Shown here: positions 1 to 64,000 of the stretch, piece by piece
Numbering within the stretch: the stretch's first letter is position 1
Layout of the letters: the number at the start of each line of letters is the position of its first letter
NCBI GenBank assembly: GCA_034370385.1
Contig: JAXMKZ010000011.1
Span: forward strand, 165,103-229,102
DNA: 64,000 nucleotides
Origin: Coriobacteriia bacterium
Lineage (GTDB): Bacteria; Actinomycetota; Coriobacteriia; Anaerosomatales; PHET01
Reading direction: 5' to 3'
Program-made: the position numbers and the translations under genes
Notes under the pieces: generated by a model
Database searches by the model: none
The model's input: the letters and a program-made list of their open reading frames with translations, nothing else
Told to the model about the DNA's origin: nothing

Positions 1-756
1 CACACGCGACTTGAGCCGGGCACGGGCATCATCGCTCAGGCCGAGCTGATCGATCTCACGAGCAAGCTGCGCTTGTGTCCCGCTTCCTGCAAGGTACCCG
101 TTGACCTTCATCGCCGAGGTGCTCTCACGCAGCGCCTCTTCGTCATCGCCGAGCATCGCTCTGAATTCGGCCGTAATCGCTCCGTCACGCCGCAAGTACC
201 ACTTCTGGTGGTAGTCCTCGGCTGGCCAGAAGCGGTCAAGCCGGTCGATTCGCGTGACAACGGGCCTGCCGCGCTTCTCAGACATGGCGCGGGCCCTCTC
301 GCGGGCGATCTCGAGCTCTTCGGCGTCGCTCGCCAGCACGACATGGGCGTACTGGCCGCTTGTGGGGCTCGATGCCGCGTTGTACTCGCCTAGCACGAGG
401 TCCACGAGCTCCGCATAGCTGACGACGGTCGGGTCGTAGTCCACCTGCACGCACTCGGTGTGGCCTCTCATATCCTTGTACGTCGGGTTCTGAGAGTCGC
501 TGCCTGCGTAGCCGACGCGGGTCCTCCACACGCCTTCGACAAGCCCGAACCGGGCTTCGACGCCCCAGAATCAACCCAAACCGAACGTAGCGGTCGAAAG
601 CATTGCCGGAACCTCCTTGTCGATTGGTGCGGAAGCGGTGCGCACAGGAGCCGATGCGGGCTGCGTCGCGGCGTCACATCCCGCGAGTGCGACCCCCGTT
701 AGTGCGAGGGCGGCTGCGGCGACGAGAATCCGGCGGACGTGCACTGAGCGAGGCAC
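1..756 (-). CDS. msrA: Peptide methionine (S)-S-oxide reductase MsrA. The C-terminus runs off the window edge. An in-frame TGA (573..571) sits at the catalytic Cys position, so this is a candidate selenocysteine codon. The start is either GTG 756 (lipoprotein-type signal) or ATG 603.
   Basis: Manual minus-strand translation: MLSTATFGLG-TGA-FWGVEARFGLVEGVWRTRVGYAGSDSQNPTYKDMRGHTECVQVDYDP...AEDYHQKWYLRR. This matches the MsrA signature GCFWG..VGY.GG..PTY..GH.E.V.V.YDP. The frame stays open from 570 to position 1. Confidence 0.75.
541..557 (-). promoter_or_regulatory. Candidate bacterial SECIS-like hairpin 3' of the msrA UGA
   Basis: The mRNA reads UGA-UUCUGGGGCGUCG-AAGCCC-GGUUC-GGGCUU. This gives a 6-bp stem and a 5-nt apical loop starting with GG, about 19 nt after the UGA. 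Confidence 0.4.
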
Positions 757-924
757 GGGACACCTTCGCGAGTAGGGTGCGTGTCACCCTGAAGTGCAAT
801 TCACGTGCCTGCGATAGCAAACGGACCGCAGTCCGACATGTGCCCCCGTTCAGGGAGACACAACGAGTCCCCTGTGGCCACGATTCTCACTGTTGCCGCG
901 TCCCGCTTCAGCTAGACTCTCCGC

Positions 925-1914
925 ATGACTCCTGACGCAGCCGCCGCCCCTCGCCAGCGCCTCGTCGCCCTGGCGCGCATAGCGGCCGCCGGACTCATCT
1001 GGGGCACGATACCGCTGATCATGCGCAGTGCGGACGGCGCGTCGGTCGTCAAGGTGTTCTTCCGGGTCTTCTTCGCCTGGGTCGTCATCGCGCTGGGCTT
1101 GGTGGCCACCGGCGGCTGGCGCGAGCTTCGAGGGCTGTCACGCTCAAAGGTGCTGCAGGTGGTGGGACAGGGCCTGATCCTGACCCTCAACTGGTTTCTC
1201 TTTCTGACCGCCATCGACATGACGACCGTGGCCACGGCAGAGCTGCTCGGCTATACCGGCCCGGTCATCGTGGCGGCCCTCGCCCCCTACGTGACAGGCG
1301 AACCGTTCGATCGACGCGTGATCGCCCCCCTCTCGCTCGCCATGGTGGGCATCGTCGTGATCCTGGCCCCCCACGGCCTGCAGGTGGGCACCGACGAGGA
1401 GGCCATCGGCGCCCTTCTGGCGTTCGCCTCGGCCTTCACGTACGCCACGCTGCTTCTGCGCTCGAAGAAGATCCTGCGTGGCATCTCGAGCGGGGCGCTC
1501 ATGTTCATGGAGTACGCGACCGCATCGCTCGTGCTCCTGCCGTTTGTGATCGCGGCCTACCTGCGGGGGGACGCTCCGAGCACGCCCGTGGCTTACGCCG
1601 CTCTCGTCTCTTTGGGCATCATCCACACAGCGTTTGCCGGCTTCCTCTTCCTGGGAGGCTTGCGCCGGGTGCGCACCGACCATGCGGCGATTCTGACCTA
1701 CGTCGAGCCGGTGAGCGCGGTGGTGTTCGCGTCGCTGTTCCTGAGCGAAGCGCTGACGTGGACCACGCTCGTCGGCGGTGCACTGGTGATCGGCGGCGGA
1801 GTCGTCGTCGCCCGCCTTGAGGCCCGCGAGGGGATCGAGACCGTCCCCCTTGAAGCCGCCGGAACCGACGTGTGCCTCGATGATGCCGATTCGCGGTCCC
1901 CGGAACCACCGTAG
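925..1914 (+). CDS. EamA/DMT-family permease (about 10 TM)
   Basis: 329-aa hydrophobic ORF with two EamA-like halves. It is divergent from msrA. Confidence 0.8.
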   Translation: MTPDAAAAPRQRLVALARIAAAGLIWGTIPLIMRSADGASVVKVFFRVFFAWVVIALGLVATGGWRELRGLSRSKVLQVVGQGLILTLNWFLFLTAIDMTTVATAELLGYTGPVIVAALAPYVTGEPFDRRVIAPLSLAMVGIVVILAPHGLQVGTDEEAIGALLAFASAFTYATLLLRSKKILRGISSGALMFMEYATASLVLLPFVIAAYLRGDAPSTPVAYAALVSLGIIHTAFAGFLFLGGLRRVRTDHAAILTYVEPVSAVVFASLFLSEALTWTTLVGGALVIGGGVVVARLEAREGIETVPLEAAGTDVCLDDADSRSPEPP

Positions 1915-1960
1915 GGAACAATCAAGAAGGAACCGATGTACACCGACGGAAGGTGCGGCC

Positions 1961-3592
1961 ATGGAACTGCCGAGATTCGATTTCCCGGAAGGCGTGCTGG
2001 CGCGCCTCGCGGCCCGTGACGGTTCGCTGTTCAGTGACGACCCCGCCGTGGCCGCGGAAGCCACCGCGTACATGGGCTGGACCGACCTGGCCGCGCAGGC
2101 GTCCCAGACGCTGCCCTTGGTCGAGGCGCTGGTCGCCGATGTGAAGGCCGAGCCTCTGACCGACGTTGTACTGCTGGGCATGGGCGGGTCATCGCTCGCC
2201 ACCCTCGTGCTCAGCCGCTTGCTGCCGGGAGACGGCACCCGGATGCACGTCCTGGACACGACCTCCCCTGTCACGATAGCTGCCACGCTCGAGGCGGTGG
2301 ATCCTGCGACGACGCTCTTCATACTGGCGAGCAAATCAGGGGGCACGGTAGAGCCCAACGCCCTCTACACGATATTCCGATCACACGCAGACGGCGCACT
2401 GGGGCGCGAGGCTGCTGGCAGGCGCTTCATAGCGATCACGGACCCGGGGTCTTCTCTTGAGCGCCTTGCGGCCGATGACGGGATGCGTGCGTGCGTGCTC
2501 GCCCCGCCCAACGTCGGCGGACGCTACTCGGCCCTGACGGTCTTCGGGCTCGTGCCGGCGGCGCTCATCGGTGTGGACGTGCGACGACTGATCTCCTTCG
2601 CGCACGCGATGGAGGAGGGCCTGCAAGACGGAGAGCCCCCCCAGCTCGCGCATCTCATGGCCAGCGGACATGCTGCGGGACGAGACAAGCTCACGATCCT
2701 TGCCCCTGAGGAGTTCCGGGTGTTCGGGCTGTGGGTGGAGCAGCTCGTCGCGGAGTCGCTGGGCAAGCATGGGCGTGGAGTCGTGCCGCTGGTAGTCCAT
2801 CAGACGTCGACACTTCGGTCCGCGCGCGCAGACGAGACGCTCATCGCGATCAACGCCTCCGATCCCACGGTGTGCCTGCCAGACGGCGACCTCCCGCTTC
2901 TGGCCTTCGAACTCGCTGACCCGCACGAGCTGGGTGGCTGGTTCGTGCTGTGGGAGTACTCGGTGGCACTTGTCGGCTGCGCCTTGCGGGTGAACGCCTT
3001 CGACCAGCCCAATGTGGCAGAGGCCAAGGCTGCGACAAACGCGATGCTTGATGGCTCGCTCCAAGCGCCGGCCTCACAGGGGGGCGAGCGCGGATTCGAG
3101 CTGACGTTCGCGAGCAGGCTCGAGGCCCCGCCGCAGGCGGATCACATCTCAGTCATCGGCGCCGTATCGCAGGCGCTCGACTCACTGCACCCGGGCGACT
3201 ATCTGTGTGTGCTGGCGTTCCTGCCCGACGACCAGACGGCTCTGGAGCCTCTGCTCTCGGCTACCGACAGCATCGGAATCGCGCGCAACGTCGGCACCGC
3301 CTTCGGGCTTGGCCCGCGCTACCTGCACTCCACCGGACAGCTGCACAAAGGCGGACCGAACACGGGTGTCTTCATCGTCGTGACCTCGCGTGACACGCGC
3401 GATGCAGAGATCCCCGGATGGCCCTTCACTCTGGGAGAGCTGCATCGAGCACAGGCCGAAGGCGATCTGGCCACGCTCGCCGCACACGGGCGGCGAGCCC
3501 TGCGCATCGATCTTCCGGACGCCGACCCGACAACGGTTCGTGCCCTCGCGGAACTGCTTGAGCGCGCTAGCAGATCTCATCAAGGGGAATGA
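1961..3592 (+). CDS. pgi: Glucose-6-phosphate isomerase (SIS-domain PGI)
   Basis: Motifs LLGMGGSSLA and ILASKSGGTVEP. ATG at 1961 is preceded by GGAAGGTG; the longer ORF from 1817 is probably a spurious extension. Confidence 0.8.
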   Translation: MELPRFDFPEGVLARLAARDGSLFSDDPAVAAEATAYMGWTDLAAQASQTLPLVEALVADVKAEPLTDVVLLGMGGSSLATLVLSRLLPGDGTRMHVLDTTSPVTIAATLEAVDPATTLFILASKSGGTVEPNALYTIFRSHADGALGREAAGRRFIAITDPGSSLERLAADDGMRACVLAPPNVGGRYSALTVFGLVPAALIGVDVRRLISFAHAMEEGLQDGEPPQLAHLMASGHAAGRDKLTILAPEEFRVFGLWVEQLVAESLGKHGRGVVPLVVHQTSTLRSARADETLIAINASDPTVCLPDGDLPLLAFELADPHELGGWFVLWEYSVALVGCALRVNAFDQPNVAEAKAATNAMLDGSLQAPASQGGERGFELTFASRLEAPPQADHISVIGAVSQALDSLHPGDYLCVLAFLPDDQTALEPLLSATDSIGIARNVGTAFGLGPRYLHSTGQLHKGGPNTGVFIVVTSRDTRDAEIPGWPFTLGELHRAQAEGDLATLAAHGRRALRIDLPDADPTTVRALAELLERASRSHQGE

Positions 3593-4058
3593 GTCTGAAC
3601 TCCCCGACCGCCCTGTCTCTCACCTCAAGCACCCCGACCGTGCGACTCGGTTGACGCCTGCGCTGTGAGGACGACCCGGGATTCACCACCAGCACGCACC
3701 CGTGCCATTCGCATCGAGGAACGTGCGAGTGGCCGCAGACCACGACATCGACATCCTCAGGAATCGGTCCTAGGTCCGAGAAATCGTGGATCACGAGGAA
3801 TCGGACGCCGCCGATGCGTGTGCGGGCGACGTAGTCGAGGTCCATGCCGGGAGTCGCCGCGTGATCGCAGTTGCCGGCCACCGCGGTCACCGGCGCGAGG
3901 GACTCCAGATCCCGAAGCACGTGGGGAGCGCACACGTCACCGGCGTGGATGATGGCCTCGACCCCCTCGAATGCCACCGCGACGCGCTCGTCGAGCACTC
4001 CGTGCGTATCCGAGAGCAGACCCACGAGACAGGGTGTGGCGGCTACCTCGTCGGCCAA
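3567..4058 (-). CDS. YfcE/MJ0936-family metallophosphoesterase
   Basis: LLSDTHG, HAGD, GNCD, VCGHSH and NPGS motifs in order. The 3' end overlaps the pgi 3' end by 26 nt (convergent). Confidence 0.8.
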   Translation of the reverse strand: MADEVAATPCLVGLLSDTHGVLDERVAVAFEGVEAIIHAGDVCAPHVLRDLESLAPVTAVAGNCDHAATPGMDLDYVARTRIGGVRFLVIHDFSDLGPIPEDVDVVVCGHSHVPRCEWHGCVLVVNPGSSSQRRRQPSRTVGVLEVRDRAVGEFRLIPLDEIC

Positions 4059-4059
4059 C

Positions 4060-4776
4060 CTACATCCCCAGCGCCTTCTTCAGCGCGGGAACGCGGCGAC
4101 GCGACACCGGGATCTGAGCCCCGCCCTCGCCGGTGAGCGTGAGCAGGAGCGTGCCGCCGTACATCGGCACGACTTCCTTCACGCACGACAGGTTCACGAG
4201 GTAGCGCCGGTGGATTCGGAAGAAGCCGGCTGGCTCGAGTTTGGACTCCAGGCTCGCGAGTGACATCGTGGACAGGTAGCGCTCGTTGGCCGTGTGCAGG
4301 TAGCTGTAGTCGTCCTTCGCCATGATGAAGAGAATGTCTTCCACCGAGATGAGCAGTTTCTTCCCGGCCTTCTCCACAAGGACGCGATCCACGCGAGCCA
4401 GCGCCTGCTCCGACACCGGCGTCAGGCGCGTGATCGCCTGCTTCAGCCGCTCCAGTTCCACCGGCTTGACGAGGTAGTCTGTCGCCTTGACCTCGAAGGC
4501 CTTCACGGCGTGTTCTGAGTGCGCAGTGACGAACACAATGGCCGGCGGTCGTGGATGCGCCGACAGCGTCTCTGCCAACTGCACGCCGCTCAGACCAGGC
4601 ATCTGGACATCGAGGAAGATCACGTCGTAGGGGATGGCCTTGATAAGCTGCAGCGCTTCCATCGCGTTGCCAGCCTCGCCGACCACCTCGACACCACCCG
4701 CTTCGCCCAGCAAGAACCGCAGCTCCGAGCGGGCGGGCGCCTCATCATCGACCACAAGTGCCTTGAGCATCCGCAC
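4060..4776 (-). CDS. LytR/AlgR-family response regulator (REC + LytTR), no adjacent kinase
   Basis: N-terminal receiver (VVDDE...DVIFLDVQMPG...VTA) and a C-terminal LytTR-like domain (FFRIHRRYLVNL). Confidence 0.85.
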   Translation of the reverse strand: MRMLKALVVDDEAPARSELRFLLGEAGGVEVVGEAGNAMEALQLIKAIPYDVIFLDVQMPGLSGVQLAETLSAHPRPPAIVFVTAHSEHAVKAFEVKATDYLVKPVELERLKQAITRLTPVSEQALARVDRVLVEKAGKKLLISVEDILFIMAKDDYSYLHTANERYLSTMSLASLESKLEPAGFFRIHRRYLVNLSCVKEVVPMYGGTLLLTLTGEGGAQIPVSRRRVPALKKALGM

Positions 4777-4925
4777 CTCCTCCGAGCAACGAAACCGCCC
4801 CGCAGATCATCGACGAGCAGCTTGAAGCATAGTGTATCCGCAATTCCGCGCCCGGCACACCTGCGTCAGGCAGGCCCGGAAGGGTCGGCTGACGGCGCTT
4901 CACGACGAGACCACCGTGTTCACGC

Positions 4926-5744
4926 TCAGACATCGCGCACGAGCAGCAGGTAGCGATGGGCGTCTGTGCGGAATCCGGCTGCCTCGTACGCAGTTCGCCC
5001 AGCGTAGTTGCTCTCCTGCGTACAGAGCGATATCCCGAGCGCCCCGCACCTGAGCGCCCACCGGTCCGCATCGCACAGGAGCGCGGTCGCAACGCCTCTG
5101 CGCCGGGCACCAGGGATGACCGCGAGCTTGCTCACCGACACGGTCGAGCCGAGGAGCGTCGACGCCGCGTAGCCGACCGCCACCCCTGCGTCATCTCGCA
5201 CCACACGCACGTGGTCGGTGGCGAGCATTCGCCCGAACTCCTCGGGGCCGTGTCGCCAGAACGCACCGAAGCACTCGACGTCGATGCGTTCAAGCGCCTC
5301 GACGTCGGTGGGCGTGGCCGCCTCCGGTGGGTGTGCCCGGGGCGTCCGACCGCGCGCAACGCCACCAGCGGCAACGGTGAACGCCACCAGGCCCTCAAGG
5401 TCGCCCATCCCGCACCGACGGTAGGGAGCGGCTGCGCCCTCCTGTATGAGCGGCGACATGACTCGACGGTATCCACGCGACGCTGCGATCGTCGCGGCCT
5501 GATCCACAAGACCGGCGATCCGAGCGGCGGGGGCACACAGCGCCCGTATCGCCAGTACATCCCCTCGGTCGCGCCACGCCTCGAGGACGATGACATCGCC
5601 TCGGTCTGAGACGCGCACGCGCCACGCACCTGCCTCGTGGAACGCGGCGAACTCCCGTTGCGTCCCCATGAGGTGCGCCGACCGGACCGCTGGCCACAGG
5701 CTCGCGAGCTCCTCGGAGCGTGCCTCCCGGGTCATCGTCGTCAC
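4926..5744 (-). CDS. GNAT-family N-acetyltransferase, apparently with two tandem GNAT-like halves
   Basis: The C-terminal half carries LAVIPGARRRGVATALL...AYEAAGF. The GTG start overlaps the upstream TauE stop (GTGA). Confidence 0.7.
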   Translation of the reverse strand: MTTMTREARSEELASLWPAVRSAHLMGTQREFAAFHEAGAWRVRVSDRGDVIVLEAWRDRGDVLAIRALCAPAARIAGLVDQAATIAASRGYRRVMSPLIQEGAAAPYRRCGMGDLEGLVAFTVAAGGVARGRTPRAHPPEAATPTDVEALERIDVECFGAFWRHGPEEFGRMLATDHVRVVRDDAGVAVGYAASTLLGSTVSVSKLAVIPGARRRGVATALLCDADRWALRCGALGISLCTQESNYAGRTAYEAAGFRTDAHRYLLLVRDV

Positions 5745-6529
5745 AGCAACGCGCCCACTTCACTTGCGCCCAGCCACAGGGCCATGGTCAGCAGCAACAA
5801 GGCGAATCCGATGCGTAGTCGACGATCGGCGGCGCCCGCACTGATCCGCGCGCCGACCAGTGCGCCGGGTATCACGCCGACCGTAAGGCCGGCCGCTATC
5901 GCCCAATCGATGTTCCCCAGCAGCGCGTGCGTGATGGTTCCCGGCACCGCCAGGAGTGCGACGGCGACCAGTGATGTCCCGATCGCCACTTTGATGGGGT
6001 ACCTGAGCCATCTCGTCAGAAGGGGAACGAGCACGAATCCGCCGCCCAAACCGAAGAAGCCCGAGTAGGCGCCGGTGAGCACCCCGATCGCCGCGAGCTT
6101 GAGGGCGCGCCCGCCGGTGTTCGGGACGTTGTGCGCATCGGCATCCTCACGTGGGGGCCGGTAGATCTGGATCGTCATGTCCGCTGCCGCCCAGACGATC
6201 AGAAGAGCCGTGCCGACGAGCACCACCGAACCACCGACGAGCCGGGTCGCCCACGCTCCCGCGACGGCGGTCAAAGAGCCCGCGAGGCCAACGACCACTC
6301 CGGCACGCACATCAGCGAGCCCCCGCCGCGCGTAGGAAGCCGCCCCGGTGATCGCGCTGGGCAGAATGACCGGCAGCGGCGTTCCGACCGCCACCAGGGC
6401 GGAGGCATCGGTGAAGAACCGAATCGCGGGCGTCGTGATGATGCCCCCGCCGATGCCGAACATGCCGGACAAGACCCCTGAGACGAACCCGATGCCCACC
6501 GCAACGAACGCGCCGGCCATCGAGCTCAC
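5741..6529 (-). CDS. TauE/SafE-family anion exporter (sulfite-exporter family permease)
   Basis: 262-aa polytopic protein with repeated GxGGG motifs (FGIGGGIITTP, FFGLGGGFVLVP). The GTGA overlap links it to the upstream gene. Confidence 0.8.
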   Translation of the reverse strand: MSSMAGAFVAVGIGFVSGVLSGMFGIGGGIITTPAIRFFTDASALVAVGTPLPVILPSAITGAASYARRGLADVRAGVVVGLAGSLTAVAGAWATRLVGGSVVLVGTALLIVWAAADMTIQIYRPPREDADAHNVPNTGGRALKLAAIGVLTGAYSGFFGLGGGFVLVPLLTRWLRYPIKVAIGTSLVAVALLAVPGTITHALLGNIDWAIAAGLTVGVIPGALVGARISAGAADRRLRIGFALLLLTMALWLGASEVGALL

Positions 6530-7785
6530 CTGGAGGGCGGTACGACCGGAAAACGCCCGGTGAGCGCGGTGCGGTCGATCTGACGTTCACCGGTGAACAG
6601 GGTCTCGAGCGCCACATCGCCCCAGATGCGCTCCATGAGCAGTGGCCAGCGTCGCTGGAACTCGAAGTAGTTCTGGCAGTTCTCGCGAGCGTAGGCGCCG
6701 GCTTCGCGCACGGCGTGGAGCCCGTAGCGGAAGTACAGGGCCTTCTCGGGCCGGGCGATCGCGCGCAGCATGCCCGTCATGAACGCGCGCCATCCGACCG
6801 ACGAGTCGATGAACTCGCCCGGGTAGGGCGCCATCGACTTCGGCGTCACCTGACGCAAGTCCACCTGAGACTTGGCGAACTCGATCTTGCGGTGCTCGTA
6901 CACGAAGCGATAGACGTCCTGCCTGAACCGCATCGCCTCGCTCACGGCAGTCGGCGGAAGGTGCAGCACGCACCATTCGTCGTCGATGAAGACGTCTCCG
7001 CCGTGCATGCGCGCGTTGATGACGTAGTCGACATCCTCGCCGCGTGTCACCCACGGGTCGAAACTCACCGCAGAGAACATGTCGCGGTGCAAAGCGAGGA
7101 TTCCGCCGAACGCGACCTTCGCACGCTGAATCCTCGGTGGCTTCATCACCACGTCCAAGGCCTTGTTGAATGCGTCCTGCTGACGCCAGAAGGCATCTGA
7201 CCAGTGAGGCTCGCTGTGTTTCTGCCAGCGCCCCTGGGAGTCCACGTAGTAGCCACTCTTGGCCAGCAGCGGCGTGCCGTCCTGCAGGTGAGCGCCCAGA
7301 CCGTACAGCGCCGTCTCGAGAAACGCCGCCGACTCGACCATCTCGTCGTCGTCGACGAACACCACGGAGTCATGCCCAAGCACCGCTGCCGCTATCAGGC
7401 CCACGTTGCGAACCGCTCCGTAACCGGTGAGCGTTATGCCCTCGATGAGATCGGCGAACTCGAGCTGCTCGAGTCGGCGGTGCAGCGACCCCATCTCCGC
7501 CGGGCCGAAGACGAACGCATCGATGTCGGAGAACTCATCGATGATATCCCGCACGCGGTCCTCCGCCTGGTGGGCGATGGCTTCCTCGGTGACGGCGACG
7601 ATGACAACCACGCGGCCCAGCCCACGCACATTGCGCAGGGACTGGAGGCATGCCCTGAGCGGCGGCTCGATGTCGTCGAGCGGCGTCGGGTGGTCGTAGA
7701 TGGCCGCGTTCTCGTCAACGCCGACGCGGCCTCGTCCGCCGGTCCGGCGGGTCCAGAAGGTCGGTATCACTACAACGGGGTCCAC
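6526..7785 (-). CDS. Uncharacterised GT-A-like (DXD) glycosyltransferase-like protein
   Basis: 419-aa ORF. The N-terminal VVVIPTF..., an internal VVFVDDDEMV (DXD-like) and later GEDVDY resemble a GT-A fold. I do not recognise the family. Confidence 0.45.
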   Translation of the reverse strand: MDPVVVIPTFWTRRTGGRGRVGVDENAAIYDHPTPLDDIEPPLRACLQSLRNVRGLGRVVVIVAVTEEAIAHQAEDRVRDIIDEFSDIDAFVFGPAEMGSLHRRLEQLEFADLIEGITLTGYGAVRNVGLIAAAVLGHDSVVFVDDDEMVESAAFLETALYGLGAHLQDGTPLLAKSGYYVDSQGRWQKHSEPHWSDAFWRQQDAFNKALDVVMKPPRIQRAKVAFGGILALHRDMFSAVSFDPWVTRGEDVDYVINARMHGGDVFIDDEWCVLHLPPTAVSEAMRFRQDVYRFVYEHRKIEFAKSQVDLRQVTPKSMAPYPGEFIDSSVGWRAFMTGMLRAIARPEKALYFRYGLHAVREAGAYARENCQNYFEFQRRWPLLMERIWGDVALETLFTGERQIDRTALTGRFPVVPPSR

Positions 7786-7842
7786 GGTGCGGCGGCTCCT
7801 GAGTCGGGTGCAGATCGTGTAGCAGCGCGCACCATGATACCG

Positions 7843-8529
7843 CTACGGAGCCGCTTGCGCCGTGATGGTGCGCTCATCGACCAGACAATGGCGAAGCGAC
7901 TCCTCCAGCACACGGTACGGTCGACTGCCGATGAGAAGCTCATTGCAGATCAGAGCCGCGGGCGTTGCTTCGATACCAAACGACAAGGCCATGTGACGGA
8001 ACTGATGGAGGCGCTCGTCGTACGTCCCCGCATCGAGCGCTCCCCGCGCCTCCTCGGCGCTGAGTCCGCACTCTTGTGCGATGCGCACGAGAACATCCAT
8101 CTCCCCAATATCGGCAGCGTGACCGTTGTAGGCAGCGAACAGCGCCTCGTGAACGAGCTCATGAACTTGTGGCCCCCCGTCGCGTGCGAACTCACCCAAT
8201 GAGAGCGCGAGGTGGGTGTTGGGCATGAACCCGGGCGACGCAAGGAGCAGATCGCCTTCGCGGGCCATGAGCTGCATGTGTTCCTCGACGCGCTCCGAAT
8301 GCCCGCCGCCAAACGCCTCCATCGATACTCCCCGCGCGTCGAGCGTAGGTCGCAGCTCGAACGGCACCAAGAACAGTTCGACTGCGTGCTCGCTGCGCAT
8401 ACGCTTGAAGCGTGGCCAGTCCAGGTAGCAGAACGGACAGGCGTAGTCGAAGAACACCAGAACCCGCGGCGTCACCGACTCACGGCTCTCGTCATTGTGG
8501 TCATGCTCACGGTCCGGGGTGTCAGACAT
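7843..8529 (-). CDS. DsbA/FrnE-like thiol:disulfide oxidoreductase, no signal peptide
   Basis: FFDYACPFCY thioredoxin-fold CxxC motif, with a DsbA-family helical insert. Confidence 0.75.
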   Translation of the reverse strand: MSDTPDREHDHNDESRESVTPRVLVFFDYACPFCYLDWPRFKRMRSEHAVELFLVPFELRPTLDARGVSMEAFGGGHSERVEEHMQLMAREGDLLLASPGFMPNTHLALSLGEFARDGGPQVHELVHEALFAAYNGHAADIGEMDVLVRIAQECGLSAEEARGALDAGTYDERLHQFRHMALSFGIEATPAALICNELLIGSRPYRVLEESLRHCLVDERTITAQAAP

Positions 8530-8571
8530 CGTCCTCCTTCAGTCAACGAGAAGTACGTACCCAACCCCCGC

Positions 8572-9591
8572 TCAGCGCACGATGCGCAACTCATGCCGGC
8601 ATGCGACGCACCGACCACGGCTATCGAGACCTGATGCATCGCACGCGAACCCCGATCGGTGCACGGCCACGGCCTGGCAGACGGGGCAGAGCGTATCCGC
8701 CCCTCCGACCACGTCCACGTTACCGAGGTAGACAAAAGACAGTCCCTCCTCGCGACCGATCCGCCGCGCTCGCTCAAGATCTGCGACGGGGGTCGGCGGC
8801 AGATGCGCGAACTCCAGGTACGGCACGAACCGAGTCACGTGCCACGGCGTGTCGACACCGAGAGCGGAGGCGATCCAAGCGGCCACGGCACGGAGTTCGT
8901 CATCGGAGTCGTTGATTCCGGGAACGACGTTGGTGACGCACTCCACGTGCATGCCATGCACGGCAGAAGCGCGCTCGGCTGCGGCTCTAACGGCCGAACC
9001 ATGGCCCACATGACAGAGCGCTTGGTAGGTCTGGTCGTAGTACCCCTTCACGTCGGTGCGCCAGACATCGACGTGTCCGGCGAACAGATCCAAGCCCTCC
9101 GCCGTCACGTAGCCGTTCGTGACCATGACCGTGTAGAGACCCGCCGCTTTCGCCGCACGTGCACCGTCGAGCACGAACTCGGGCCATATCGTCGGCTCGT
9201 TGTAGGTCCAGGCAACCCCCGAACAACTCTGCGCACGAGCGAGTTCAGGTATCCGCTCGGGATCCAGCGAGGATAGCGGCACGGTGCCGTCGTCGCCTCT
9301 GGGCCGTGAGATCTGCCAGTTCTGACAGTGCCCGCATCGCATCGAGCAGCCAACGCCACCCACTGACAGCACCCGGCTGCCCGGGTGAAAATGGAACACC
9401 GGCTTCTTCTCGATGGGATCGGCCGCAATCGAGCTGACCAGACCGTACGTCAGCGCCTCGAGGCGACCTGCGACCACGCCACGTGCACCACACACGCCCG
9501 AAGCGCCCTCGGCGATGAGGCATGCGTTGGGGCACAGGAGACAACGGACGCGGTCACCCTCCGCCCTCCACAGAAGAGCTTCGTGACCCAC
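8572..9591 (-). CDS. AmmeMemoRadiSam-type radical SAM enzyme (PflA-like activase family)
   Basis: N-terminal CLLCPNACLIAEGASGVCGAR motif followed by GCSMRCGHCQNW (CX3CX2C). Confidence 0.8.
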   Translation of the reverse strand: MGHEALLWRAEGDRVRCLLCPNACLIAEGASGVCGARGVVAGRLEALTYGLVSSIAADPIEKKPVFHFHPGSRVLSVGGVGCSMRCGHCQNWQISRPRGDDGTVPLSSLDPERIPELARAQSCSGVAWTYNEPTIWPEFVLDGARAAKAAGLYTVMVTNGYVTAEGLDLFAGHVDVWRTDVKGYYDQTYQALCHVGHGSAVRAAAERASAVHGMHVECVTNVVPGINDSDDELRAVAAWIASALGVDTPWHVTRFVPYLEFAHLPPTPVADLERARRIGREEGLSFVYLGNVDVVGGADTLCPVCQAVAVHRSGFACDASGLDSRGRCVACRHELRIVR

Positions 9592-9630
9592 GGTCGCCTC
9601 CCTTCACACGCGAAGGCCGCGCGCCGTTCG

Positions 9631-11421
9631 CTAGTGGGTCTGTACCCGACTCGCCAGTTCGACGCGGTTGCGACCGCGACGTTTCGCGCGATACAGCGCG
9701 GCGTCAGCTGCCGAGAGCAACCCTTGGGGATCCGTGATCGACGGCCCGAACGCCGCCACGCCCAGAGATGCTGTGGCACTCACCCGCATACCGTGTTCCG
9801 TGTGCGAGACCATCGAGCCCAGAAGCGTCCGTAGCTTCTCCGCCACGACCCATGCGTCAGACTCGGTGGTGGCAGCCAACACCAGCGCGAACTCGTCGCC
9901 CCCGTAACGGAAGGCGATGTCCGTAGCGCGCAACTCCGACTTCAGCAGCACCCCGACCGAACGCAGCAGCGTGTCGCCGGCCGCGTGACCTTGCGTGTCA
10001 TTCACGCCCTTGAAGCCGTCGAGATCGAGCATGATCAATGCGAGGTCGTTCCCGTATCGCCTGGAGCGACCGACTTCTTCCTCAAGGCGCAGGTTGAAAG
10101 CTCGCCGATTGAACAGGCCGGTGAGGTCGTCTGTGACCGCCTCGGACTCGAGACGCTCGCGCTCGCGCGTGAGCCGCCTGCGCGCCAGCGGGAAGCACGC
10201 GTCCCACGACGAGTTGCCGAGGCAGACGGAGGCTGCGTGTTCGATACAGGTGTCGTAGCCGCAGGCGCCGCAGTCTAGTGCGTCGTTGCGGGTGAAGAAC
10301 TCACCTGCGGCCAGGGCCTGATCGATCTCGGCGTCGCTCGGCTCGACCCTCATCGCAGGATCCGGCGAGAAGGAGCGACGCAGGTCCACCGTCGGGCGGT
10401 CGAGTCTCAAGACGTCCCGCGGAGGCAACATACGCTCTCGCTCCGCGAGATCGATGTTGCGCTTGGCAAACACGGATACCCCGGCATTGACACACGGTCC
10501 GTCGATGCAGCTCTCGCAGCTCAGCATGTCCACCACCTCGGGGAAGACCTCACCGCGGCTGATTGCCGTCAGGAATCGGTCTATGTCCCTCAGCCCGCGC
10601 ACCACAGCTACGCCGCGGTCCGTGAGGTTGCTCTTCTGAAGAGTGCGGCGCGGGAACCCGTCGGTTGCCGAGAGCTCCTTGCGATGCGCAAGCGGCCCGG
10701 GCTCGCAGCCGTCGTTGATGGCGTGCGCCCCTTCCGCCACGAGCTTTCTCAGCTCATCGAAGCCGATCACAACGTCGACGTATTCAGCTGCAAGCGCTTC
10801 GTCCTTTCGGGCCCAACAGGGAGACGCGTAGACGATGGCCACCTCTGTGTGATGCTTGTCGCGGATCACGCGCGACTGGGCGATGTAGGGTGGCACCAAG
10901 GGAACGAGAGCCCCGGTGAGCGCAGGGTGGAAGAAACGAACCCAGTCCACCGCCACCGGACACGTCGAACGCAGCCGAGGAGGATGGACCGCATCGGTAG
11001 CGTGCACCTGTTCGTACGCCGCGGCGACGATCTCCTCGCCGACCACGGTGGTCTCGATGTGCTCGAAGCCGAGCGCGCACAGCGAAACCTCTACCTGCGT
11101 GGGCTCGAGCGGATGCAGCGCCGCGATGTACTCGCTGGCCAGAAGCATGACAACGGGAGTCTCGCCCTCAAGGAGCTCACGGACCAGGCCAAGATCGTCT
11201 CGGATGATGCGTGCACCGTTGCCGCATTCGGTGACGCACGCTCCGCACTTCACGCATCGCTCCTCGATGATCTCGGTGCGGCCGTCTATCACGCGAATCG
11301 CGCGTGCAGGGCAGTGGCGCGCGCATCCCCAGCACTCGCTGCACCGATCCGGGACGTGGATGATCAGCGGCTGCACCGCGCCGAAACCCCGCCCATTCGT
11401 CCCCTGCTGGTTGTGAACCAC
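9631..11421 (-). CDS. Fe-S sensor diguanylate cyclase: 2x[4Fe-4S] ferredoxin, [FeFe]-hydrogenase-like domain, RnfB-type Fe-S domain, GGDEF
   Basis: CSECWGCARHCP and CVKCGACVTEC ferredoxin motifs. H-domain-like motifs STCP, SPCWARKDE and LSCESCIDGP. CGACGYDTCIEHA...C Fe-S motif. C-terminal RYGGDEFALV with RxxD-type context. Confidence 0.8.
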   Translation of the reverse strand: MVHNQQGTNGRGFGAVQPLIIHVPDRCSECWGCARHCPARAIRVIDGRTEIIEERCVKCGACVTECGNGARIIRDDLGLVRELLEGETPVVMLLASEYIAALHPLEPTQVEVSLCALGFEHIETTVVGEEIVAAAYEQVHATDAVHPPRLRSTCPVAVDWVRFFHPALTGALVPLVPPYIAQSRVIRDKHHTEVAIVYASPCWARKDEALAAEYVDVVIGFDELRKLVAEGAHAINDGCEPGPLAHRKELSATDGFPRRTLQKSNLTDRGVAVVRGLRDIDRFLTAISRGEVFPEVVDMLSCESCIDGPCVNAGVSVFAKRNIDLAERERMLPPRDVLRLDRPTVDLRRSFSPDPAMRVEPSDAEIDQALAAGEFFTRNDALDCGACGYDTCIEHAASVCLGNSSWDACFPLARRRLTRERERLESEAVTDDLTGLFNRRAFNLRLEEEVGRSRRYGNDLALIMLDLDGFKGVNDTQGHAAGDTLLRSVGVLLKSELRATDIAFRYGGDEFALVLAATTESDAWVVAEKLRTLLGSMVSHTEHGMRVSATASLGVAAFGPSITDPQGLLSAADAALYRAKRRGRNRVELASRVQTH

Positions 11422-11436
11422 GCGCTACTCCCCCGG

Positions 11437-12000
11437 TCACGCTTCGCGCTTGAGCACCTCGCGAAGGCCAAGCCGATCCAGCGCGGCAAGAAGCGGCCAC
11501 CCCAAACCGTATACCACGAACGCCTCACCGACGCCTACTGCCACGACACCGAACAGATACATCCCCAGCCACGACTGTTCAAGGTTGATGCCTAGCGCAG
11601 GGATCTGATACAGACCCAGTCCCTTCAGCAGCCACGGAAGGTAGGCGGGCACGATCAGGGCGTTCGCCACCACCGGACCGGCCAGCGCGAGGGCTCGCTT
11701 CTGGCGAAAACGCCATGTCCACATGGCCCCGATCGCCGTGGCGCATGAACCGAAGACCACGTCGAGCAGTGCCAGCGGTCCGAGCACCGTAAGATTCGTG
11801 AGGTTGGCCATGGCGGTGCCCAGCGTCAGACCCGGAATCGCGGCGGGCGTGAAACACGCGATCACGGTGAAAGCCTCGCTGAGCCTGAACTGGATCGGTC
11901 CCCAGGAGAACACGGTCAGCGTCTGCATGGTGATGAACGACAGCGTCACGTGTACGGCGGCGATCACCCCGGCTTGGGCGACGTAGCGGGTGCGGGTCAA
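11437..12000 (-). CDS. queT: QueT-family (queuosine precursor) transporter
   Basis: 187-aa, 5-6 TM protein. The N-terminus AQAGVIAAVHVTLSF...FRLSEAFTV is typical of the QueT/ECF-S-like family. TTG start. Confidence 0.65.
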   Translation of the reverse strand: MTRTRYVAQAGVIAAVHVTLSFITMQTLTVFSWGPIQFRLSEAFTVIACFTPAAIPGLTLGTAMANLTNLTVLGPLALLDVVFGSCATAIGAMWTWRFRQKRALALAGPVVANALIVPAYLPWLLKGLGLYQIPALGINLEQSWLGMYLFGVVAVGVGEAFVVYGLGWPLLAALDRLGLREVLKREA

Positions 12001-12090
12001 GGAGATTCGGACCTTCCTGCACGCTCATCGGAGACCCTGTCGGCCGCCGATCAAGTGCACGGGATTGTAGCAGTGCGCCACGAGGCTACG

Positions 12091-14199
12091 CTATGCGGGC
12101 AGCTCAGGGCTCCCGAACACCTCGCTGTAGGCCAGTAGTCCGGTGCCACCTGCCAGGGCCATGCGGTCCAAAACATCGAAGAAGGCCGCGACGACACGCG
12201 GATCGAACTGCGTGCCCGTCCCCGCTTCCAGCTCCTCCTTCGCCTGTTTCAGGGTGAGTTTGGACGCGTACGTGCGCACACTCGTCATCGCGTCGAACGC
12301 ATCAGCGACGGCCAGAACGCGCGCAAGCAGTGGAATGCCGTCGCCCTTGATGCCCTGAGGATAGCCCTTGCCGTCCCACCGCTCGTGGTGGTGAAGGATG
12401 ATCGGCGCGAGCGATTTGAGGAACTCGATCTGGTCGATGATCGAAGCGCCCATCTCGGCGTGCTTCTTCGCAAGTTCGAACTCGTCTGTGGTGAGTCGAC
12501 TCGGCTTGAGCAGAATCTCCTCGGGCACACCGCTCTTGCCCACATCGTGCAGCAGGCCGGCGAATCGCAGCTGTTCGACGGCCTCGTGTCCAAGCCCAAG
12601 CTCGATTCCGATCTCCATCGCGTACTGCATGACCCGACCCGAGTGACCGCTCACGGCGTGTTCACCCAGGTCAAGGGTGACCGAGAGCGCCGCTATCGTC
12701 TTGGCGTAGTCGTCGCGGATACGCGAGAACAAAGCCGACCGGCCAAACGCCGGCCCGCCGTGCGCGGCGATACCCTCGAGCAGCGCGTTATCCTGAGCAC
12801 CGTAGCGCTCCCCGTCCATCCGGGCGATGAAGAGATACCCGACGTCCAGATCCCCGTGACGAAGCGAGGCCACAGCCAGAGCCCAGTCCGCATCGTCCTC
12901 GCCGTCTGTGAGCTCACCGTGCACGGTGACGAAGCGCTCGGTCGCGAACGGTTCCGACTCGATCTGGCGACCGCAGACCTGAGAGAGCACCTCGCCCAGG
13001 GCGACCGTGGGCACCATGCCGCCTACGGCGACCTCAAGACGGTCCTCGCCCCATCCGGTGAGCACAAGGCCGGCCAGATCGTACGTGAACGACTTCTCCA
13101 CGACGCCCAAGAGCAGCTGCGCCACAGAAGCGATGTCGGTCTGACCGCCCAAGGCGGCAGCCAGCCCGTTGAGCTGTGTGTACCCCGCCATGGCTCGCTC
13201 GACGGCGACCCGTTCGTCCTCCCGCTCGATAGCGATCGAGATGAACTGTCCGAAGCGTGAGAGGCGGGCGATGCGGTCCTGAGAGACGGGATACGCTGAG
13301 GCCGGCAGCCTGACCTCAAGAACTCCGAGTACTGTCTCAGAAAGGGCGAGTGGCATCGCCAGCGTTGCGGAACCGCCGTTGCCCGGTGCAACCACGGTGC
13401 GCCGCGTCTCGGCCGCTCGTCCCGAGGCCGTGGATGCCCTCGGCACGGTCGCCCCCAACCCACCCCGCCATCCGGGCGTGCGGGCTATGACCTCAAGCGC
13501 AACTCCGCGAGGTCGCAGAATGGCACCAGCGTCGCCACCGACGAGCGCGACCGCCTCTTCGGTGATCTCGCCCAGGGCACCTGAGTCCAAGTGAGCGTGG
13601 GACACCACGTGGTGACCCGCTGAAACGAAGAGCCGAAGCTCCTCGATCCGCTCGGTCGCCGCCGCATGCTCGACGGCGGCCTCGAGCACGGTCTTGGCAC
13701 TCGCAACCGCCAACAGGAGGAAGGACTCGGCCTGATGGCGCGCCAAGACCGGAAGGGACTTCATGGCGCGCCGCGCCGTATCCTCACTCGAACCGCGACC
13801 GAGCAGCGACTCATACCGACCGCGCCGTTCGCGTGTCGAGGTCACGAAACCCGCAAGGGCAACGTGTCCCACCGTCGTCCCCGCACGCTCGAGTGGCGCG
13901 TACAGCACGGGCAGTCCGGCACGGCAGACGATGCGACCGGGACCGGCGTCCGAGGATGGGCAGACATCAAAACATGAAGCCGGGGTCATGACCGACCCGT
14001 CAGCGGCGAGCAGGCAGTAGCTGCAGCGGCCCGCCCCGGACAGCGGGGCACATGCCTCGAAGTCCATCACCGACACGGTCGCTCCCGTGGCCTGGAACAG
14101 GGCGTCCGCAGATGCCTTCCAGTCCGGGGAATCGAATGCCGTAGCGACGATCCTTCTGTCTGCGATGGACACGCGCGCGCAACCCTTCCGTTCGTGCAC
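12091..14199 (-). CDS. PocR-like sensor, GAF domains and HD-GYP phosphodiesterase
   Basis: The N-terminal Cys-rich region ending in CRAGLPVLYAPL...GHVALAGF is PocR-like. The C-terminus has HDVGK...HHERWDGKGYPQG (HD-GYP). Confidence 0.8.
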   Translation of the reverse strand: MHERKGCARVSIADRRIVATAFDSPDWKASADALFQATGATVSVMDFEACAPLSGAGRCSYCLLAADGSVMTPASCFDVCPSSDAGPGRIVCRAGLPVLYAPLERAGTTVGHVALAGFVTSTRERRGRYESLLGRGSSEDTARRAMKSLPVLARHQAESFLLLAVASAKTVLEAAVEHAAATERIEELRLFVSAGHHVVSHAHLDSGALGEITEEAVALVGGDAGAILRPRGVALEVIARTPGWRGGLGATVPRASTASGRAAETRRTVVAPGNGGSATLAMPLALSETVLGVLEVRLPASAYPVSQDRIARLSRFGQFISIAIEREDERVAVERAMAGYTQLNGLAAALGGQTDIASVAQLLLGVVEKSFTYDLAGLVLTGWGEDRLEVAVGGMVPTVALGEVLSQVCGRQIESEPFATERFVTVHGELTDGEDDADWALAVASLRHGDLDVGYLFIARMDGERYGAQDNALLEGIAAHGGPAFGRSALFSRIRDDYAKTIAALSVTLDLGEHAVSGHSGRVMQYAMEIGIELGLGHEAVEQLRFAGLLHDVGKSGVPEEILLKPSRLTTDEFELAKKHAEMGASIIDQIEFLKSLAPIILHHHERWDGKGYPQGIKGDGIPLLARVLAVADAFDAMTSVRTYASKLTLKQAKEELEAGTGTQFDPRVVAAFFDVLDRMALAGGTGLLAYSEVFGSPELPA

Positions 14200-14283
14200 G
14201 GACAGAACACTGCTCTTAGTGTCGGCTTAGACCGAGTCCGACTTGAGGGGCAACGTCCGCTTCTCCTTGCGCGCGGACCGCGG

Positions 14284-15768
14284 TCAGATTCGACCGCGGG
14301 GCAACGTGATCAGGAACGTGGTACCTACTCCGATTTCGCTCTCGACCGCGATCGTCCCGTTCATGTTGTCCAGCAGGCTCTTGGCAATCGCAAGCCCCAG
14401 TCCGAACCCGCCTTCTCCTGCGGCTCTGGCCGAATCACTGCGAAAGAAGCGGTCGAACAGACGCGGCAGGTCCTCCGCCGGGATTCCCTTGCCGGTGTCG
14501 CTCACGACAATGGTCACCATGTCACGACGACGTGAGGTCATAAGAGCGATGCGGCCGCCCGCAGACGTGTACTTGGCCGCGTTGTCGAGCAGGATAGTCA
14601 GCACGTCCTCGATGCGACCGGGGTCGCCCACCATGAGCAACGACTCTTCAAGGGGTCCCTCGAACTCGATACCCCGATCGAGGAACCGGCTGGCGGTGGC
14701 AGCGATCCGGTCTCTGGCAACAGCGTTCAGATCGAGCTTCTGTGTATTCAGACGCAGACCCTGGTCGGCATGAAGCAGATTCAGCAGGTCGCTGGTCAGT
14801 CGGGCCATCCGCCGAGACTCGCGGTCGATCGCATCGATGGACTCCTCTTGCACCTTGGGGTCATCAGCACCCCAGGCACGAAGGATGCTCGTGTAGCCGC
14901 GGATACCTGCGACCGGCGTGGCAAGCTCGTGCGATGCGTCGGCCACGAACCGCGATTGAGCCTCAGCGCGTCTTCCGAGCCGCTCGATCAGCTGGTTGAT
15001 CGAGCGCGCAAGCGCGCCGATCTCATTGTCCCCAAGCTCCGGTAGCCGCTCATCGAGCCTTCCCGCATCGATCGAATCGGCAGCGCGGCGGAGTTCGTCG
15101 ACCAGATTGAGAACCCATGTCATCGACGTCTGCATGAGAAACGCCATCACCAACATCGCCGAGAGGGCAAGCACCATCATCGGCAGCCGGATCCGGTCGA
15201 TCACCCGCTCTTCGATGACGGGATCGTACGAGACGTCCAGCACCCCCACGCGATCATCAGACACCTCGATGGGCACGTGTACGACCGTGACGCCAAGGCC
15301 GGCCCTGTTGATCAGCCCACTTAGGAAGTCGCCCTGTTCGCTTGTGGAACGCCGCGGCAGCCCGCTCAGAATAGCCGCTTCGCGAGCGATCGAGCCCGCG
15401 GGCTCGATCGCTTCTGGCGTCGAAGCCCACAGCAGCTTGTCGTCATCGGTGAACAGCGCGAATCGCGCACCCGCAAGGCCGGCGGCGGCCAAGCGCTCCG
15501 GCAGGCGCGAGGACATGAGTGCGCGCACCTCGAGCGCACGCTGGTCCGGGTCCAACATGAGCACCTGCGGGTCCGTCTCGGCAGCAGTGGCGATGTCTTG
15601 AGCGATCGCCTTAGCAGTCGATGCGACGTTCTCGGTCGTCTCAACCGCGACAGACTGCATGCCATCCGAGACGATCACGTACGTCGTCAGAGCTACGCCC
15701 CCGACCACGAGGACGGCAAACAACACCGAGACGAACAGAAGCCAGCCCCTGAGTGACCAGGGTCGCAT
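14284..15768 (-). CDS. Sensor histidine kinase (2 TM, HAMP, HisKA, HATPase_c)
   Basis: FVADASHELATP H-box, with DNAAKYT (N box), DTGKGI and GGFGLGLAI (G boxes). Confidence 0.9.
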   Translation of the reverse strand: MRPWSLRGWLLFVSVLFAVLVVGGVALTTYVIVSDGMQSVAVETTENVASTAKAIAQDIATAAETDPQVLMLDPDQRALEVRALMSSRLPERLAAAGLAGARFALFTDDDKLLWASTPEAIEPAGSIAREAAILSGLPRRSTSEQGDFLSGLINRAGLGVTVVHVPIEVSDDRVGVLDVSYDPVIEERVIDRIRLPMMVLALSAMLVMAFLMQTSMTWVLNLVDELRRAADSIDAGRLDERLPELGDNEIGALARSINQLIERLGRRAEAQSRFVADASHELATPVAGIRGYTSILRAWGADDPKVQEESIDAIDRESRRMARLTSDLLNLLHADQGLRLNTQKLDLNAVARDRIAATASRFLDRGIEFEGPLEESLLMVGDPGRIEDVLTILLDNAAKYTSAGGRIALMTSRRRDMVTIVVSDTGKGIPAEDLPRLFDRFFRSDSARAAGEGGFGLGLAIAKSLLDNMNGTIAVESEIGVGTTFLITLPRGRI

Positions 15769-16455
15769 CTACGTCCTCGCGAAGAAGTAGCCCACGCCCC
15801 TGATGGTCCGGATGACCTGGTTGTCCACATCGCCGATCTTGTTGCGCAGGTGACACACGAAGACCTCGATGACGTTGCTGTCGGTGGAGTGCTGCCCTGC
15901 CCACACGCGCTCGAGAATCTCATCGCGGCTGATAACCCTGCCCGCGTTGGTGACGAAGAACTCCAGCAGGTCGTACTCTTTCGCCGTGAACTTCACGACT
16001 TCGCCCGCGACGAGCACCGTCCGAGATGACGGGTCGATCTCGATGTTGCCGGAGCGATACTGGGGCCCGGACTTGTCCGAGTCGACGCGCTTGAGCAAAG
16101 CGCGAATCCTCGAGAGCAACTCGGGAATCTCGAAGGGCTTGCGCAGGTAATCATCAGCACCGGCATCGAAGCCGGTGACGACGTCTTGGGTCTCTGAGCG
16201 TGCGGTCAGCATGAGTATCGGGGTCGCGACGCCATCAGCCCTCAGAGTTCGAGCGATCTGAAGCCCATCGATTCCCGGCAGCATCAGGTCAAGCACGATG
16301 ACGTCGGGCTCGAACTCCTCGACCGCCAGAATCGCTGCGTTCCCCTCTCCCACCTTCATCACCTGAAACCCGGCGTGCAGCAGTTCGAGCTCTACGAAAC
16401 GCGCGATGGTCGCATCATCTTCAACCACGAGCACTTTTGATCCGGTCTCGTCCAT
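15769..16455 (-). CDS. OmpR/PhoB-family response regulator
   Basis: REC domain (VVEDD...DVIVLDLMLPG...LTA) plus a winged-helix C-terminus (IRTIRGVGY). It abuts the kinase gene. Confidence 0.9.
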   Translation of the reverse strand: MDETGSKVLVVEDDATIARFVELELLHAGFQVMKVGEGNAAILAVEEFEPDVIVLDLMLPGIDGLQIARTLRADGVATPILMLTARSETQDVVTGFDAGADDYLRKPFEIPELLSRIRALLKRVDSDKSGPQYRSGNIEIDPSSRTVLVAGEVVKFTAKEYDLLEFFVTNAGRVISRDEILERVWAGQHSTDSNVIEVFVCHLRNKIGDVDNQVIRTIRGVGYFFART

Positions 16456-16486
16456 CTGTGCCTCCTGCCCTTGTCCATGCCTGCTC

Positions 16487-17533
16487 TTAGGAGCTCAGAA
16501 GCGTCTCCGCGATCTGCACCGCATTGAGCGCAGCCCCCTTCCTGAGCTGGTCAGCGACCACCCACATGCTCAGGCCGTGCTCAACAGTCGAATCGACCCT
16601 CAGTCGACCGACATAGGTGTCGTCAGTACCTTCGAGCATCGCCGGCATCGGATACTCCTTGGCGGCGGGGTCATCCAGCACCGTGATTCCCGGTGCCGCC
16701 GACAGTGCCGCGCGGGCTTGCTCTAGTGAAATGGCCGAGGAGAACTCGACGTTAACGGCTTCCGAATGGCACCGGAGCACCGGCACACGCACGCAGGTGG
16801 CGCTCACCTCGATCTCAGGTGCACCCATGATCTTCTTGGTCTCGGCGACCATCTTCCACTCTTCCTTGGTGGACCCGTCATCGAGGAACACATCGATCTG
16901 AGGGATGCAGTTGAAAGCGATACGGTGCGCGAACTCGCGAACGTGAATCTCCTGGCCGCGCAGGAAGTCCCCGCTTTGGCTGTAGAGCTCATCCATGGCG
17001 GCCTGACCAGCGCCCGAGGCCGCCTGATACGTCGCCACCACGACGCGCTTGATCACAGCGATGTCGTGAAGCGGCTTGAGCGCCACCACCATCTGGATGG
17101 TGGAGCAGTTGGGATTGGCGATGACTCCCCTGTGCCCCCCTACGTCGCCGGGATTCACCTCGGGCACCACGAGCGGGACGTCGTCGTCCATCCGAAACGC
17201 CGACGAGTTGTCGATCATCACTGCACCGGCACCGATGACGGCCGCACGAAACTCCTTGCTCACCGATGCTCCGGCACTGAAAAGCGCGATGTCGACGCCC
17301 TCGAAACTCGAGGGCGTCAGCTCTTCGACGATGAGTTCGCCGCCGCGAAACGGAATCTTCTTGCCCGCTGAGCGCGCCGAGGCAAGGGCCACGACCCGCG
17401 ACGACGGGAATGCGCGCTGGTCAAGCACCTTGAGCATCTCGCGGCCCACAGCGCCTGTCACGCCGGCCACAGCCACCACCGGCGAGGGTGGCATCGGCTT
17501 TGTCCACGTCATGTCGCTCGTTCCCCCCCGCAC
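16487..17533 (-). CDS. asd: Aspartate-semialdehyde dehydrogenase
   Basis: GVTGAVG NAD motif and the NPNCSTI active-site Cys motif. Positioned downstream of ask, as in Actinobacteria. Confidence 0.9.
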   Translation of the reverse strand: MRGGTSDMTWTKPMPPSPVVAVAGVTGAVGREMLKVLDQRAFPSSRVVALASARSAGKKIPFRGGELIVEELTPSSFEGVDIALFSAGASVSKEFRAAVIGAGAVMIDNSSAFRMDDDVPLVVPEVNPGDVGGHRGVIANPNCSTIQMVVALKPLHDIAVIKRVVVATYQAASGAGQAAMDELYSQSGDFLRGQEIHVREFAHRIAFNCIPQIDVFLDDGSTKEEWKMVAETKKIMGAPEIEVSATCVRVPVLRCHSEAVNVEFSSAISLEQARAALSAAPGITVLDDPAAKEYPMPAMLEGTDDTYVGRLRVDSTVEHGLSMWVVADQLRKGAALNAVQIAETLLSS

Positions 17534-18774
17534 GCCACAGAGACCTCGGCGGTGATCTCGTCTTGAGCAAGCCCAAAGGCCGTGTGCAACGCGTTCACGG
17601 CGGTCGCGACCTGATCCGCCCCGATCACGCAGCTGATGCGTATCGGAGAGGTCGAGATGAGGTCGATGTTCACTCCGGCATCGGCGAGCGTTGCGAACAT
17701 CTTGGCTGAGATGCCTGGGTGCGTCCGCATACCCGCACCCACGAGCGAGACCTTCGCGATTCCCTCATCAACGAGCCACGTGCGAGCCCCGAGCTCTGCG
17801 ACAAGCTCCGCCAGAGCGCGCTTCGCTTTGGCCAGATCGTCTTTCGGAGCGGTGAAGGAGATGTCGGTTGTGCCGTCCTCGGATACGTTCTGGATGATCA
17901 TGTCGACATTGACGTTGGCCTCTGCGAGCTTGCCGAACACGCTCGCGGCCACACCGGGATGGTCCGGGACATCGCGAATCGTCAGCTTGGCCTCCGAGGT
18001 GTCGTGCGTGACACCCGAGATGATCGCTTGTTCCATGGTCTCGTCAGCCTCCTTGACGATGGTGCCGGGTTCATCGGTGAAGCTGGATCGGCAGTGGATG
18101 ACCACGCCGTGGTTGCGGCCGAACTCGACCGAGCGCATCTGCAGGACGCCTGCTCCGCTCGCGGCCATCTCGAGCATCTCCTCGTAGCTGATGACATCTA
18201 TCTTGCGCGCAGACGGCACGATGCGGGGATCCGCCGTGAACACCCCGTCGACATCGGTATATATCTCGCAGACGTCAGCGCCCACTCCAGCAGCCACCGC
18301 AACGGCCGTCGTGTCCGATCCGCCGCGCCCAAGCGTGGTGATCTGCCCATCCGCCGTCGTGCCTTGGAATCCCGCGACGATGACGATGTAGCCCTCGTCC
18401 AGAGCCTGTCTGACCCTGTCAGCGCGCACCTCGGTGATCTTGGCCTTGCTGTGCACGGCATCAGTGACGATGCCAACCTGCGAGCCCGTGAACGAGATGG
18501 CGTTCTCGCCGCCGGCATGAATCGCCATAGCCAGCAGCGCGATCGAGACCTGCTCGCCGGTGGACAGCAGCATGTCCATCTCGCGCTCCGGCGGCTCCGA
18601 GCACACCTCAGATGCGAGCGCGACCAGTTCGTCAGTCACCTGCCCCATCGCGGAGACGACAGCGACGACACTGTCCCCGCTCCGCCTGCGCGCGATCAAG
18701 CGCTGGGCGACCGCGCGGATGCGCTCGGTCGTACCGACGGAGGTGCCCCCAAATTTCGTGACTACAAGAGCCAA
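17509..18774 (-). CDS. lysC: Aspartate kinase (catalytic domain plus two ACT domains)
   Basis: VVTKFGGTSV...VVVSAMG...GRGGSDTTAVA. The C-terminal ACT repeats are present. TTG start. Confidence 0.9.
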   Translation of the reverse strand: MALVVTKFGGTSVGTTERIRAVAQRLIARRRSGDSVVAVVSAMGQVTDELVALASEVCSEPPEREMDMLLSTGEQVSIALLAMAIHAGGENAISFTGSQVGIVTDAVHSKAKITEVRADRVRQALDEGYIVIVAGFQGTTADGQITTLGRGGSDTTAVAVAAGVGADVCEIYTDVDGVFTADPRIVPSARKIDVISYEEMLEMAASGAGVLQMRSVEFGRNHGVVIHCRSSFTDEPGTIVKEADETMEQAIISGVTHDTSEAKLTIRDVPDHPGVAASVFGKLAEANVNVDMIIQNVSEDGTTDISFTAPKDDLAKAKRALAELVAELGARTWLVDEGIAKVSLVGAGMRTHPGISAKMFATLADAGVNIDLISTSPIRISCVIGADQVATAVNALHTAFGLAQDEITAEVSVACGGERAT

Positions 18775-18895
18775 GACCCGCCCCCTGGAAAGACGCGATC
18801 AACGCCAGCTTCAGCAACGCAGAACCTGACGTTAAGGTTTCTCCCCAGTCTAGTGTGTCTCTGTTCGTGGCGCCAGCACGTCTGCGGCGGTTCTA

Positions 18896-21457
18896 TCAGG
18901 CGTCATCGAGGAGCCTGAGCGCCTCCGCCAAGTGCCTCATGCGAACCGACAAGCCGTCGAAGGCCTCCTCATAGAAATGCTCGACCAGCGTGCTGCCCGA
19001 AACCCGACTCATCGCCGCATTCGTGTGCTTCAGCGCCAAGCGCATCACCGGAAGCTCCTCGTCAAGTGAGCCGACTTCACTGACGGTGAACGAGACCCGC
19101 CCCCGGAGCACTCTGAACGGCATCCCGGCCGATTCGAAGTAGGCGTCGGCCTCGCGCTCGACGTTGGACGCCAGCCGCGGACCTCCCAGCCGCCTGAAAC
19201 TGACCAGCACTCCGTCGAGAAGGGCAGCGAAGATAGCCCGAGCCTCCTCAGGAGCGATCTCCTCGTCAGACGCGATCGGCGGTGCGTCCTCGGTTCCTTC
19301 GATTTCCTGGAGGACCTGTTCGAACGCGAGCACGATCCTGGGATCGAACTGGCTGCCCGAGCAACGTCGTAGCTCCTCGGTCGCCGCGGGGACGGATCGG
19401 CCCGCACGGTACGGACGGTCAGCGGTCATCGCCTCGAAGCTGTCGGCTACGGTGAGGATACGCGCAAGAAGCGGGATCTCCTCGCCCCGAAGTCCGGCCG
19501 GGTAGCCGGTGCCGTCGAAGGCTTCGTGGTGGTGTCGAACCACGGGCGTGATCGCCCAGGGGAACGCGACCGGCTTGAGAATGTTCGCGCCGATAAGCGG
19601 ATGATGGCGCATCTCACACATCTCGTCGTCGTCCAGCAGTCCGGGCTTGAGCAGTATCTCCTCGCGCACACCGATCTTGCCGATGTCGTGGAGGTAGGCC
19701 GCCATCTCCAAAGCGATGCGCTGATCGTGGCTCAGACCCATATGCTCGGCGATGTGCGTGGCGTAGGTCGCGACGCGGTCAGAGTGGTCCCGCGTGTAGG
19801 TGTCCTTCGCGTCGACTGCGGCCGCCAGTGAACGCACCGTGGCCAGGTAGGCCTCTTGAAGGCTCGAAAACAGCTCGATATTCCCAATGGCGATGGTCAC
19901 GTGATTCGCGATGGTGGACAGAAGGCGAACGTCATCGCTCGAGAACCGGTAGTCCGCGCGGCTCGATCCGATTGCCGCTGAACCGATCGTGCCCTCAGCT
20001 GAGACGAGCGGCACGCAGAGCGCCGCCTTGGCCCCGGTTACCGCGTCTACCTGACCTTCGTCCCCAGAATCAGGATTGAAGATGAGCGGTCGGCCCTCAC
20101 GAACAACCCACTCTGACATCGATGAGCGCAGCGCGCCGTCTGCAGCAGCCTCCGCACCGCGAACCGCCCTCACCGACAACAGGTTCGTCTCCTTGTCGCG
20201 CAGTGTGACGTATCCAAGATCCAGATCGAAGATTCGGAGCGCCGACTCCAGCACCGAACCGAGAAGCTCGTCCATCTCGAGCGTGGAGCCAAGCGCTCGA
20301 GACATCTCGTAGAGGGTTGCCAGCTCAAGTACCTTCTTGGTCAGGGACTCTGAGCGTTCCCTGAGCGAGTCCGTCATGTCGTTGAAGCTGCCAGCCAGCT
20401 CGGCCACTTCATTGGTCCCCGCGACATCGACCTTGGTGGAGAAGTCGCCATCGGCGATGCGCCGCGCACCATCCGAGAGCTCGACGAGCGGATCCGCGAC
20501 GCGGCGCGCGATCCATCCTCCAAGGCCCACGAGCGCCGCAACCGCTACAACCGACCACATCGCAATCAGGTTTCGGGTGGTTCGTCCTGTCTCGTCGGAT
20601 AGCCCCCGGTCTCGCAACCCAACCACGTAGAACTGGGAGCCAGCTTCCACGACGCCCGGAAGGTTCACCTGGGTGGCGGCGATTCCATAGCTTTCGCCAT
20701 CGATGCGAATCGAGCCTTCGGCCGATTCGTAGGGCGTGGTTTCGTCGATCAGGCCCAAGACCTCCGGCGCTGGCCGCCTCATGGCGGCCAGGATGCGGGC
20801 GCTCGTGACCTTGTCATAGCCGTTGCCGACCGCAGCGGACAGATTGTGGCCGCCCGCCGAGTAGACGCCGTACGCAGTCCCGTCCGTGATTCCCAATCTG
20901 CGCATAAAGCGGTCATCGACGGCTTCGATCACCGCGAGGGTGTGGATGCGACCCTTCACTTTGACAGGCTGGAGCGCGGCGATCGCGTGCTCCTGACCGA
21001 CATCCCACACGGCGACTCGGCTCCGTGAGCTCCCACCCGCGCTCTTGATCGTGGCTCTGGCGTCGGGAGAGGGGCCCAATCCGAGACGACCGGTCGAAGC
21101 AACCGGCGTCCCGGTCGCGTCCATCAACACGATGCCGTCGACGCCCAGCACGGCAGCCTGATCGGCCAGAAGTCCGGCGGTCACGGTAGTGTCGCCAGCG
21201 GCTGCCGCACAAGCGAGGTCCCTGTCGTCGGCGGCGAGTCGTGTCTCGCGCATCAACTGCTCGGCGTGATTGTGGTACCCCTCCGCGAAGCTCTCCACTC
21301 CGGCGGTCACAACCTCGCTCACCCATCGGTCGGTCAGGTCCTCGAGGAAGTAGACCGCTACGACCGTGGCGACGATTCCGACGATCACGGAAGCCGCAAG
21401 CAGCGGATAGACGATCTGATTGTAGAGGTGCGCACCGAACAGTGAGCGTCGCTTCAT
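18896..21457 (-). CDS. Membrane sensor HD-GYP phosphodiesterase: large extracytoplasmic domain, HAMP, GAF, HD-GYP, and an extra ~150-aa C-terminal region
   Basis: HDIGKIGV...HHHEAFDGTGYPAGL. A HAMP domain follows TM2. The start is placed at ATG 21457 (MKRRSLFG...) because a terminator hairpin abuts the longer ORF start at 21598. Confidence 0.8.
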   Translation of the reverse strand: MKRRSLFGAHLYNQIVYPLLAASVIVGIVATVVAVYFLEDLTDRWVSEVVTAGVESFAEGYHNHAEQLMRETRLAADDRDLACAAAAGDTTVTAGLLADQAAVLGVDGIVLMDATGTPVASTGRLGLGPSPDARATIKSAGGSSRSRVAVWDVGQEHAIAALQPVKVKGRIHTLAVIEAVDDRFMRRLGITDGTAYGVYSAGGHNLSAAVGNGYDKVTSARILAAMRRPAPEVLGLIDETTPYESAEGSIRIDGESYGIAATQVNLPGVVEAGSQFYVVGLRDRGLSDETGRTTRNLIAMWSVVAVAALVGLGGWIARRVADPLVELSDGARRIADGDFSTKVDVAGTNEVAELAGSFNDMTDSLRERSESLTKKVLELATLYEMSRALGSTLEMDELLGSVLESALRIFDLDLGYVTLRDKETNLLSVRAVRGAEAAADGALRSSMSEWVVREGRPLIFNPDSGDEGQVDAVTGAKAALCVPLVSAEGTIGSAAIGSSRADYRFSSDDVRLLSTIANHVTIAIGNIELFSSLQEAYLATVRSLAAAVDAKDTYTRDHSDRVATYATHIAEHMGLSHDQRIALEMAAYLHDIGKIGVREEILLKPGLLDDDEMCEMRHHPLIGANILKPVAFPWAITPVVRHHHEAFDGTGYPAGLRGEEIPLLARILTVADSFEAMTADRPYRAGRSVPAATEELRRCSGSQFDPRIVLAFEQVLQEIEGTEDAPPIASDEEIAPEEARAIFAALLDGVLVSFRRLGGPRLASNVEREADAYFESAGMPFRVLRGRVSFTVSEVGSLDEELPVMRLALKHTNAAMSRVSGSTLVEHFYEEAFDGLSVRMRHLAEALRLLDDA

Positions 21458-21598
21458 CGATCCGCCCGCAGCTTGAATGGCTGCGGATAGCCCCTTCTTC
21501 CGAATGGACAGTGATACGTCGTGTAGTTGATGTGCTAGGCCTGCGCAGCAGCACGAGTGGTGCCTAATCGACACTGCCAGCATAACAATAGCGCACAA

Positions 21599-21626
21599 AC
21601 GGACCCCGGGCCGCCCCGGGGTCCGT
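21599..21626 (-). terminator. Intrinsic-terminator-like hairpin after the por operon
   Basis: ACGGACCCCGGG-(4 nt loop)-CCCGGGGTCCGT forms a perfect 12-bp stem. On the minus strand it is followed by UUGUGCGCUAUUGUUAUG. Confidence 0.55.
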
Positions 21627-21672
21627 CGATGTTCACTCCGATGAACGATCTCACTCAGGCCGGACGATTCAC

Positions 21673-22608
21673 TCAGCCCTCGCAGGCACAGCGCTTCTGG
21701 ATGTACGCATAGTACTCGTCCACTCCCTGCTGGACTGCAGCGAGCAGCGCCTCATTACCGGGTGCGAACAGGTGCTTGAAGCGGCCCTGCGGCTTCAAGA
21801 ACTCCTCAATCGGCTTCAGGGTCGGTGTCTTGACCGTCTGTCGCCACACGCCGTCCTCGACCTCGAAGAGCGGCCAGAAACCCGTCTGCACGCCGGCCCT
21901 CGCGAGTTCGATCGACTTGCCGGACGCAGTACGCCATCCGCGCGGACACGGCGAAAGCACATTGATGAACGCAGCACCATCGCACGCGAACGCCTTCTCG
22001 GCCTTCGCCGTGAGATCCTTCCAATGGCTGACCGAAGCCTGTGCGGCGTAGGGGATACCATGGTCGGCGATGATCGAGGTGAGATCCTTGCGACGCTGGA
22101 TCTTGCCCTGCTGTGCCTTGCCCACCTCAGCCGTCGTCGCCCATGCTCCGAGCGGGGTAGCGCTGGAGCGCTGGATGCCGGTGTTCATGTAGGCACCGTT
22201 GTCGTAGCACACGTACACCATGTCGTGCCCGCGCTCCATAGCACCCGAAAGTGACTGCAGCCCGATGTCGTAGGTCCCGCCGTCGCCGCCGAAGGCGATG
22301 AACTTCATCTTCTTGTCCGCGGGGATCTTCCCTGCGCGTTGCAGGCCCTTGAAGGCAGCTTCGACGCCCGAGATGGTCGCGGCGGAGTTCTCGAACGCAT
22401 TGTGGATGAACGGCACCCGCCACGACGAGTAGGGGTAGATCGTGGTCGAGACCTCGAGGCACCCCGTGGCACAGCCTGCGACCATCGGCACATCGCCGGC
22501 CGCGAGCATGATCTGACGTACAGCGATCGAGGCGCCACAGCCTCCGCAGAGGCGGTGGCCTCCAGCGAGGCGATCGGGATTGGCGGTGAGTTCCTTCAGT
22601 GTTGCCAT
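21673..22608 (-). CDS. porB: 2-oxoacid:ferredoxin oxidoreductase beta subunit (TPP-binding)
   Basis: CGGCG...FGGDGGTYDIG TPP motif. Last gene of the G-D-A-B order. Confidence 0.85.
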   Translation of the reverse strand: MATLKELTANPDRLAGGHRLCGGCGASIAVRQIMLAAGDVPMVAGCATGCLEVSTTIYPYSSWRVPFIHNAFENSAATISGVEAAFKGLQRAGKIPADKKMKFIAFGGDGGTYDIGLQSLSGAMERGHDMVYVCYDNGAYMNTGIQRSSATPLGAWATTAEVGKAQQGKIQRRKDLTSIIADHGIPYAAQASVSHWKDLTAKAEKAFACDGAAFINVLSPCPRGWRTASGKSIELARAGVQTGFWPLFEVEDGVWRQTVKTPTLKPIEEFLKPQGRFKHLFAPGNEALLAAVQQGVDEYYAYIQKRCACEG

Positions 22609-22620
22609 CTCGCCTCCCTC

Positions 22621-23808
22621 CTATCGGGTGCCCAGGTACTGCATGGCGGACGGTGCCGCGGTACCTGAGACGATGTCGGACAGGTCGGCGTAAACGCTCT
22701 CAATGAGTTCGAGACGCACATCGGCGCCCCCGAGACCGTAGATGTAGTTGACAAGCGGCACACGGGCATCGAGGTCGTAGAGCGCGCTCTTGACCTCGAG
22801 GAAGACCGGCCCGCCCTCCGCGCCGAAGCTCTCCGAGCGATCCAGAACCGCAACCGCCTTCACGCCCTTGAGCGCTTCGCGAATCTCCGCCGACGGGAAC
22901 GGTCGGAAGCAGCGGATCTTGAGGACCCCTGCTTTGACGCCCTTCGCGCGCAGGTCGCGCGCCACATGTCGGGCGTTGCCTGCCGTGGAGCCGATGACGA
23001 CGATCGCGACGTCAGCGTCATCCATGCCCCAACCCTCGACGACGTCGAAGGGACGGCCCGCCAAGGCCGAGAACTCAGCGCCCACGCTCTTCACGACGGA
23101 GAGTGCCGCATCCATCGCGGTGCGCTGCTGCTTCTTGAACTCGAAGTAGGCACCCCCCAACCCCGAGAAGTTGCCGTGGCTGACAGGCTTGTCGGTGTCG
23201 AGCAGCGCGTAGCGCGGGGTGTACTCGCCGACGAACTCAGTGACGCTCGCGTCATCCAGCATCTCGGCGCGATCGATCGAATGGGTCGTGATGAAGCCGT
23301 CGAGGCACGTCATAACCGGAAGCATGACGTCCGCATGCTCGGCTATGCGCACGCTCATGATCGTATTGTCGTAAGCCTCCTGCGCGGTCTCGGCGAAGAG
23401 CATGACCCAACCAGCGTCACGGGCACCCATCGCATCCGAGTGGTCGCAGTGGATGTTGATCGGGGCGGCCAGCGCACGGTTCGCGTTGGCCATAACGATC
23501 GGTAGCCGCAGGCCGGAAGCGATGTAGAGCTCCTCCCACATCAGGGCGAGGCCCTGGGAGCAGGTGGCGGTCATGACGCGAGCGCCGGCGGCCGAAGCGC
23601 CCACGCACGCGCTCATCGCGGAGTGCTCGGACTCGACGGTGACGTACTCGGCGTGGGTCTTGCCATTGGCTGCGAACTTGGCGAACTCCTCGACGATGGT
23701 CGTCTGCGGAGTGATGGGGTAGGCGGCCATGACGTCTGGCTTGCACTGACGCATAGCCTCGGCCACGAGAACGTTTCCCGTGGTAGCAACGGTAGTCTGC
23801 TCAGCCAT
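22621..23808 (-). CDS. porA: 2-oxoacid:ferredoxin oxidoreductase alpha subunit
   Basis: 395 aa. The N-terminus GNVLVAEAMRQ...AAYPITPQT is typical of POR/VOR alpha subunits. Confidence 0.85.
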   Translation of the reverse strand: MAEQTTVATTGNVLVAEAMRQCKPDVMAAYPITPQTTIVEEFAKFAANGKTHAEYVTVESEHSAMSACVGASAAGARVMTATCSQGLALMWEELYIASGLRLPIVMANANRALAAPINIHCDHSDAMGARDAGWVMLFAETAQEAYDNTIMSVRIAEHADVMLPVMTCLDGFITTHSIDRAEMLDDASVTEFVGEYTPRYALLDTDKPVSHGNFSGLGGAYFEFKKQQRTAMDAALSVVKSVGAEFSALAGRPFDVVEGWGMDDADVAIVVIGSTAGNARHVARDLRAKGVKAGVLKIRCFRPFPSAEIREALKGVKAVAVLDRSESFGAEGGPVFLEVKSALYDLDARVPLVNYIYGLGGADVRLELIESVYADLSDIVSGTAAPSAMQYLGTR

Positions 23809-23810
23809 CT

Positions 23811-24149
23811 CTACTTCACCCCCGGCAGTTCGCAGCCCTCAGGAATCATCTCAATGGCCTTTCTGCCGAACTTCGGGTTCGTGGGGCACTCGTTGGCGCA
23901 GATCCCGCAACCCTTGCAGTGCTCAAGATCGAAGTCGACGACCTTCTCGCCGTCCAGTACGACCGCGGTGTCCGGGCAGAAGATCCAACACAGCAGGCAC
24001 TGCGTGCAGGCCTTGTCGTCGCGTACCGGGCGCTCCGAGCGCCACCCGCCCACGTTGTAGTCGTGCGAGTTACCGCCCTCAGGAATGACGGCCCCGGGAG
24101 GGAACTCCTCGGACTTCCACTCATTGACGCGTGAGATATCCCACTTCAT
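23811..24149 (-). CDS. porD: 2-oxoacid:ferredoxin oxidoreductase delta subunit (2x[4Fe-4S])
   Basis: CTQCLLCWIFCP and CKGCGICANECP ferredoxin motifs. Confidence 0.85.
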   Translation of the reverse strand: MKWDISRVNEWKSEEFPPGAVIPEGGNSHDYNVGGWRSERPVRDDKACTQCLLCWIFCPDTAVVLDGEKVVDFDLEHCKGCGICANECPTNPKFGRKAIEMIPEGCELPGVK

Positions 24150-24760
24150 GCCACGGTCACCTCCTCATGTGCACGGTCGACCGCCGCGAAGTTCGCGTCG
24201 ATCATCTCCTGGCCGAACTTCTTGCCGAGGTTGGTGGCGAGCAGCCCCTTGAACGAGTCGAGGTCGACCGCACCCGTCACCGCGATCATCGCGCCGACGA
24301 TGGGCGTATTGGGGATGTCACGCTTGATGGTGTCGAGGGCGATACCGCTCGCGTCCACGCACGCAACCTTCTGGGTGTCAGGCATTCCGAGGGCCTTCTT
24401 GACCGCAGCAGCAGGCGAGCACGTGTTGATGATGAGTGCGCCGTCCTGCTTCAACCCCTCGGTCACGTCGACCACATCGAGGAGTGTCTCGTCCAAGACG
24501 ATGACGATGTCGGGAAACTCGATATTGTTGTGAATCTCGATGGGCTCGTCGCAGATTCGGGTGAACGCCTTGATCGGCGCACCCATGCGCTCCGGACCGT
24601 ACTCGGGCATCGCCTGCATGTACAGATTCGCCGACAACGCGGTCTCGGCGACGACCTTGGCAGCCGTGACGGCTCCCTGGCCGGCGCGCGCGTGCCAACG
24701 GATCTCAGTCAGCTTCGGCATGGCGCCCCCTTCCTTCACTTGAATCGTCGACCCCGTCAC
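24146..24760 (-). CDS. porG: 2-oxoacid:ferredoxin oxidoreductase gamma subunit
   Basis: IRWHARAGQGAVTAAK... is the gamma-subunit signature. ATGA overlap with porD. Confidence 0.85.
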   Translation of the reverse strand: MTGSTIQVKEGGAMPKLTEIRWHARAGQGAVTAAKVVAETALSANLYMQAMPEYGPERMGAPIKAFTRICDEPIEIHNNIEFPDIVIVLDETLLDVVDVTEGLKQDGALIINTCSPAAAVKKALGMPDTQKVACVDASGIALDTIKRDIPNTPIVGAMIAVTGAVDLDSFKGLLATNLGKKFGQEMIDANFAAVDRAHEEVTVA

Positions 24761-24925
24761 GGGGTCGCGACGAGGTCAGTACAGGATAGGGGCGGCATGG
24801 GCACACGGCGGCGTACGGCGTCATCAAGGCGGTCAGCGGTGCGATGGCATCGGTGAACGGTAGACAGAAACTGGAATCACGCAGGGCCGGGTCCGAGGGC
24901 GCCAGCGAGCGCAGTCTGCGGACCG

Positions 24926-25522
24926 CTACATCTCGCGACGGGCTTCCAGCGCGCGGCCCAGCGTCACCTCGTCGGCGAACTCGATGTCGCCTCCGACGGG
25001 AAGTCCACTGGCTATCCGCGTCACACGTATGCCGAGAGGCTTGATGAGCCGCGCCAGATACAGGGCGGTCGTCTCTCCCTCGACGTTGGGGTTCGTGGCA
25101 ACGACGATCTCGGTCACATCGGCGGAGCCGAGGCGCTCGATGAGCTCTCGCATCCGCAACTGGTCAGGTCCGATTCCGTCGATGGGGGACACGGCGCCGT
25201 GGAGCACATGGTAGAGACCGCGGTACTCGTGCGTGCGCTCGACCGCTGCGAGGTCGCGCGGCTCTTCGACGACGCAGATCATCGACTCATCCCGCTGAGG
25301 ATCGGAACACACGCCGCACAGCTCGTCCTCGGCGAAGTTGAAGCAGCGCGGGCAGAAGTGGATGCTTCGCTTCACCTCGCTGATAGCGGAGGCGAGTCGG
25401 TCGGCATCGCTCGTCTCCACGGTCAGCAGCCAGTACGCGATGCGCTGAGCGCTCTTCGGCCCCACGCCGGGAAGCCTCTCGAGTTCCTCCAGCAGGCGCT
25501 GGATGGGAGTCGGATAGCGCAC
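24926..25522 (-). CDS. recR: Recombination protein RecR
   Basis: LPGVGPKSAQR HhH motif, CxxC...CxxC zinc finger and Toprim region. Confidence 0.95.
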   Translation of the reverse strand: MRYPTPIQRLLEELERLPGVGPKSAQRIAYWLLTVETSDADRLASAISEVKRSIHFCPRCFNFAEDELCGVCSDPQRDESMICVVEEPRDLAAVERTHEYRGLYHVLHGAVSPIDGIGPDQLRMRELIERLGSADVTEIVVATNPNVEGETTALYLARLIKPLGIRVTRIASGLPVGGDIEFADEVTLGRALEARREM

Positions 25523-25523
25523 G

Positions 25524-25832
25524 CTACATGAGCCCCGGGACGTTCATGCCCCCGGTGATCGCGGCCATCTTGGTGTTTGCCAGCTCCTGCGCCGAACGCA
25601 GTGCCTCGTTGGCCGCGGCAGCAACCATGTCCTGCAGCAGCTCGACGTCATCGGGGTCGACGGCCTCCGGATTGATGTGCACCGACTCGATCCTCAGATC
25701 GCCGGTCATGACAACGCGAACCATACCGCCGCCCGCCGACGCCTCGACCCGCTCTTCCTTGAGCTCCTCCTGCACGACGGCCATCTTGGCCTGAGCCTGC
25801 TGTACCTGCTTCATCATCTTTCCGAAGTTCAC
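25524..25832 (-). CDS. ybaB: YbaB/EbfC nucleoid-associated protein
   Basis: 102 aa beginning MNFGKMMKQVQQAQ..., located between dnaX and recR. Confidence 0.9.
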   Translation of the reverse strand: MNFGKMMKQVQQAQAKMAVVQEELKEERVEASAGGGMVRVVMTGDLRIESVHINPEAVDPDDVELLQDMVAAAANEALRSAQELANTKMAAITGGMNVPGLM

Positions 25833-27787
25833 TAGTCTTCCTTTCGTTCGTTTGCCGGGTGCTCGCTCACCATCTGCGCCCCAAGCTGATTGAACAGAAC
25901 ATGCTCCAAGTCTGATGCCGGCTCCGCAGAACCATCGGAGGACGCCGGCTCGGCGCTCTCGGCCGCGACGGCATCCTGCGGTGCCGCTACCGCAGGCTCG
26001 ACAGCGGCCGCAACAGGCTCGGCTGTTGTCACGGCCGGCTCGGCCTCAGGCGTTGCCTCAGCCACGCGCGGCGGCGCTTCCGGCTCCAAGACCGGACGTA
26101 CTGGTCCACGTCCCAGCTGGTAGCGGAAGGGCGGCGCCACGCCGAAGACCACCGCAAGAGCGTCTCTCAGCAGGATGCGCGTCTCAGGCTCTTCAGCCAA
26201 CTGCAGCGAGAACTGCTGGTCCTTGGGGAACTCGAGCACGAGCGTCCGTTCGTCCGCATCGACATCGATCTCGACCATCGCGAACGTGTGAGCACGAGCG
26301 GGTCGCAGCTTCTTGACCTCGACGAGCGTCGCCTTCCAAGCGCGCTTGGCAGAGGCCCTGTCGATGGTGCCGGCCTCGCCTACCGGGTGCACGGCAGCCT
26401 CACCGGGCGACGCCACGACGGCATCGGCTCCGGCCGATTCGGCTGCCGGGGCGACCGATGGTGCGACCTGCTCGGCGGCCTTCACGGCGACCGGTTCCGG
26501 CGCCGGTTCGGACGCGGGCATCTTCTCCGATGCCGCGTCCACCGTGGACTCGGAGGCCCCCACGGACACCGCGGGCACCGCGGCGGGCAGGGGCCCCGCC
26601 CCGGAGCGCAACGCGCGCTCGACGGTCTCCACTCGGGCGGCGAGCGCCGGAAGGGTCGTCTCGCCCTGCGGGCGCGCCATGCGCGTAAGCGCGATCTCGA
26701 GGGAGAGGCGCGGATCGCTCGACCAGCGCAGCTCCGCCGCAAGGTCCACCAGCACGTCGAGCACGTGCTCGATCCGCGAGGGGCCGCCGAACTCAGCGGC
26801 CTGTGCGATGAGGAGAGCCATCTCATCAGCCGGGCGGTCGACGATACCGCTCACGTCACCGATCACCGTAGCGACGTACAGGTCACGGACGTGGCCGGTG
26901 AGCTCCCGCACGAGCTCGGCCACATCGGCACCGGTCTCGACGATGTCGGCGACCCAGACGAAGCAACCGGCGACATCCTGACGCGCCATCAGGCCGGCGA
27001 GCGTGAACAGCTGCGAAGAATCGACCTCGCACAGCATCCCCTCGACATCGTCGACGGTGATCTCGCCACCCGTGTAGGCCGCCAGTTGTTCGAGGGCCGT
27101 GATTGCGTCGCGCATGCCGCCATCGGCATGACGCGCTATGAGGGTGAAGGCGCCCCGGTCGACCTTGAACCCCTCGGATTCGGCGATGAACCGCAGGTGA
27201 TCTGCGACGTCTTCGACGCTGATGCGATGGAAGTCGAAGCGTTGGCAGCGCGAGTGAATCGTGTCCGGGACCTTGTGCGGATGGGTCGTGCACATGACGA
27301 ACACGACGTGGGACGGCGGCTCCTCGAGCGTCTTGAGCAGCGCGTTGAACGACGACGGCGACAGCATGTGCACCTCGTCGATGATGTAGATCTTGTACGC
27401 GCCGCGGGTGGGCGCGTACTGCACGCGATTGATGATCTGATCGCGCACGATATCGACCTGGGTATGCGATGCAGCGTCAAGCTCGAAGACATCCGGGTGG
27501 TTGCCTTCGGCGACCGCGCGACACTCCTCGCAGGTGCCGTCGGGCTCCGCGGCGGGCGCTCGCTCGCACAGAAGGGCCTTGGCAAGAAGCCGCGCCGTGG
27601 TCGTCTTGCCCGTTCCGCGCGGCCCGGTGAACAGGTACGCGTGGGCGACCTTGCCCTCGGCGACCGCATTGCGCAGTGTGCGCTCTATGGGCTGCTGCCC
27701 GACCACCTCGTCAAACGTGGCCGGACGGTACTTGCGATAGAGCGACTGGTGCGCCATCGGCCTCGTTGCCCCTTGCGTCTTGAACAT
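25832..27787 (-). CDS. dnaX: DNA polymerase III gamma/tau subunit
   Basis: GPRGTGKTT Walker A, IIDEVHML and a CxxC zinc module, with an Ala/Pro-rich tau C-terminus. Confidence 0.9.
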   Translation of the reverse strand: MFKTQGATRPMAHQSLYRKYRPATFDEVVGQQPIERTLRNAVAEGKVAHAYLFTGPRGTGKTTTARLLAKALLCERAPAAEPDGTCEECRAVAEGNHPDVFELDAASHTQVDIVRDQIINRVQYAPTRGAYKIYIIDEVHMLSPSSFNALLKTLEEPPSHVVFVMCTTHPHKVPDTIHSRCQRFDFHRISVEDVADHLRFIAESEGFKVDRGAFTLIARHADGGMRDAITALEQLAAYTGGEITVDDVEGMLCEVDSSQLFTLAGLMARQDVAGCFVWVADIVETGADVAELVRELTGHVRDLYVATVIGDVSGIVDRPADEMALLIAQAAEFGGPSRIEHVLDVLVDLAAELRWSSDPRLSLEIALTRMARPQGETTLPALAARVETVERALRSGAGPLPAAVPAVSVGASESTVDAASEKMPASEPAPEPVAVKAAEQVAPSVAPAAESAGADAVVASPGEAAVHPVGEAGTIDRASAKRAWKATLVEVKKLRPARAHTFAMVEIDVDADERTLVLEFPKDQQFSLQLAEEPETRILLRDALAVVFGVAPPFRYQLGRGPVRPVLEPEAPPRVAEATPEAEPAVTTAEPVAAAVEPAVAAPQDAVAAESAEPASSDGSAEPASDLEHVLFNQLGAQMVSEHPANERKED

Positions 27788-27856
27788 GCTGATCTACCTT
27801 GCGAGTATACCGCCGCACTCTGACGGGACCTCGCGTGAATCACAGAAGCGCGCCCT

Positions 27857-27945
<89 letters not shown>

Positions 27946-28022
27946 GACGCGCTCCTCGCGGACGCACAGTATACCGTGCGCGCCGCCGAGCGACATGCTC
28001 ATTGGCGCCCTACTTCACGACC

Positions 28023-28952
28023 CTACTTCGTGGTGAATCCCATCAGCCCGAGCGCCGTGGTCACCGCGACGATTCCCAGCATCACCGCGGCCGTCAAGCC
28101 CACCAGCGCCAGCGGTGAGAGCGCCCCGCCGCGCCGGCCACGAATCTCGAGCGCTTCTGCCTTCGGGCACGCGTCGACGCAGAGCGCGCACGCGATACAT
28201 TCGCTATCGCTCACCACCGACTCGACACCCGAGACCTCGATGTTCACCGGACACACCTTGTCGCACGCTCCGCAGTCAACGCAGGCCCCCGAGACCCGGG
28301 TGACGCGAAACCAGCTCAGGCGACTGAACAGTGCGAGGAACGCGCCCATCGGGCACAGGTACTTGCAGAAGAAGCGGTCGTAGACGAACGAACCGGCGAG
28401 CGATACGCCGAGAACCGCCGCCCCGATGCCGAACTCGGTGAAGAGCTCCGGGGATGTCAGGTGGTGGTAGGCGGCCCAGGGGTCATACGGCCGAATCACC
28501 AGCGTGCCGAAGAGCCAGGACAGCCAGGTGAAGATCCCGAACACCGCGTACTTGAGCATCCGGGCCGGGATGTCGAGACCCGCTGGGACCTCTCGCCGCC
28601 GCACGCCGATGCGCCCTCGCAACGACCCGAAGATCTCTTGAAGCGTGCCCAGCGGACAGAACTGTCCGCAGAAGGCGCGACCAACCGCCAGGTTGAGCGC
28701 CACAGCGCCGCCAAGGAGCACGACGCTTCCCCACGCGATGCGCTTGATGAATACTCCCGCCGACAGCAGCGCCCACAGCGACTCGATTCCGCCGAACGGG
28801 CACAGCGCATCAACGCCGACGACCCCAAGGTGCCGAGCCTTCTGATGGAGCAGACCGATCACCGTGCTCGTCGCGAGAACCGTGAGCACCAGTGCCCACC
28901 GGGCTACCCGGAAGCCCCGATCACCTCGGCCGGTGGCCCGTGTCGGTGTCAC
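28023..28952 (-). CDS. Polytopic 4Fe-4S-binding membrane protein (NapH/MauN/COG0348-like)
   Basis: FCGQFCPLG and FFCKYLCPMG membrane Cys motifs, plus CVDCGACDKVCP and CIACALCVDACP. Confidence 0.7.
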   Translation of the reverse strand: MTPTRATGRGDRGFRVARWALVLTVLATSTVIGLLHQKARHLGVVGVDALCPFGGIESLWALLSAGVFIKRIAWGSVVLLGGAVALNLAVGRAFCGQFCPLGTLQEIFGSLRGRIGVRRREVPAGLDIPARMLKYAVFGIFTWLSWLFGTLVIRPYDPWAAYHHLTSPELFTEFGIGAAVLGVSLAGSFVYDRFFCKYLCPMGAFLALFSRLSWFRVTRVSGACVDCGACDKVCPVNIEVSGVESVVSDSECIACALCVDACPKAEALEIRGRRGGALSPLALVGLTAAVMLGIVAVTTALGLMGFTTK

Positions 28953-29623
28953 TTGGCGCAGTTCTCAGTCGCAGGTGTGAGCTTGCGCCCCAAGCGGCGC
29001 TGGATGGCGTGAACGATGCCCGGCGAGACGCTGACAAGGATGATCCCGATGACGAGGTACTCAAGGTTCTCCGCAACGGCAGGGATGTTGCCAAAGAAGT
29101 ACCCCGCTCCCACAAACAGCACGATCCAAGCGACGGCGCCTGTGACGTTGTACAGTGCGAAGCGACCGTAGTCCATGTGGCCGATACCCGCGATGAACGG
29201 GGCGAAGGTCCGGATGAAGGGAAAGAAGCGGGCGAGCGAGATGGTCTTGCCGCCATGACGGCAGAAGAACGTTTCGGTCTCCGCGACGTGCTCGGGCGTG
29301 ATCACCCGAGAGAACTTGCCCGAGTTGAGAATCGCCCGGCCCCACTTACGCCCGATAGAGTAGTTCACCGCATCACCCAGCACGGCCGCCACGAAGAGGA
29401 CCCCGACGATCACCCAGACGTTGAGCCCCCCGACAGCGGCAATCGCCCCTCCGGCAAATAGCAGCGAATCGCCGGGCAGAAACGGCATGATGACGACACC
29501 GGTCTCCATAAAGACGATGACGAACAGAATCGCGTAGATCCAGATACCGTACACCGCCGCCCACTGAGCAAGGACGGCGTCGAGATTGAAGAAGAGGTCA
29601 GTGAAGAACGAGATGATATCCAT
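28949..29623 (-). CDS. DedA/SNARE-associated family membrane protein
   Basis: FMETGVVIMPFLPGDSLLFAGG motif. The start is set at ATG 29623 (MDIISFF...); the ORF extends to 29689 but that would overlap the divergent gene. Confidence 0.8.
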   Translation of the reverse strand: MDIISFFTDLFFNLDAVLAQWAAVYGIWIYAILFVIVFMETGVVIMPFLPGDSLLFAGGAIAAVGGLNVWVIVGVLFVAAVLGDAVNYSIGRKWGRAILNSGKFSRVITPEHVAETETFFCRHGGKTISLARFFPFIRTFAPFIAGIGHMDYGRFALYNVTGAVAWIVLFVGAGYFFGNIPAVAENLEYLVIGIILVSVSPGIVHAIQRRLGRKLTPATENCAK

Positions 29624-29669
29624 GGGTCTCCGGGACGAGGGCTCGAGCGGTCGCGAGAGAGCATACTCC

Positions 29670-30497
29670 ATGCTGTCGGAACGGAGCATAGCGTGGTCTC
29701 AAGCGCTACTGAACCGTCACTCGCGACGTCGCTACGACGAGGAGTCGGCTTCAGACGAGGCCCTTGCCGCGCTCGACCGTGTGTGCCAGGGGTTCCGCCC
29801 GTACCCCGACGCACGGGCGGTTCTCGTGCGCACGCCGTCGGTCGACATCTTCACCGGTGCCGTCGGCTCGTACGGCAAGGTGGTCGGGGCTCCTCACGTG
29901 CTGGCGTTCATCGCGAACGAAAGCTCGCCGGCGTCGGCCCTGCACCTCGGCTACACCGGCGAAGCCGTCGTGTTGGAGGCCACTGCTCAGGGACTCGATA
30001 CCTGCTGGGTCGCCGGCTTCTTTGACCGGGGGGCCGCGTCACAACTGGTCGAGCTCGCGCCCGAAGAACGCATCGCCGCAGTCTCGCCCGTCGGGCATAC
30101 CGCCGTGAAGCGGTCGTCCACCGAGCGCACCATGAGCGCCCTGGCCCGCTCTAAACAGCGCAAGCCACTCCGCACCATCGCCAAGGACGCCAGCCTCGAA
30201 TGGCCGCAGTGGGCGCTCGGCGCGATCGAAGCTGCACGGGTCGCACCGTCGGCGATGAATCGCCAGCCGTGGCGGTTCCGCCTCGAGGATGGATCGCTTG
30301 TCCTGTCGATGGACTCGAACCGGCAGATTCCGGTGGTGCGCAAGGAGTTGGACTGCGGCATCGCGATGCTGCACGCGGAGGTGGCAGCCCACGCCCATGG
30401 CGTTCAGGGTCGATGGGTCGAGGCCCGTGAAGGACGCGACCTCGCACGCTTCACCCCCGTGGTCGAAACAGCGCAATCCACCGCGGACAGCGAGTGA
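29670..30497 (+). CDS. Nitroreductase-family protein
   Basis: [10 protein letters not shown] near the N-terminus and [12 protein letters not shown] further on. Confidence 0.75.
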
Positions 30498-31411
30498 GTC
30501 CCGTGCGCGTGGCGATCGCCGGCGGAAACGGCTTCATCGGGCGGTTGCTCACCGATCAGCTTCTGGAGTCGGGCGCCGATGTCGCGTGGCTCTCTCACTC
30601 GCCTGGCCGTCGCCTGCTGCCGTCCGGTGTCTCGGAGGTCGCTTTCAGGCCCGGTGCCGACGGTGCCTGGCAGCGCGAGGTGGCGGATGCTGACGCGATC
30701 GTCAACCTGTCCGGGTACCCCATCGCCAGCCGATGGAGCCCTCGCGTGAAGGCACAACTCCGGTCAAGCCGCATCGACACCACGCAGGCGCTTGTCGGTG
30801 CGATTGCCGCCGCCCGCGCTCGGGACCGGGGACCAACCGTTCTGGTGAACGCATCGGGCATCGGTGTCTACGGTGACGGTGGCGAAGAGGTTCTGACCGA
30901 GGAGTCCCGTATCGGCGGGGATTGGCTCGCCGACCTGGCCGTCGACTGGGAGAACGCGGCATGCCCCGCTGAGGCGAGCGGCTGCAGAGTCGTCATCGTG
31001 CGCACCGGCCTGGTGCTGGGAGCCGAAGGTCTACTGCCGAAGCTCCTGCTGCCGATGCGCCTGTTCGTCGGGGGTCCGGTCGGCTCCGGCAAACAGTGGA
31101 CGCCGTGGATTCACCAGAGGGATATCGCAGCTGTGTACCGGCACGCCATCGAGTCGCCGACGTTGAGCGGCCCAGTGAACGCCTGCGCCCCGAACGCCGT
31201 GCGCATGAAGGAGCTCACCGCCGCGCTGGGACACGTCGTCGGACGACCGTCGTGGCTTCCGGTTCCCGGCGTCGCGCTGCGTGTCGTCTTGGGCGAAGTC
31301 GCTCCTTACACGCTCATGAGCCAGCGAGCATCCGCGTCCAGACTGGTCAAAGCCGGCTTCCAGTTCGCGTTTCCTGCGCTTGATGTCGCCCTGCACGACC
31401 TGCTCGACTAG
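30494..31411 (+). CDS. TIGR01777/YfcH-like SDR epimerase-family protein (C-terminal DUF1731-like)
   Basis: [11 protein letters not shown] Rossmann motif, with a C-terminus of [23 protein letters not shown] overlap with the upstream gene. Confidence 0.8.
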
Positions 31412-31457
31412 TCGTGGCGGTCTGACCGGGCAGCGACGCCCCCCAAGACAGCCCGCC

Positions 31458-32921
31458 TCACAGCGCTCGCGAGAACAGCCGCGCGACCGCGTTGCGGAAC
31501 CGTGCAAGCGGCCCTATCCGGGCGAGCACCTCGCCCGTGAGCTCCCTGCAGCACAGCGAATCCGCATCAAACAGCGCCTCCTGTCTACGAGCGATCGCCG
31601 CGTCGTAGAAGAACAACTGCAGCTCATCGTGCAGTGCGAAGCTGCGATAGTCGAAGTTCGTCGTGCCGATGGACGCGAGTCTTCCGTCGACGGTGACCGC
31701 CTTGGCGTGCAGGAAGCCGGCCTCGTACTGAAGCACCGTCGCACCGGCGGCCACGAGTTCGTCGAGGTAGCTGAACGCCGCCCACCACGGCAGTCGCTTG
31801 TCGTGCACGCCCGCCATCATGAGCTTCACGTCGATGCCCGCGAATGCCGAAGCCGCGAGGGCATCGGCGATCGTCTGATCCGGCACGTAGTACGGCGACT
31901 GTACCCGCACCGACGCGTTCGCATGAGAGATGGCGAACAGCAGTACGTGTCTGAGCGCCTGCCACTGGGATTCAGGTCCCGAAAAGGCGAGTTGCGCCCA
32001 AACCCAACCGCTCTCAGGAAGTGGCTCGGGCTCAGGGAACCGCTCCGCGTCGAACAAGCTCTCGCCGGTCACCCGATACCACCTTGAGCAGTACAGCGCG
32101 TGCACGTCATGCACGAGCGGGCCCTCGAAGCGCACATGCGTGTCACGCCACACGTCGAAACGACGCCCGCCATCGGCGTACTCGCGACCCATGTTCATGC
32201 CGCCCGTGTAGGCGATGCGCCCGTCGATGACCACCGTCTTGCGGTGGTTACGGAAGTTGAGCTTGCGCCAATCGGCTCGATCGGGCCGCACCTGTGCGCC
32301 CGCTGCACGCAAGGCCTTCAGCTGCTTCTTGCCATAGGGCGCCGAGCCGATCCAGTCGTACAGCACCCGCACTTCAACACCCTCATGGACCTTGCGAGCG
32401 AGGAGGTCGCACACCTGCTGGGTCAGGTCATCCGACTCCCAGATGAAGTACTGCAGATGGACGAAGCGTTTCGCACCCTCGATGTCCTCGAGCAGCCGCG
32501 CGAACTTCTCGTCACCCGTCGAGAAGATCTGCAGATCCACGCAGGGCAACGCCGTCGTACCGTTGAAGCGCTCGATCGCCCGGGAGACGCCCGCGAAGAG
32601 CGGGTCCGCCGCCGTCTCAGTGTCCGCGAACCGATAGCACCCACGCACTTCCCTCAGCGCCTCGGCCGCAAGAGCCGTGGCCTCTTGGCGACGTCGGTCG
32701 CGGGCTCCGGAGCGCCGAAGGTCACGACCGAACAGCAGATAGAGTCCCACGCCGAGTACCGGCACGAGCAGCAGCACGAGGATCCAGGCGAGCGTCGTCG
32801 AAGGATCGCGCTCCTCGTAGATGAGGGTCACGATGACTGCAACCGCGTACACGGCTATGGCGAGGAGGATCAAGTCGTAGGACACGAGTTCATCGTACCC
32901 GCCCACGGACTCGCTGAGCAC
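31458..32921 (-). CDS. cls: Cardiolipin synthase (two PLD HKD motifs)
   Basis: Two N-terminal TM segments, then HRKTVVIDG and HAKAVTVDG. Confidence 0.9.
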   Translation of the reverse strand: MLSESVGGYDELVSYDLILLAIAVYAVAVIVTLIYEERDPSTTLAWILVLLLVPVLGVGLYLLFGRDLRRSGARDRRRQEATALAAEALREVRGCYRFADTETAADPLFAGVSRAIERFNGTTALPCVDLQIFSTGDEKFARLLEDIEGAKRFVHLQYFIWESDDLTQQVCDLLARKVHEGVEVRVLYDWIGSAPYGKKQLKALRAAGAQVRPDRADWRKLNFRNHRKTVVIDGRIAYTGGMNMGREYADGGRRFDVWRDTHVRFEGPLVHDVHALYCSRWYRVTGESLFDAERFPEPEPLPESGWVWAQLAFSGPESQWQALRHVLLFAISHANASVRVQSPYYVPDQTIADALAASAFAGIDVKLMMAGVHDKRLPWWAAFSYLDELVAAGATVLQYEAGFLHAKAVTVDGRLASIGTTNFDYRSFALHDELQLFFYDAAIARRQEALFDADSLCCRELTGEVLARIGPLARFRNAVARLFSRAL

Positions 32922-32950
32922 CTCGGGCGCGAGGAGCGTATACTTGCGCT

Positions 32951-34168
32951 ATGACGTTTGAAGAACTCGGTCTATCAGACGAGATACTCGCGGCGGTGGC
33001 CGCGCTCGGCTACGTAGAGCCAACCCCAATTCAAGAACAAGCCATCCCCCTGGTCCTAGCGGGCCGGGACGTCGTTGGCGCGGCGCAAACCGGCACCGGC
33101 AAGACGGCCGCCTTCACCCTGCCGCTGCTCCAGTGCATCGGCGTCGGGCGGGGCGCACCCCTCGCGCTCGTCGTGACTCCCACCCGCGAACTCGCGGCGC
33201 AGATCGATGGCGTCGCGGCGGCGGTATCCGAGCACACGGGGCAGCGCATCGCCGCCATCGTCGGCGGTGTGGGCTACGGCCCGCAGCTCAAGCGGGTCAA
33301 AGACGGCGCCGACGTGTTGGTTGCCACACCCGGGCGCCTCATCGACCTGGTCGATCGCGGAGACGTCGATCTTTCCAAGGTCGAGATCCTCGTGCTGGAT
33401 GAAGCCGACCGCATGCTCGACATGGGCTTCTGGCCGAGCGTGAGACGCATCCTGAGCTTCCTGCCGGCCAAGCGACAGAACCTGCTGTTCTCGGCGACCA
33501 TCTCGCCGGAGATAACCCAGATCGTGGGCCGTATGCTCCACGAGCCGGCGTTCATCGAGATCGCGCGCAAGGGCACCACCGCCGAAGGCATCGAGCAGGC
33601 GATCATGCCCGTAGAGCAGTCACAAAAACCCGAGCTCCTTGCCGCGCTCATCGAGTCGCGCGGCGCGGACCGCGTCTTGGTGTTCACCAAGACGAAGGCA
33701 CGCGCGGACCTCGTTCGCACGATTCTGGACCGCCTGGGCCTGAATGTGGCGGTCATGCACGCGGATCGCACGCAGCAGCAGCGCGACTCTGCGCTCGCCC
33801 GATTCTCGGAGGGCAAGGTGGACGTGCTCGTGGCCACCGACATAATCGCCCGGGGCATCGACGTCTCGGAGATAGACCACGTCGTCAACTATGACGTGCC
33901 GGAGAACCCCGAGGACTACGTCCATCGCATCGGCCGAACCGGCCGCGCGGGAGCGAGTGGATACGCGCTCACGCTTGTGGGCCCCGACGAGATCACGCAG
34001 CTGCGCGAGATCGAGTACATGCTCGGCAAGATCCTGCCGTCGAAAGACGTGGAGGGTTTTCCGTACCGCGAAGGGCGCATCATCCCGTTCGAGGGGCGCC
34101 CTGCGAAGAAGCCGACGCGTGCCGCCTTCGGCGCGAAGGCCCGCTCGAGCAGGATCGGCCGCCGGTAG
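32951..34168 (+). CDS. DEAD-box ATP-dependent RNA helicase
   Basis: AQTGTGKT, PTRELA, VLDEAD, SAT and HRIGRTGRAG motifs. Confidence 0.9.
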   Translation: MTFEELGLSDEILAAVAALGYVEPTPIQEQAIPLVLAGRDVVGAAQTGTGKTAAFTLPLLQCIGVGRGAPLALVVTPTRELAAQIDGVAAAVSEHTGQRIAAIVGGVGYGPQLKRVKDGADVLVATPGRLIDLVDRGDVDLSKVEILVLDEADRMLDMGFWPSVRRILSFLPAKRQNLLFSATISPEITQIVGRMLHEPAFIEIARKGTTAEGIEQAIMPVEQSQKPELLAALIESRGADRVLVFTKTKARADLVRTILDRLGLNVAVMHADRTQQQRDSALARFSEGKVDVLVATDIIARGIDVSEIDHVVNYDVPENPEDYVHRIGRTGRAGASGYALTLVGPDEITQLREIEYMLGKILPSKDVEGFPYREGRIIPFEGRPAKKPTRAAFGAKARSSRIGRR

Positions 34169-34181
34169 AGCCTCACAGGTC

Positions 34182-36356
34182 CTACGGTACGGTCAGGTAG
34201 ACCGCGCGCGACGTCGTGGCGGCGTGGCGGGTGCTGGCGGGCACGCTCGCGGTGATGCGCCACTTTCCGGATCCTGGCACGGTGAGTCGAGCCGTGTAGC
34301 GGGTCGCTCCGTCACGCTGGCTGGCTTCCGCGCGCACGGTGCGCCGCGACACGTACCGTGCGCCCTGGAGCTCCGCTAGCACCACGCGTACGACGCCGTC
34401 GGCGTCGTACGTCGGCTTGAGCGTGCCCGCCACCGTGAACGCGACGCCCCTGCGAACCGACCCCACCGGCACCGGAGGACTCAGCTGAGCGCGCGGGGTC
34501 ACTTCGACGGTCCTGCTCACCGATTCAAAACGCCCCGGGGCGCCCTCGAACCGCACGCGGTATCGCGTCTGGCGAGCGGGTTTCACCGACACCCGGAATC
34601 CCCCGAAGGCATTCAGGGAGCCTGATGCGATGCCCAGAGTCCATCCGGATGATCCCGCAGGGCGTCTGTCCACGATGAATCCGGCCCGGGTAACGGGTTG
34701 GCCATCGGCCTCTTTCACCGAACCTGACAGGAATACCGACCCGCCCCACGCGCATGTCTTCGGAGCGGACACGGCAACGTTGGTCGGGCGTCCCTTCTCC
34801 CATGCGAGCGAGTACGCGCCGCCGCCCTCCTCAGCACTGACCACGATTCGGTAGACGCCTTCGGCCTCATCCGGGACGGCATAGTCCAGCCGAACCGATG
34901 TGCCCGTGGAAAGGACCGAGACGAGCGGTGCAGCGAGCGCGGTGCTCTCGCCTGAGGGGTCATAGAGGGTCAACGATATCGTGGCTGTTTCGGAGCCCTT
35001 GAACCACAGCCGGATCTCCTGTCCTGCAGCAAGCGCAATGGACAGCACGTCAACCGGGTCGGTCACCTCGTCCACGACGCCGTCGTGTGTGGCGGTGGTG
35101 AGGGGGATTCCCGGGAACTCGTCGTCAGAGGGCGCTTCGGGGTCCTCTCCGAGCGCGCGGTCGGCACGCACGAGACCAAACCCGAATCGGGGATCCTTGC
35201 CCATGGGCCCCAGATCCTCTGCGGTGTCCATGAGACGTCGGATCACCATTCCGGCGGTCCAGGTAGGATTGGCGGATCGCAGCAATGCGGCCACCCCGGC
35301 CACGTGGGGCGTGGCCATGGAGGTTCCGCTCATGACGCCCGTTCCCGAATCGGCTGCACCAGTGATCGGTCGTAGCGAGTGAACCGCTACCCCCGGCGCA
35401 ACCATGTCGAGCCGATCGCCGAATCGGGAGAACGAAGCGGACGCATCCGTCTCGTCGACTGCGCCCACGGACACGACATCCGGATACGCAGCTGGATAGT
35501 CGAGCCCCGCGATGCCGCGGTTGCCCGCAGCCGCCACTACGACACAACCCTTGGAGACCGCGTAGTCGACGGCGTCGCTCAGCACGCGCGCATCGTCGGG
35601 TCCGCCGGCGCTCACGTTGATGACATCGGCACCTTGATCGGCGGCGTAGCGAATGCCCTCCGCCATGGTGGAGGTTTCTCCGTTGCCCCATCTGTCCAGC
35701 ACCCGGACGGGAATCAGCACGCACTCGCCGGCGATGCCCGCCACGTGACTTCCGTTGTCCGTCGCCGCCGCCAACACCCCCGCCACATGCGTGCCGTGGC
35801 CGAAGCCGTCATCGGCGACCGCGTCGCGGCCGATGAAATCGTAACCACGCGACGTATCGATTCGTCCCTCGAGGTCGGGGTGATCCAGGTCCACGCCGGA
35901 GTCCACCACCGCTATCCTCACCTCGCGGGAACCCTGGGTGATATCCCACGCATCGGGTGCGCCGATGCGCTCAAGGTTCCATTGAAGGCCGAAGTCAGGG
36001 TCGTCAGGCACGAACGCCGCTGTCACCCTGCTCTCCGGCTCGGCGTACTCGACTCCGGGCAAGCGTGAGACGGAAGCCGCGAATGCGGCGGGGTCCTCGC
36101 CCTCAGGAGCATCCGCAACGAGGAAGGCTCCGGGCCCGCTGCGCCGGATCACCGTGCCGCCGGCCCTCACGACCCGATTCTCCACGGCCTCAATGGTTCC
36201 TGCGGCCACGCCCACAACGACCGAGCCGGTCCACGCCTTCTCGGCGATGCGAGTCGAAGAGGCGACCTTGGCTCCCGCGGTGGGCACGGCGAGCCCGAAC
36301 GCCAGCGACACTGCGAGGATAAGTCGGAGGAACTCGGATGTCGGGCGAGTGAACAC
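34182..36356 (-). CDS. Secreted subtilisin-like (S8) serine protease with C-terminal beta-sandwich domains
   Basis: Signal peptide, then VAVVDSGVD (Asp), HGTHVAGV (His) and GTSMATPHVAG (Ser). The last ~200 aa are Ig-like modules shared with neighbouring secreted proteins. Confidence 0.85.
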   Translation of the reverse strand: MFTRPTSEFLRLILAVSLAFGLAVPTAGAKVASSTRIAEKAWTGSVVVGVAAGTIEAVENRVVRAGGTVIRRSGPGAFLVADAPEGEDPAAFAASVSRLPGVEYAEPESRVTAAFVPDDPDFGLQWNLERIGAPDAWDITQGSREVRIAVVDSGVDLDHPDLEGRIDTSRGYDFIGRDAVADDGFGHGTHVAGVLAAATDNGSHVAGIAGECVLIPVRVLDRWGNGETSTMAEGIRYAADQGADVINVSAGGPDDARVLSDAVDYAVSKGCVVVAAAGNRGIAGLDYPAAYPDVVSVGAVDETDASASFSRFGDRLDMVAPGVAVHSLRPITGAADSGTGVMSGTSMATPHVAGVAALLRSANPTWTAGMVIRRLMDTAEDLGPMGKDPRFGFGLVRADRALGEDPEAPSDDEFPGIPLTTATHDGVVDEVTDPVDVLSIALAAGQEIRLWFKGSETATISLTLYDPSGESTALAAPLVSVLSTGTSVRLDYAVPDEAEGVYRIVVSAEEGGGAYSLAWEKGRPTNVAVSAPKTCAWGGSVFLSGSVKEADGQPVTRAGFIVDRRPAGSSGWTLGIASGSLNAFGGFRVSVKPARQTRYRVRFEGAPGRFESVSRTVEVTPRAQLSPPVPVGSVRRGVAFTVAGTLKPTYDADGVVRVVLAELQGARYVSRRTVRAEASQRDGATRYTARLTVPGSGKWRITASVPASTRHAATTSRAVYLTVP

Positions 36357-37502
36357 CTACTTCACCGTCACCGTGCGCGGAGACGAAACGGTCGCGGCAT
36401 GAAGCGTGTCGGTCGGCACGGACGCCCGCAGTTGGAACGTCCCCTTAGGGAGTTTCAGTGAAGCACTCCACCCCGTCGACGAGTGCCGTGCCGGCACAGC
36501 GCGATAGACGCGCCACCCGGAACCAGACTTGCGAGCGACGAGCACACGGACATGCCCGGAGCCCCGGCTGTGTGCGGGCTTGAGCGCACCGCTCACCGTG
36601 AATGCCTTTCCGAACGTCGCACGCGACGGCGCCTTCGGCGCGGGCAGGTATGCGCGCGGCCACACGGTCATGACGGGGCCGATTCCGTAACCGACCGCAC
36701 TGCCGTCCTGCGTCACGCTCCATGTGCTCTGAATGCGGTAGTCGGTCCGCTTAGCCGGCTTGGCCTGCAACGTGAATGAGCCGTCGGCGGCGGTCTTGGT
36801 CGAGGCGACCCTGGTCCATGTGGTGGAGCCGTACGGTCGCTGCCTGATCTGGACCGCGAACCCGACCATCGGACGACCGGCGACAAGGGCGGTGCCGGTG
36901 GCTGACGCGCTGCCGCCGAACCGGACGATCACCGGAGCCGTGGACATGATGTCGGGCGTCGGCAGCTGAGTCCGGCGCCACACCAACGTGTAGGGACCGG
37001 ATCCATCGAACTGCTGCGCAACGTGTACGTAGAACGTGGCCGTCGACGATCGATCGGAGACGTAGGAGATGCGCTCAACCGCCCCGGTCGCCCCCTCGGA
37101 AGCGCGCAGGATCGGTGTGAACGGCCTGGTGAACGCGACGGACAGACGGCGGGTGCCGGGCGCGATGAGATACAGATCGAAATCCGCATCGGGGGGCGGC
37201 GTCATCGTCGCCTCAAAACGCTCGTTGTAGGCCAGCCGGAACTGGTACACGTCGTCGATGTCCCACAGTGGCACATTGCCCGGGCCGACCGCGGTGGTCT
37301 CGGTGAGGGAGTCACGCACCGTCCCCCCCGAGCCCTGTAGCGCGACTCCGGGGATGTCATCGTCAGCCGCGCGCGCGAACGCCGCGCCGACGCTCAACAC
37401 GATGAACACGATAGCAAGCACGACAACGCGGCTTGTGAAAACGCCTCTTCGCCTCATCAAAACGCAGCCTTCCTCAACGGGGACCGATCGCACGAGCGAC
37501 AT
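36357..37502 (-). CDS. Secreted PPC (pre-peptidase C-terminal)-like domain protein carrying the shared C-terminal modules
   Basis: TM/signal at the N-terminus, DVYQFRL...DFDLYLI PPC-like core, and a C-terminus AFTVSGALKPAH...LHAATVSSPRTVTVK. Its stop abuts the protease start. Confidence 0.6.
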   Translation of the reverse strand: MSLVRSVPVEEGCVLMRRRGVFTSRVVVLAIVFIVLSVGAAFARAADDDIPGVALQGSGGTVRDSLTETTAVGPGNVPLWDIDDVYQFRLAYNERFEATMTPPPDADFDLYLIAPGTRRLSVAFTRPFTPILRASEGATGAVERISYVSDRSSTATFYVHVAQQFDGSGPYTLVWRRTQLPTPDIMSTAPVIVRFGGSASATGTALVAGRPMVGFAVQIRQRPYGSTTWTRVASTKTAADGSFTLQAKPAKRTDYRIQSTWSVTQDGSAVGYGIGPVMTVWPRAYLPAPKAPSRATFGKAFTVSGALKPAHSRGSGHVRVLVARKSGSGWRVYRAVPARHSSTGWSASLKLPKGTFQLRASVPTDTLHAATVSSPRTVTVK

Positions 37503-37523
37503 TCGAGTCGCCCCTTGCCAACG

Positions 37524-37997
37524 CTACTGGGTCAGCAGCACCGGCGCGCCAATACCAAGCGTCACTGAAGCAGAAACCGGTCCTCCGGATTCGCCCTCAG
37601 TCACTGTGACGCTCGATTCGGCGTTTCCCTTACGGAACATCAGGACGGTCTTGCGGCCCGTAGAATCCTGGGCTTCTTCGCCTACCTGCTCCCATTGCCG
37701 CCCTAGGTAGGCAGCGCGGTACCACTGGACAAGATCCTCGAACCCGTTAGGCACTTCCACGACGTAATCCCACGCGTCGTCTCCCTGTGCTTGTGCGCGC
37801 GTGAAGTCTCCCACGGGAACGGGCACCTCGGCCGGGAAGCTCGTCGCTATCGTCGCGCGCTTCGCAGACGGCGTCATCGGCTCGATTGCCAACGGTGCGG
37901 ACGAGCCCGCCGGAACCGGGTTCTCAGGGACACATGCGACGCCAACCGCGCACAGCAGCGCCAGAGCCGCGACGGCTGCGTACCTCAGAAGCCTCAT
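37524..37997 (-). CDS. Putative lipoprotein of unknown function
   Basis: MRLLRYAAVAALALLCAVGVAC signal with a lipobox-like VGVAC. ATGA overlap with the upstream DUF1622 gene. Confidence 0.55.
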   Translation of the reverse strand: MRLLRYAAVAALALLCAVGVACVPENPVPAGSSAPLAIEPMTPSAKRATIATSFPAEVPVPVGDFTRAQAQGDDAWDYVVEVPNGFEDLVQWYRAAYLGRQWEQVGEEAQDSTGRKTVLMFRKGNAESSVTVTEGESGGPVSASVTLGIGAPVLLTQ

Positions 37998-38368
37998 GGT
38001 TTCTCCTCGCACCTACGCTCCGCTGCCGCACGTTGCCACGGCCAACGGCCCTCGATCTCGACCTCAAGCGACCACGAGAGGAAGGTCCGAATGATGACGA
38101 GCGCACCGAGGACGGCCAGGTTCTCAAGTGTGGGCTCCACGGCGATCGTGCGAATCAGGTCGGCAGCGACGAGAATCTCCAGCCCCAGGAGCACGCTGCG
38201 CCCGAAGGTAGCGCGGAATGCTTCGTAGGGCGTGATCGCCGATCCGCGGACACGGTACGCTCGCACGAGTGCGTAGAAGAAGCCCGCGAGGATCACGAGC
38301 ACTCCCGTGACCTCAAACAAGACGGATACCTGCGACATCACTGCCTGTACTTGATCATGCATGCGCAC
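37994..38368 (-). CDS. DUF1622-like small membrane protein
   Basis: LLGLEILVAADLIRTIAVEPTLENL...IIRTFLSWSLEVE is typical of DUF1622. Confidence 0.65.
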   Translation of the reverse strand: MRMHDQVQAVMSQVSVLFEVTGVLVILAGFFYALVRAYRVRGSAITPYEAFRATFGRSVLLGLEILVAADLIRTIAVEPTLENLAVLGALVIIRTFLSWSLEVEIEGRWPWQRAAAERRCEEKP

Positions 38369-38522
38369 CAGTCTACCCCCACAAGGCCGTCAAGCCCCGC
38401 AGTGGGCTCATCGAAGGCAACTGACAGGACCGTCTGGAGCGCTTACCGCCCGAGCACGTGACGGCAGCAGCCGGCACAGGAGCAACCTCTCGGTCGTCCA
38501 ACTCCTCGGAACGAGGCTTCGC

Positions 38523-38933
38523 TCAGTTCTGCGCGTGGCGGACGAAGGTCATCTGCTCGCCGGCCATATCCTTCAGGACCTGAATCCTCGCGAGCGGGTC
38601 CAGTGCGGCCAGTTCGTCGCGCATCCGGCCCTCGGCGGCCAAGATGCGTGAACCCCTCTGGTGCACTGCGCTCCGGCTCACGATGACAAGCCCGAGGGCG
38701 ACAAGCGCAAGAGGCGCCAGCAGTGAGGTCAGTCCCTTGTGTCCTCGAATCACCTGAGTCATGCCCCACGCCACCCCCCCGCTCACAAGGGTCAATCCGG
38801 CCGCCATGGTCACGGCGTCTCCGTCCACTCGATCGCCGAACTCCTCGCGAATCTCATTGGCGCGGGCAAGGAGCGCCTCGCGTCGGGCGAACAGATCATC
38901 TCGTGCTGTCATGATGTCCTCACGCGAGACCAT
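38523..38933 (-). CDS. Hypothetical 2-TM membrane protein
   Basis: High GC3. GGAGG lies 8 nt upstream of ATG 38933. I recognise no family. Confidence 0.5.
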   Translation of the reverse strand: MVSREDIMTARDDLFARREALLARANEIREEFGDRVDGDAVTMAAGLTLVSGGVAWGMTQVIRGHKGLTSLLAPLALVALGLVIVSRSAVHQRGSRILAAEGRMRDELAALDPLARIQVLKDMAGEQMTFVRHAQN

Positions 38934-39054
38934 CACGATCACCTCCAAAGGTTGAGTCCTCCACTGAAGTTCATCCCCCGCCCCAAACCGCACGACTCAC
39001 CCACGTGGATGCGGGCGCTATGCTGTGTGCAGTCACCGAGATTCGGAGCTGCGC

Positions 39055-39285
39055 ATGCCCGACGACGACCCACTCACTCCTGAGCACCATCGCGTACCCG
39101 GTGCCGACATCCTTCGGGAGGACACGTGGGGCGAGAAGCCCGATCAGTGTCCGGGGTGCGGCCAGCCGATCTCCGGCGGACAGGCCCAGTGCCGCACGTG
39201 CGGCCAGTGGCTCGAAACCTGCGCGCGCTCGTGCTCGAGTTGCGCCTCGCCGCGCTGCGTCGGAGGGCTCCGAAGCGAGCGCTGA
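39055..39285 (+). CDS. Small Cys-rich (zinc-ribbon-like) hypothetical protein
   Basis: CPGC...CRTC followed by C..SC.SC..PRC. The codon third-position GC bias is consistent with coding. The start is uncertain (39025 or 39055). Confidence 0.4.
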   Translation: MPDDDPLTPEHHRVPGADILREDTWGEKPDQCPGCGQPISGGQAQCRTCGQWLETCARSCSSCASPRCVGGLRSER

Positions 39286-39289
39286 GCAC

Positions 39290-40099
39290 CTAGCTGCGCT
39301 CAGTCGCCAAGTCGCTCGCGATGAGTGCTCCGAGCATCAGCAGGGCGTGCCCGATGCCCCAGCCGTAGTCGATGACCGAACCCGAGGAGTACAGGTCGTA
39401 CGTCGACAGCCACGAGTATGCGACGTCCGTGATCGCGATGACGACCGTGCCAGCAGCGACCGCCCTCCAGGGCCAGACCAGTCGACCTCCCCCAAGCGAG
39501 GCCATCACCGAAAGTACGAAGACCGCAGGCGCGATCATGAGCAGCACGTCGCCCAGCGGATAGAGCGAAGAGAACAGCATCTCTGCGGTGGACACGCCCG
39601 GCTCGTTCAGGACGAACGGCTTGAGCAGGGCGAAGTACACGATCGCTGCGAGCCCCCCGCCGGTAACGATCGCGATGGTGGCCGGGCGCCGCAGGGGCAC
39701 GAGGCCGCGGAATGCCAGGCCGGCGGTCAGAAGACCCCACGCCACAAACGGATACTCAAGCAGGTAGAACACATCCGGCCAGCCGGGATAGGGAACTTCT
39801 TGCTGCATTCCGACTTCGATGACGGTCCAGATGAAGTCTCCGACGAAATAGCTGAACGTGCCAAGGCCGATGAGCAACCACGGCTTACCCACGCTTCCCA
39901 GCGGGCCGAGACGCACGGCCGCGCGTAGAATGACGGCAGCAGCCAACCCCACCACGAGCGTCTCATGGATGTCGCTGACTGCGACGATCCCGGCCTCTCC
40001 ACCCACCTTCAGCGTCACCAAGATCGCTGCCAGCGCGATGAACGCGATGGTCGACCCGAACAGCACCCACGTGCTTCGGGAGATGATCCGTTGGCTCAT
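39290..40099 (-). CDS. Hypothetical polytopic (about 8 TM) membrane protein
   Basis: Hydrophobic segments throughout. The start is set at ATG 40099 (MSQRIISRS...), which overlaps the stop of the upstream small ORF (ATGA). Confidence 0.6.
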   Translation of the reverse strand: MSQRIISRSTWVLFGSTIAFIALAAILVTLKVGGEAGIVAVSDIHETLVVGLAAAVILRAAVRLGPLGSVGKPWLLIGLGTFSYFVGDFIWTVIEVGMQQEVPYPGWPDVFYLLEYPFVAWGLLTAGLAFRGLVPLRRPATIAIVTGGGLAAIVYFALLKPFVLNEPGVSTAEMLFSSLYPLGDVLLMIAPAVFVLSVMASLGGGRLVWPWRAVAAGTVVIAITDVAYSWLSTYDLYSSGSVIDYGWGIGHALLMLGALIASDLATERS

Positions 40100-40338
40100 C
40101 TCACACCGCCATCCCAGCGGCTGCTTCTGAGCGCCCCGATCGCGTCTTCGATGGCGGCCAATGGGGCCACCGGTTCCAGAAGTCGGCGGATGTTCACCTC
40201 GAGTTCGGGTAGATCCTGCGCGCACAGATCGTCAGAGGTCTTGCCCAGTTTGAGCGCGGTTGCGCGCACGCATGTGTCCGCGACCGTGCACCCAACGTGG
40301 GGCTCAAGCGCGGCCCGGACCTCATCAGCAATTCCCAT
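40096..40338 (-). CDS. Small hypothetical cytoplasmic protein (80 aa)
   Basis: MGIADEVRAALEPHVG... Translationally coupled to the membrane protein and located 46 nt downstream of ppk1. Confidence 0.45.
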   Translation of the reverse strand: MGIADEVRAALEPHVGCTVADTCVRATALKLGKTSDDLCAQDLPELEVNIRRLLEPVAPLAAIEDAIGALRSSRWDGGVR

Positions 40339-40384
40339 CTGTCCCCCCCGGAACCTGGATTCACCCTGATCACCCGCCGCTAGT

Positions 40385-42523
40385 CTACCGCCTCGCAGCA
40401 CCATCCGCTAACCTGCGCTCGGCAACCGACAGGAAGGCGACCTGCGCGTCAACGGGCGCCTCGCCATCGTTCGGCTGACGGAGTGCGTAGGTACCGTCGG
40501 CAGCCAGCTCCCTCGTGTGAGCGTTGTCGGCCAGATAGACGTCAAGAATCGACTTCAGCCGGCGAACGAGCGCGCGGTCGATGATCGGTGCCAGCACCTC
40601 GACCCGACGGTCCATGTTGCGAGTCATGAGGTCCCCGCTCCCGATGAGCACCTCCGGTCTGCCGTTGTTGCGGAACCAGTAGATCCTAGTGTGCTCGAGG
40701 AATCGGCTGACGAGGCTCGTGACCGTGATGTTCTCCGAGACACCCTCGACCCCGGGCTTGAGGGTGCACACCCCCCGCACGAGCAGGTCGATTCTGACAC
40801 CCGCCTGAGAGGCCTCGTAGAGCAGCGGAACCATGCGCCGGTCAACGAGCGAGTTCATCTTGAAGATGATGTGCGCCGGCTTCCCCGCAGCGGCGTTGGC
40901 CATCTCGCGACGGATCCTGCTCTCCATTCCGCTACGCAGTGTGTTCGGCGCAACGAGGAACCGCTCGAACTGTGTATCGGCGGCCCACCCGGTGAGCGAA
41001 TTGAAGAGCTGAGTAGCGTCGTGCCCGACATCCTCGCGGCAGGTGAGCAGGTCCAGATCCGTGTATTGCGAAGAGGTGACCGCGTTGTAGTTGCCGGTTC
41101 CCACGTGCACGTAGCGCCTGATCCGCCGCCCCTCTTTGCGCACGATGAGCGTGACCTTGCTGTGCGTCTTGAGTCCGAGGAGCCCGTACACGACGTGCAC
41201 GCCCGCAGCCTCGAGCATTCTCGCCCATCCGATGTTGCTCTCCTCATCGAAGCGCGCCTTGAGTTCGACGAGCGCTGCGACCTCCTTGCCGTTCTCGGCC
41301 GCCTCGAGAAGCGCCTGCACGACCGGCGCGTCGCGCCCCACCCGATACAGCGTCATCTTTATGGCCAGAACATCGGGGTCGTTGGCGGCCTGGCGCAGCA
41401 AGGCCACGACAGGCTCGAACGATTCAAACGGTCGATGGAGCATTATGTCGTGCTCGCGGATCGCTTCGAACCAGTCGGTGGTCGCGGCCTCGTCGCACCC
41501 TGGCGGAAGGGCGGGCACGAAGGGCTTCTCCTTGAGATCAGGCCGATCGACACGGTAGAGCGCGAAGAGGTCTGAGAATCCGAGCGGCGGGTCGACGACC
41601 ACCATCTCATCCGGTTCGAGTTCGAGGTTCTCGGACAGAATCTGGCGGACGGGCTCAGGCATGTCCTCGTCGACGGTCACTCGGACTACGCTACCGAAAC
41701 GTCGTTTCCGAATGCCTTCTTCGATACTCTCGAGCAGATCGTCCGCCTCAATCTCCTGGATCTCGATCTCGGCGTCACGCGTGATTCGAAACGCGTGCGC
41801 TTCAACGACTTCGTAGCCCGGGAAGAGCGAAGCCAGATGTGTGCAGACGAGATCGTCGATCCAGATGAACCAGTGTCCGTGAGCCCGCCCGGGGCGGCCG
41901 CCCTGCCGGCCCGGCATGGGCACAAGTCGAGGCAAGGACCTGGGAAGCTTGAGGCGCGCAAAGCGTTCTTCACCCTCGGGTGAACGCACGACGATGGCCA
42001 GGTTCAGAGACATGTTCGAGATGTGCGGGAACGGTCGGCCGGGATCGAACGCAAGCGGCGTGAGCGTGGGGAACGCGGTGTCGCGAAAGTACTCGTCGGC
42101 AGCACCTCGCTGAACCGCGTCTAGGTCGCGGTAGCCGACGACGTGGATGTTCTGTGCAGCGAGCTCAGTCCGCAGTGAGCGGTACAGCACACGCCCCCGC
42201 CGCATGAGCTCTACCGCGCGCTCACGTGACGCCGCCAGTTGTTCGGCCGGAGTCATGCCGTCAGCCGAAGTACCGCCTACGCCCGCCTTGACCTGCTGCT
42301 TCAGCCCCCCGATGCGCACCATGTAGAACTCGCCGAGGTTGCTCGACATGATCGCGAGGAACTTGACCCTCTCCAGCAAGGGGTTGCGCTCGTCCTCGGC
42401 TTCCTCGAGTACGCGCTCTTGGAAGGCGAGCAGCGACAACTCGCGATTCAGGAACAGTGACGGGTCATCAAGTCGAACCGCCTCAGGCTCAGGCAGGCCG
42501 CTCTCAGGGCTGTCTATCTTCAT
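40385..42523 (-). CDS. ppk: Polyphosphate kinase 1
   Basis: 712 aa. LNRELSLLAFQERVLEEA N-terminus, the autophosphorylated His region (THSK) and two PLD-like C-terminal domains. Confidence 0.95.
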   Translation of the reverse strand: MKIDSPESGLPEPEAVRLDDPSLFLNRELSLLAFQERVLEEAEDERNPLLERVKFLAIMSSNLGEFYMVRIGGLKQQVKAGVGGTSADGMTPAEQLAASRERAVELMRRGRVLYRSLRTELAAQNIHVVGYRDLDAVQRGAADEYFRDTAFPTLTPLAFDPGRPFPHISNMSLNLAIVVRSPEGEERFARLKLPRSLPRLVPMPGRQGGRPGRAHGHWFIWIDDLVCTHLASLFPGYEVVEAHAFRITRDAEIEIQEIEADDLLESIEEGIRKRRFGSVVRVTVDEDMPEPVRQILSENLELEPDEMVVVDPPLGFSDLFALYRVDRPDLKEKPFVPALPPGCDEAATTDWFEAIREHDIMLHRPFESFEPVVALLRQAANDPDVLAIKMTLYRVGRDAPVVQALLEAAENGKEVAALVELKARFDEESNIGWARMLEAAGVHVVYGLLGLKTHSKVTLIVRKEGRRIRRYVHVGTGNYNAVTSSQYTDLDLLTCREDVGHDATQLFNSLTGWAADTQFERFLVAPNTLRSGMESRIRREMANAAAGKPAHIIFKMNSLVDRRMVPLLYEASQAGVRIDLLVRGVCTLKPGVEGVSENITVTSLVSRFLEHTRIYWFRNNGRPEVLIGSGDLMTRNMDRRVEVLAPIIDRALVRRLKSILDVYLADNAHTRELAADGTYALRQPNDGEAPVDAQVAFLSVAERRLADGAARR

Positions 42524-42641
42524 TGGCTCCCCGCAGGTCCGGCAACCGAACAGGCCCCTCGCATGGTACTCACTTTCGGCAGCTCAGGCACGATTTCACA
42601 TACCTGACACGAGTGCGCCCGCAAGAACCACGCTCAACGTG

Positions 42642-42672
42642 TTGACTCTCACGTAACGTGAGGGTCTAGGCT
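42642..42672 (+). promoter_or_regulatory. MerR/TipA-type promoter: -35 TTGACT, 19-bp spacer containing a perfect dyad, -10 TAGGCT
   Basis: TTGACT-CTCACGTAACGTGAG-GGTC-TAGGCT. The dyad CTCACGT-A-ACGTGAG spans 42648..42662. GGAGGTG and ATG 42696 lie downstream. Confidence 0.6.
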
Positions 42673-42695
42673 GATGCACCGGAGGTGAGTGCGAC

Positions 42696-43351
42696 ATGAC
42701 GCACACGGTAGGACAGGTGGCCAGGCTCGCGCACGTCAGCGTGAGGACGCTCCACCACTACGACGAGATTGGACTGCTCAAGCCTTCGGCGCGCAGCGAT
42801 GCGGGCTATCGGCTGTATACGTTGCACTGCTCCGGCAACGGGACCTCATCGCCGAGCAGGCACTTCGGCTGGAGGCGCTGCTCGCACTCATCGACCGATC
42901 GATAGCAGCAAACGAAGGAGGTATCCGCATGACGAATGAAGAGATGTTCGAGGTGTTCGGCGACTTCGACCCGTCCGAGTACGAGGACGAGACCAGAGAG
43001 CGCTGGGGCGACACGGACGCGTATCGCGAGTCCGCGCGCCGCACCGGGCGCTACACCAAGGATGACTGGGCACGCTTCAAGGCCGAGGGCGAGCATCAGA
43101 TGGCGAGGATGATCGAGCTGTTCGACGCCGGCGCTTCGCCCGACTCGCCCGAGGCGATGGACGCCGCCGAGGCCGCCCGACTGCAGATCGACGCGTGGTT
43201 CTACCCGTGTTCGCGTGAGATGCACTGCGGCCTGGCAGAGATGTACATCGCCGACGCACGCCTTACGGCGCACTACGAAGACCACCGGCAGGGACTCGCG
43301 GTCTGGTTCCACGATGCGATTCTTGCCAACGCGGTACGCGGCGAGGAGTAG
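42696..43351 (+). pseudogene. TipAL-like MerR-family regulator disrupted by an internal deletion and frameshift
   Basis: The HTH (MTHTVGQVARLAHVSVRTLHHYDEIGLLKPSARSDAGYRLY) is in the frame of 42696. The coiled-coil and TipAS part (LLRQRDLIAEQALRLE...FEVFGDFDP...) is in the frame of 42689. The span is 656 nt, not a multiple of 3, and the expected DLxRLQQILFxRELGF segment is missing. Confidence 0.65.
42929..43351 (+). CDS. Stand-alone TipAS-like antibiotic-recognition domain, if translated from the internal start
   Basis: GAAGGAGG lies 7 nt upstream of ATG 42929. The product reads MTNEEMFEVFGDFDPSEYEDETRERWGDTDAYRES... The 140-aa frame is intact. Confidence 0.5.
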   Translation: MTNEEMFEVFGDFDPSEYEDETRERWGDTDAYRESARRTGRYTKDDWARFKAEGEHQMARMIELFDAGASPDSPEAMDAAEAARLQIDAWFYPCSREMHCGLAEMYIADARLTAHYEDHRQGLAVWFHDAILANAVRGEE

Positions 43352-43414
43352 AATGCGACGCACAAGAGGCGAGTGGCTTCAGGCCCGCCGCAACTGCAAC
43401 TGCCAGGAGGTCCG

Positions 43415-44434
43415 ATGCGTCACACGATCCGCATCCTGCTATCTCTAGCTTTCGCCTGCGGGGCGATGGTAGGCAGCGTCGGGACGGCGAGCGCCGAACC
43501 CGTCCGTGCCTCGGCCGGCTACACGATCTCCGGCAGTGTGTATGCCGTGCCCCCGGTCAGGCCGCTCGACGAGGTCGAGGTGGCCCTCTACCAGTCGAAC
43601 GGCGCGGGAGGGTGGAGTCGCGTGAACTGGACGGTGCCGCTCAACGGCGAGTACCAGTTCAACGACGTCCCAGCGGGCGAGTATCGGGTCGGGGTCGAAC
43701 GGCCCGCAAACGCATCCAGCCCGCTGTGGCGCTATCCCCTGCCACTCTTCTGGAGCAACTACGCCTCGACGGTCGAATCGGCCACGACACTCCGTGTCGT
43801 CGGCGATGTGCAGCTCTCGTCCGTGGCGGCCTTCGAGAACTCGCGCGTCTCGGGCACGCTCCGGTCAGAGGTGAACGGCGCTCCCCTGTCTGGTGCGGCC
43901 GTGACACTGTACTGGTTCGCGGGCGCTGAAGCGCCTCGCACCGACACCGTGCTCACGGATCGGTTCGGCGAGTACTCCATCTACGTACCGAGGGGTGATG
44001 CGAACTCGTTCAGCCTGCGGTTCGCCAAGCCGGGCTACGTCACGGAGTTCTACGACGACCGGACCCGCCTCGAAGATACCGAACGACGAAGCGCCGACAC
44101 ATGGGAAGGACTGGGCGGTTGGTTGCGCGCGCGCATCACGGGCGCTGTCGCACCCTCGGTGCGCACGGTGCGCGGACGCGGCACGGTGCGAGTCACGACG
44201 ACCTTGCGTGACGGTCCCACCGGTGCGCCGAAGCCCAACGCGCAGTTCCGTCTCCAGCGCTCGTACAACAACCGCACGTGGAGCAACATCGGAGGCGTGC
44301 TGAAGACCGGTAGCACCGGACGGCATGTCGCGTCCACGACGGTGACCCGCACGACGTACTTCCGCTGCGTGCCGTTGTCTTCGTCGAAGTACCTCGGCGT
44401 GACCTCGTCTTCGGTGAAGGTGAGCAAGCTGTAG
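43415..44434 (+). CDS. Secreted protein with CarboxypepD_reg-like beta-sandwich repeats (paralog A)
   Basis: Signal MRHTIRILLSLAFACGAMVGSVGTASA. Repeats of the type YTISGSV...G.YQFNDVPAGEYRVGVE. C-terminal FRLQRSYNNRTW...RTTYFR module. Confidence 0.7.
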   Translation: MRHTIRILLSLAFACGAMVGSVGTASAEPVRASAGYTISGSVYAVPPVRPLDEVEVALYQSNGAGGWSRVNWTVPLNGEYQFNDVPAGEYRVGVERPANASSPLWRYPLPLFWSNYASTVESATTLRVVGDVQLSSVAAFENSRVSGTLRSEVNGAPLSGAAVTLYWFAGAEAPRTDTVLTDRFGEYSIYVPRGDANSFSLRFAKPGYVTEFYDDRTRLEDTERRSADTWEGLGGWLRARITGAVAPSVRTVRGRGTVRVTTTLRDGPTGAPKPNAQFRLQRSYNNRTWSNIGGVLKTGSTGRHVASTTVTRTTYFRCVPLSSSKYLGVTSSSVKVSKL

Positions 44435-44493
44435 AGAGAGCGGCCCGAGTCGCTCGTGGCCGGCTGCCTATCCACCGCGAACGGGGAGGAACG

Positions 44494-45867
44494 ATGCGCC
44501 GCACACTCAACGTACTACTGGCCCTCGCTGTGGCAACAGGGGTGATCATCGGCGCCGGGCTCTGTGCGACAGAGCCTGCGAACGCCACCACCGCCCCGCT
44601 GCTCGGTGGAGTGTGGGACGCAAGCGACAACCCGATCGATGACGTTCAGGTCGTGCTCTACCGCTACAATCCGGCCAGCGCCACCGACTGGGCCGTCGTG
44701 ACCTTCGTCGAACCCATGGGCGGCACCTTCGACTTTGGCGAAGTACCCACGGGGACCTACCGGGTCGGCATCAGGCCCCATCCTGACGCACCCGCCTCGG
44801 AACAATGGAAGTATTCGCCGATGTTCTGGGAGGATGCGTACTCCCTCGAATACGCCACAGATATCGACCTCGTCGATGGCGAGGCTGTCAATCTCCGCCT
44901 CAGGGTCAACCCCCAGCTCACGGGAACGCTGACTTCTGAGCAGAGCGGCCTGCCCATTGAAGGCGTGACCGTGCGCGTCTACTGGTACGAGGACGCGACG
45001 GACCTGACGGTCGAGACGGCGAGCACGACGACCGACGCGCAAGGGCGCTACGCCATCAGCGTGCCGGACACCGGCACGATACTGATCGAGTTCGCGGGCA
45101 ACGGGTGGGCTATGGAGTACTACCCGAACAAGGCTCGGTTCAACGAAGCCGAGCCCCGGACCTCAGGCGGCATGGTCATCGACGAGTCGCTCAGCCCGGG
45201 AGCGACGTTTCGCGTGGACCGGGCGCTCAGTCCCTTTGGTACCAGGATGCCCTCTGCCTGGACGGCGATCGAGGCGGGACTGCCGTATGGCATCGAACTC
45301 GAACGGCGCTTGGATCTGCCTGCAGCTGACCCTGCCCAGTGGGAGCCGTTCTGGATCATGCCGGCTCGAACCCGCTCTCAGTGGCCGGACTTTCTCCCGT
45401 ATGGGCAGTATCGCGTGCGCTTCGTCGCGCCCACCGGAACCTACCGCTCAGCGTGGCACGCGCACGTGGCCACACCGGAAGCAGCTACGCCGATGACCGC
45501 GGATCCCTCGGCCCGCAACATGGTTGCCGACGCCCGCTTCCTCGGCCGCACCAAGGCTTCAACGAGCATCCGTTCGTCGGTTGCGAGTGTGCGGCGCAAT
45601 GGGCGTGCGCGCCTCACCGTGACGATTCGTGACGCGTCAATCACCGGACGCACACCGTTCGCTCTGCCCAGCGCGCCGTTCCGTCTGCAGAGGTCGTATG
45701 ACGGACGAAGGTGGACGACGATCGGCGGCGTTCGCCGCACGGGCAGCGCCGGGACGTACGCGACGAGCCTCGGAATCTCCCGCACCACCTACTTCCGAGC
45801 CGTGCCCGCGGCCACGCCGACGTACTACGGGGCGACCTCATCTCGCGTTCGCGTGCGAGTCCGCTGA
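44494..45867 (+). CDS. Secreted protein with CarboxypepD_reg-like repeats (divergent relative)
   Basis: Signal MRRTLNVLLALAVATGVIIGAGLCA. GTFDFGEVPTGTYRVGI-type repeats. C-terminal FRLQRSYDGRRW...RTTYFRAVP module. Confidence 0.7.
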   Translation: MRRTLNVLLALAVATGVIIGAGLCATEPANATTAPLLGGVWDASDNPIDDVQVVLYRYNPASATDWAVVTFVEPMGGTFDFGEVPTGTYRVGIRPHPDAPASEQWKYSPMFWEDAYSLEYATDIDLVDGEAVNLRLRVNPQLTGTLTSEQSGLPIEGVTVRVYWYEDATDLTVETASTTTDAQGRYAISVPDTGTILIEFAGNGWAMEYYPNKARFNEAEPRTSGGMVIDESLSPGATFRVDRALSPFGTRMPSAWTAIEAGLPYGIELERRLDLPAADPAQWEPFWIMPARTRSQWPDFLPYGQYRVRFVAPTGTYRSAWHAHVATPEAATPMTADPSARNMVADARFLGRTKASTSIRSSVASVRRNGRARLTVTIRDASITGRTPFALPSAPFRLQRSYDGRRWTTIGGVRRTGSAGTYATSLGISRTTYFRAVPAATPTYYGATSSRVRVRVR

Positions 45868-46042
45868 GACGAGAGCCTCGTCCGAAGTGAAGATGCCGTT
45901 CGCCGACACGGTGTCCCGGTCGGCCCGCTGTAGTCTTGTGTAAGGGTCCATCCGCAGTAGCGTCGTCGGAAGGAGTAGCGTGCCACGGGTCTGGACGAGT
46001 ACCCTGATGCGCGCCCAGCCGTTCACGCCCACAGGAGGTCCG

Positions 46043-47065
46043 ATGCGCCACACGATCCGAATCCTGCTCACACTGACGCTCGGCTTCGGAGCGCTGGTAG
46101 GAGCCGTCGGGACCGCGAGCGCCGAACCCGTTCGTGCCTCAGCCGGCTACACGATCTCAGGCAGCGTGTACGCCATGCCCCCGATCAGGCCGCTCAACGA
46201 GGTCGCGGTGGCCCTTCACCAGTCGAACGGTGCGGGCGGGTGGAATCGCATCCGCTCGACAGTGCCGTCCGGCGGTGCGTTCCAGTTCAACGACGTCCCC
46301 GCAGGCGACTATCGGGTCGGTTTCGAGCCACTGGCGAACGCGTCGAGCCCGCTGTGGCGCTATCCCCTCCCGGTCTTCTGGAACAACTACGCCTCAACCG
46401 TCGAATCGGCCACATCGGTTCGAGTCGTCGGCGACACGGAGCTCGCACCCATCGCGATCTTTGAGAACTCGCGCGTCTCGGGCACACTCCAGTCTGCAGT
46501 GGACGGCGCCCCTCTGAAGGATGCGGCAGTGACGTTGTACTGGTTCTCGGGAGCCGGGGCGTATCGCACCGATACCGTGCTCACGGATCGGTTCGGCGAG
46601 TACTCGATCTACGTGCCCAGAGGGGATGAGAACTCATTCAGTCTGCGATTCGCCAAGTCGGGCTACGTCACGGAGTTCTACGACGACCGGACTCGCCTCG
46701 AGGACACCCAACGCCGAAGCGCCGACTCGTGGGAAGGGCTCGGCGGCTGGCTACGCGCACGCATCACCGCCTCTGTGACGCCCTCGGTGCGCACGGTGCG
46801 CGGACGCGGTGCGGTGCGATTCACGACGGTTCTTCGTGATGGTCGTTCTACGAGTGGCGCGATGGCTCGCACCGGCTTCCGGCTTCAGCGCTCGTACAAC
46901 AATCGCACGTGGACGAACGTAGGTGGCGAACTCAAGACCGGCATCACCGGCCGCTACACCTCGTCCATCTTGGTCACCCGTACGACCTTCTTCCGAGCCT
47001 TGCCGACCTCATCGTCCAAGTTCTACGGCGTCCCTTCGCCGTCGGTGAAGATCACGAAGAGGTAG
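46043..47065 (+). CDS. Secreted protein with CarboxypepD_reg-like repeats (paralog A')
   Basis: About 80% aa identity by eye to the 43415..44434 product over its full length. The SD/start context is identical (CAGGAGGTCCGATGCG). Confidence 0.7.
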   Translation: MRHTIRILLTLTLGFGALVGAVGTASAEPVRASAGYTISGSVYAMPPIRPLNEVAVALHQSNGAGGWNRIRSTVPSGGAFQFNDVPAGDYRVGFEPLANASSPLWRYPLPVFWNNYASTVESATSVRVVGDTELAPIAIFENSRVSGTLQSAVDGAPLKDAAVTLYWFSGAGAYRTDTVLTDRFGEYSIYVPRGDENSFSLRFAKSGYVTEFYDDRTRLEDTQRRSADSWEGLGGWLRARITASVTPSVRTVRGRGAVRFTTVLRDGRSTSGAMARTGFRLQRSYNNRTWTNVGGELKTGITGRYTSSILVTRTTFFRALPTSSSKFYGVPSPSVKITKR

Positions 47066-47094
47066 CCGTCGAGAGCACTGGCTCCGAACGTTTC

Positions 47095-47126
47095 CGAGGC
47101 CCGACCACGTGGATGTGGTCGGGCCT
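47095..47126. terminator. Hairpin between convergent genes (possible bidirectional terminator)
   Basis: GAGGCCCGACCAC-GTGGAT-GTGGTCGGGCCTC forms a perfect 13-bp stem. There is no clear U-tract. Confidence 0.45.
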
Positions 47127-47151
47127 CGTTACGCTCAGCATCAGGTCTCGG

Positions 47152-47967
47152 CTACTCGCCCAGTTCGATCGAGACCTCACCGATACCCTGCTTCACCCGA
47201 ATCTCGTAGGCCGGACGGTCGTCGTCGTATGCATCGTTGACCCAGGCGCCGCCATCCTCTGACAGGCCGTCGACGGTCACCTCTCCGATGCCCTGGTCGA
47301 TTGTGACCCGAACGGGCACTCCGTTCGGAAGCGCCAACCGCATCGCCCCGACGCCGCCGATGACATCGATCTCGACGTCGTCATCCAGTTCACGCCCGCC
47401 TGTGAGGTCGATCGTCGTCTCACCCGCGCCGTTGACGATTCGTGCCGACAACAGCAGGAGGTCTCCGATGAGGAGATCTGCCTCGCCCGCGCCACGCTCG
47501 ATCACGAGATCCATCGGCGTGCCGGTATCGAGAGCGACGTCCCAGTTGTTGCGCGTGTCTCCCTCGGCGAACGGGTCGAACTCGGACTGCCTGACGGTCA
47601 GCTCGCCGACCTCGCCGTCCACTCGGTAGTCCACCTCGGGCGTCCAGCGCTTGGGCTTGGTGTCGAACTGGGCGTCCATGAGCGGCCCGCTCGCACCGCG
47701 AACCTTCAACTCACCCACGGGCTGTGCCAGTCGCACCTCCGCTCGCGTCGCGGTGCCGAGCTCGACCACCTCGGTGGCAGTGCGACCGACGACCGGCGAG
47801 TCCGGCTCTTCGGGGGCCTGTGGCTCATCGGCCTCGATGCGGTCCCCGATGTGTAGATTCGCGTACCACTCGTCGCCGGTGTTCTCGACGCGACGGAAAC
47901 CGGTCCCCAACGCGATCATGCCGATGAGTACCACCGCGATGATGATCGGTATCGAACGGTCCTTCAT
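47152..47967 (-). CDS. Toast-rack-type (DUF2154/DUF4097-like) protein with an N-terminal TM anchor
   Basis: MKDRSIPIIIAVVLIGMIALG TM segment, then repetitive beta-strand motifs (GAGEADLLIG, GAGETTIDL, GVGAMRLAL, GIGEVTVD, GIGEVSIEL). ATGA overlap with the upstream gene. The ORF-track extension to 48582 is judged spurious. Confidence 0.65.
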   Translation of the reverse strand: MKDRSIPIIIAVVLIGMIALGTGFRRVENTGDEWYANLHIGDRIEADEPQAPEEPDSPVVGRTATEVVELGTATRAEVRLAQPVGELKVRGASGPLMDAQFDTKPKRWTPEVDYRVDGEVGELTVRQSEFDPFAEGDTRNNWDVALDTGTPMDLVIERGAGEADLLIGDLLLLSARIVNGAGETTIDLTGGRELDDDVEIDVIGGVGAMRLALPNGVPVRVTIDQGIGEVTVDGLSEDGGAWVNDAYDDDRPAYEIRVKQGIGEVSIELGE

Positions 47968-48917
47968 GACTGCACCTCCTGACCGGCTACGCCCGCAGCT
48001 GCATCGCTGTCGAAACGCCCCACGAGCATCACCTTGGCGTAGGCGCCGTGGAGCACGCCGACACCCTTCGCCACCCACATGGTGGCCACGAACGTGAGCA
48101 CGCCGATCAGGATCACGAAGGGCGCGGCCCACCAGTTCATCTGATAGTGGTAGTCGCCGAACACGAACAGCGGCAGATCGAAGATCCACTGGGCGAACGG
48201 CAGCGCGATGAACGACAGCGCAAGCGACAGCCCCGTCACCACGACCGTGAAGTAGATGATGCCGAACATGAGCTGCAGCACCATGTAGAGCATCGTCGTC
48301 CACGTGCGGTAGTCGGTGAACCAGCTCTTGATGCGCTCCCACAGGTTGCCTGTCTGACCGACGGTGCGCGGACGCCGTGGCATGCGCAGACCGAGCAGCC
48401 CCTCGACCATTCGTCCTTCGGCCAGTGAAACCGCCCGGACGATGGCGATGAACAGCAGCGCCAACGGGATGCCAACGATCAGTACCGACAGACCGAAGGT
48501 GAGCGACAGCCCCGTCACCACGACCGTGAAGTACATGATGCCCGTCACCAACGCCAGAAGCATGTAGAACAGCGCGCCCCACGCTCCGGGATCGGCCAGT
48601 ACGCCGAAGAATCGGCCGAGTATCGTGGAGCGACGCTGCGGCGCCGGCTTGCGGAGCGCCTCTGCCACCGTGATCTCACGCTCGCGATACGCGTCGGCGA
48701 TCTCTTCCGGAGTCCCGTATGCATCGATCGCCGTGGCGATGGACTCGGGAGTCGTCCCGTCCTCGGCCGCAGCCGAACGCAGGTACTCCTCCGCATCGTA
48801 GAGCGCATCTTGCACAAGCGCGGGATCCGCCCCGGCGAGTGCGCCCCTCAGTTGGGCCAGATAGCCCTCGATTGTCTCAGCCAACGTTACCCTCCAACGT
48901 CGCATCGACGAAGTCAC
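47964..48917 (-). CDS. HAAS/DUF1700-like N-terminal domain fused to a duplicated 'putative sensor' membrane domain
   Basis: IEGYLAQLRGAL...YGTPEEIADAYRE (DUF1700-like), followed by two repeats of LFYMLLALVTGIMYFTVVVTGLSL / MLYMVLQLMFGIIYFTVVVTGLSL. The start is uncertain (48917 or GTG 48890). Confidence 0.6.
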   Translation of the reverse strand: MTSSMRRWRVTLAETIEGYLAQLRGALAGADPALVQDALYDAEEYLRSAAAEDGTTPESIATAIDAYGTPEEIADAYREREITVAEALRKPAPQRRSTILGRFFGVLADPGAWGALFYMLLALVTGIMYFTVVVTGLSLTFGLSVLIVGIPLALLFIAIVRAVSLAEGRMVEGLLGLRMPRRPRTVGQTGNLWERIKSWFTDYRTWTTMLYMVLQLMFGIIYFTVVVTGLSLALSFIALPFAQWIFDLPLFVFGDYHYQMNWWAAPFVILIGVLTFVATMWVAKGVGVLHGAYAKVMLVGRFDSDAAAGVAGQEVQS

Positions 48918-49242
48918 GTGTCCGTGACCACGCCGCCTTCCAGTCGTCTAGCACCGCACTCCCGCGCTCGGTGATCGCGTAGTACTTCCGCGGTGGGCCC
49001 GAGACACTCGGCTCCACCCGGCTCTCAAGCAGTCCGTTCTCCTCCATCATGCGCAGAACCGGGTACAACGTTCCCTGCTTCACCGGCAGTCCGCCGGCCC
49101 ACCCGGACTCGATGCGCTTCGCGATCTGGTAGCCGTACAGCGGCTCAGAAGAGCGGTCCAGAATCGCTAGGAGAACGAGTGAGACGGTGCCTGCGTTGAG
49201 CTCCTTCTGGATCTTTCGAAGCATGGCTTCGTCCGCGGTCAC
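48877..49242 (-). CDS. PadR-family transcriptional regulator
   Basis: LLAILDRSSEPLYGYQI...GTLYPVLRMMEENGLL winged helix. Confidence 0.9.
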   Translation of the reverse strand: MTADEAMLRKIQKELNAGTVSLVLLAILDRSSEPLYGYQIAKRIESGWAGGLPVKQGTLYPVLRMMEENGLLESRVEPSVSGPPRKYYAITERGSAVLDDWKAAWSRTRDFVDATLEGNVG

Positions 49243-49299
49243 TGCCCACCTCCCTCACGTGTCGTCCAGCGGTTGTATCAACTCGCTGGTATTCGGAAC

Positions 49300-49345
49300 T
49301 TCGGACTAGTCACGATGCATACTACTACTAAGTTCCGACTAGTCA
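49300..49345. promoter_or_regulatory. Candidate PadR operator: two copies of TTC(G/C)GACTAGTCA, 33 bp apart, in an AT-rich divergent intergenic region
   Basis: The palindromic core GACTAGTC occurs at 49304..49311 and 49337..49344, flanked by the inverted GAACTT/AAGTTC. Confidence 0.4.
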
Positions 49346-49354
49346 AGGGCTTCT

Positions 49355-49810
49355 TTGCCGAGGCGCAACCTGTACCGCATCACCTCGCAGATGCTGGTGG
49401 CGGGCGAGATAGACCCCGGGCTGACGACGACCTTCCGCCGCGACACGCCTGGTGCGACGTTCTTCTCGCTGTTCCGCCAGTTGCTGTCCGATGTGAGCGA
49501 CCTGATGCTGTTCGAGGCGAGCAACGGGGCGCTGTTCGGCAAGGTCGACGACAGCCGTCTGGACTCGGTGTACGACGCCATACGCGGAGTGCTCAAGCGC
49601 ACGGTGGTCCTGTGGGAGCAGAACCCGGAGCCCGCGTGTGAACTCGTCCTGTGCGACAACGAACACGATCTCGAGGCCATCTGCGAGATGAGCGAGCGAC
49701 TCGCTCGGCTCGGCCGCAAGGGCTCGCGCAACAAGGAGATCGTCGAGATCTGTGACGCCATCCTTGAGCTGAGCGGCGAGATCAGGGCGCGGGTACTCCC
49801 CGAGTTGTGA
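49355..49810 (+). CDS. Hypothetical cytoplasmic protein, no recognised family
   Basis: 151-codon ORF with strong GC3 bias, divergent from padR. The start is uncertain (TTG 49355 or a later ATG). The antisense 363-aa ORF is judged spurious. Confidence 0.5.
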   Translation: MPRRNLYRITSQMLVAGEIDPGLTTTFRRDTPGATFFSLFRQLLSDVSDLMLFEASNGALFGKVDDSRLDSVYDAIRGVLKRTVVLWEQNPEPACELVLCDNEHDLEAICEMSERLARLGRKGSRNKEIVEICDAILELSGEIRARVLPEL

Positions 49811-49917
49811 AGAATGCCTTCCGGACGTCTGATTCTGATACCCCATAGGGTATATAGCCTTCGGAGAATGTGGTGCGCGATCCGTGAGGGGAGCGCCGTC
49901 TTTCGGAGGTGTTTGAG

Positions 49918-51894
49918 ATGAAGAAGGTGCTTTCTCTGGGCATGGCGCTGGCGATGTTCGTCGCGGTATCTCCTACGGCCTTTGGCGCACCCAGCGAACA
50001 AACGATCGTCCACCAGGATTTGTCTACGCGGACCCAATTGGTCAGTCAGTGGGCGGGGAAGCGCGGCTACGACTACTACAAGAGCATGAGCGATGTCGCC
50101 GTTGGCGTTGCGCAGGGCGGAATCGGCACCGCAGGGCAGGTCATCCCTGGCGGGAACGTGCTGGCCTACGTGACCGAGGCCGGGGAGGTCGTTTGGGAAA
50201 GAGACGGCGATCCGGCCTCGCGCAGCATCGTCATGACCACCACCAAGGGCGTTCACATCCCCCACGTCGTCTTCACTGTAGACAAGCTGGTCGTGCTTGA
50301 GGGGGTTCCGGACCTGGACCAGCCCGGCTTCGTGGAGCAGGCGAGTCTCCATGTGTTTGACTCGACGACGGGCGGGCGTTCGCTTACCGCGAGCATCGGG
50401 CCGGACATCGACGGGTGGTCTGTCGGCCACCTCGATGCCGACTCCGACGGCGATGGTGTGGCGTTTCTCAAGCTTCGCAAGCGTCCGGAGATTCTGTATC
50501 AGGTGACAACGTCGACGCCCGTGGACGTGGACGCGTCGATCTTCTACTCGTCCCTCGCCCCTGACTCAGTCGGACCTGACGCGCCACTCGCCCAGTTCCA
50601 TCCCCGCGAGATCGCCCTAGACAAGCCTGTCAGCGGTCTGTCTCTGCACCGCGGCCGGATCGCGTACAACGCTGGAGGCTCGATTGGCTACGTGCTCGCA
50701 TCGAAGATCGCGACCGAGTACAGCTTCAGCTGGGGTCTGAGCCAGCAGGGCGGATTTGGCGGCCGCTTGGGTTCAGGCCGCGTCGTCGGCTCGCCGGCGC
50801 TCTTCGATGACACGCTCGCCTACCTTGAGGCCGACGATGCGCGCACGAGCGGCTCGGTGATACTCGTAGACATGAACTCGGGACAGGTCTCAGCGATCGG
50901 CGTAGGCGAAGCGGCGCTCGATGCACCGAGCCCGGTGCTCAACGACGACTTCGTCTACTGGGTACGCGATGCGGGCGAGGCGACCCTCAAGCCGGTTGGA
51001 GGCACGTCACGCACGTTCATCCTTCCCCACGTCCTTGAGAGAACGGGCTTCCGCGCAACCGACCGCAGCTCGTCCACCGTGGCTACTCTCGGGCTGGACC
51101 CGAGCCCGATCAGTGTCTGGCGGGAGCGCGGCAGCGGACTGGCGACAGGTCGACGCTCCCACGGCATCTACACCGTGCAGAGTGATGGGGCCCGCTGGGT
51201 GCACGCCATCCACCGAGGCGAGCAGCTCCCGGTCTTCACGGGCGCTCGTATCCTCCCGACGGCCAACAAGCGCGGCGTCACCCTCTCCGTTTCAGCGCCC
51301 GGAGGAGGCAGCCTGCCGCTGCCGGTATCGGTCGTGTCCACCGGCACGACCAGCGGAGGAGGTGCAGGCAAGGCCTCGTTCCAGGACTTCCACTTCCGGA
51401 CATCAGTGACTCCTACGACCAGCCCCCTTGGCCCGATCTACTCAGCCACGTTCGATGAAGTCGGCCGGCGGACCCTGTTCCAGTTCCGCTATCCCGGTGA
51501 TGGCACGTTCGGCTCGGGCGAGAGCGTGCTGTTCGAGTTCGCTCCCACGCCGGTTGTGACCGCAGGCATCAGCCCGTCGTCACCACTGCGCGGGCGGGCG
51601 TTCACCGTGCGCGGCGAGGTCAGGACCCCGCAGCCCGACGACGGCTCTGTCAGCGGCACGGCGACAGTCTCCCTGCAGCGCCTGACCCGCAAGGGCTGGG
51701 ACGGCACCGTCAAGGGAAGCGGCAAGCGCAACCCCCTCTACCAAGGCAACAGCACCGGCGGCACCAACCCGATCTACACAGCGAGCAACCTCCGCATCAC
51801 CGAACCGGGCGTGTACCGGGTGCGTGTGACGGTGCCGGCGAACGAGTTCCACGAGGCGGCAAGCTCTCCCTGGCGTCAGTTCCGCGTGAGGTAG
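49918..51894 (+). CDS. Large secreted hypothetical protein ending in the shared C-terminal module
   Basis: GGAGG lies 8 nt upstream of ATG 49918. Signal MKKVLSLGMALAMFVAVSPTAFGA. C-terminus AFTVRGEV...GVYRVRVTVPANEFHEAASSPWRQFRVR. Confidence 0.7.
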   Translation: MKKVLSLGMALAMFVAVSPTAFGAPSEQTIVHQDLSTRTQLVSQWAGKRGYDYYKSMSDVAVGVAQGGIGTAGQVIPGGNVLAYVTEAGEVVWERDGDPASRSIVMTTTKGVHIPHVVFTVDKLVVLEGVPDLDQPGFVEQASLHVFDSTTGGRSLTASIGPDIDGWSVGHLDADSDGDGVAFLKLRKRPEILYQVTTSTPVDVDASIFYSSLAPDSVGPDAPLAQFHPREIALDKPVSGLSLHRGRIAYNAGGSIGYVLASKIATEYSFSWGLSQQGGFGGRLGSGRVVGSPALFDDTLAYLEADDARTSGSVILVDMNSGQVSAIGVGEAALDAPSPVLNDDFVYWVRDAGEATLKPVGGTSRTFILPHVLERTGFRATDRSSSTVATLGLDPSPISVWRERGSGLATGRRSHGIYTVQSDGARWVHAIHRGEQLPVFTGARILPTANKRGVTLSVSAPGGGSLPLPVSVVSTGTTSGGGAGKASFQDFHFRTSVTPTTSPLGPIYSATFDEVGRRTLFQFRYPGDGTFGSGESVLFEFAPTPVVTAGISPSSPLRGRAFTVRGEVRTPQPDDGSVSGTATVSLQRLTRKGWDGTVKGSGKRNPLYQGNSTGGTNPIYTASNLRITEPGVYRVRVTVPANEFHEAASSPWRQFRVR

Positions 51895-51935
51895 CACACG
51901 AGGCGCAGCCAGCGCACACAGAGAGTCTTGCGAGG

Positions 51936-51965
51936 GCGTCCCGAACCATCGGGGCGCCCTCCTCG
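51936..51965. terminator. Hairpin between convergent genes
   Basis: GAGGGCGTCCC-(8 nt)-GGGGCGCCCTC gives an 11-bp stem with one G-U pair. Confidence 0.4.
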
Positions 51966-51967
51966 CG

Positions 51968-52381
51968 TCAGGGGATGAGCTCGAGCGAGCCGGCGAACGT
52001 GGGCTTGTAGGCCGCAAGCCGCCGGTCGAACGACATGATCCGCGCGGTGCCTTCGCGCTCGCAGGTCGCCAGCAGCGTGCAGTCGGCGAACCCGAACCCG
52101 GCGTCGGCGTAGGCGAGGTCAATGGCGTGAGCGTTGGCGATCAGGTCGGCGTCCGTGCCCAGGATCGTGATGCCAGACGCTTCAAGCGAGTCCCAGAAGT
52201 GGCGCTGGACGTGCAGCCCCCAGTGTGACTTCAGGAGTCCCATCGTTTCGGCGAGAATGGCGGCTGGGACCGCAAGGCCGTCACGTGCGTGCGCTACGAG
52301 GGCGGCGCGCGCTCGGGAGTGGTTCGACTCGTTCTGCCGAGCGGCAGCTATCAGGAAGCTCGTGTCAGTCAGAATCAGCAA
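51968..52381 (-). CDS. vapC: PIN-domain toxin VapC (pair 1)
   Basis: LILTDTSFLIAA...ILAET...FADCTLLA...SFDRRL places the acidic PIN residues correctly. The TTG start at 52381 is preceded by AGGAG and overlaps the vapB end. Confidence 0.8.
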   Translation of the reverse strand: MLILTDTSFLIAAARQNESNHSRARAALVAHARDGLAVPAAILAETMGLLKSHWGLHVQRHFWDSLEASGITILGTDADLIANAHAIDLAYADAGFGFADCTLLATCEREGTARIMSFDRRLAAYKPTFAGSLELIP

Positions 52382-52649
52382 GACCGTGCTCCTGATCCCA
52401 TTCGCCGCCTGGCCTGAAGTAGTCCGCGAGAATCTCATCCACGCGCATCGACAGGTCGGTCGCGGGGTCGTCATCCTCGATGACTCCCACGATCGCGAGG
52501 TAGTTGGTCGTCGCCGGCTTCTCGGTGTGCGCGCGGTACTCCGCAATGGCCTCGCGCGCGATCTCGGCCATGGAGGAACCCCGCCTCTGCGCCTCTTCGG
52601 CGAGGAAGGCATGCAGCTCCTCAGGCAGGTACATCATCGTCTTCTTCAT
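52365..52649 (-). CDS. vapB: Ribbon-helix-helix antitoxin VapB (pair 1)
   Basis: MKKTMMYLPEELHAFLAEEAQRRGSSMAEIAREAI is a CopG/RHH N-terminus. Confidence 0.75.
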   Translation of the reverse strand: MKKTMMYLPEELHAFLAEEAQRRGSSMAEIAREAIAEYRAHTEKPATTNYLAIVGVIEDDDPATDLSMRVDEILADYFRPGGEWDQEHGLADSD

Positions 52650-52670
52650 GCCCACGAGCTTAGCGCCCGA

Positions 52671-52697
52671 TGACATATATGTCAACCATATATGTCA
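52671..52697. promoter_or_regulatory. Candidate VapB(1) operator: a 14-bp perfect palindrome plus a half-site repeat
   Basis: TGACATATATGTCA at 52671..52684, followed by CATATATGTCA at 52687..52697. The stretch is strongly AT-rich relative to the genome. Confidence 0.4.
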
Positions 52698-52711
52698 CTC
52701 AGTGCTGATTC

Positions 52712-54151
52712 TCAGTTGCGCACCGTGAAGTACCTGATCGAGCTCCAGCTCGGATCGTGCCCGAGGTCCGCGTGGTACGAACGCACGTACCACTTGCCTG
52801 CAGTGGGCAGCGTGACAGCCTTGCGATAGGTCCCGACGCCGCCGAGCACACCGACGTTCGTGCCGGTCTTGTAGACGTACTTCCCCTTCGAGTTGCGCAG
52901 GTAGAACTTGAGCGCGACGCTCGTCGAGTACACATGAGCCGGCAGCGTCCCCGACACGTAGAACCGCGCCTTCTTGCGAGGACTCGACGGAGACAAACTC
53001 GGCGTCCCAAGCTTCGCGATCGTGCCTCCGAGACGCGCCCACGTGAGGCCGCCGTTGCGCGAGACGAACGCGCCGCCCTCTCCCCCCGTGTACGATCCGC
53101 CGGTCACCACGAACACGGTGTTGTCGTTGGCGAAGTTCGGCGAGTAGTCGATGTCCTCGATCCAGCTCCCGGTCAGCCCGGTCTCAGCGCGCACCCAGGT
53201 GACCCCGCGGTCGGTCGAACGGCCGAACAGCGGCCCCGGATCGATTCCGGCGCTCACCGACCGCGCTCCTCCCGCGAGTACGGTGTTGTCGATCGCGAAA
53301 CGCGGCGAGGTCACGATCGATCGCGCGGGGATGACCCCGAAGCCCTCGGCTATCCGCGTGAACTGCGCGCCTCCATCCGTGGAACGGAAGATGTGCCCGT
53401 TGCCGTGGGTGGCGAAGACGGTGTGGTCGTTGGCGAAGTCCGACGAGTAGCACGCATCGTTGAATCCCTGATTCCACGAGGGGGACACGGCGGCTGGACT
53501 CCACGCTGACCCGCCGGTGGTGGACACGCGGATAGTGTCGCGGAAGCCCTCGACCGCAACGAGTCCGCCGTCCGTGGCAAACCCGGGCGACATCGCGAAG
53601 TTGTCCATCGCCAGCTCGCCGTAAGCACCGCTCGGCGTGATGAGCGTCCAGGATTCGCCGGCGTCGGCTGACTTGTAGAGGTTCGTGTTCACCATCGCGA
53701 CGATGGTCCGGTCGGCCGCGAACCCCGGCGAGATCCGCAGGCGGTACGGCTGGCCGTCGAACGGCAGGCCCGTGGAGAGCTTCGTCCACGTCGCCCCCCC
53801 GTCAACCGAGCGGTAGATTGCGGCGCCGACGCCGAAGCGGTTGCCCCGCGACGCAACGAACAGTGTGCGGTCAGTGGCGTACGCGGGCGAGACTGCGATG
53901 TCCTCGATGTCCTGCGGAGCGCCGGCGATCAGTGAGAACGATGAGCCACCGTTCGTGCTCTTCCAGAAGGTGGCGTCGTACTGGCCGCCCACGAAGATCG
54001 TCTTGTCGGTGGCGAACGCAGGCGAGACGGCCAGGGACTTGATCTCTTTCCCCTTGCCGGGCGGCGAGACGGCGCCGGCGACGGTCGGCGAGACGACAAG
54101 TGCGACGAGCATCGCGAGTGCGAGTGTGCGGCCGAGATACCTGTGCAACAT
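52712..54151 (-). CDS. Secreted BNR/Asp-box beta-propeller protein (Ycf48/sortilin-like) ending in the shared C-terminal module
   Basis: Signal MLHRYLGRTLALAMLVALVVSPTVAGA. At least six SxDxGxTW-type boxes (STNGGSSF, SVDGGATW, SADAGESW, STTGGSAW, STDGGAQF, STDRGVTW, SRNGGLTW). Confidence 0.75.
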   Translation of the reverse strand: MLHRYLGRTLALAMLVALVVSPTVAGAVSPPGKGKEIKSLAVSPAFATDKTIFVGGQYDATFWKSTNGGSSFSLIAGAPQDIEDIAVSPAYATDRTLFVASRGNRFGVGAAIYRSVDGGATWTKLSTGLPFDGQPYRLRISPGFAADRTIVAMVNTNLYKSADAGESWTLITPSGAYGELAMDNFAMSPGFATDGGLVAVEGFRDTIRVSTTGGSAWSPAAVSPSWNQGFNDACYSSDFANDHTVFATHGNGHIFRSTDGGAQFTRIAEGFGVIPARSIVTSPRFAIDNTVLAGGARSVSAGIDPGPLFGRSTDRGVTWVRAETGLTGSWIEDIDYSPNFANDNTVFVVTGGSYTGGEGGAFVSRNGGLTWARLGGTIAKLGTPSLSPSSPRKKARFYVSGTLPAHVYSTSVALKFYLRNSKGKYVYKTGTNVGVLGGVGTYRKAVTLPTAGKWYVRSYHADLGHDPSWSSIRYFTVRN

Positions 54152-54323
54152 GGATACCGCCCCCCAAGGCGAAAGCGCGTCGGCGCGAATTGCCGACGCC
54201 ACGAGGAGAGTGTACCCGTGAGGGACGGGCAGTTCCCGGGGCGCCTGCCACTTCGCCGCCTCGTTTCATGGGTATACACTGATAGTGGTTATCGAGGTTC
54301 TCCACCATCGAACGGACGCCGGC

Positions 54324-54605
54324 ATGACGAAACTCAACATCTCGATGCCCGAGGAGCTCTTGATCGAGCTGGATGCAGAAGCCCGCGAACTGGGGCTTTC
54401 GCGAAGCGGCCTCATCCAGGAAGCCTCGGCTCGCTACATCGTGCAGGCCCGGGAGGACCGGGCGGCGGAGCGCCGTCGGCTCACGACGCTGTCTGCCGCG
54501 CGGCGGATGCATGAGGCTGGGGTGAGGCTGGGGCTCGCCGGCCAAGACCCGGTGGAGCTCCTCTCGCAAGCCCGTGCGGCGGACGAGGTCACTCGTGCCC
54601 GATAG
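54324..54605 (+). CDS. vapB: Ribbon-helix-helix antitoxin VapB (pair 2)
   Basis: MTKLNISMPEELLIELDAEARELGLSRSGLIQEA. Confidence 0.8.
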   Translation: MTKLNISMPEELLIELDAEARELGLSRSGLIQEASARYIVQAREDRAAERRRLTTLSAARRMHEAGVRLGLAGQDPVELLSQARAADEVTRAR

Positions 54606-55017
54606 CCCCCGGCCCCTCGTGGTGGACGCGAGCGTTGTCGTGAAGTGGTTCGTATCGGCGGGCGAGTCCGGCACCGACACGGCGGCCGAGTTGCTGACCG
54701 AGCACGCCGATGGTGCAGTCCGTCTCGTTGCACCCACGTTGCTTGCTCAGGAAGTCTTCGGTGTCCTCACGCGAGGCGGGCGGACAGCGGGCTCCGCCGA
54801 CGAGGCGATCGAGGCATTCTGCGATGTCGGTGTGGTGCTGATCGCGCCGACGCGCGAACTGATGCTGACGGCAGCCGATCTCATGCGAAGCCACGGGGTC
54901 TCCGCGCTCGACTCGGCGTACGCTGGTCTCGCGAAGACGCTCGACTGCGAGCTCGCTACGGCGGACCGCAAGCTCGCGCGAGCAGTCAGCGGAGCGGTCC
55001 GGGTGCGCAGGGCCTGA
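54595..55017 (+). CDS. vapC: PIN-domain toxin VapC (pair 2)
   Basis: LVVDASVVVKW...LLAQEV...ALDSAYAGLA...LATADRKLA. The GTG start overlaps the vapB end. Confidence 0.8.
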   Translation: MPDSPRPLVVDASVVVKWFVSAGESGTDTAAELLTEHADGAVRLVAPTLLAQEVFGVLTRGGRTAGSADEAIEAFCDVGVVLIAPTRELMLTAADLMRSHGVSALDSAYAGLAKTLDCELATADRKLARAVSGAVRVRRA

Positions 55018-55042
55018 GGGGAACCCGTGAGATCGCGCGCCC

Positions 55043-57322
55043 CTACCCCTCGAACAACTCCTCGGTCTGCACCTCGCCATGCACGAGCGCCTCGAGCGTG
55101 GGCTCGAATGCGTCGCGCAGGTCGTCGAGCGAGAGGCTCAGCCGCTCGCAGATGGCGAGGCGGTCGCCGGCCACGGTGCCGATGACGCTGTAGGGCACGT
55201 CGGCCGCGACGAGCGCTTCGACCAGCGCGTCGGCGTCTTCCTCGGCACACGTCACGATGATGCGGCTCTGGCTCTCGCCGAACAGCGAAGAGACGGCCGG
55301 CAGCTCGTCGTGCAGGTGGACGTCGGCGCCGAGGTCTCCGGCCATGCAGCTCTCGGCGAGCGCGACGGCTATGCCACCTTCCGAGCAGTCGTGCGCGCTC
55401 TTCACGAGCCCGTTGCGGATACCCGCGCGCACGGCGGCCTGCACTGCGGCCTCGAGCTCCAGATCGAGTGCGGGCGGGGCGCCGGTGACGAGGCCATGCT
55501 CGACCTTCAGGTACTCGCTGCCGCCCAGCTCGTCGTAGGACTCGCCCACGAGCACGATCACGTCGCCCTCGTCCTTGAAGTCCATGGTGCAGTGCTGGTC
55601 GACGTGGTCGAGCACGCCGACAAGGCCCACGGTCGGCGTCGGGTAGATCGGGTTGCCGAAGCTCTCGTTGTAGAAGCTCACGTTGCCGCTGATGACGGGG
55701 ACCGTCCACGCCTTGCACGCGTCGGACAGGCCGCGGATGGCCTCGTGGAACGTGTAGAATACCTCGGGCTTTTCCGGATTGCCGAAGTTCAGGCAGTCGG
55801 TGATCGCCGCCGGCTCGCCGCCCGCGCACGTCACGTTGCGCGCGGCCTCGGCCAGCGCGATCTGCGCGCCCGTGTACGGATCGAGGTAGCAGTAGCGGCC
55901 GTTGCAGTCGCTCGAGACGGCGATGGCGCGGTCGGTCATCTCGCCCCGTCCGGTGTCGCCGATGCGGATGACGGCCGCATCGCCACCGGGCAGCACGACG
56001 GTGTTCGTCATGACCTGGTGGTCGTACTGCTCCCAAATCCAGTGCCGGGAGCAGATGTTGGGACTGGCGAGCAGCCCGAGCAGCGTCTCTGCGAGCGCCT
56101 CTTCGGTCTCCGGATGCGTGAGCGTATGGGGGTCGAACGCCTGCACCTCGTCGAGGTACGCGGGTCTCGACATCGCCGGGTCGTAGATCGGCGCGTCGTG
56201 GGCGAGCGTGGCGGCCGGCATGTCGCCGACGATCGTCTCCCCCTCGCGGATCACGAAGCGGCCGGTATCGGTGACCGTACCGATGACGGTCGAGCGCAGT
56301 CCCCACTTCGCACACACCGCCATCGCAGCGTCGAGCTTCTCCGGCTCGACCACGGCGAGCATGCGCTCCTGCGACTCGGAGACCATGAACTCGAACGGCT
56401 TCATCTCCAGTTCGCGCGCGGGGATCTTTGTGACGTCGATGTCGAGACCGACTCCGCCGCGGCTGGCCATCTCGCTCGCGCTCGAGGTGAGCCCGGCCGC
56501 GCCGAGGTCGCCCAGCGCGACGAGCAGCCCGGCGCGCAGCAGCTCGAGGCACGCCTCGATGAGCAGCTTCTCCTCGAACGGGTCGCCCACCTGGACTGCC
56601 GGGCGCTTGTCTTCGGCTCGCTCGTCGAACTCCTGGCTGGCCAGCACGCTCGCGCCACCAATGCCATCGCGGCCGGTCGTCGACCCGATGAGCACGACGA
56701 GGTTGCCAGGCCCCGTGGCCACCGCGCGCATGAGGTCTTCCTCGCGCATGAGGCCGATCGACATCGCATTGATGAGGCAGTTGCCTTCGTAGGCCTCCTC
56801 GAAGTAGACCTCGCCACCGACCGTCGGCACGCCCAAACAGTTGCCGTAGCCGCCGATGCCGGCCACCGCGCCCTCGAACAGGTAGCGCTGGCGCGCCTTG
56901 TCCAGCGTGCCGAAGCGCAAGGAGTCGAGGCTGCCGATGGGCCGCGCGCCCATCGTGAAGATGTCGCGGATGATACCGCCGACGCCGGTCGCCGCGCCCT
57001 GGTACGGCTCGATGGCGCTCGGGTGGTTGTGGCTCTCCATCTTGAACGCGACCGCCCAGCCGTCGCCGACGCCGATGACGCCGGCGTTCTCGCCGGGGCC
57101 CTGCAAGACGTGCGGACCCTCGGTCGGGAACATGCGAAGCGCCTTGCGCGAGTGCTTGTAGCTGCAGTGCTCGCTCCACATGAGCGAGTACATGTAGAGC
57201 TCGGTGATCGTCGGTGTGCGGCCCAGAATCTCGACGACGTGGTCGTACTCAGAGGGCTTGAGACCCAGCTCCACGGCGAGCTTCGGCGCGAGTTCGGGCG
57301 AGAGATCGGCGACGACGGTCAC
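55043..57322 (-). CDS. purL: Phosphoribosylformylglycinamidine synthase subunit PurL (FGAM synthase II)
   Basis: MWSEHCSYKHS, ESHNHPS and two AIRS-like repeats. 759 aa. Confidence 0.95.
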   Translation of the reverse strand: MTVVADLSPELAPKLAVELGLKPSEYDHVVEILGRTPTITELYMYSLMWSEHCSYKHSRKALRMFPTEGPHVLQGPGENAGVIGVGDGWAVAFKMESHNHPSAIEPYQGAATGVGGIIRDIFTMGARPIGSLDSLRFGTLDKARQRYLFEGAVAGIGGYGNCLGVPTVGGEVYFEEAYEGNCLINAMSIGLMREEDLMRAVATGPGNLVVLIGSTTGRDGIGGASVLASQEFDERAEDKRPAVQVGDPFEEKLLIEACLELLRAGLLVALGDLGAAGLTSSASEMASRGGVGLDIDVTKIPARELEMKPFEFMVSESQERMLAVVEPEKLDAAMAVCAKWGLRSTVIGTVTDTGRFVIREGETIVGDMPAATLAHDAPIYDPAMSRPAYLDEVQAFDPHTLTHPETEEALAETLLGLLASPNICSRHWIWEQYDHQVMTNTVVLPGGDAAVIRIGDTGRGEMTDRAIAVSSDCNGRYCYLDPYTGAQIALAEAARNVTCAGGEPAAITDCLNFGNPEKPEVFYTFHEAIRGLSDACKAWTVPVISGNVSFYNESFGNPIYPTPTVGLVGVLDHVDQHCTMDFKDEGDVIVLVGESYDELGGSEYLKVEHGLVTGAPPALDLELEAAVQAAVRAGIRNGLVKSAHDCSEGGIAVALAESCMAGDLGADVHLHDELPAVSSLFGESQSRIIVTCAEEDADALVEALVAADVPYSVIGTVAGDRLAICERLSLSLDDLRDAFEPTLEALVHGEVQTEELFEG

Positions 57323-57434
57323 AGCGGTGACCCCTTTCGAACGGTGAGGAGAGCGTGAACGAACGCGCCCATTGTAAGCGAATACCTGGCGCGAGCGACG
57401 GGCGTCACTGGATGATGAGCGCGCCGGTATCCCG

Positions 57435-60400
57435 CTACTTCACCTGCAGGTAGTCGTAGTTCTTCGACCAGCTCGCGGCGTGTCCTGAATCGGCGTGGTA
57501 AGCGCGCATGCGCCAGCGGCCGGCCTTGGTGAGCCGCAGCGAAACGCGGTACCTCGAGTAGGTGGCATGGTTCGCACAGGTAGCGTTCTTGTAGCCATAA
57601 GCCTTCCAGCGGCCCTTCTCCAAGCGCCACAGGTAGACGCGCACGGGCTTGGAGCCGACCGCGTGACGCGGCTTGAGCGTGCCGCTCACCGTGATCGGCT
57701 TGCCCACCTTGGCCTTGGGCGGCGCGACCGGGGTGCCCACGAACGCGCGCGGCAACACCCATGCGCCCGGGCCCACGACGCCCGGCACCCCTTCGCCGGG
57801 CAGCGAACGCACGCGATAGATGGCGCGAACACCCGGAACTACGGTGATACTGAACCCTCCGTCAGCCGCGGTCGCGACCGGAGCCGAGCAATCAGAGAAA
57901 CCCACGCCGTCAGAGGAGGACTGCGCCACGACGCGTGCGCCCGCTATCGGGCCCGCCTCGGCGCTCAGGCGGCCTTCGAGCACGAACGGATCACCCCAGG
58001 CCGGCAGTACGCGTGATGTCGTGAGCATCTCGATCCAGGCCGGGCCGGTGACGGTGAAGGTGTGGACCACCGAGGCGCTCCGGTTACCGGCCACGTCGAT
58101 CGCCCACGCGGTGATGGTGTGCGGGCCGGGAACCTCGTAGGCCACGAGCGCCTCTGACACCGGCAGCGTGGCTGTGGGCTCTTGGCCGATGCGCCACCCG
58201 ACCGCCGAGACGCCCGAGAGGGTGTCGGCTCCCCAAAGGCGCAGGCGCGCCAGGTAGCTCACCGTGCTCGAGTCGGCGATGGTGAGGGTCGGCGCTGTCA
58301 GGTCGATGCGCACGATGGCGGTCTCGGTCGCACAGCGGTTGCCCGCACCGTCAATCGCACTGTAGGCGAGCGTCGAGGTGCCCTGCTCGGAGATGATCAC
58401 GGTACTCGCCGATCCCGCGGACTGCCCGGCGAGCGGGGGCCCGGACGGCCCGGTGACCAGCCACTCGATGCGGGCGATGCCCGAACCGTCGTCCGTGGCG
58501 CGCAGGCGCACCGTCACAGGCGCCGCCCGCCACACGCCCGGGGCGTCGTCTGAGACGCTCGGTGCGGTGGTGTCGGGGACGACCGGGGCGGCGATGTGGA
58601 CGGTGGTGGAGTGCGGATCCTCGGTGTTGCCGGCCGTGTCGACCGACCAGAAGCTCACGGTCGTGGTGCCCACGGTGCTCACGGCGAACGGGCCGCCGTA
58701 GATCGAGGCGGGGCCGGTCCCGATGCGGAACCACGTGCTCGCGACACCAGAGCGCGTGTCGGAAGGTGTGAGGGTCACGAGGACCGGGGCGCCGGGGGCG
58801 CCGGGAACGTGTGCGGCTGTCGTGTGTGGCGCGCTCTTGTCGATGCGCACTACAGCGGTCTCGGTCGCGCAGCGGTTGCCGGCGACGTCGATGGCCGAGT
58901 ACTCGATGGTGGTGGTGCCCTCGGCGCTGATCGCGACCTTCGCGGGGCTGCTCGCCGAGGAACCCGCACCTGCGCTCGCACCTGAGAGGGCCCAGTCGAT
59001 GCTCGCGATGCCACTGCGCGCATCAGAGGCGGTGATGGTCACGGTGACGTCGCCCGTCTGCCAGCCGCCCGGCGCGTCGTCTGAGACGGTGGGGGCATCG
59101 GTGTCCACGGTCACGAAGGCGGACTTGGCAGTCGGGTTACCGGCCAGGTCGCTGCACCACGCCATGATGAGGTGATCGCCTGAAGCGCCTGGCGAGAACG
59201 AGCCGCCGGTATAGAGCTGGGGCGCGCCTCCGTCGACGGTGTAGAAGACCGGACCGACACCGGATACCGCATCCGATGCCTCGATCGAGACCGAGGAGGG
59301 CGAGGCGGTGATCGCGAGCCCCGGCGCGCTCTTGTCGAGCCGCACGGTCGCGGTCTCGGTCGCGCAGCGGTTGCCGGCCACATCAGCGGCCGAGTACTCG
59401 ATGGTGGTGGTGCCCTCGTCGGTGAGTGCGACGGTCGCGATGCCGGCAGAAGGATGCGTCACGGTGGGTGTGCCCCCGCCGGTGACGAGGACGTCGGTAC
59501 CCGCGACGCCGGAGAGCGCGTCGGTCGCCTCCACCGTCACCGTGACGTCATGCGCACGCCAGCCGCCCGGAGCGTCGTCTGAGACAGCCGGCAGACCGGT
59601 GTCGACGAGGATCGGCCCGAAGTGGGTGCCGGCAGACCACAAGCCGACCGCATCGGCTGTAGCGACGTTGACGTAGAGCGGCACACCCGGAGTGGCGGCA
59701 AACGTGAACGCCGAGGTGCCGGCCGAATGCGTGACGATGGGCAGCGGGTACCCGGTCGTGCCGGTCGAGACCGAGATCGCGAAGCCGGCGACGGGCGCGA
59801 CGGTGCCCGTCGCACTGCTGATGTCCACCGTGACCGTGGCGCTCTTGGACCAGACGCCCTGCGTGTGGGTCAAACTCGTCAGCGTCGGGTCCACCGGCGC
59901 GACCGGACCGGCCAAGTCCACGTACTCGTGGGCTCCCATGTCAAAGCCCGCTCCCCGTGGCCGCCAGACGCCGAGCTTGTCTGCTGCCGGCGCGGCCGTG
60001 GAGGTCGCCACATCAATGCACGGAGAGCCGGCCTTCAGTCGGAAGTCGCCCGCCGAGGTCGCGACGAAGCTCGGTGCGACCGAGATGTTGCCGGTACCCG
60101 CGTCCCCGTCCTCGATGTCCGAGTAGGTCGCCGAACAGCCGAGGAGGTCGTCTCCGTTGCCCCACACGATGCTGTTCGTGATGGCCGGCACGGAAAGGGC
60201 GCAGTAGATGCCGCCGCCGGTGGTCGCGGAGTTGCCCGTGATGGTGCTGTTCGTGATGGTCGGAGCGGACCCGTCGCCAAAGATGAAAATGCCGCCGCCG
60301 CCGCCGTTGCCGCCGGAGTAGCCGGGGGCGGAGTTGCCGGAGATGGTGTTGTTCGTGATCGCTGGCGAGGAGTAGGAGGAGTAGATGCCGCCGCCGTAGG

Positions 60401-61517
60401 TGGCGCTGAAGTTGTCGGTGATGGTGTTGTTCGTGATCGCCGGCGAGGAGGATTCGCAGCAGTAGATGCCGCCGCCTGCGCCGAAGCGGAAGTTCTTGGA
60501 GTTGAAGGCGGAGTTGCCGGAGATGGTGTTGTTCGTGATCGCTGGCGAGGAGAGGAGGCCGCCGCACCAGATGCCGGCGCCGTATTGTGTGGCGGAGTTG
60601 CCGGACATGGTGTTGTTTGTGATCGCCGGCGAGGAGGAGAGACAGTAGATGCCGCCGCCGTAGCTGGCGGAGTTGCTGGTGATGATGTTGTTCGTGATCG
60701 CCGGCGAGCCGGGGTCGCAGGAGATGCCGCCGCCGAAGTTGGCGGAGTTGCGGGTGATGATGTTGTTCGTGATCGCCGGCGAGGAGGAGAGACAGTAAAT
60801 GCCGCCGCCGTTGGCGGGGATGCCGGAGACGGAGTTGCCGGAGATGGTGTTGTTCGTGATCGCTGGCGAGGAGGAGAGACAGTAAATGCCGCCGCCGCCG
60901 CCGCCGTCGCCGAAGGCGAAGCCGGAGGCGGAGTTGCCGGAGATGGTGTTGTTCGTGATCGCTGGCGAGGAGGAGAGACAGTAAATGCCGCCGCCGTAGT
61001 CGGTGGAGTTGCCGGAGATGTTGTTCTCAGAGATCGTCGGCGAGGAGTCGAAGCAGTAGATGCCGCCGCCGCCGTTGGTGGCGGAGTTGCCGGAGATGGT
61101 GTTGTTCGTGATCGCTGGCGAGGAGGAGCGACAGTAGATGCCGCCGCCGTAGGTGGCGGAACCGCCTGTGATCGTGAATCCGTCGATGCTCTCACCGGTG
61201 CCGGTGCTGCTCACCGTCACGACCGAGCCTGTGCCGGTGCCCTTGAGCGTCGTCGACGCGGCGCCGGCGCCGTGGATCGACACACCGTCCTTCATCGTGA
61301 TGTTTCCGCAGAAGGTCCCCGGCCCCACGTTGACGTCATCGCCTGCCGCCGCGGAATCGATAGCGTGCTGGACGGTGGCGAACGGCATGAGCGGCGAGCC
61401 GTCCCCAAGCGTGTCGCTCCCGAACTGCGACACAAAGACAGGTGCCGCCTGCGCGGTCAACGGGAACGCGAGTACGGATGCGAACAGAACGAGCGCTACG
61501 AGCACGAAGCGGCGCAT
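57435..61517 (-). CDS. Giant (1360 aa) secreted protein: about 13 PbH1-type parallel beta-helix repeats, several Ig-like domains, and the shared C-terminal module
   Basis: GGAGG lies 8 nt upstream of ATG 61517. Signal MRRFVLVALVLFASVLAFPLTAQA. Repeats read ITNNTISGNSA..GGGIYC.SSSPA. Three ~95-aa domains end in AGNRCATETA.VR.D. The ORF-track extension to 62390 overlaps the real vapBC genes and is rejected. Confidence 0.85.
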   Translation of the reverse strand: MRRFVLVALVLFASVLAFPLTAQAAPVFVSQFGSDTLGDGSPLMPFATVQHAIDSAAAGDDVNVGPGTFCGNITMKDGVSIHGAGAASTTLKGTGTGSVVTVSSTGTGESIDGFTITGGSATYGGGIYCRSSSPAITNNTISGNSATNGGGGIYCFDSSPTISENNISGNSTDYGGGIYCLSSSPAITNNTISGNSASGFAFGDGGGGGGIYCLSSSPAITNNTISGNSVSGIPANGGGIYCLSSSPAITNNIITRNSANFGGGISCDPGSPAITNNIITSNSASYGGGIYCLSSSPAITNNTMSGNSATQYGAGIWCGGLLSSPAITNNTISGNSAFNSKNFRFGAGGGIYCCESSSPAITNNTITDNFSATYGGGIYSSYSSPAITNNTISGNSAPGYSGGNGGGGGIFIFGDGSAPTITNSTITGNSATTGGGIYCALSVPAITNSIVWGNGDDLLGCSATYSDIEDGDAGTGNISVAPSFVATSAGDFRLKAGSPCIDVATSTAAPAADKLGVWRPRGAGFDMGAHEYVDLAGPVAPVDPTLTSLTHTQGVWSKSATVTVDISSATGTVAPVAGFAISVSTGTTGYPLPIVTHSAGTSAFTFAATPGVPLYVNVATADAVGLWSAGTHFGPILVDTGLPAVSDDAPGGWRAHDVTVTVEATDALSGVAGTDVLVTGGGTPTVTHPSAGIATVALTDEGTTTIEYSAADVAGNRCATETATVRLDKSAPGLAITASPSSVSIEASDAVSGVGPVFYTVDGGAPQLYTGGSFSPGASGDHLIMAWCSDLAGNPTAKSAFVTVDTDAPTVSDDAPGGWQTGDVTVTITASDARSGIASIDWALSGASAGAGSSASSPAKVAISAEGTTTIEYSAIDVAGNRCATETAVVRIDKSAPHTTAAHVPGAPGAPVLVTLTPSDTRSGVASTWFRIGTGPASIYGGPFAVSTVGTTTVSFWSVDTAGNTEDPHSTTVHIAAPVVPDTTAPSVSDDAPGVWRAAPVTVRLRATDDGSGIARIEWLVTGPSGPPLAGQSAGSASTVIISEQGTSTLAYSAIDGAGNRCATETAIVRIDLTAPTLTIADSSTVSYLARLRLWGADTLSGVSAVGWRIGQEPTATLPVSEALVAYEVPGPHTITAWAIDVAGNRSASVVHTFTVTGPAWIEMLTTSRVLPAWGDPFVLEGRLSAEAGPIAGARVVAQSSSDGVGFSDCSAPVATAADGGFSITVVPGVRAIYRVRSLPGEGVPGVVGPGAWVLPRAFVGTPVAPPKAKVGKPITVSGTLKPRHAVGSKPVRVYLWRLEKGRWKAYGYKNATCANHATYSRYRVSLRLTKAGRWRMRAYHADSGHAASWSKNYDYLQVK
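60150..61150 (-). repeat. Intragenic tandem coding repeats (66-75 nt units), including five perfect copies of a 44-nt core
   Basis: cggagttgccggagatggtgttgttcgtgatcgctggcgaggag occurs at 60329..60372, 60509..60552, 60830..60873, 60929..60972 and 61082..61125 (plus strand). Degenerate copies lie between them. Confidence 0.85.
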
Positions 61518-61741
61518 GGGATTCCCCTCCGAAACCATGGTTGCATGCCATCCGGCACCTGATGCTGATGCGGTGCGACATCGCCGCGCAGCCAGCATAA
61601 CCCAACGCGAGCGCACGAGCGGACGCCGAGACGGCACAGACGCCCGCCTCCCTGGGCTGCGACGGCGACCCCTGTCGAAAGGCGAGGTTGACTTGTAGGA
61701 ATGCGCCCATGCCACGCGAACACGTGGGCGAGCGGCGTGTG

Positions 61742-62146
61742 TCACGTGATGATCAGCGCGCCGGGATACGCACCGTGTGCACAGGCGTCCGCGCTCACGA
61801 GCGTCGCACCGAGCAGACTCGCGCACGCCGGCGCGAGCGCGTCGTAGAACGAGCAGCCCAGGGCGGCGCACTGGGTGGCGGCCTCGGCGATGACTTGGTC
61901 TTCGAGCGGAACGATCGTGATGCCCGACGCTTTCATATCCTCCCACGCCTCGGGAATCGCCCGATGGGTGAATTCGCGCCGCACGACGGACAGCACCTCG
62001 TGCACGAAATGCGTCGGCGCAACGAGCAGAATCTCTCCGTCCATTGCCCTGCGATACAGGACACGCGAGGCGTCCGAGCCGGGTTCGTCCATGAACCACT
62101 TCACCCCGATGGACGCATCGAGTGCGAAGGCTTCCCGCGAACTCAC
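61742..62146 (-). CDS. vapC: PIN-domain toxin VapC (pair 3)
   Basis: ALDASIGVKWF...HFVHEVL...FYDALAPA...LVSADACA. ATGA-type overlap with vapB. Confidence 0.85.
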   Translation of the reverse strand: MSSREAFALDASIGVKWFMDEPGSDASRVLYRRAMDGEILLVAPTHFVHEVLSVVRREFTHRAIPEAWEDMKASGITIVPLEDQVIAEAATQCAALGCSFYDALAPACASLLGATLVSADACAHGAYPGALIIT

Positions 62147-62454
62147 TCCCGCTCCCCGTCGTGCGCGTACCTGAGCGGGGCGGAGTCGTCCGTCTCTCTG
62201 ATCTCCCTGAGAATCTCGAGGCTCGGGCGGTCGTCGTTGATCGGATAGCGCAGGTGGAACGTCCGCATGCTTTCGAGCGCGGCGAGTCCCCGGGCCCTGC
62301 GCGCATCGCGCTCACGCTCGTCTGCGGTCTTGCCCAGGTACGTCGCGAGCGACTCCTGCACGAGTTCGCTGCGGGGCACGCCGGCAGCATCGGCCTCAGC
62401 GTCGAGACGCGCCAGCAACTCGTCGGGCAGCGATATGGTCACACGGGCGGTCAC
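62143..62454 (-). CDS. vapB: Ribbon-helix-helix antitoxin VapB (pair 3)
   Basis: MTARVTISLPDELLARLDAEADAAGVPRSELVQES is clearly related to the pair 2 antitoxin. Confidence 0.85.
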   Translation of the reverse strand: MTARVTISLPDELLARLDAEADAAGVPRSELVQESLATYLGKTADERERDARRARGLAALESMRTFHLRYPINDDRPSLEILREIRETDDSAPLRYAHDGERE

Positions 62455-62482
62455 GACGCCTCCTCGTTCGCACGGCAGAACG

Positions 62483-62564
62483 GTTCATACTCAGGTTCAT
62501 ACTATCAGTATGATTCCCGCACCCTCGCGCCGTCAAACGCTGACGGCATCTGACGAGAGTATGA
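62483..62564. promoter_or_regulatory. Candidate VapB(3) operator array: repeated heptamer TCATACT/AGTATGA
   Basis: GTTCATACT at 62483..62491 and 62495..62503. Inverted AGTATGA at 62507..62513 and 62558..62564. The core palindrome is ATACT-ATC-AGTAT. Confidence 0.4.
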
Positions 62565-62571
62565 TGCGGGC

Positions 62572-63684
62572 ATGTCCTCCTCACCGCTCATCCATCGCCT
62601 TGCACGAATCACCCTCGCGGTGGCGCTCGTGGCCGGCGCACTCGCGACACCCGCGACCGCCAACGCGGCCCCCCGGTTCAACCCGCTCGACATCATCAGC
62701 TACGAGGTGTGGCGCGATGTCGACTCGATGTCCGAGGCGCAGATCCAGCGCTTCCTCGCAAGGCAGCCGGGGGTGCTCGACACCTACGTCGCCGCCGACC
62801 ATCAGGGCGTCCGCAAACGCGCCTCGCGCATCATCTACGAGGCGGCTCAGGCGTGGGACCTCAACCCGAAGGTCATCCTCGCCACGCTCCAGAAGGAGCA
62901 GAGTCTGCTCGCGATGCGCTCGCCGGGGTCGAAGCGGCTCAACGAGGCGATGGGGTGCGGCATCTTCCCGGGCAGCACCGAGCGCTTCCCGGGCTTCGGC
63001 AATCAGGTGTGGCACGGCACGCGGAAGCTGTCGACCTACGAGACCGACTTCGCCTGGCGTCCGGGGCTGAAGAAGGAAGTCACCGTGCGCGGTGCCGGTG
63101 GCGGCCGGCTCGCGACGATAACGCCTCGCAACGCGTGCACGTACGCGCTGTACACCTACACGCCGTTCTACCCCCAGCGCCTGTTCTGGGACGTGTACGT
63201 CCGCTACTTCGGCGATCCACGCCGCACGCCACCGACGCGCGCGGTGCACCGCCTGGTCGACGTCGAGTCGGGCGCGTTCTTCTACACGTGGAGCACCACC
63301 GAACGCTTCGCTCTCACCACGCGCGACCCCCTGCGCTGGCGCTACGACGGCGTCGCCTTCGCACTCACCCGCTCGGCCTCCGCGAACCGGCTGCCGCTGA
63401 TGCGACTTCATGACCGTTCGACCGGCGCATGGCGCTACACCGTCGATCCCGCCGAGCGCGATCGCCTTCTGGCTCTCCCCGATGCCACGTGGGAGGCGAG
63501 CGGAACCGCCTGCCTTGTTGCCCCGGCAGGCGCCGCCGGCACACGCCCCGTCTACCGGCTTGAGAGCACGTGGAACGGCGGGGTCTTCCTGACGTCCTCG
63601 CCCGCGGAGCGCGCCGACCTCACCTCTGGTGAGAACGCCCCCTTCCTCGACCGCGGAACCGCGTTCGGCATCGTCGGCCGCTAG
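62572..63684 (+). CDS. Secreted protein: conserved N-terminal domain of unknown function plus three DUF5648-like repeats
   Basis: Signal ...LVAGALATPATANA. N-terminal domain with MSEAQIQRFL...KVILATLQKEQSLL. Repeats VHRLVDVESGAFFYTWSTTER, LMRLHDRSTGAWRYTVDPAER and VYRLESTWNGGVFLTSSPAER. Confidence 0.6.
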   Translation: MSSSPLIHRLARITLAVALVAGALATPATANAAPRFNPLDIISYEVWRDVDSMSEAQIQRFLARQPGVLDTYVAADHQGVRKRASRIIYEAAQAWDLNPKVILATLQKEQSLLAMRSPGSKRLNEAMGCGIFPGSTERFPGFGNQVWHGTRKLSTYETDFAWRPGLKKEVTVRGAGGGRLATITPRNACTYALYTYTPFYPQRLFWDVYVRYFGDPRRTPPTRAVHRLVDVESGAFFYTWSTTERFALTTRDPLRWRYDGVAFALTRSASANRLPLMRLHDRSTGAWRYTVDPAERDRLLALPDATWEASGTACLVAPAGAAGTRPVYRLESTWNGGVFLTSSPAERADLTSGENAPFLDRGTAFGIVGR

Positions 63685-63695
63685 GACCGCTCTGC

Positions 63696-64000
63696 CTACT
63701 CCATCACCGCAAGCCTGACCGGCAGGTCGAGTTTCGGAAGATCGATCGTCCGATCAACCTTCGCCGTCACCGGATCGATCACGAGCAGCCTCGAGTCCCC
63801 GAAGCTCGCAACCACAACTCGATCTCCCCACGGCTGTACATCGCACGCCCCGCCCGGGACATCGATTCGGCCGGTCTCCTCAAGCGTCGCGGGATCCGCG
63901 AAGATGAGTGCCGTTCCGGTCTGAGCCAGATCCTGGCCCGCCCAATCAGCGAAGACCAGCGTGTCGCCGACCAGCACCATGTCGCCGCATCCGCCGACGA
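63696..64000 (-). CDS. C-terminal part of a beta-propeller-like (YncE/YVTN-like) protein; the N-terminus lies beyond the window
   Basis: The frame is open from 64000 down to the stop at 63696. Sequence ...GDRVVVASFGDSRLLVIDPVTAKVDRTIDLP. Confidence 0.45.
   Translation of the reverse strand, partial: VGGCGDMVLVGDTLVFADWAGQDLAQTGTALIFADPATLEETGRIDVPGGACDVQPWGDRVVVASFGDSRLLVIDPVTAKVDRTIDLPKLDLPVRLAVME

What the first reader, a model, noticed from the sequence alone, without database searches (positions are those of the whole stretch)
60328..61125. Five perfect 44-bp DNA repeats (two extended to 68 bp) inside the beta-helix coding region
The string cggagttgccggagatggtgttgttcgtgatcgctggcgaggag occurs identically at 60329, 60509, 60830, 60929 and 61082 (plus-strand starts). 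The copies at 60830 and 60929 continue identically through ...gaggagagacagtaaatgccgccgcc. Identity at synonymous positions far exceeds what protein conservation requires. This implies recent intragenic duplication or gene conversion. Such repeats are substrates for recombination or slippage that could change rung number (size variation of the surface protein). They are also a risk for assembly collapse.
Basis: seen in the sequence. Interest (0 to 1): 0.55.

Follow-up and report, generated by a model that had tools for sequence, protein, structure and literature searches.

The report
Recently homogenised rungs in beta-helix gene
A secreted beta-helix protein gene of an uncultured Coriobacteriia bacterium carries five letter-for-letter identical 44-bp stretches because its helical "rungs" were recently copied and homogenised by recombination, a real but ordinary feature of repetitive surface-protein genes.

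Summary
Observation confirmed. The 44-mer occurs exactly at 60329, 60509, 60830, 60929 and 61082. A sixth copy at 60593 has 3 mismatches. Two copies extend to 68 identical bases.

The copies lie in a minus-strand gene (57435-61517, 1360 aa). It encodes a signal peptide, 12 parallel beta-helix rungs, a choice-of-anchor Q domain, six OmpL47-type barrels and Ig-like C-terminal domains. Each 44-mer encodes SSPAITNNTISGNS, the core of rungs R1, R3, R4, R8 and R10.

Codon bias does not explain the identity. Two independent encodings would match with P about 4e-6 to 3e-5. All five copies share the rare CCA proline codon (6% usage).

Homologs with conserved caps have 3, 7 and 10 rungs against 12 here. 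Two of them have fully diverged rungs (pS about 0.55-0.60, against 0.13 here). So the amplification and homogenisation are recent and specific to this lineage. Four-gamete and tract-clustering tests point to unequal recombination or gene conversion rather than simple serial duplication.

Distant family members also carry exact rung repeats of 43-240 nt, so the phenomenon recurs in this family. Present-day length variation and assembly collapse could not be tested, because no reads or close strains were found.

This is a new member of a known kind. Interest is low to moderate.

The parts
57435..61517 (-). CDS of the 1360-aa secreted right-handed parallel beta-helix repeat protein. The ATG is at 61517, preceded by GGAGG; the stop is at 57435-57437.
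   Evidence: Translation. Pfam Beta_helix 104 bits, NosD-like and DUF1565. NCBIfam OmpL47-type barrel x6, choice-of-anchor Q and para_beta_helix. It is 100% identical to P0001, 'MAG: right-handed parallel beta-helix repeat-containing protein [Coriobacteriia bacterium]'. Homologs P0016, P0003 and P0040 start with the same MRR...AAPVFVS N-terminus.
61446..61517 (-). Sec-type signal peptide, aa 1-24: MRRFVLVALVLFASVLAFPLTAQA, followed by AP.
   Evidence: Read from the translation. AF2 models it as an N-terminal helix, aa 2-17. The assignment is an inference from the sequence pattern; no signal-peptide predictor was run.
60141..61148 (-). Array of 12 regular beta-helix rungs R1-R12 (aa 124-459). 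Units are 75-102 nt. Consensus: GGGIYCLSSSPAITNNTISGNSA plus a variable loop.
   Evidence: Rung table, codon alignment, repeat families D2 and D3, TRF periods 75, 99, 153 and 186. AF2 pLDDT is above 90 through the rungs, with three short strands per rung.
61082..61125 (-). Exact 44-mer copy in rung R1, encoding (S)SSPAITNNTISGNS.
60929..60996 (-). Exact 68-mer (contains the 44-mer) in rung R3.
60830..60897 (-). Exact 68-mer (contains the 44-mer) in rung R4. Together with R3 it forms a 99-nt-period pair with 93% matches.
60509..60552 (-). Exact 44-mer copy in rung R8.
60329..60372 (-). Exact 44-mer copy in rung R10.
60593..60636 (-). Sixth, near-identical copy (3 mismatches) in rung R7. It uses CCG instead of CCA, ACA instead of ACG, and ATG (Met) instead of ATC.
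59922..60047 (-). Choice-of-anchor Q domain (aa 491-532), just after the beta-helix C-cap (WGNGDDLLGCSATYSDIEDGDAG).
   Evidence: NCBIfam NF041518, 40.5 bits against a cut-off of 25. The cap is conserved in P0016, P0003 and P0040.
58038..59840 (-). Six OmpL47-type beta-barrel / Ig-like domains (aa about 560-1160). They include three older units of about 165-177 aa (DDAPG at aa 647, 813 and 990) with only 63-85% nucleotide identity.
   Evidence: NF047446, 249.6 bits, 6 stretches. Repeat families D4-D6. DDAPG positions.
57438..58001 (-). C-terminal Ig-like region (aa 1173-1360), shared with three other ORFs of the window.
   Evidence: tblastn hits at 32-39% identity to the C-termini of ORFs 36357-37502, 34182-36356 and 52712-54202. 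Weak CarboxypepD_reg match below the cut-off.

Best explanation
The 44-bp repeats are the coding cores of the rungs of one right-handed parallel beta-helix domain. The protein is secreted and comes from an uncultured Coriobacteriia bacterium. Each rung reads GGGIYC-x-SSSPAITNNTISGNSA followed by a variable loop.

In this lineage the interior rungs (R1-R10) were recently amplified from one or a few rungs. They have also been partly homogenised by unequal homologous recombination and/or short-tract gene conversion between rungs. That is why the five rungs with the same core peptide are also identical base for base and share a rare codon.

The differences that remain are mostly amino-acid changes at a few positions, plus insertions in the loop after GNSA.

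The copies are direct repeats in the same codon phase and the same rung register. They are therefore plausible substrates for further in-frame gain or loss of whole rungs, so helix length can drift over evolutionary time.

Shown: the identity, its excess over codon bias, its lineage specificity, the reticulate pattern, and different rung counts among homologs. Inferred: the recombination mechanism, any ongoing instability, and surface exposure.
For: (1) There are five exact copies plus one near copy, and none in shuffles. The 68-mer pair is exact.

(2) Two independent encodings of SSPAITNNTISGNS would be identical with P = 3.6e-6 to 3.2e-5. Same-amino-acid codon identity is 0.915 against 0.47 expected.

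(3) The Pro codon CCA (6% of Pro codons in the window, 5% in the rest of the gene) is present in exactly the five identical copies. R2, R5, R6, R7, R9, R11 and R12 use CCG.

(4) pS among R1-R10 is 0.13. Among the rungs of homologs P0016 and P0003 it is 0.54-0.60. Their longest intragenic exact repeats are 20 and 13 nt, and they have no repeated 30-mer. The non-repeat caps of those homologs are 60-72% identical in amino acids to the window protein, with pS about 0.6.

(5) Interior window rungs are nearest to each other (0-4 of 42 nt) and at least 5-8 of 42 nt from any homolog rung. The last rung before the C-cap instead matches homolog last rungs about as closely as, or more closely than, rungs of its own gene. 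This is the classic signature of interior-repeat turnover.

(6) Reticulation: sites ATT/ATC and TGT/TGC are four-gamete incompatible with sites CCA/CCG and TCC/ACC. One breakpoint between the GGGIYC half and the PAITNN half explains this. Identical tracts are longer than expected when polymorphic sites are permuted (SSCF: 1 or 0 of 5000 permutations reached the observed value, P about 0.0002 or less; P = 0.006 without the loop codons).

(7) Block duplications are visible. TRF reports period 99 (R3/R4, 93% matches) and period 186 (R7-R8 against R9-R10, 83%).

(8) Rung counts are 3, 7, 10 and 12 among homologs with conserved caps. The closest, P0040, has its own 69-nt exact repeat at 75-nt spacing.

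(9) Other family members carry exact rung repeats of 43, 59, 90 and 240 nt.

(10) The AF2 model is a regular beta-helix with pLDDT above 90. Confidence dips only at the inserted loops.
Against: No population or strain data exist, so no ongoing change in rung number is demonstrated. The four-gamete signal rests on four informative sites and could be homoplasy. The tract-clustering test can be inflated by uneven constraint along the rung. The homologs sit in different gene neighbourhoods, so they may be paralogous lineages rather than strict orthologs. The P0040 rung count comes from a k141 short-read contig and could itself be collapsed. Exact tracts of 44-68 bp are short compared with the repeats of hundreds of bp in proteins known to vary in length, so instability may be low.
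Confidence: 0.8

Rival explanations
1. No recent event: the rungs are old, and their DNA identity follows only from strong purifying selection on the peptide plus the codon bias of a 65% G+C genome.
For: Several codons in the core are the strongly preferred ones (AAC 80%, ATC 83%, GGC 49%). The peptide motif is conserved across the whole family (consensus).
Against: The probability of identical encoding is 4e-6 to 3e-5 per pair. The core uses non-preferred TCC three times (18%) and the rare CCA (6%). Homologs under the same kind of protein constraint have rung pS of 0.54-0.60 and same-amino-acid codon identity of 0.54-0.57.
Confidence: 0.02
2. Assembly artefact: the array was mis-joined, collapsed or chimerically built from strain variants in a metagenome assembly, so the number and order of rungs, and perhaps some of the identity, are not real.
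For: The source is a MAG contig. Repeats of 44-68 nt at 75-102-nt periods are the kind that short-read assemblers handle poorly. The closest homolog, with only 3 rungs, is on a k141 contig.
Against: The reading frame is intact through all 12 rungs and every unit is a multiple of 3. No two rungs are identical over more than 68 nt, so assembly k-mers longer than that give a unique path. AF2 folds the array as one continuous, confident helix. The contig is 242.7 kb. An artefact could change the copy number but would not create the identity.
Confidence: 0.07
3. A programmed variable-length surface protein, Periscope-like or a contingency locus: the DNA identity is maintained by selection because frequent gain and loss of rungs, or shuffling of loops, adapts the cell surface or evades phage or predators.
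For: The protein has a signal peptide, a long modular architecture and anchor-type C-terminal domains. Rung number differs 3-12 among homologs. Differences among rungs are mostly nonsynonymous: at least 39 nonsynonymous to 5 synonymous changes, omega about 2.7, P = 0.018, or 2.2 and P = 0.10 without the loop codons. Periscope proteins are proposed to use high DNA identity for intragenic recombination (PMC8201768).
Against: Whole units are only 60-92% identical and exact tracts are 44-68 nt, far from the long, highly identical domain repeats that define Periscope proteins. No variation between strains or reads is available. The beta-helix is one folded domain rather than a stalk of independent domains. 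The omega signal is marginal.
Confidence: 0.1
4. The repeat is conserved for a nucleic-acid-level function, such as an RNA structure, a protein-binding site or an antisense gene, rather than for coding reasons.
For: A 646-aa ORF lies on the opposite strand (59622-61562 +).
Against: The repeats are in the same phase as the minus-strand codons and coincide exactly with a protein motif that has strong Pfam and NCBIfam support. GC3 is 0.83 in the minus-strand frame. Long antisense ORFs are expected in G+C-rich repetitive coding DNA. No promoter-like site lies in the array, and only two weak terminator-like matches do.
Confidence: 0.01

Closest known systems
Right-handed parallel beta-helix (PbH1) repeat proteins with a choice-of-anchor Q domain (Pfam PF13229, TIGR03804, NF041518)
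   Same: HMM matches are above the curated cut-offs. The rung motif is the GGGIYC...SSPxIxNNxIxGNxA motif seen in thousands of homologs. The predicted fold is a three-stranded right-handed helix, and the structural neighbours are AlgE4, the Sf6 tailspike and chondroitinase B.
   Different: Nothing essential differs; this is a member. The C-terminal modules are OmpL47-type barrels plus Ig-like domains, whereas the closest homologs P0016 and P0040 carry CW_binding_2 repeats. No catalytic or ligand function can be assigned.
Periscope Proteins (SasG, Aap, Rib, Sgo_0707; PMC8201768)
   Same: These are secreted or surface proteins in which DNA-level identity between tandem repeats is thought to allow intragenic recombination and so a change in repeat number. 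Here too the repeats are direct, in frame and in register.
   Different: Periscope repeats are long, whole globular domains that are highly identical throughout and form a stalk. Here the units are rungs of 25-34 aa within a single solenoid domain. Only 44-68 nt are exact, and whole units are 60-92% identical. Length variation between strains is not documented.
Concerted evolution or lineage-specific expansion of interior units in tandem-repeat proteins (general phenomenon; own knowledge, e.g. ice-nucleation protein solenoids and yeast adhesins)
   Same: Interior repeats are more alike within a gene than between homologs, while the terminal repeats stay orthologous. Synonymous divergence between the units is low.
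   Different: No new feature was seen. The only notable detail is that homogeneity is confined to the core while the loops differ by indels.
Pertactin and other autotransporter beta-helix adhesins with polymorphic repeat regions (own knowledge)
   Same: A beta-helix exposed outside the cell with repeat-number polymorphism.
   Different: In pertactin the variable repeats (GGxxP, PQP) are loop insertions, not whole rungs. It is a Gram-negative autotransporter. No sequence relationship was tested or claimed.

Membership tests
Right-handed parallel beta-helix repeat proteins (PF13229 Beta_helix / TIGR03804 para_beta_helix) | Profile match above the curated cut-off | tested here: met
   PF13229: 104.1 bits against a cut-off of 25.9, 3 stretches. 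TIGR03804: 38.4 against 19.45.
Right-handed parallel beta-helix repeat proteins (PF13229 Beta_helix / TIGR03804 para_beta_helix) | Three-stranded right-handed beta-helix fold with stacked rungs | tested here: met
   AF2 model of aa 1-560: pTM 0.82, pLDDT above 90 over the rungs, three short strands per rung of about 25 aa. Foldseek hits are all right-handed beta-helix proteins, although TM-scores are only 0.2-0.4.
Choice-of-anchor Q domain proteins (NF041518) | Profile match above the cut-off, located after the beta-helix | tested here: met
   40.5 bits against a cut-off of 25, aa 491-532.
OmpL47-type beta-barrel domain proteins (NF047446) | Domain profile above the cut-off | tested here: met
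   249.6 bits against a cut-off of 40, 6 stretches.
Leptospira OmpL47 equivalog (NF047441) | Whole-protein score above the equivalog cut-off | tested here: not met
   124.6 bits against a cut-off of 250. It shares the domain type only.
NosD copper-maturation family (TIGR04247) | Whole-protein score above the cut-off | tested here: not met
   49 bits against a cut-off of 300. The Pfam NosD hit reflects generic beta-helix similarity.
Chlamydia Pmp repeat proteins (PF02415) | Repeat profile above the gathering score | tested here: not met
   19.7 bits against 20.6.
Periscope Proteins (PMC8201768) | Tandem array of long, highly identical (DNA-level) repeats, each a globular domain | tested here: not met
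   Units are 75-102 nt, rungs of one domain. Whole-unit identity is 60-92% and exact tracts are at most 68 nt.
Periscope Proteins (PMC8201768) | Repeat-number variation between strains of a species | not testable with these tools
   No second strain or reads were found. The exact 44-mer is absent from JGI metagenome contigs. There are no close relatives among the GTDB representatives or in the metagenomes. The protein is a singleton cluster. Homologs at 59-66% identity over the N-terminal 560 aa have 3, 7 and 10 rungs.
Diversity-generating retroelement target (VR/TR pair) | A template repeat outside the gene that matches the variable region | tested here: not met
   blastn of the rung DNA finds nothing outside 60000-61300 in the window. 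The neighbours are purL, a PIN-domain gene and a DUF5648 gene, with no reverse transcriptase among the flanking genes scanned.
Simple-sequence contingency locus (on/off phase variation) | Short unit (1-9 nt) tract whose slippage shifts the reading frame | tested here: not met
   All rung units and copy spacings are multiples of 3: units of 75-102 nt, spacings of 180, 321, 99 and 153 nt. Only short GCC runs of about 8 units are present.

The most novel reading that the evidence does not exclude
The rung array is an actively variable locus. Recombination between the 44-68-bp cores would change rung number and reshuffle the loop insertions within the natural population. That would give a 'solenoid-type' variable-length or variable-surface protein, a Periscope-like principle operating inside a single beta-helix domain. 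Positive selection on exposed rung positions would explain the excess of nonsynonymous differences.
Probability: 0.1. Interest if true: 0.5.

Novelty: new member of a known kind. Interest (0 to 1): 0.25.

Why it matters
This is a clean, quantified example of how beta-solenoid proteins grow and shrink. Interior rungs turn over by duplication and conversion while the caps stay orthologous, giving helices of 3 to 12 regular rungs among homologs.

In practice it flags this gene as one where copy number in short-read MAG assemblies should not be trusted without long reads. The same caution applies to family members with exact repeats of up to 240 nt.

It does not reveal a new mechanism or open a long-standing question.

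Tried and rejected
(1) I looked up the exact protein in the contig index and found no record.

(2) I scanned the JGI metagenome contigs for the exact 44-mer and got 0 hits.

(3) The search for related loci in the GTDB representative genomes and in the metagenome contigs gave only distant relatives: best-segment identities 23-49% with partial coverage. A strain-level comparison of repeat number was therefore impossible.

(4) Codon bias as the sole explanation is rejected.

(5) A donor or template copy elsewhere in the window (DGR-like or a paralog) was not found.

(6) The antisense ORF 59622-61562 (+) is treated as a by-product of G+C-rich repetitive coding DNA.

(7) Foldseek against the PDB, and a sequence search of the PDB, gave only generic beta-helix and tailspike similarity, so no function could be assigned.

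(8) Literature searches for concerted evolution of beta-solenoids and for ice-nucleation repeats returned nothing directly relevant.

(9) The pN/pS excess among rungs is only marginal, so I do not claim positive selection.


Full report
**1. Observation**

The 44-mer CGGAGTTGCCGGAGATGGTGTTGTTCGTGATCGCTGGCGAGGAG is present without mismatch at 60329, 60509, 60830, 60929 and 61082 on the + strand. A sixth copy at 60593 has 3 mismatches. No match was found in 100 dinucleotide-preserving shuffles.

The extension to 68 nt is exact at 60830-60897 and 60929-60996. A copy at 61082-61149 differs from it at 2 positions. The repeat finders show these copies are the best-conserved parts of a 12-unit array. 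Units are 75-102 nt long and whole-unit identity is 60-92%.

**2. What the sequence encodes**

The array lies in a minus-strand CDS, 57435-61517. The ATG is preceded by GGAGG. The 1360-aa product is 100% identical to a GenBank protein from a Coriobacteriia MAG (242.7-kb contig), annotated as a right-handed parallel beta-helix repeat protein. It is a singleton cluster.

The architecture is as follows:
- a signal peptide (aa 1-24, read from the sequence);
- an N-cap;
- 12 regular PbH1 rungs (aa 124-459), with Pfam Beta_helix at 104 bits;
- a conserved C-cap followed by a choice-of-anchor Q domain;
- six OmpL47-type barrel domains;
- an Ig-like C-terminal region.

An AlphaFold2 model of aa 1-560 is a regular beta-helix (pTM 0.82). 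pLDDT is above 90 along the rungs and dips only at the long loop insertions, at about aa 200-210, 340-350 and 400-410. Structural neighbours are generic right-handed beta-helices such as AlgE4, the Sf6 tailspike and chondroitinase B. No specific activity can be inferred from them.

The flanking genes are ordinary: purL, a PIN-domain gene and a DUF5648 gene.

**3. Anatomy of the repeats**

Read on the coding strand, the 44-mer is (TC)C TCG CCA GCG ATC ACG AAC AAC ACC ATC TCC GGC AAC TCC G, which encodes SSPAITNNTISGNS. This peptide occurs in rungs R1, R3, R4, R8 and R10, and all five are identical in DNA.

The five copies are not adjacent. They are interleaved with rungs R2, R5, R6, R7 and R9, which differ in amino acids and use CCG for the proline.

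Copy spacings are 180, 321, 99 and 153 nt. All are multiples of 3 and all are in the same rung register. Recombination between any two copies would therefore remove or add whole rungs (1, 2 or 4 rungs between neighbouring copies, up to 9 between R1 and R10) and keep both the reading frame and the helix intact. This follows directly from the sequence.

**4. Is the identity more than protein constraint requires?**

Yes. Codon usage was taken from 36 other long ORFs of the window. With it, two independent encodings of the 14-codon core would be identical with P = 3.6e-6. Using the codon usage of the rest of this gene gives P = 3.2e-5.

The core uses TCC (18% of Ser codons) three times and CCA (6% of Pro codons) once. 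CCA is found in exactly the five identical copies. Over all 66 rung pairs, codon identity at same-amino-acid positions is 0.915, against 0.47 expected.

**5. How recent, and by what process?**

Three homologs share the N-cap and C-cap with the window protein:
- P0040 is 66% identical over the N-terminal 560 aa.
- P0016 and P0003 are each 59% identical over that region.

For P0016 and P0003, cap amino-acid identity is 60-72% and cap pS is about 0.6. The caps of P0040 were compared by eye only.

The rungs of P0016 and P0003 are fully diverged. Their pS is 0.60 and 0.54, same-amino-acid codon identity is 0.54-0.57, the longest intragenic exact repeats are 20 and 13 nt, and no 30-mer is repeated. 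In the window gene, by contrast, pS is 0.13 among R1-R10.

Window rungs R1 and R3-R10 are 0-4 of 42 nt from their nearest sister rung, but at least 5-8 of 42 nt from any homolog rung. The last rung before the C-cap matches homolog last rungs about as closely as, or more closely than, rungs of its own gene. This is the standard signature of turnover of interior repeats between conserved ends.

Regular rung counts are 12 (window), 10 (P0016), 7 (P0003) and 3 (P0040). P0040 has its own 69-nt exact repeat at 75-nt spacing.

The history within the array is not a simple tree. The synonymous sites ATT/ATC and TGT/TGC lie in the GGGIYC half. They are four-gamete incompatible with CCA/CCG and TCC/ACC in the PAITNN half. 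A single breakpoint between the two halves explains all four incompatibilities.

A Sawyer-type permutation of polymorphic sites shows that identical tracts are longer than expected. For the SSCF statistic, 1 or 0 of 5000 permutations reached the observed value (P about 0.0002 or less). Without the three loop codons, P = 0.006.

TRF also detects higher-order blocks: R3/R4 at period 99 with 93% matches, and R7-R8 against R9-R10 at period 186 with 83% matches.

Taken together, the best reading is recent block duplication plus unequal crossing-over or short-tract conversion between rungs. Caveats:
- there are only four informative sites;
- constraint is uneven along the rung;
- the homologs sit in different gene neighbourhoods, so they may not be strict orthologs.

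**6. What differs between rungs**

Among R1-R10 the minimum numbers of changes are 39 nonsynonymous and 5 synonymous, giving omega of about 2.7 (P = 0.018). Without the loop codons the counts are 25 and 4, giving omega of about 2.2 (P = 0.10). This is suggestive of relaxed or diversifying selection at a few positions and in the loop after GNSA. It is not significant enough to claim.

**7. How common is this?**

Among the 120 best database hits, 94 contain a 12-residue peptide repeated at least twice, and 5 contain one repeated at least five times. This list is biased towards repeat-rich proteins.

The DNA of four such distant members shows exact intragenic repeats of 43, 59, 90 and 240 nt, with rung pS of 0.18-0.36. 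Nucleotide-identical rungs are therefore a recurrent property of this family and not peculiar to this gene.

**8. Comparison with known systems**

The protein is a member of the PbH1 / choice-of-anchor Q beta-helix proteins. It fails the cut-offs for NosD, for the Leptospira OmpL47 equivalog and for Chlamydia Pmp.

The evolutionary logic resembles that of Periscope Proteins, where DNA identity between repeats is proposed to permit intragenic recombination and length variation (PMC8201768). The defining features are not met here. The units are short rungs of a single domain, only 44-68 nt are exact, and no inter-strain variation is documented.

A DGR-type mechanism is excluded by the absence of any template copy. 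On/off phase variation is excluded because all units are multiples of 3.

From my own knowledge, not tested here: RecA-dependent recombination in E. coli needs roughly 25-50 bp of identity, so 44-68 bp is near the lower limit. Rates would be expected to be much lower than for repeats of hundreds of bp.

**9. What could not be done**

No reads, no same-species genomes and no exact-match contigs were available. Present-day length polymorphism and possible assembly collapse remain untested.

No two rungs are identical over more than 68 nt, so the assembled path is unique for assembly k-mers longer than that. The frame is intact and the array folds as one helix. This argues against a gross artefact but not against an under-counted copy number.

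**10. Verdict**

The functional corollaries (size variation now, assembly risk) are plausible but untested. The finding is a well-behaved example of a known phenomenon in a new member of a known protein family. Interest is 0.25.

Noticed in passing
window 57438-58001 (-), and ORFs 36357-37502 (-), 34182-36356 (-), 52712-54202 (-): The C-terminal 110-190 aa of the beta-helix protein are 32-39% identical to the C-termini of three other ORFs in the window: a subtilase S8, a BNR/sortilin-like protein and a 381-aa protein. Pfam matches are weak and below cut-off (CarboxypepD_reg; Big_3_5 in the 381-aa ORF). This may be a shared cell-surface retention module of this organism.
   Followed up: partly
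L028 6001-8346 (protein P0040): The closest homolog has only three regular rungs. Two of them form a 69-nt exact repeat 75 nt apart, and the protein ends in CW_binding_2 repeats. It lies on a k141 short-read contig, so the low rung count could be an assembly collapse.
   Followed up: partly
window 58038-59840 (-): Three older internal duplications of about 165-177 aa (DDAPG at aa 647, 813 and 990) lie within the OmpL47-type barrel region. Their nucleotide identity is only 63-85%, so they are much older than the rung repeats in the same gene.
   Followed up: partly
window 61742-62146 (-) and 51968-52612 (-): Two PIN-domain ORFs, probably toxin components of toxin-antitoxin pairs. One lies immediately upstream of the beta-helix gene. 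Partner antitoxins were not examined.
   Followed up: no
window 59622-61562 (+): A 646-aa ORF lies antisense to the rung array. It has no support as a gene and is best explained by the G+C-rich, repetitive coding sequence on the other strand.
   Followed up: partly
L026 501-5828 (protein P0008): A distant family member has 240-nt exact intragenic repeats and 855 repeated 30-mers. This is a far stronger candidate for repeat-number instability or assembly collapse than the window gene.
   Followed up: no
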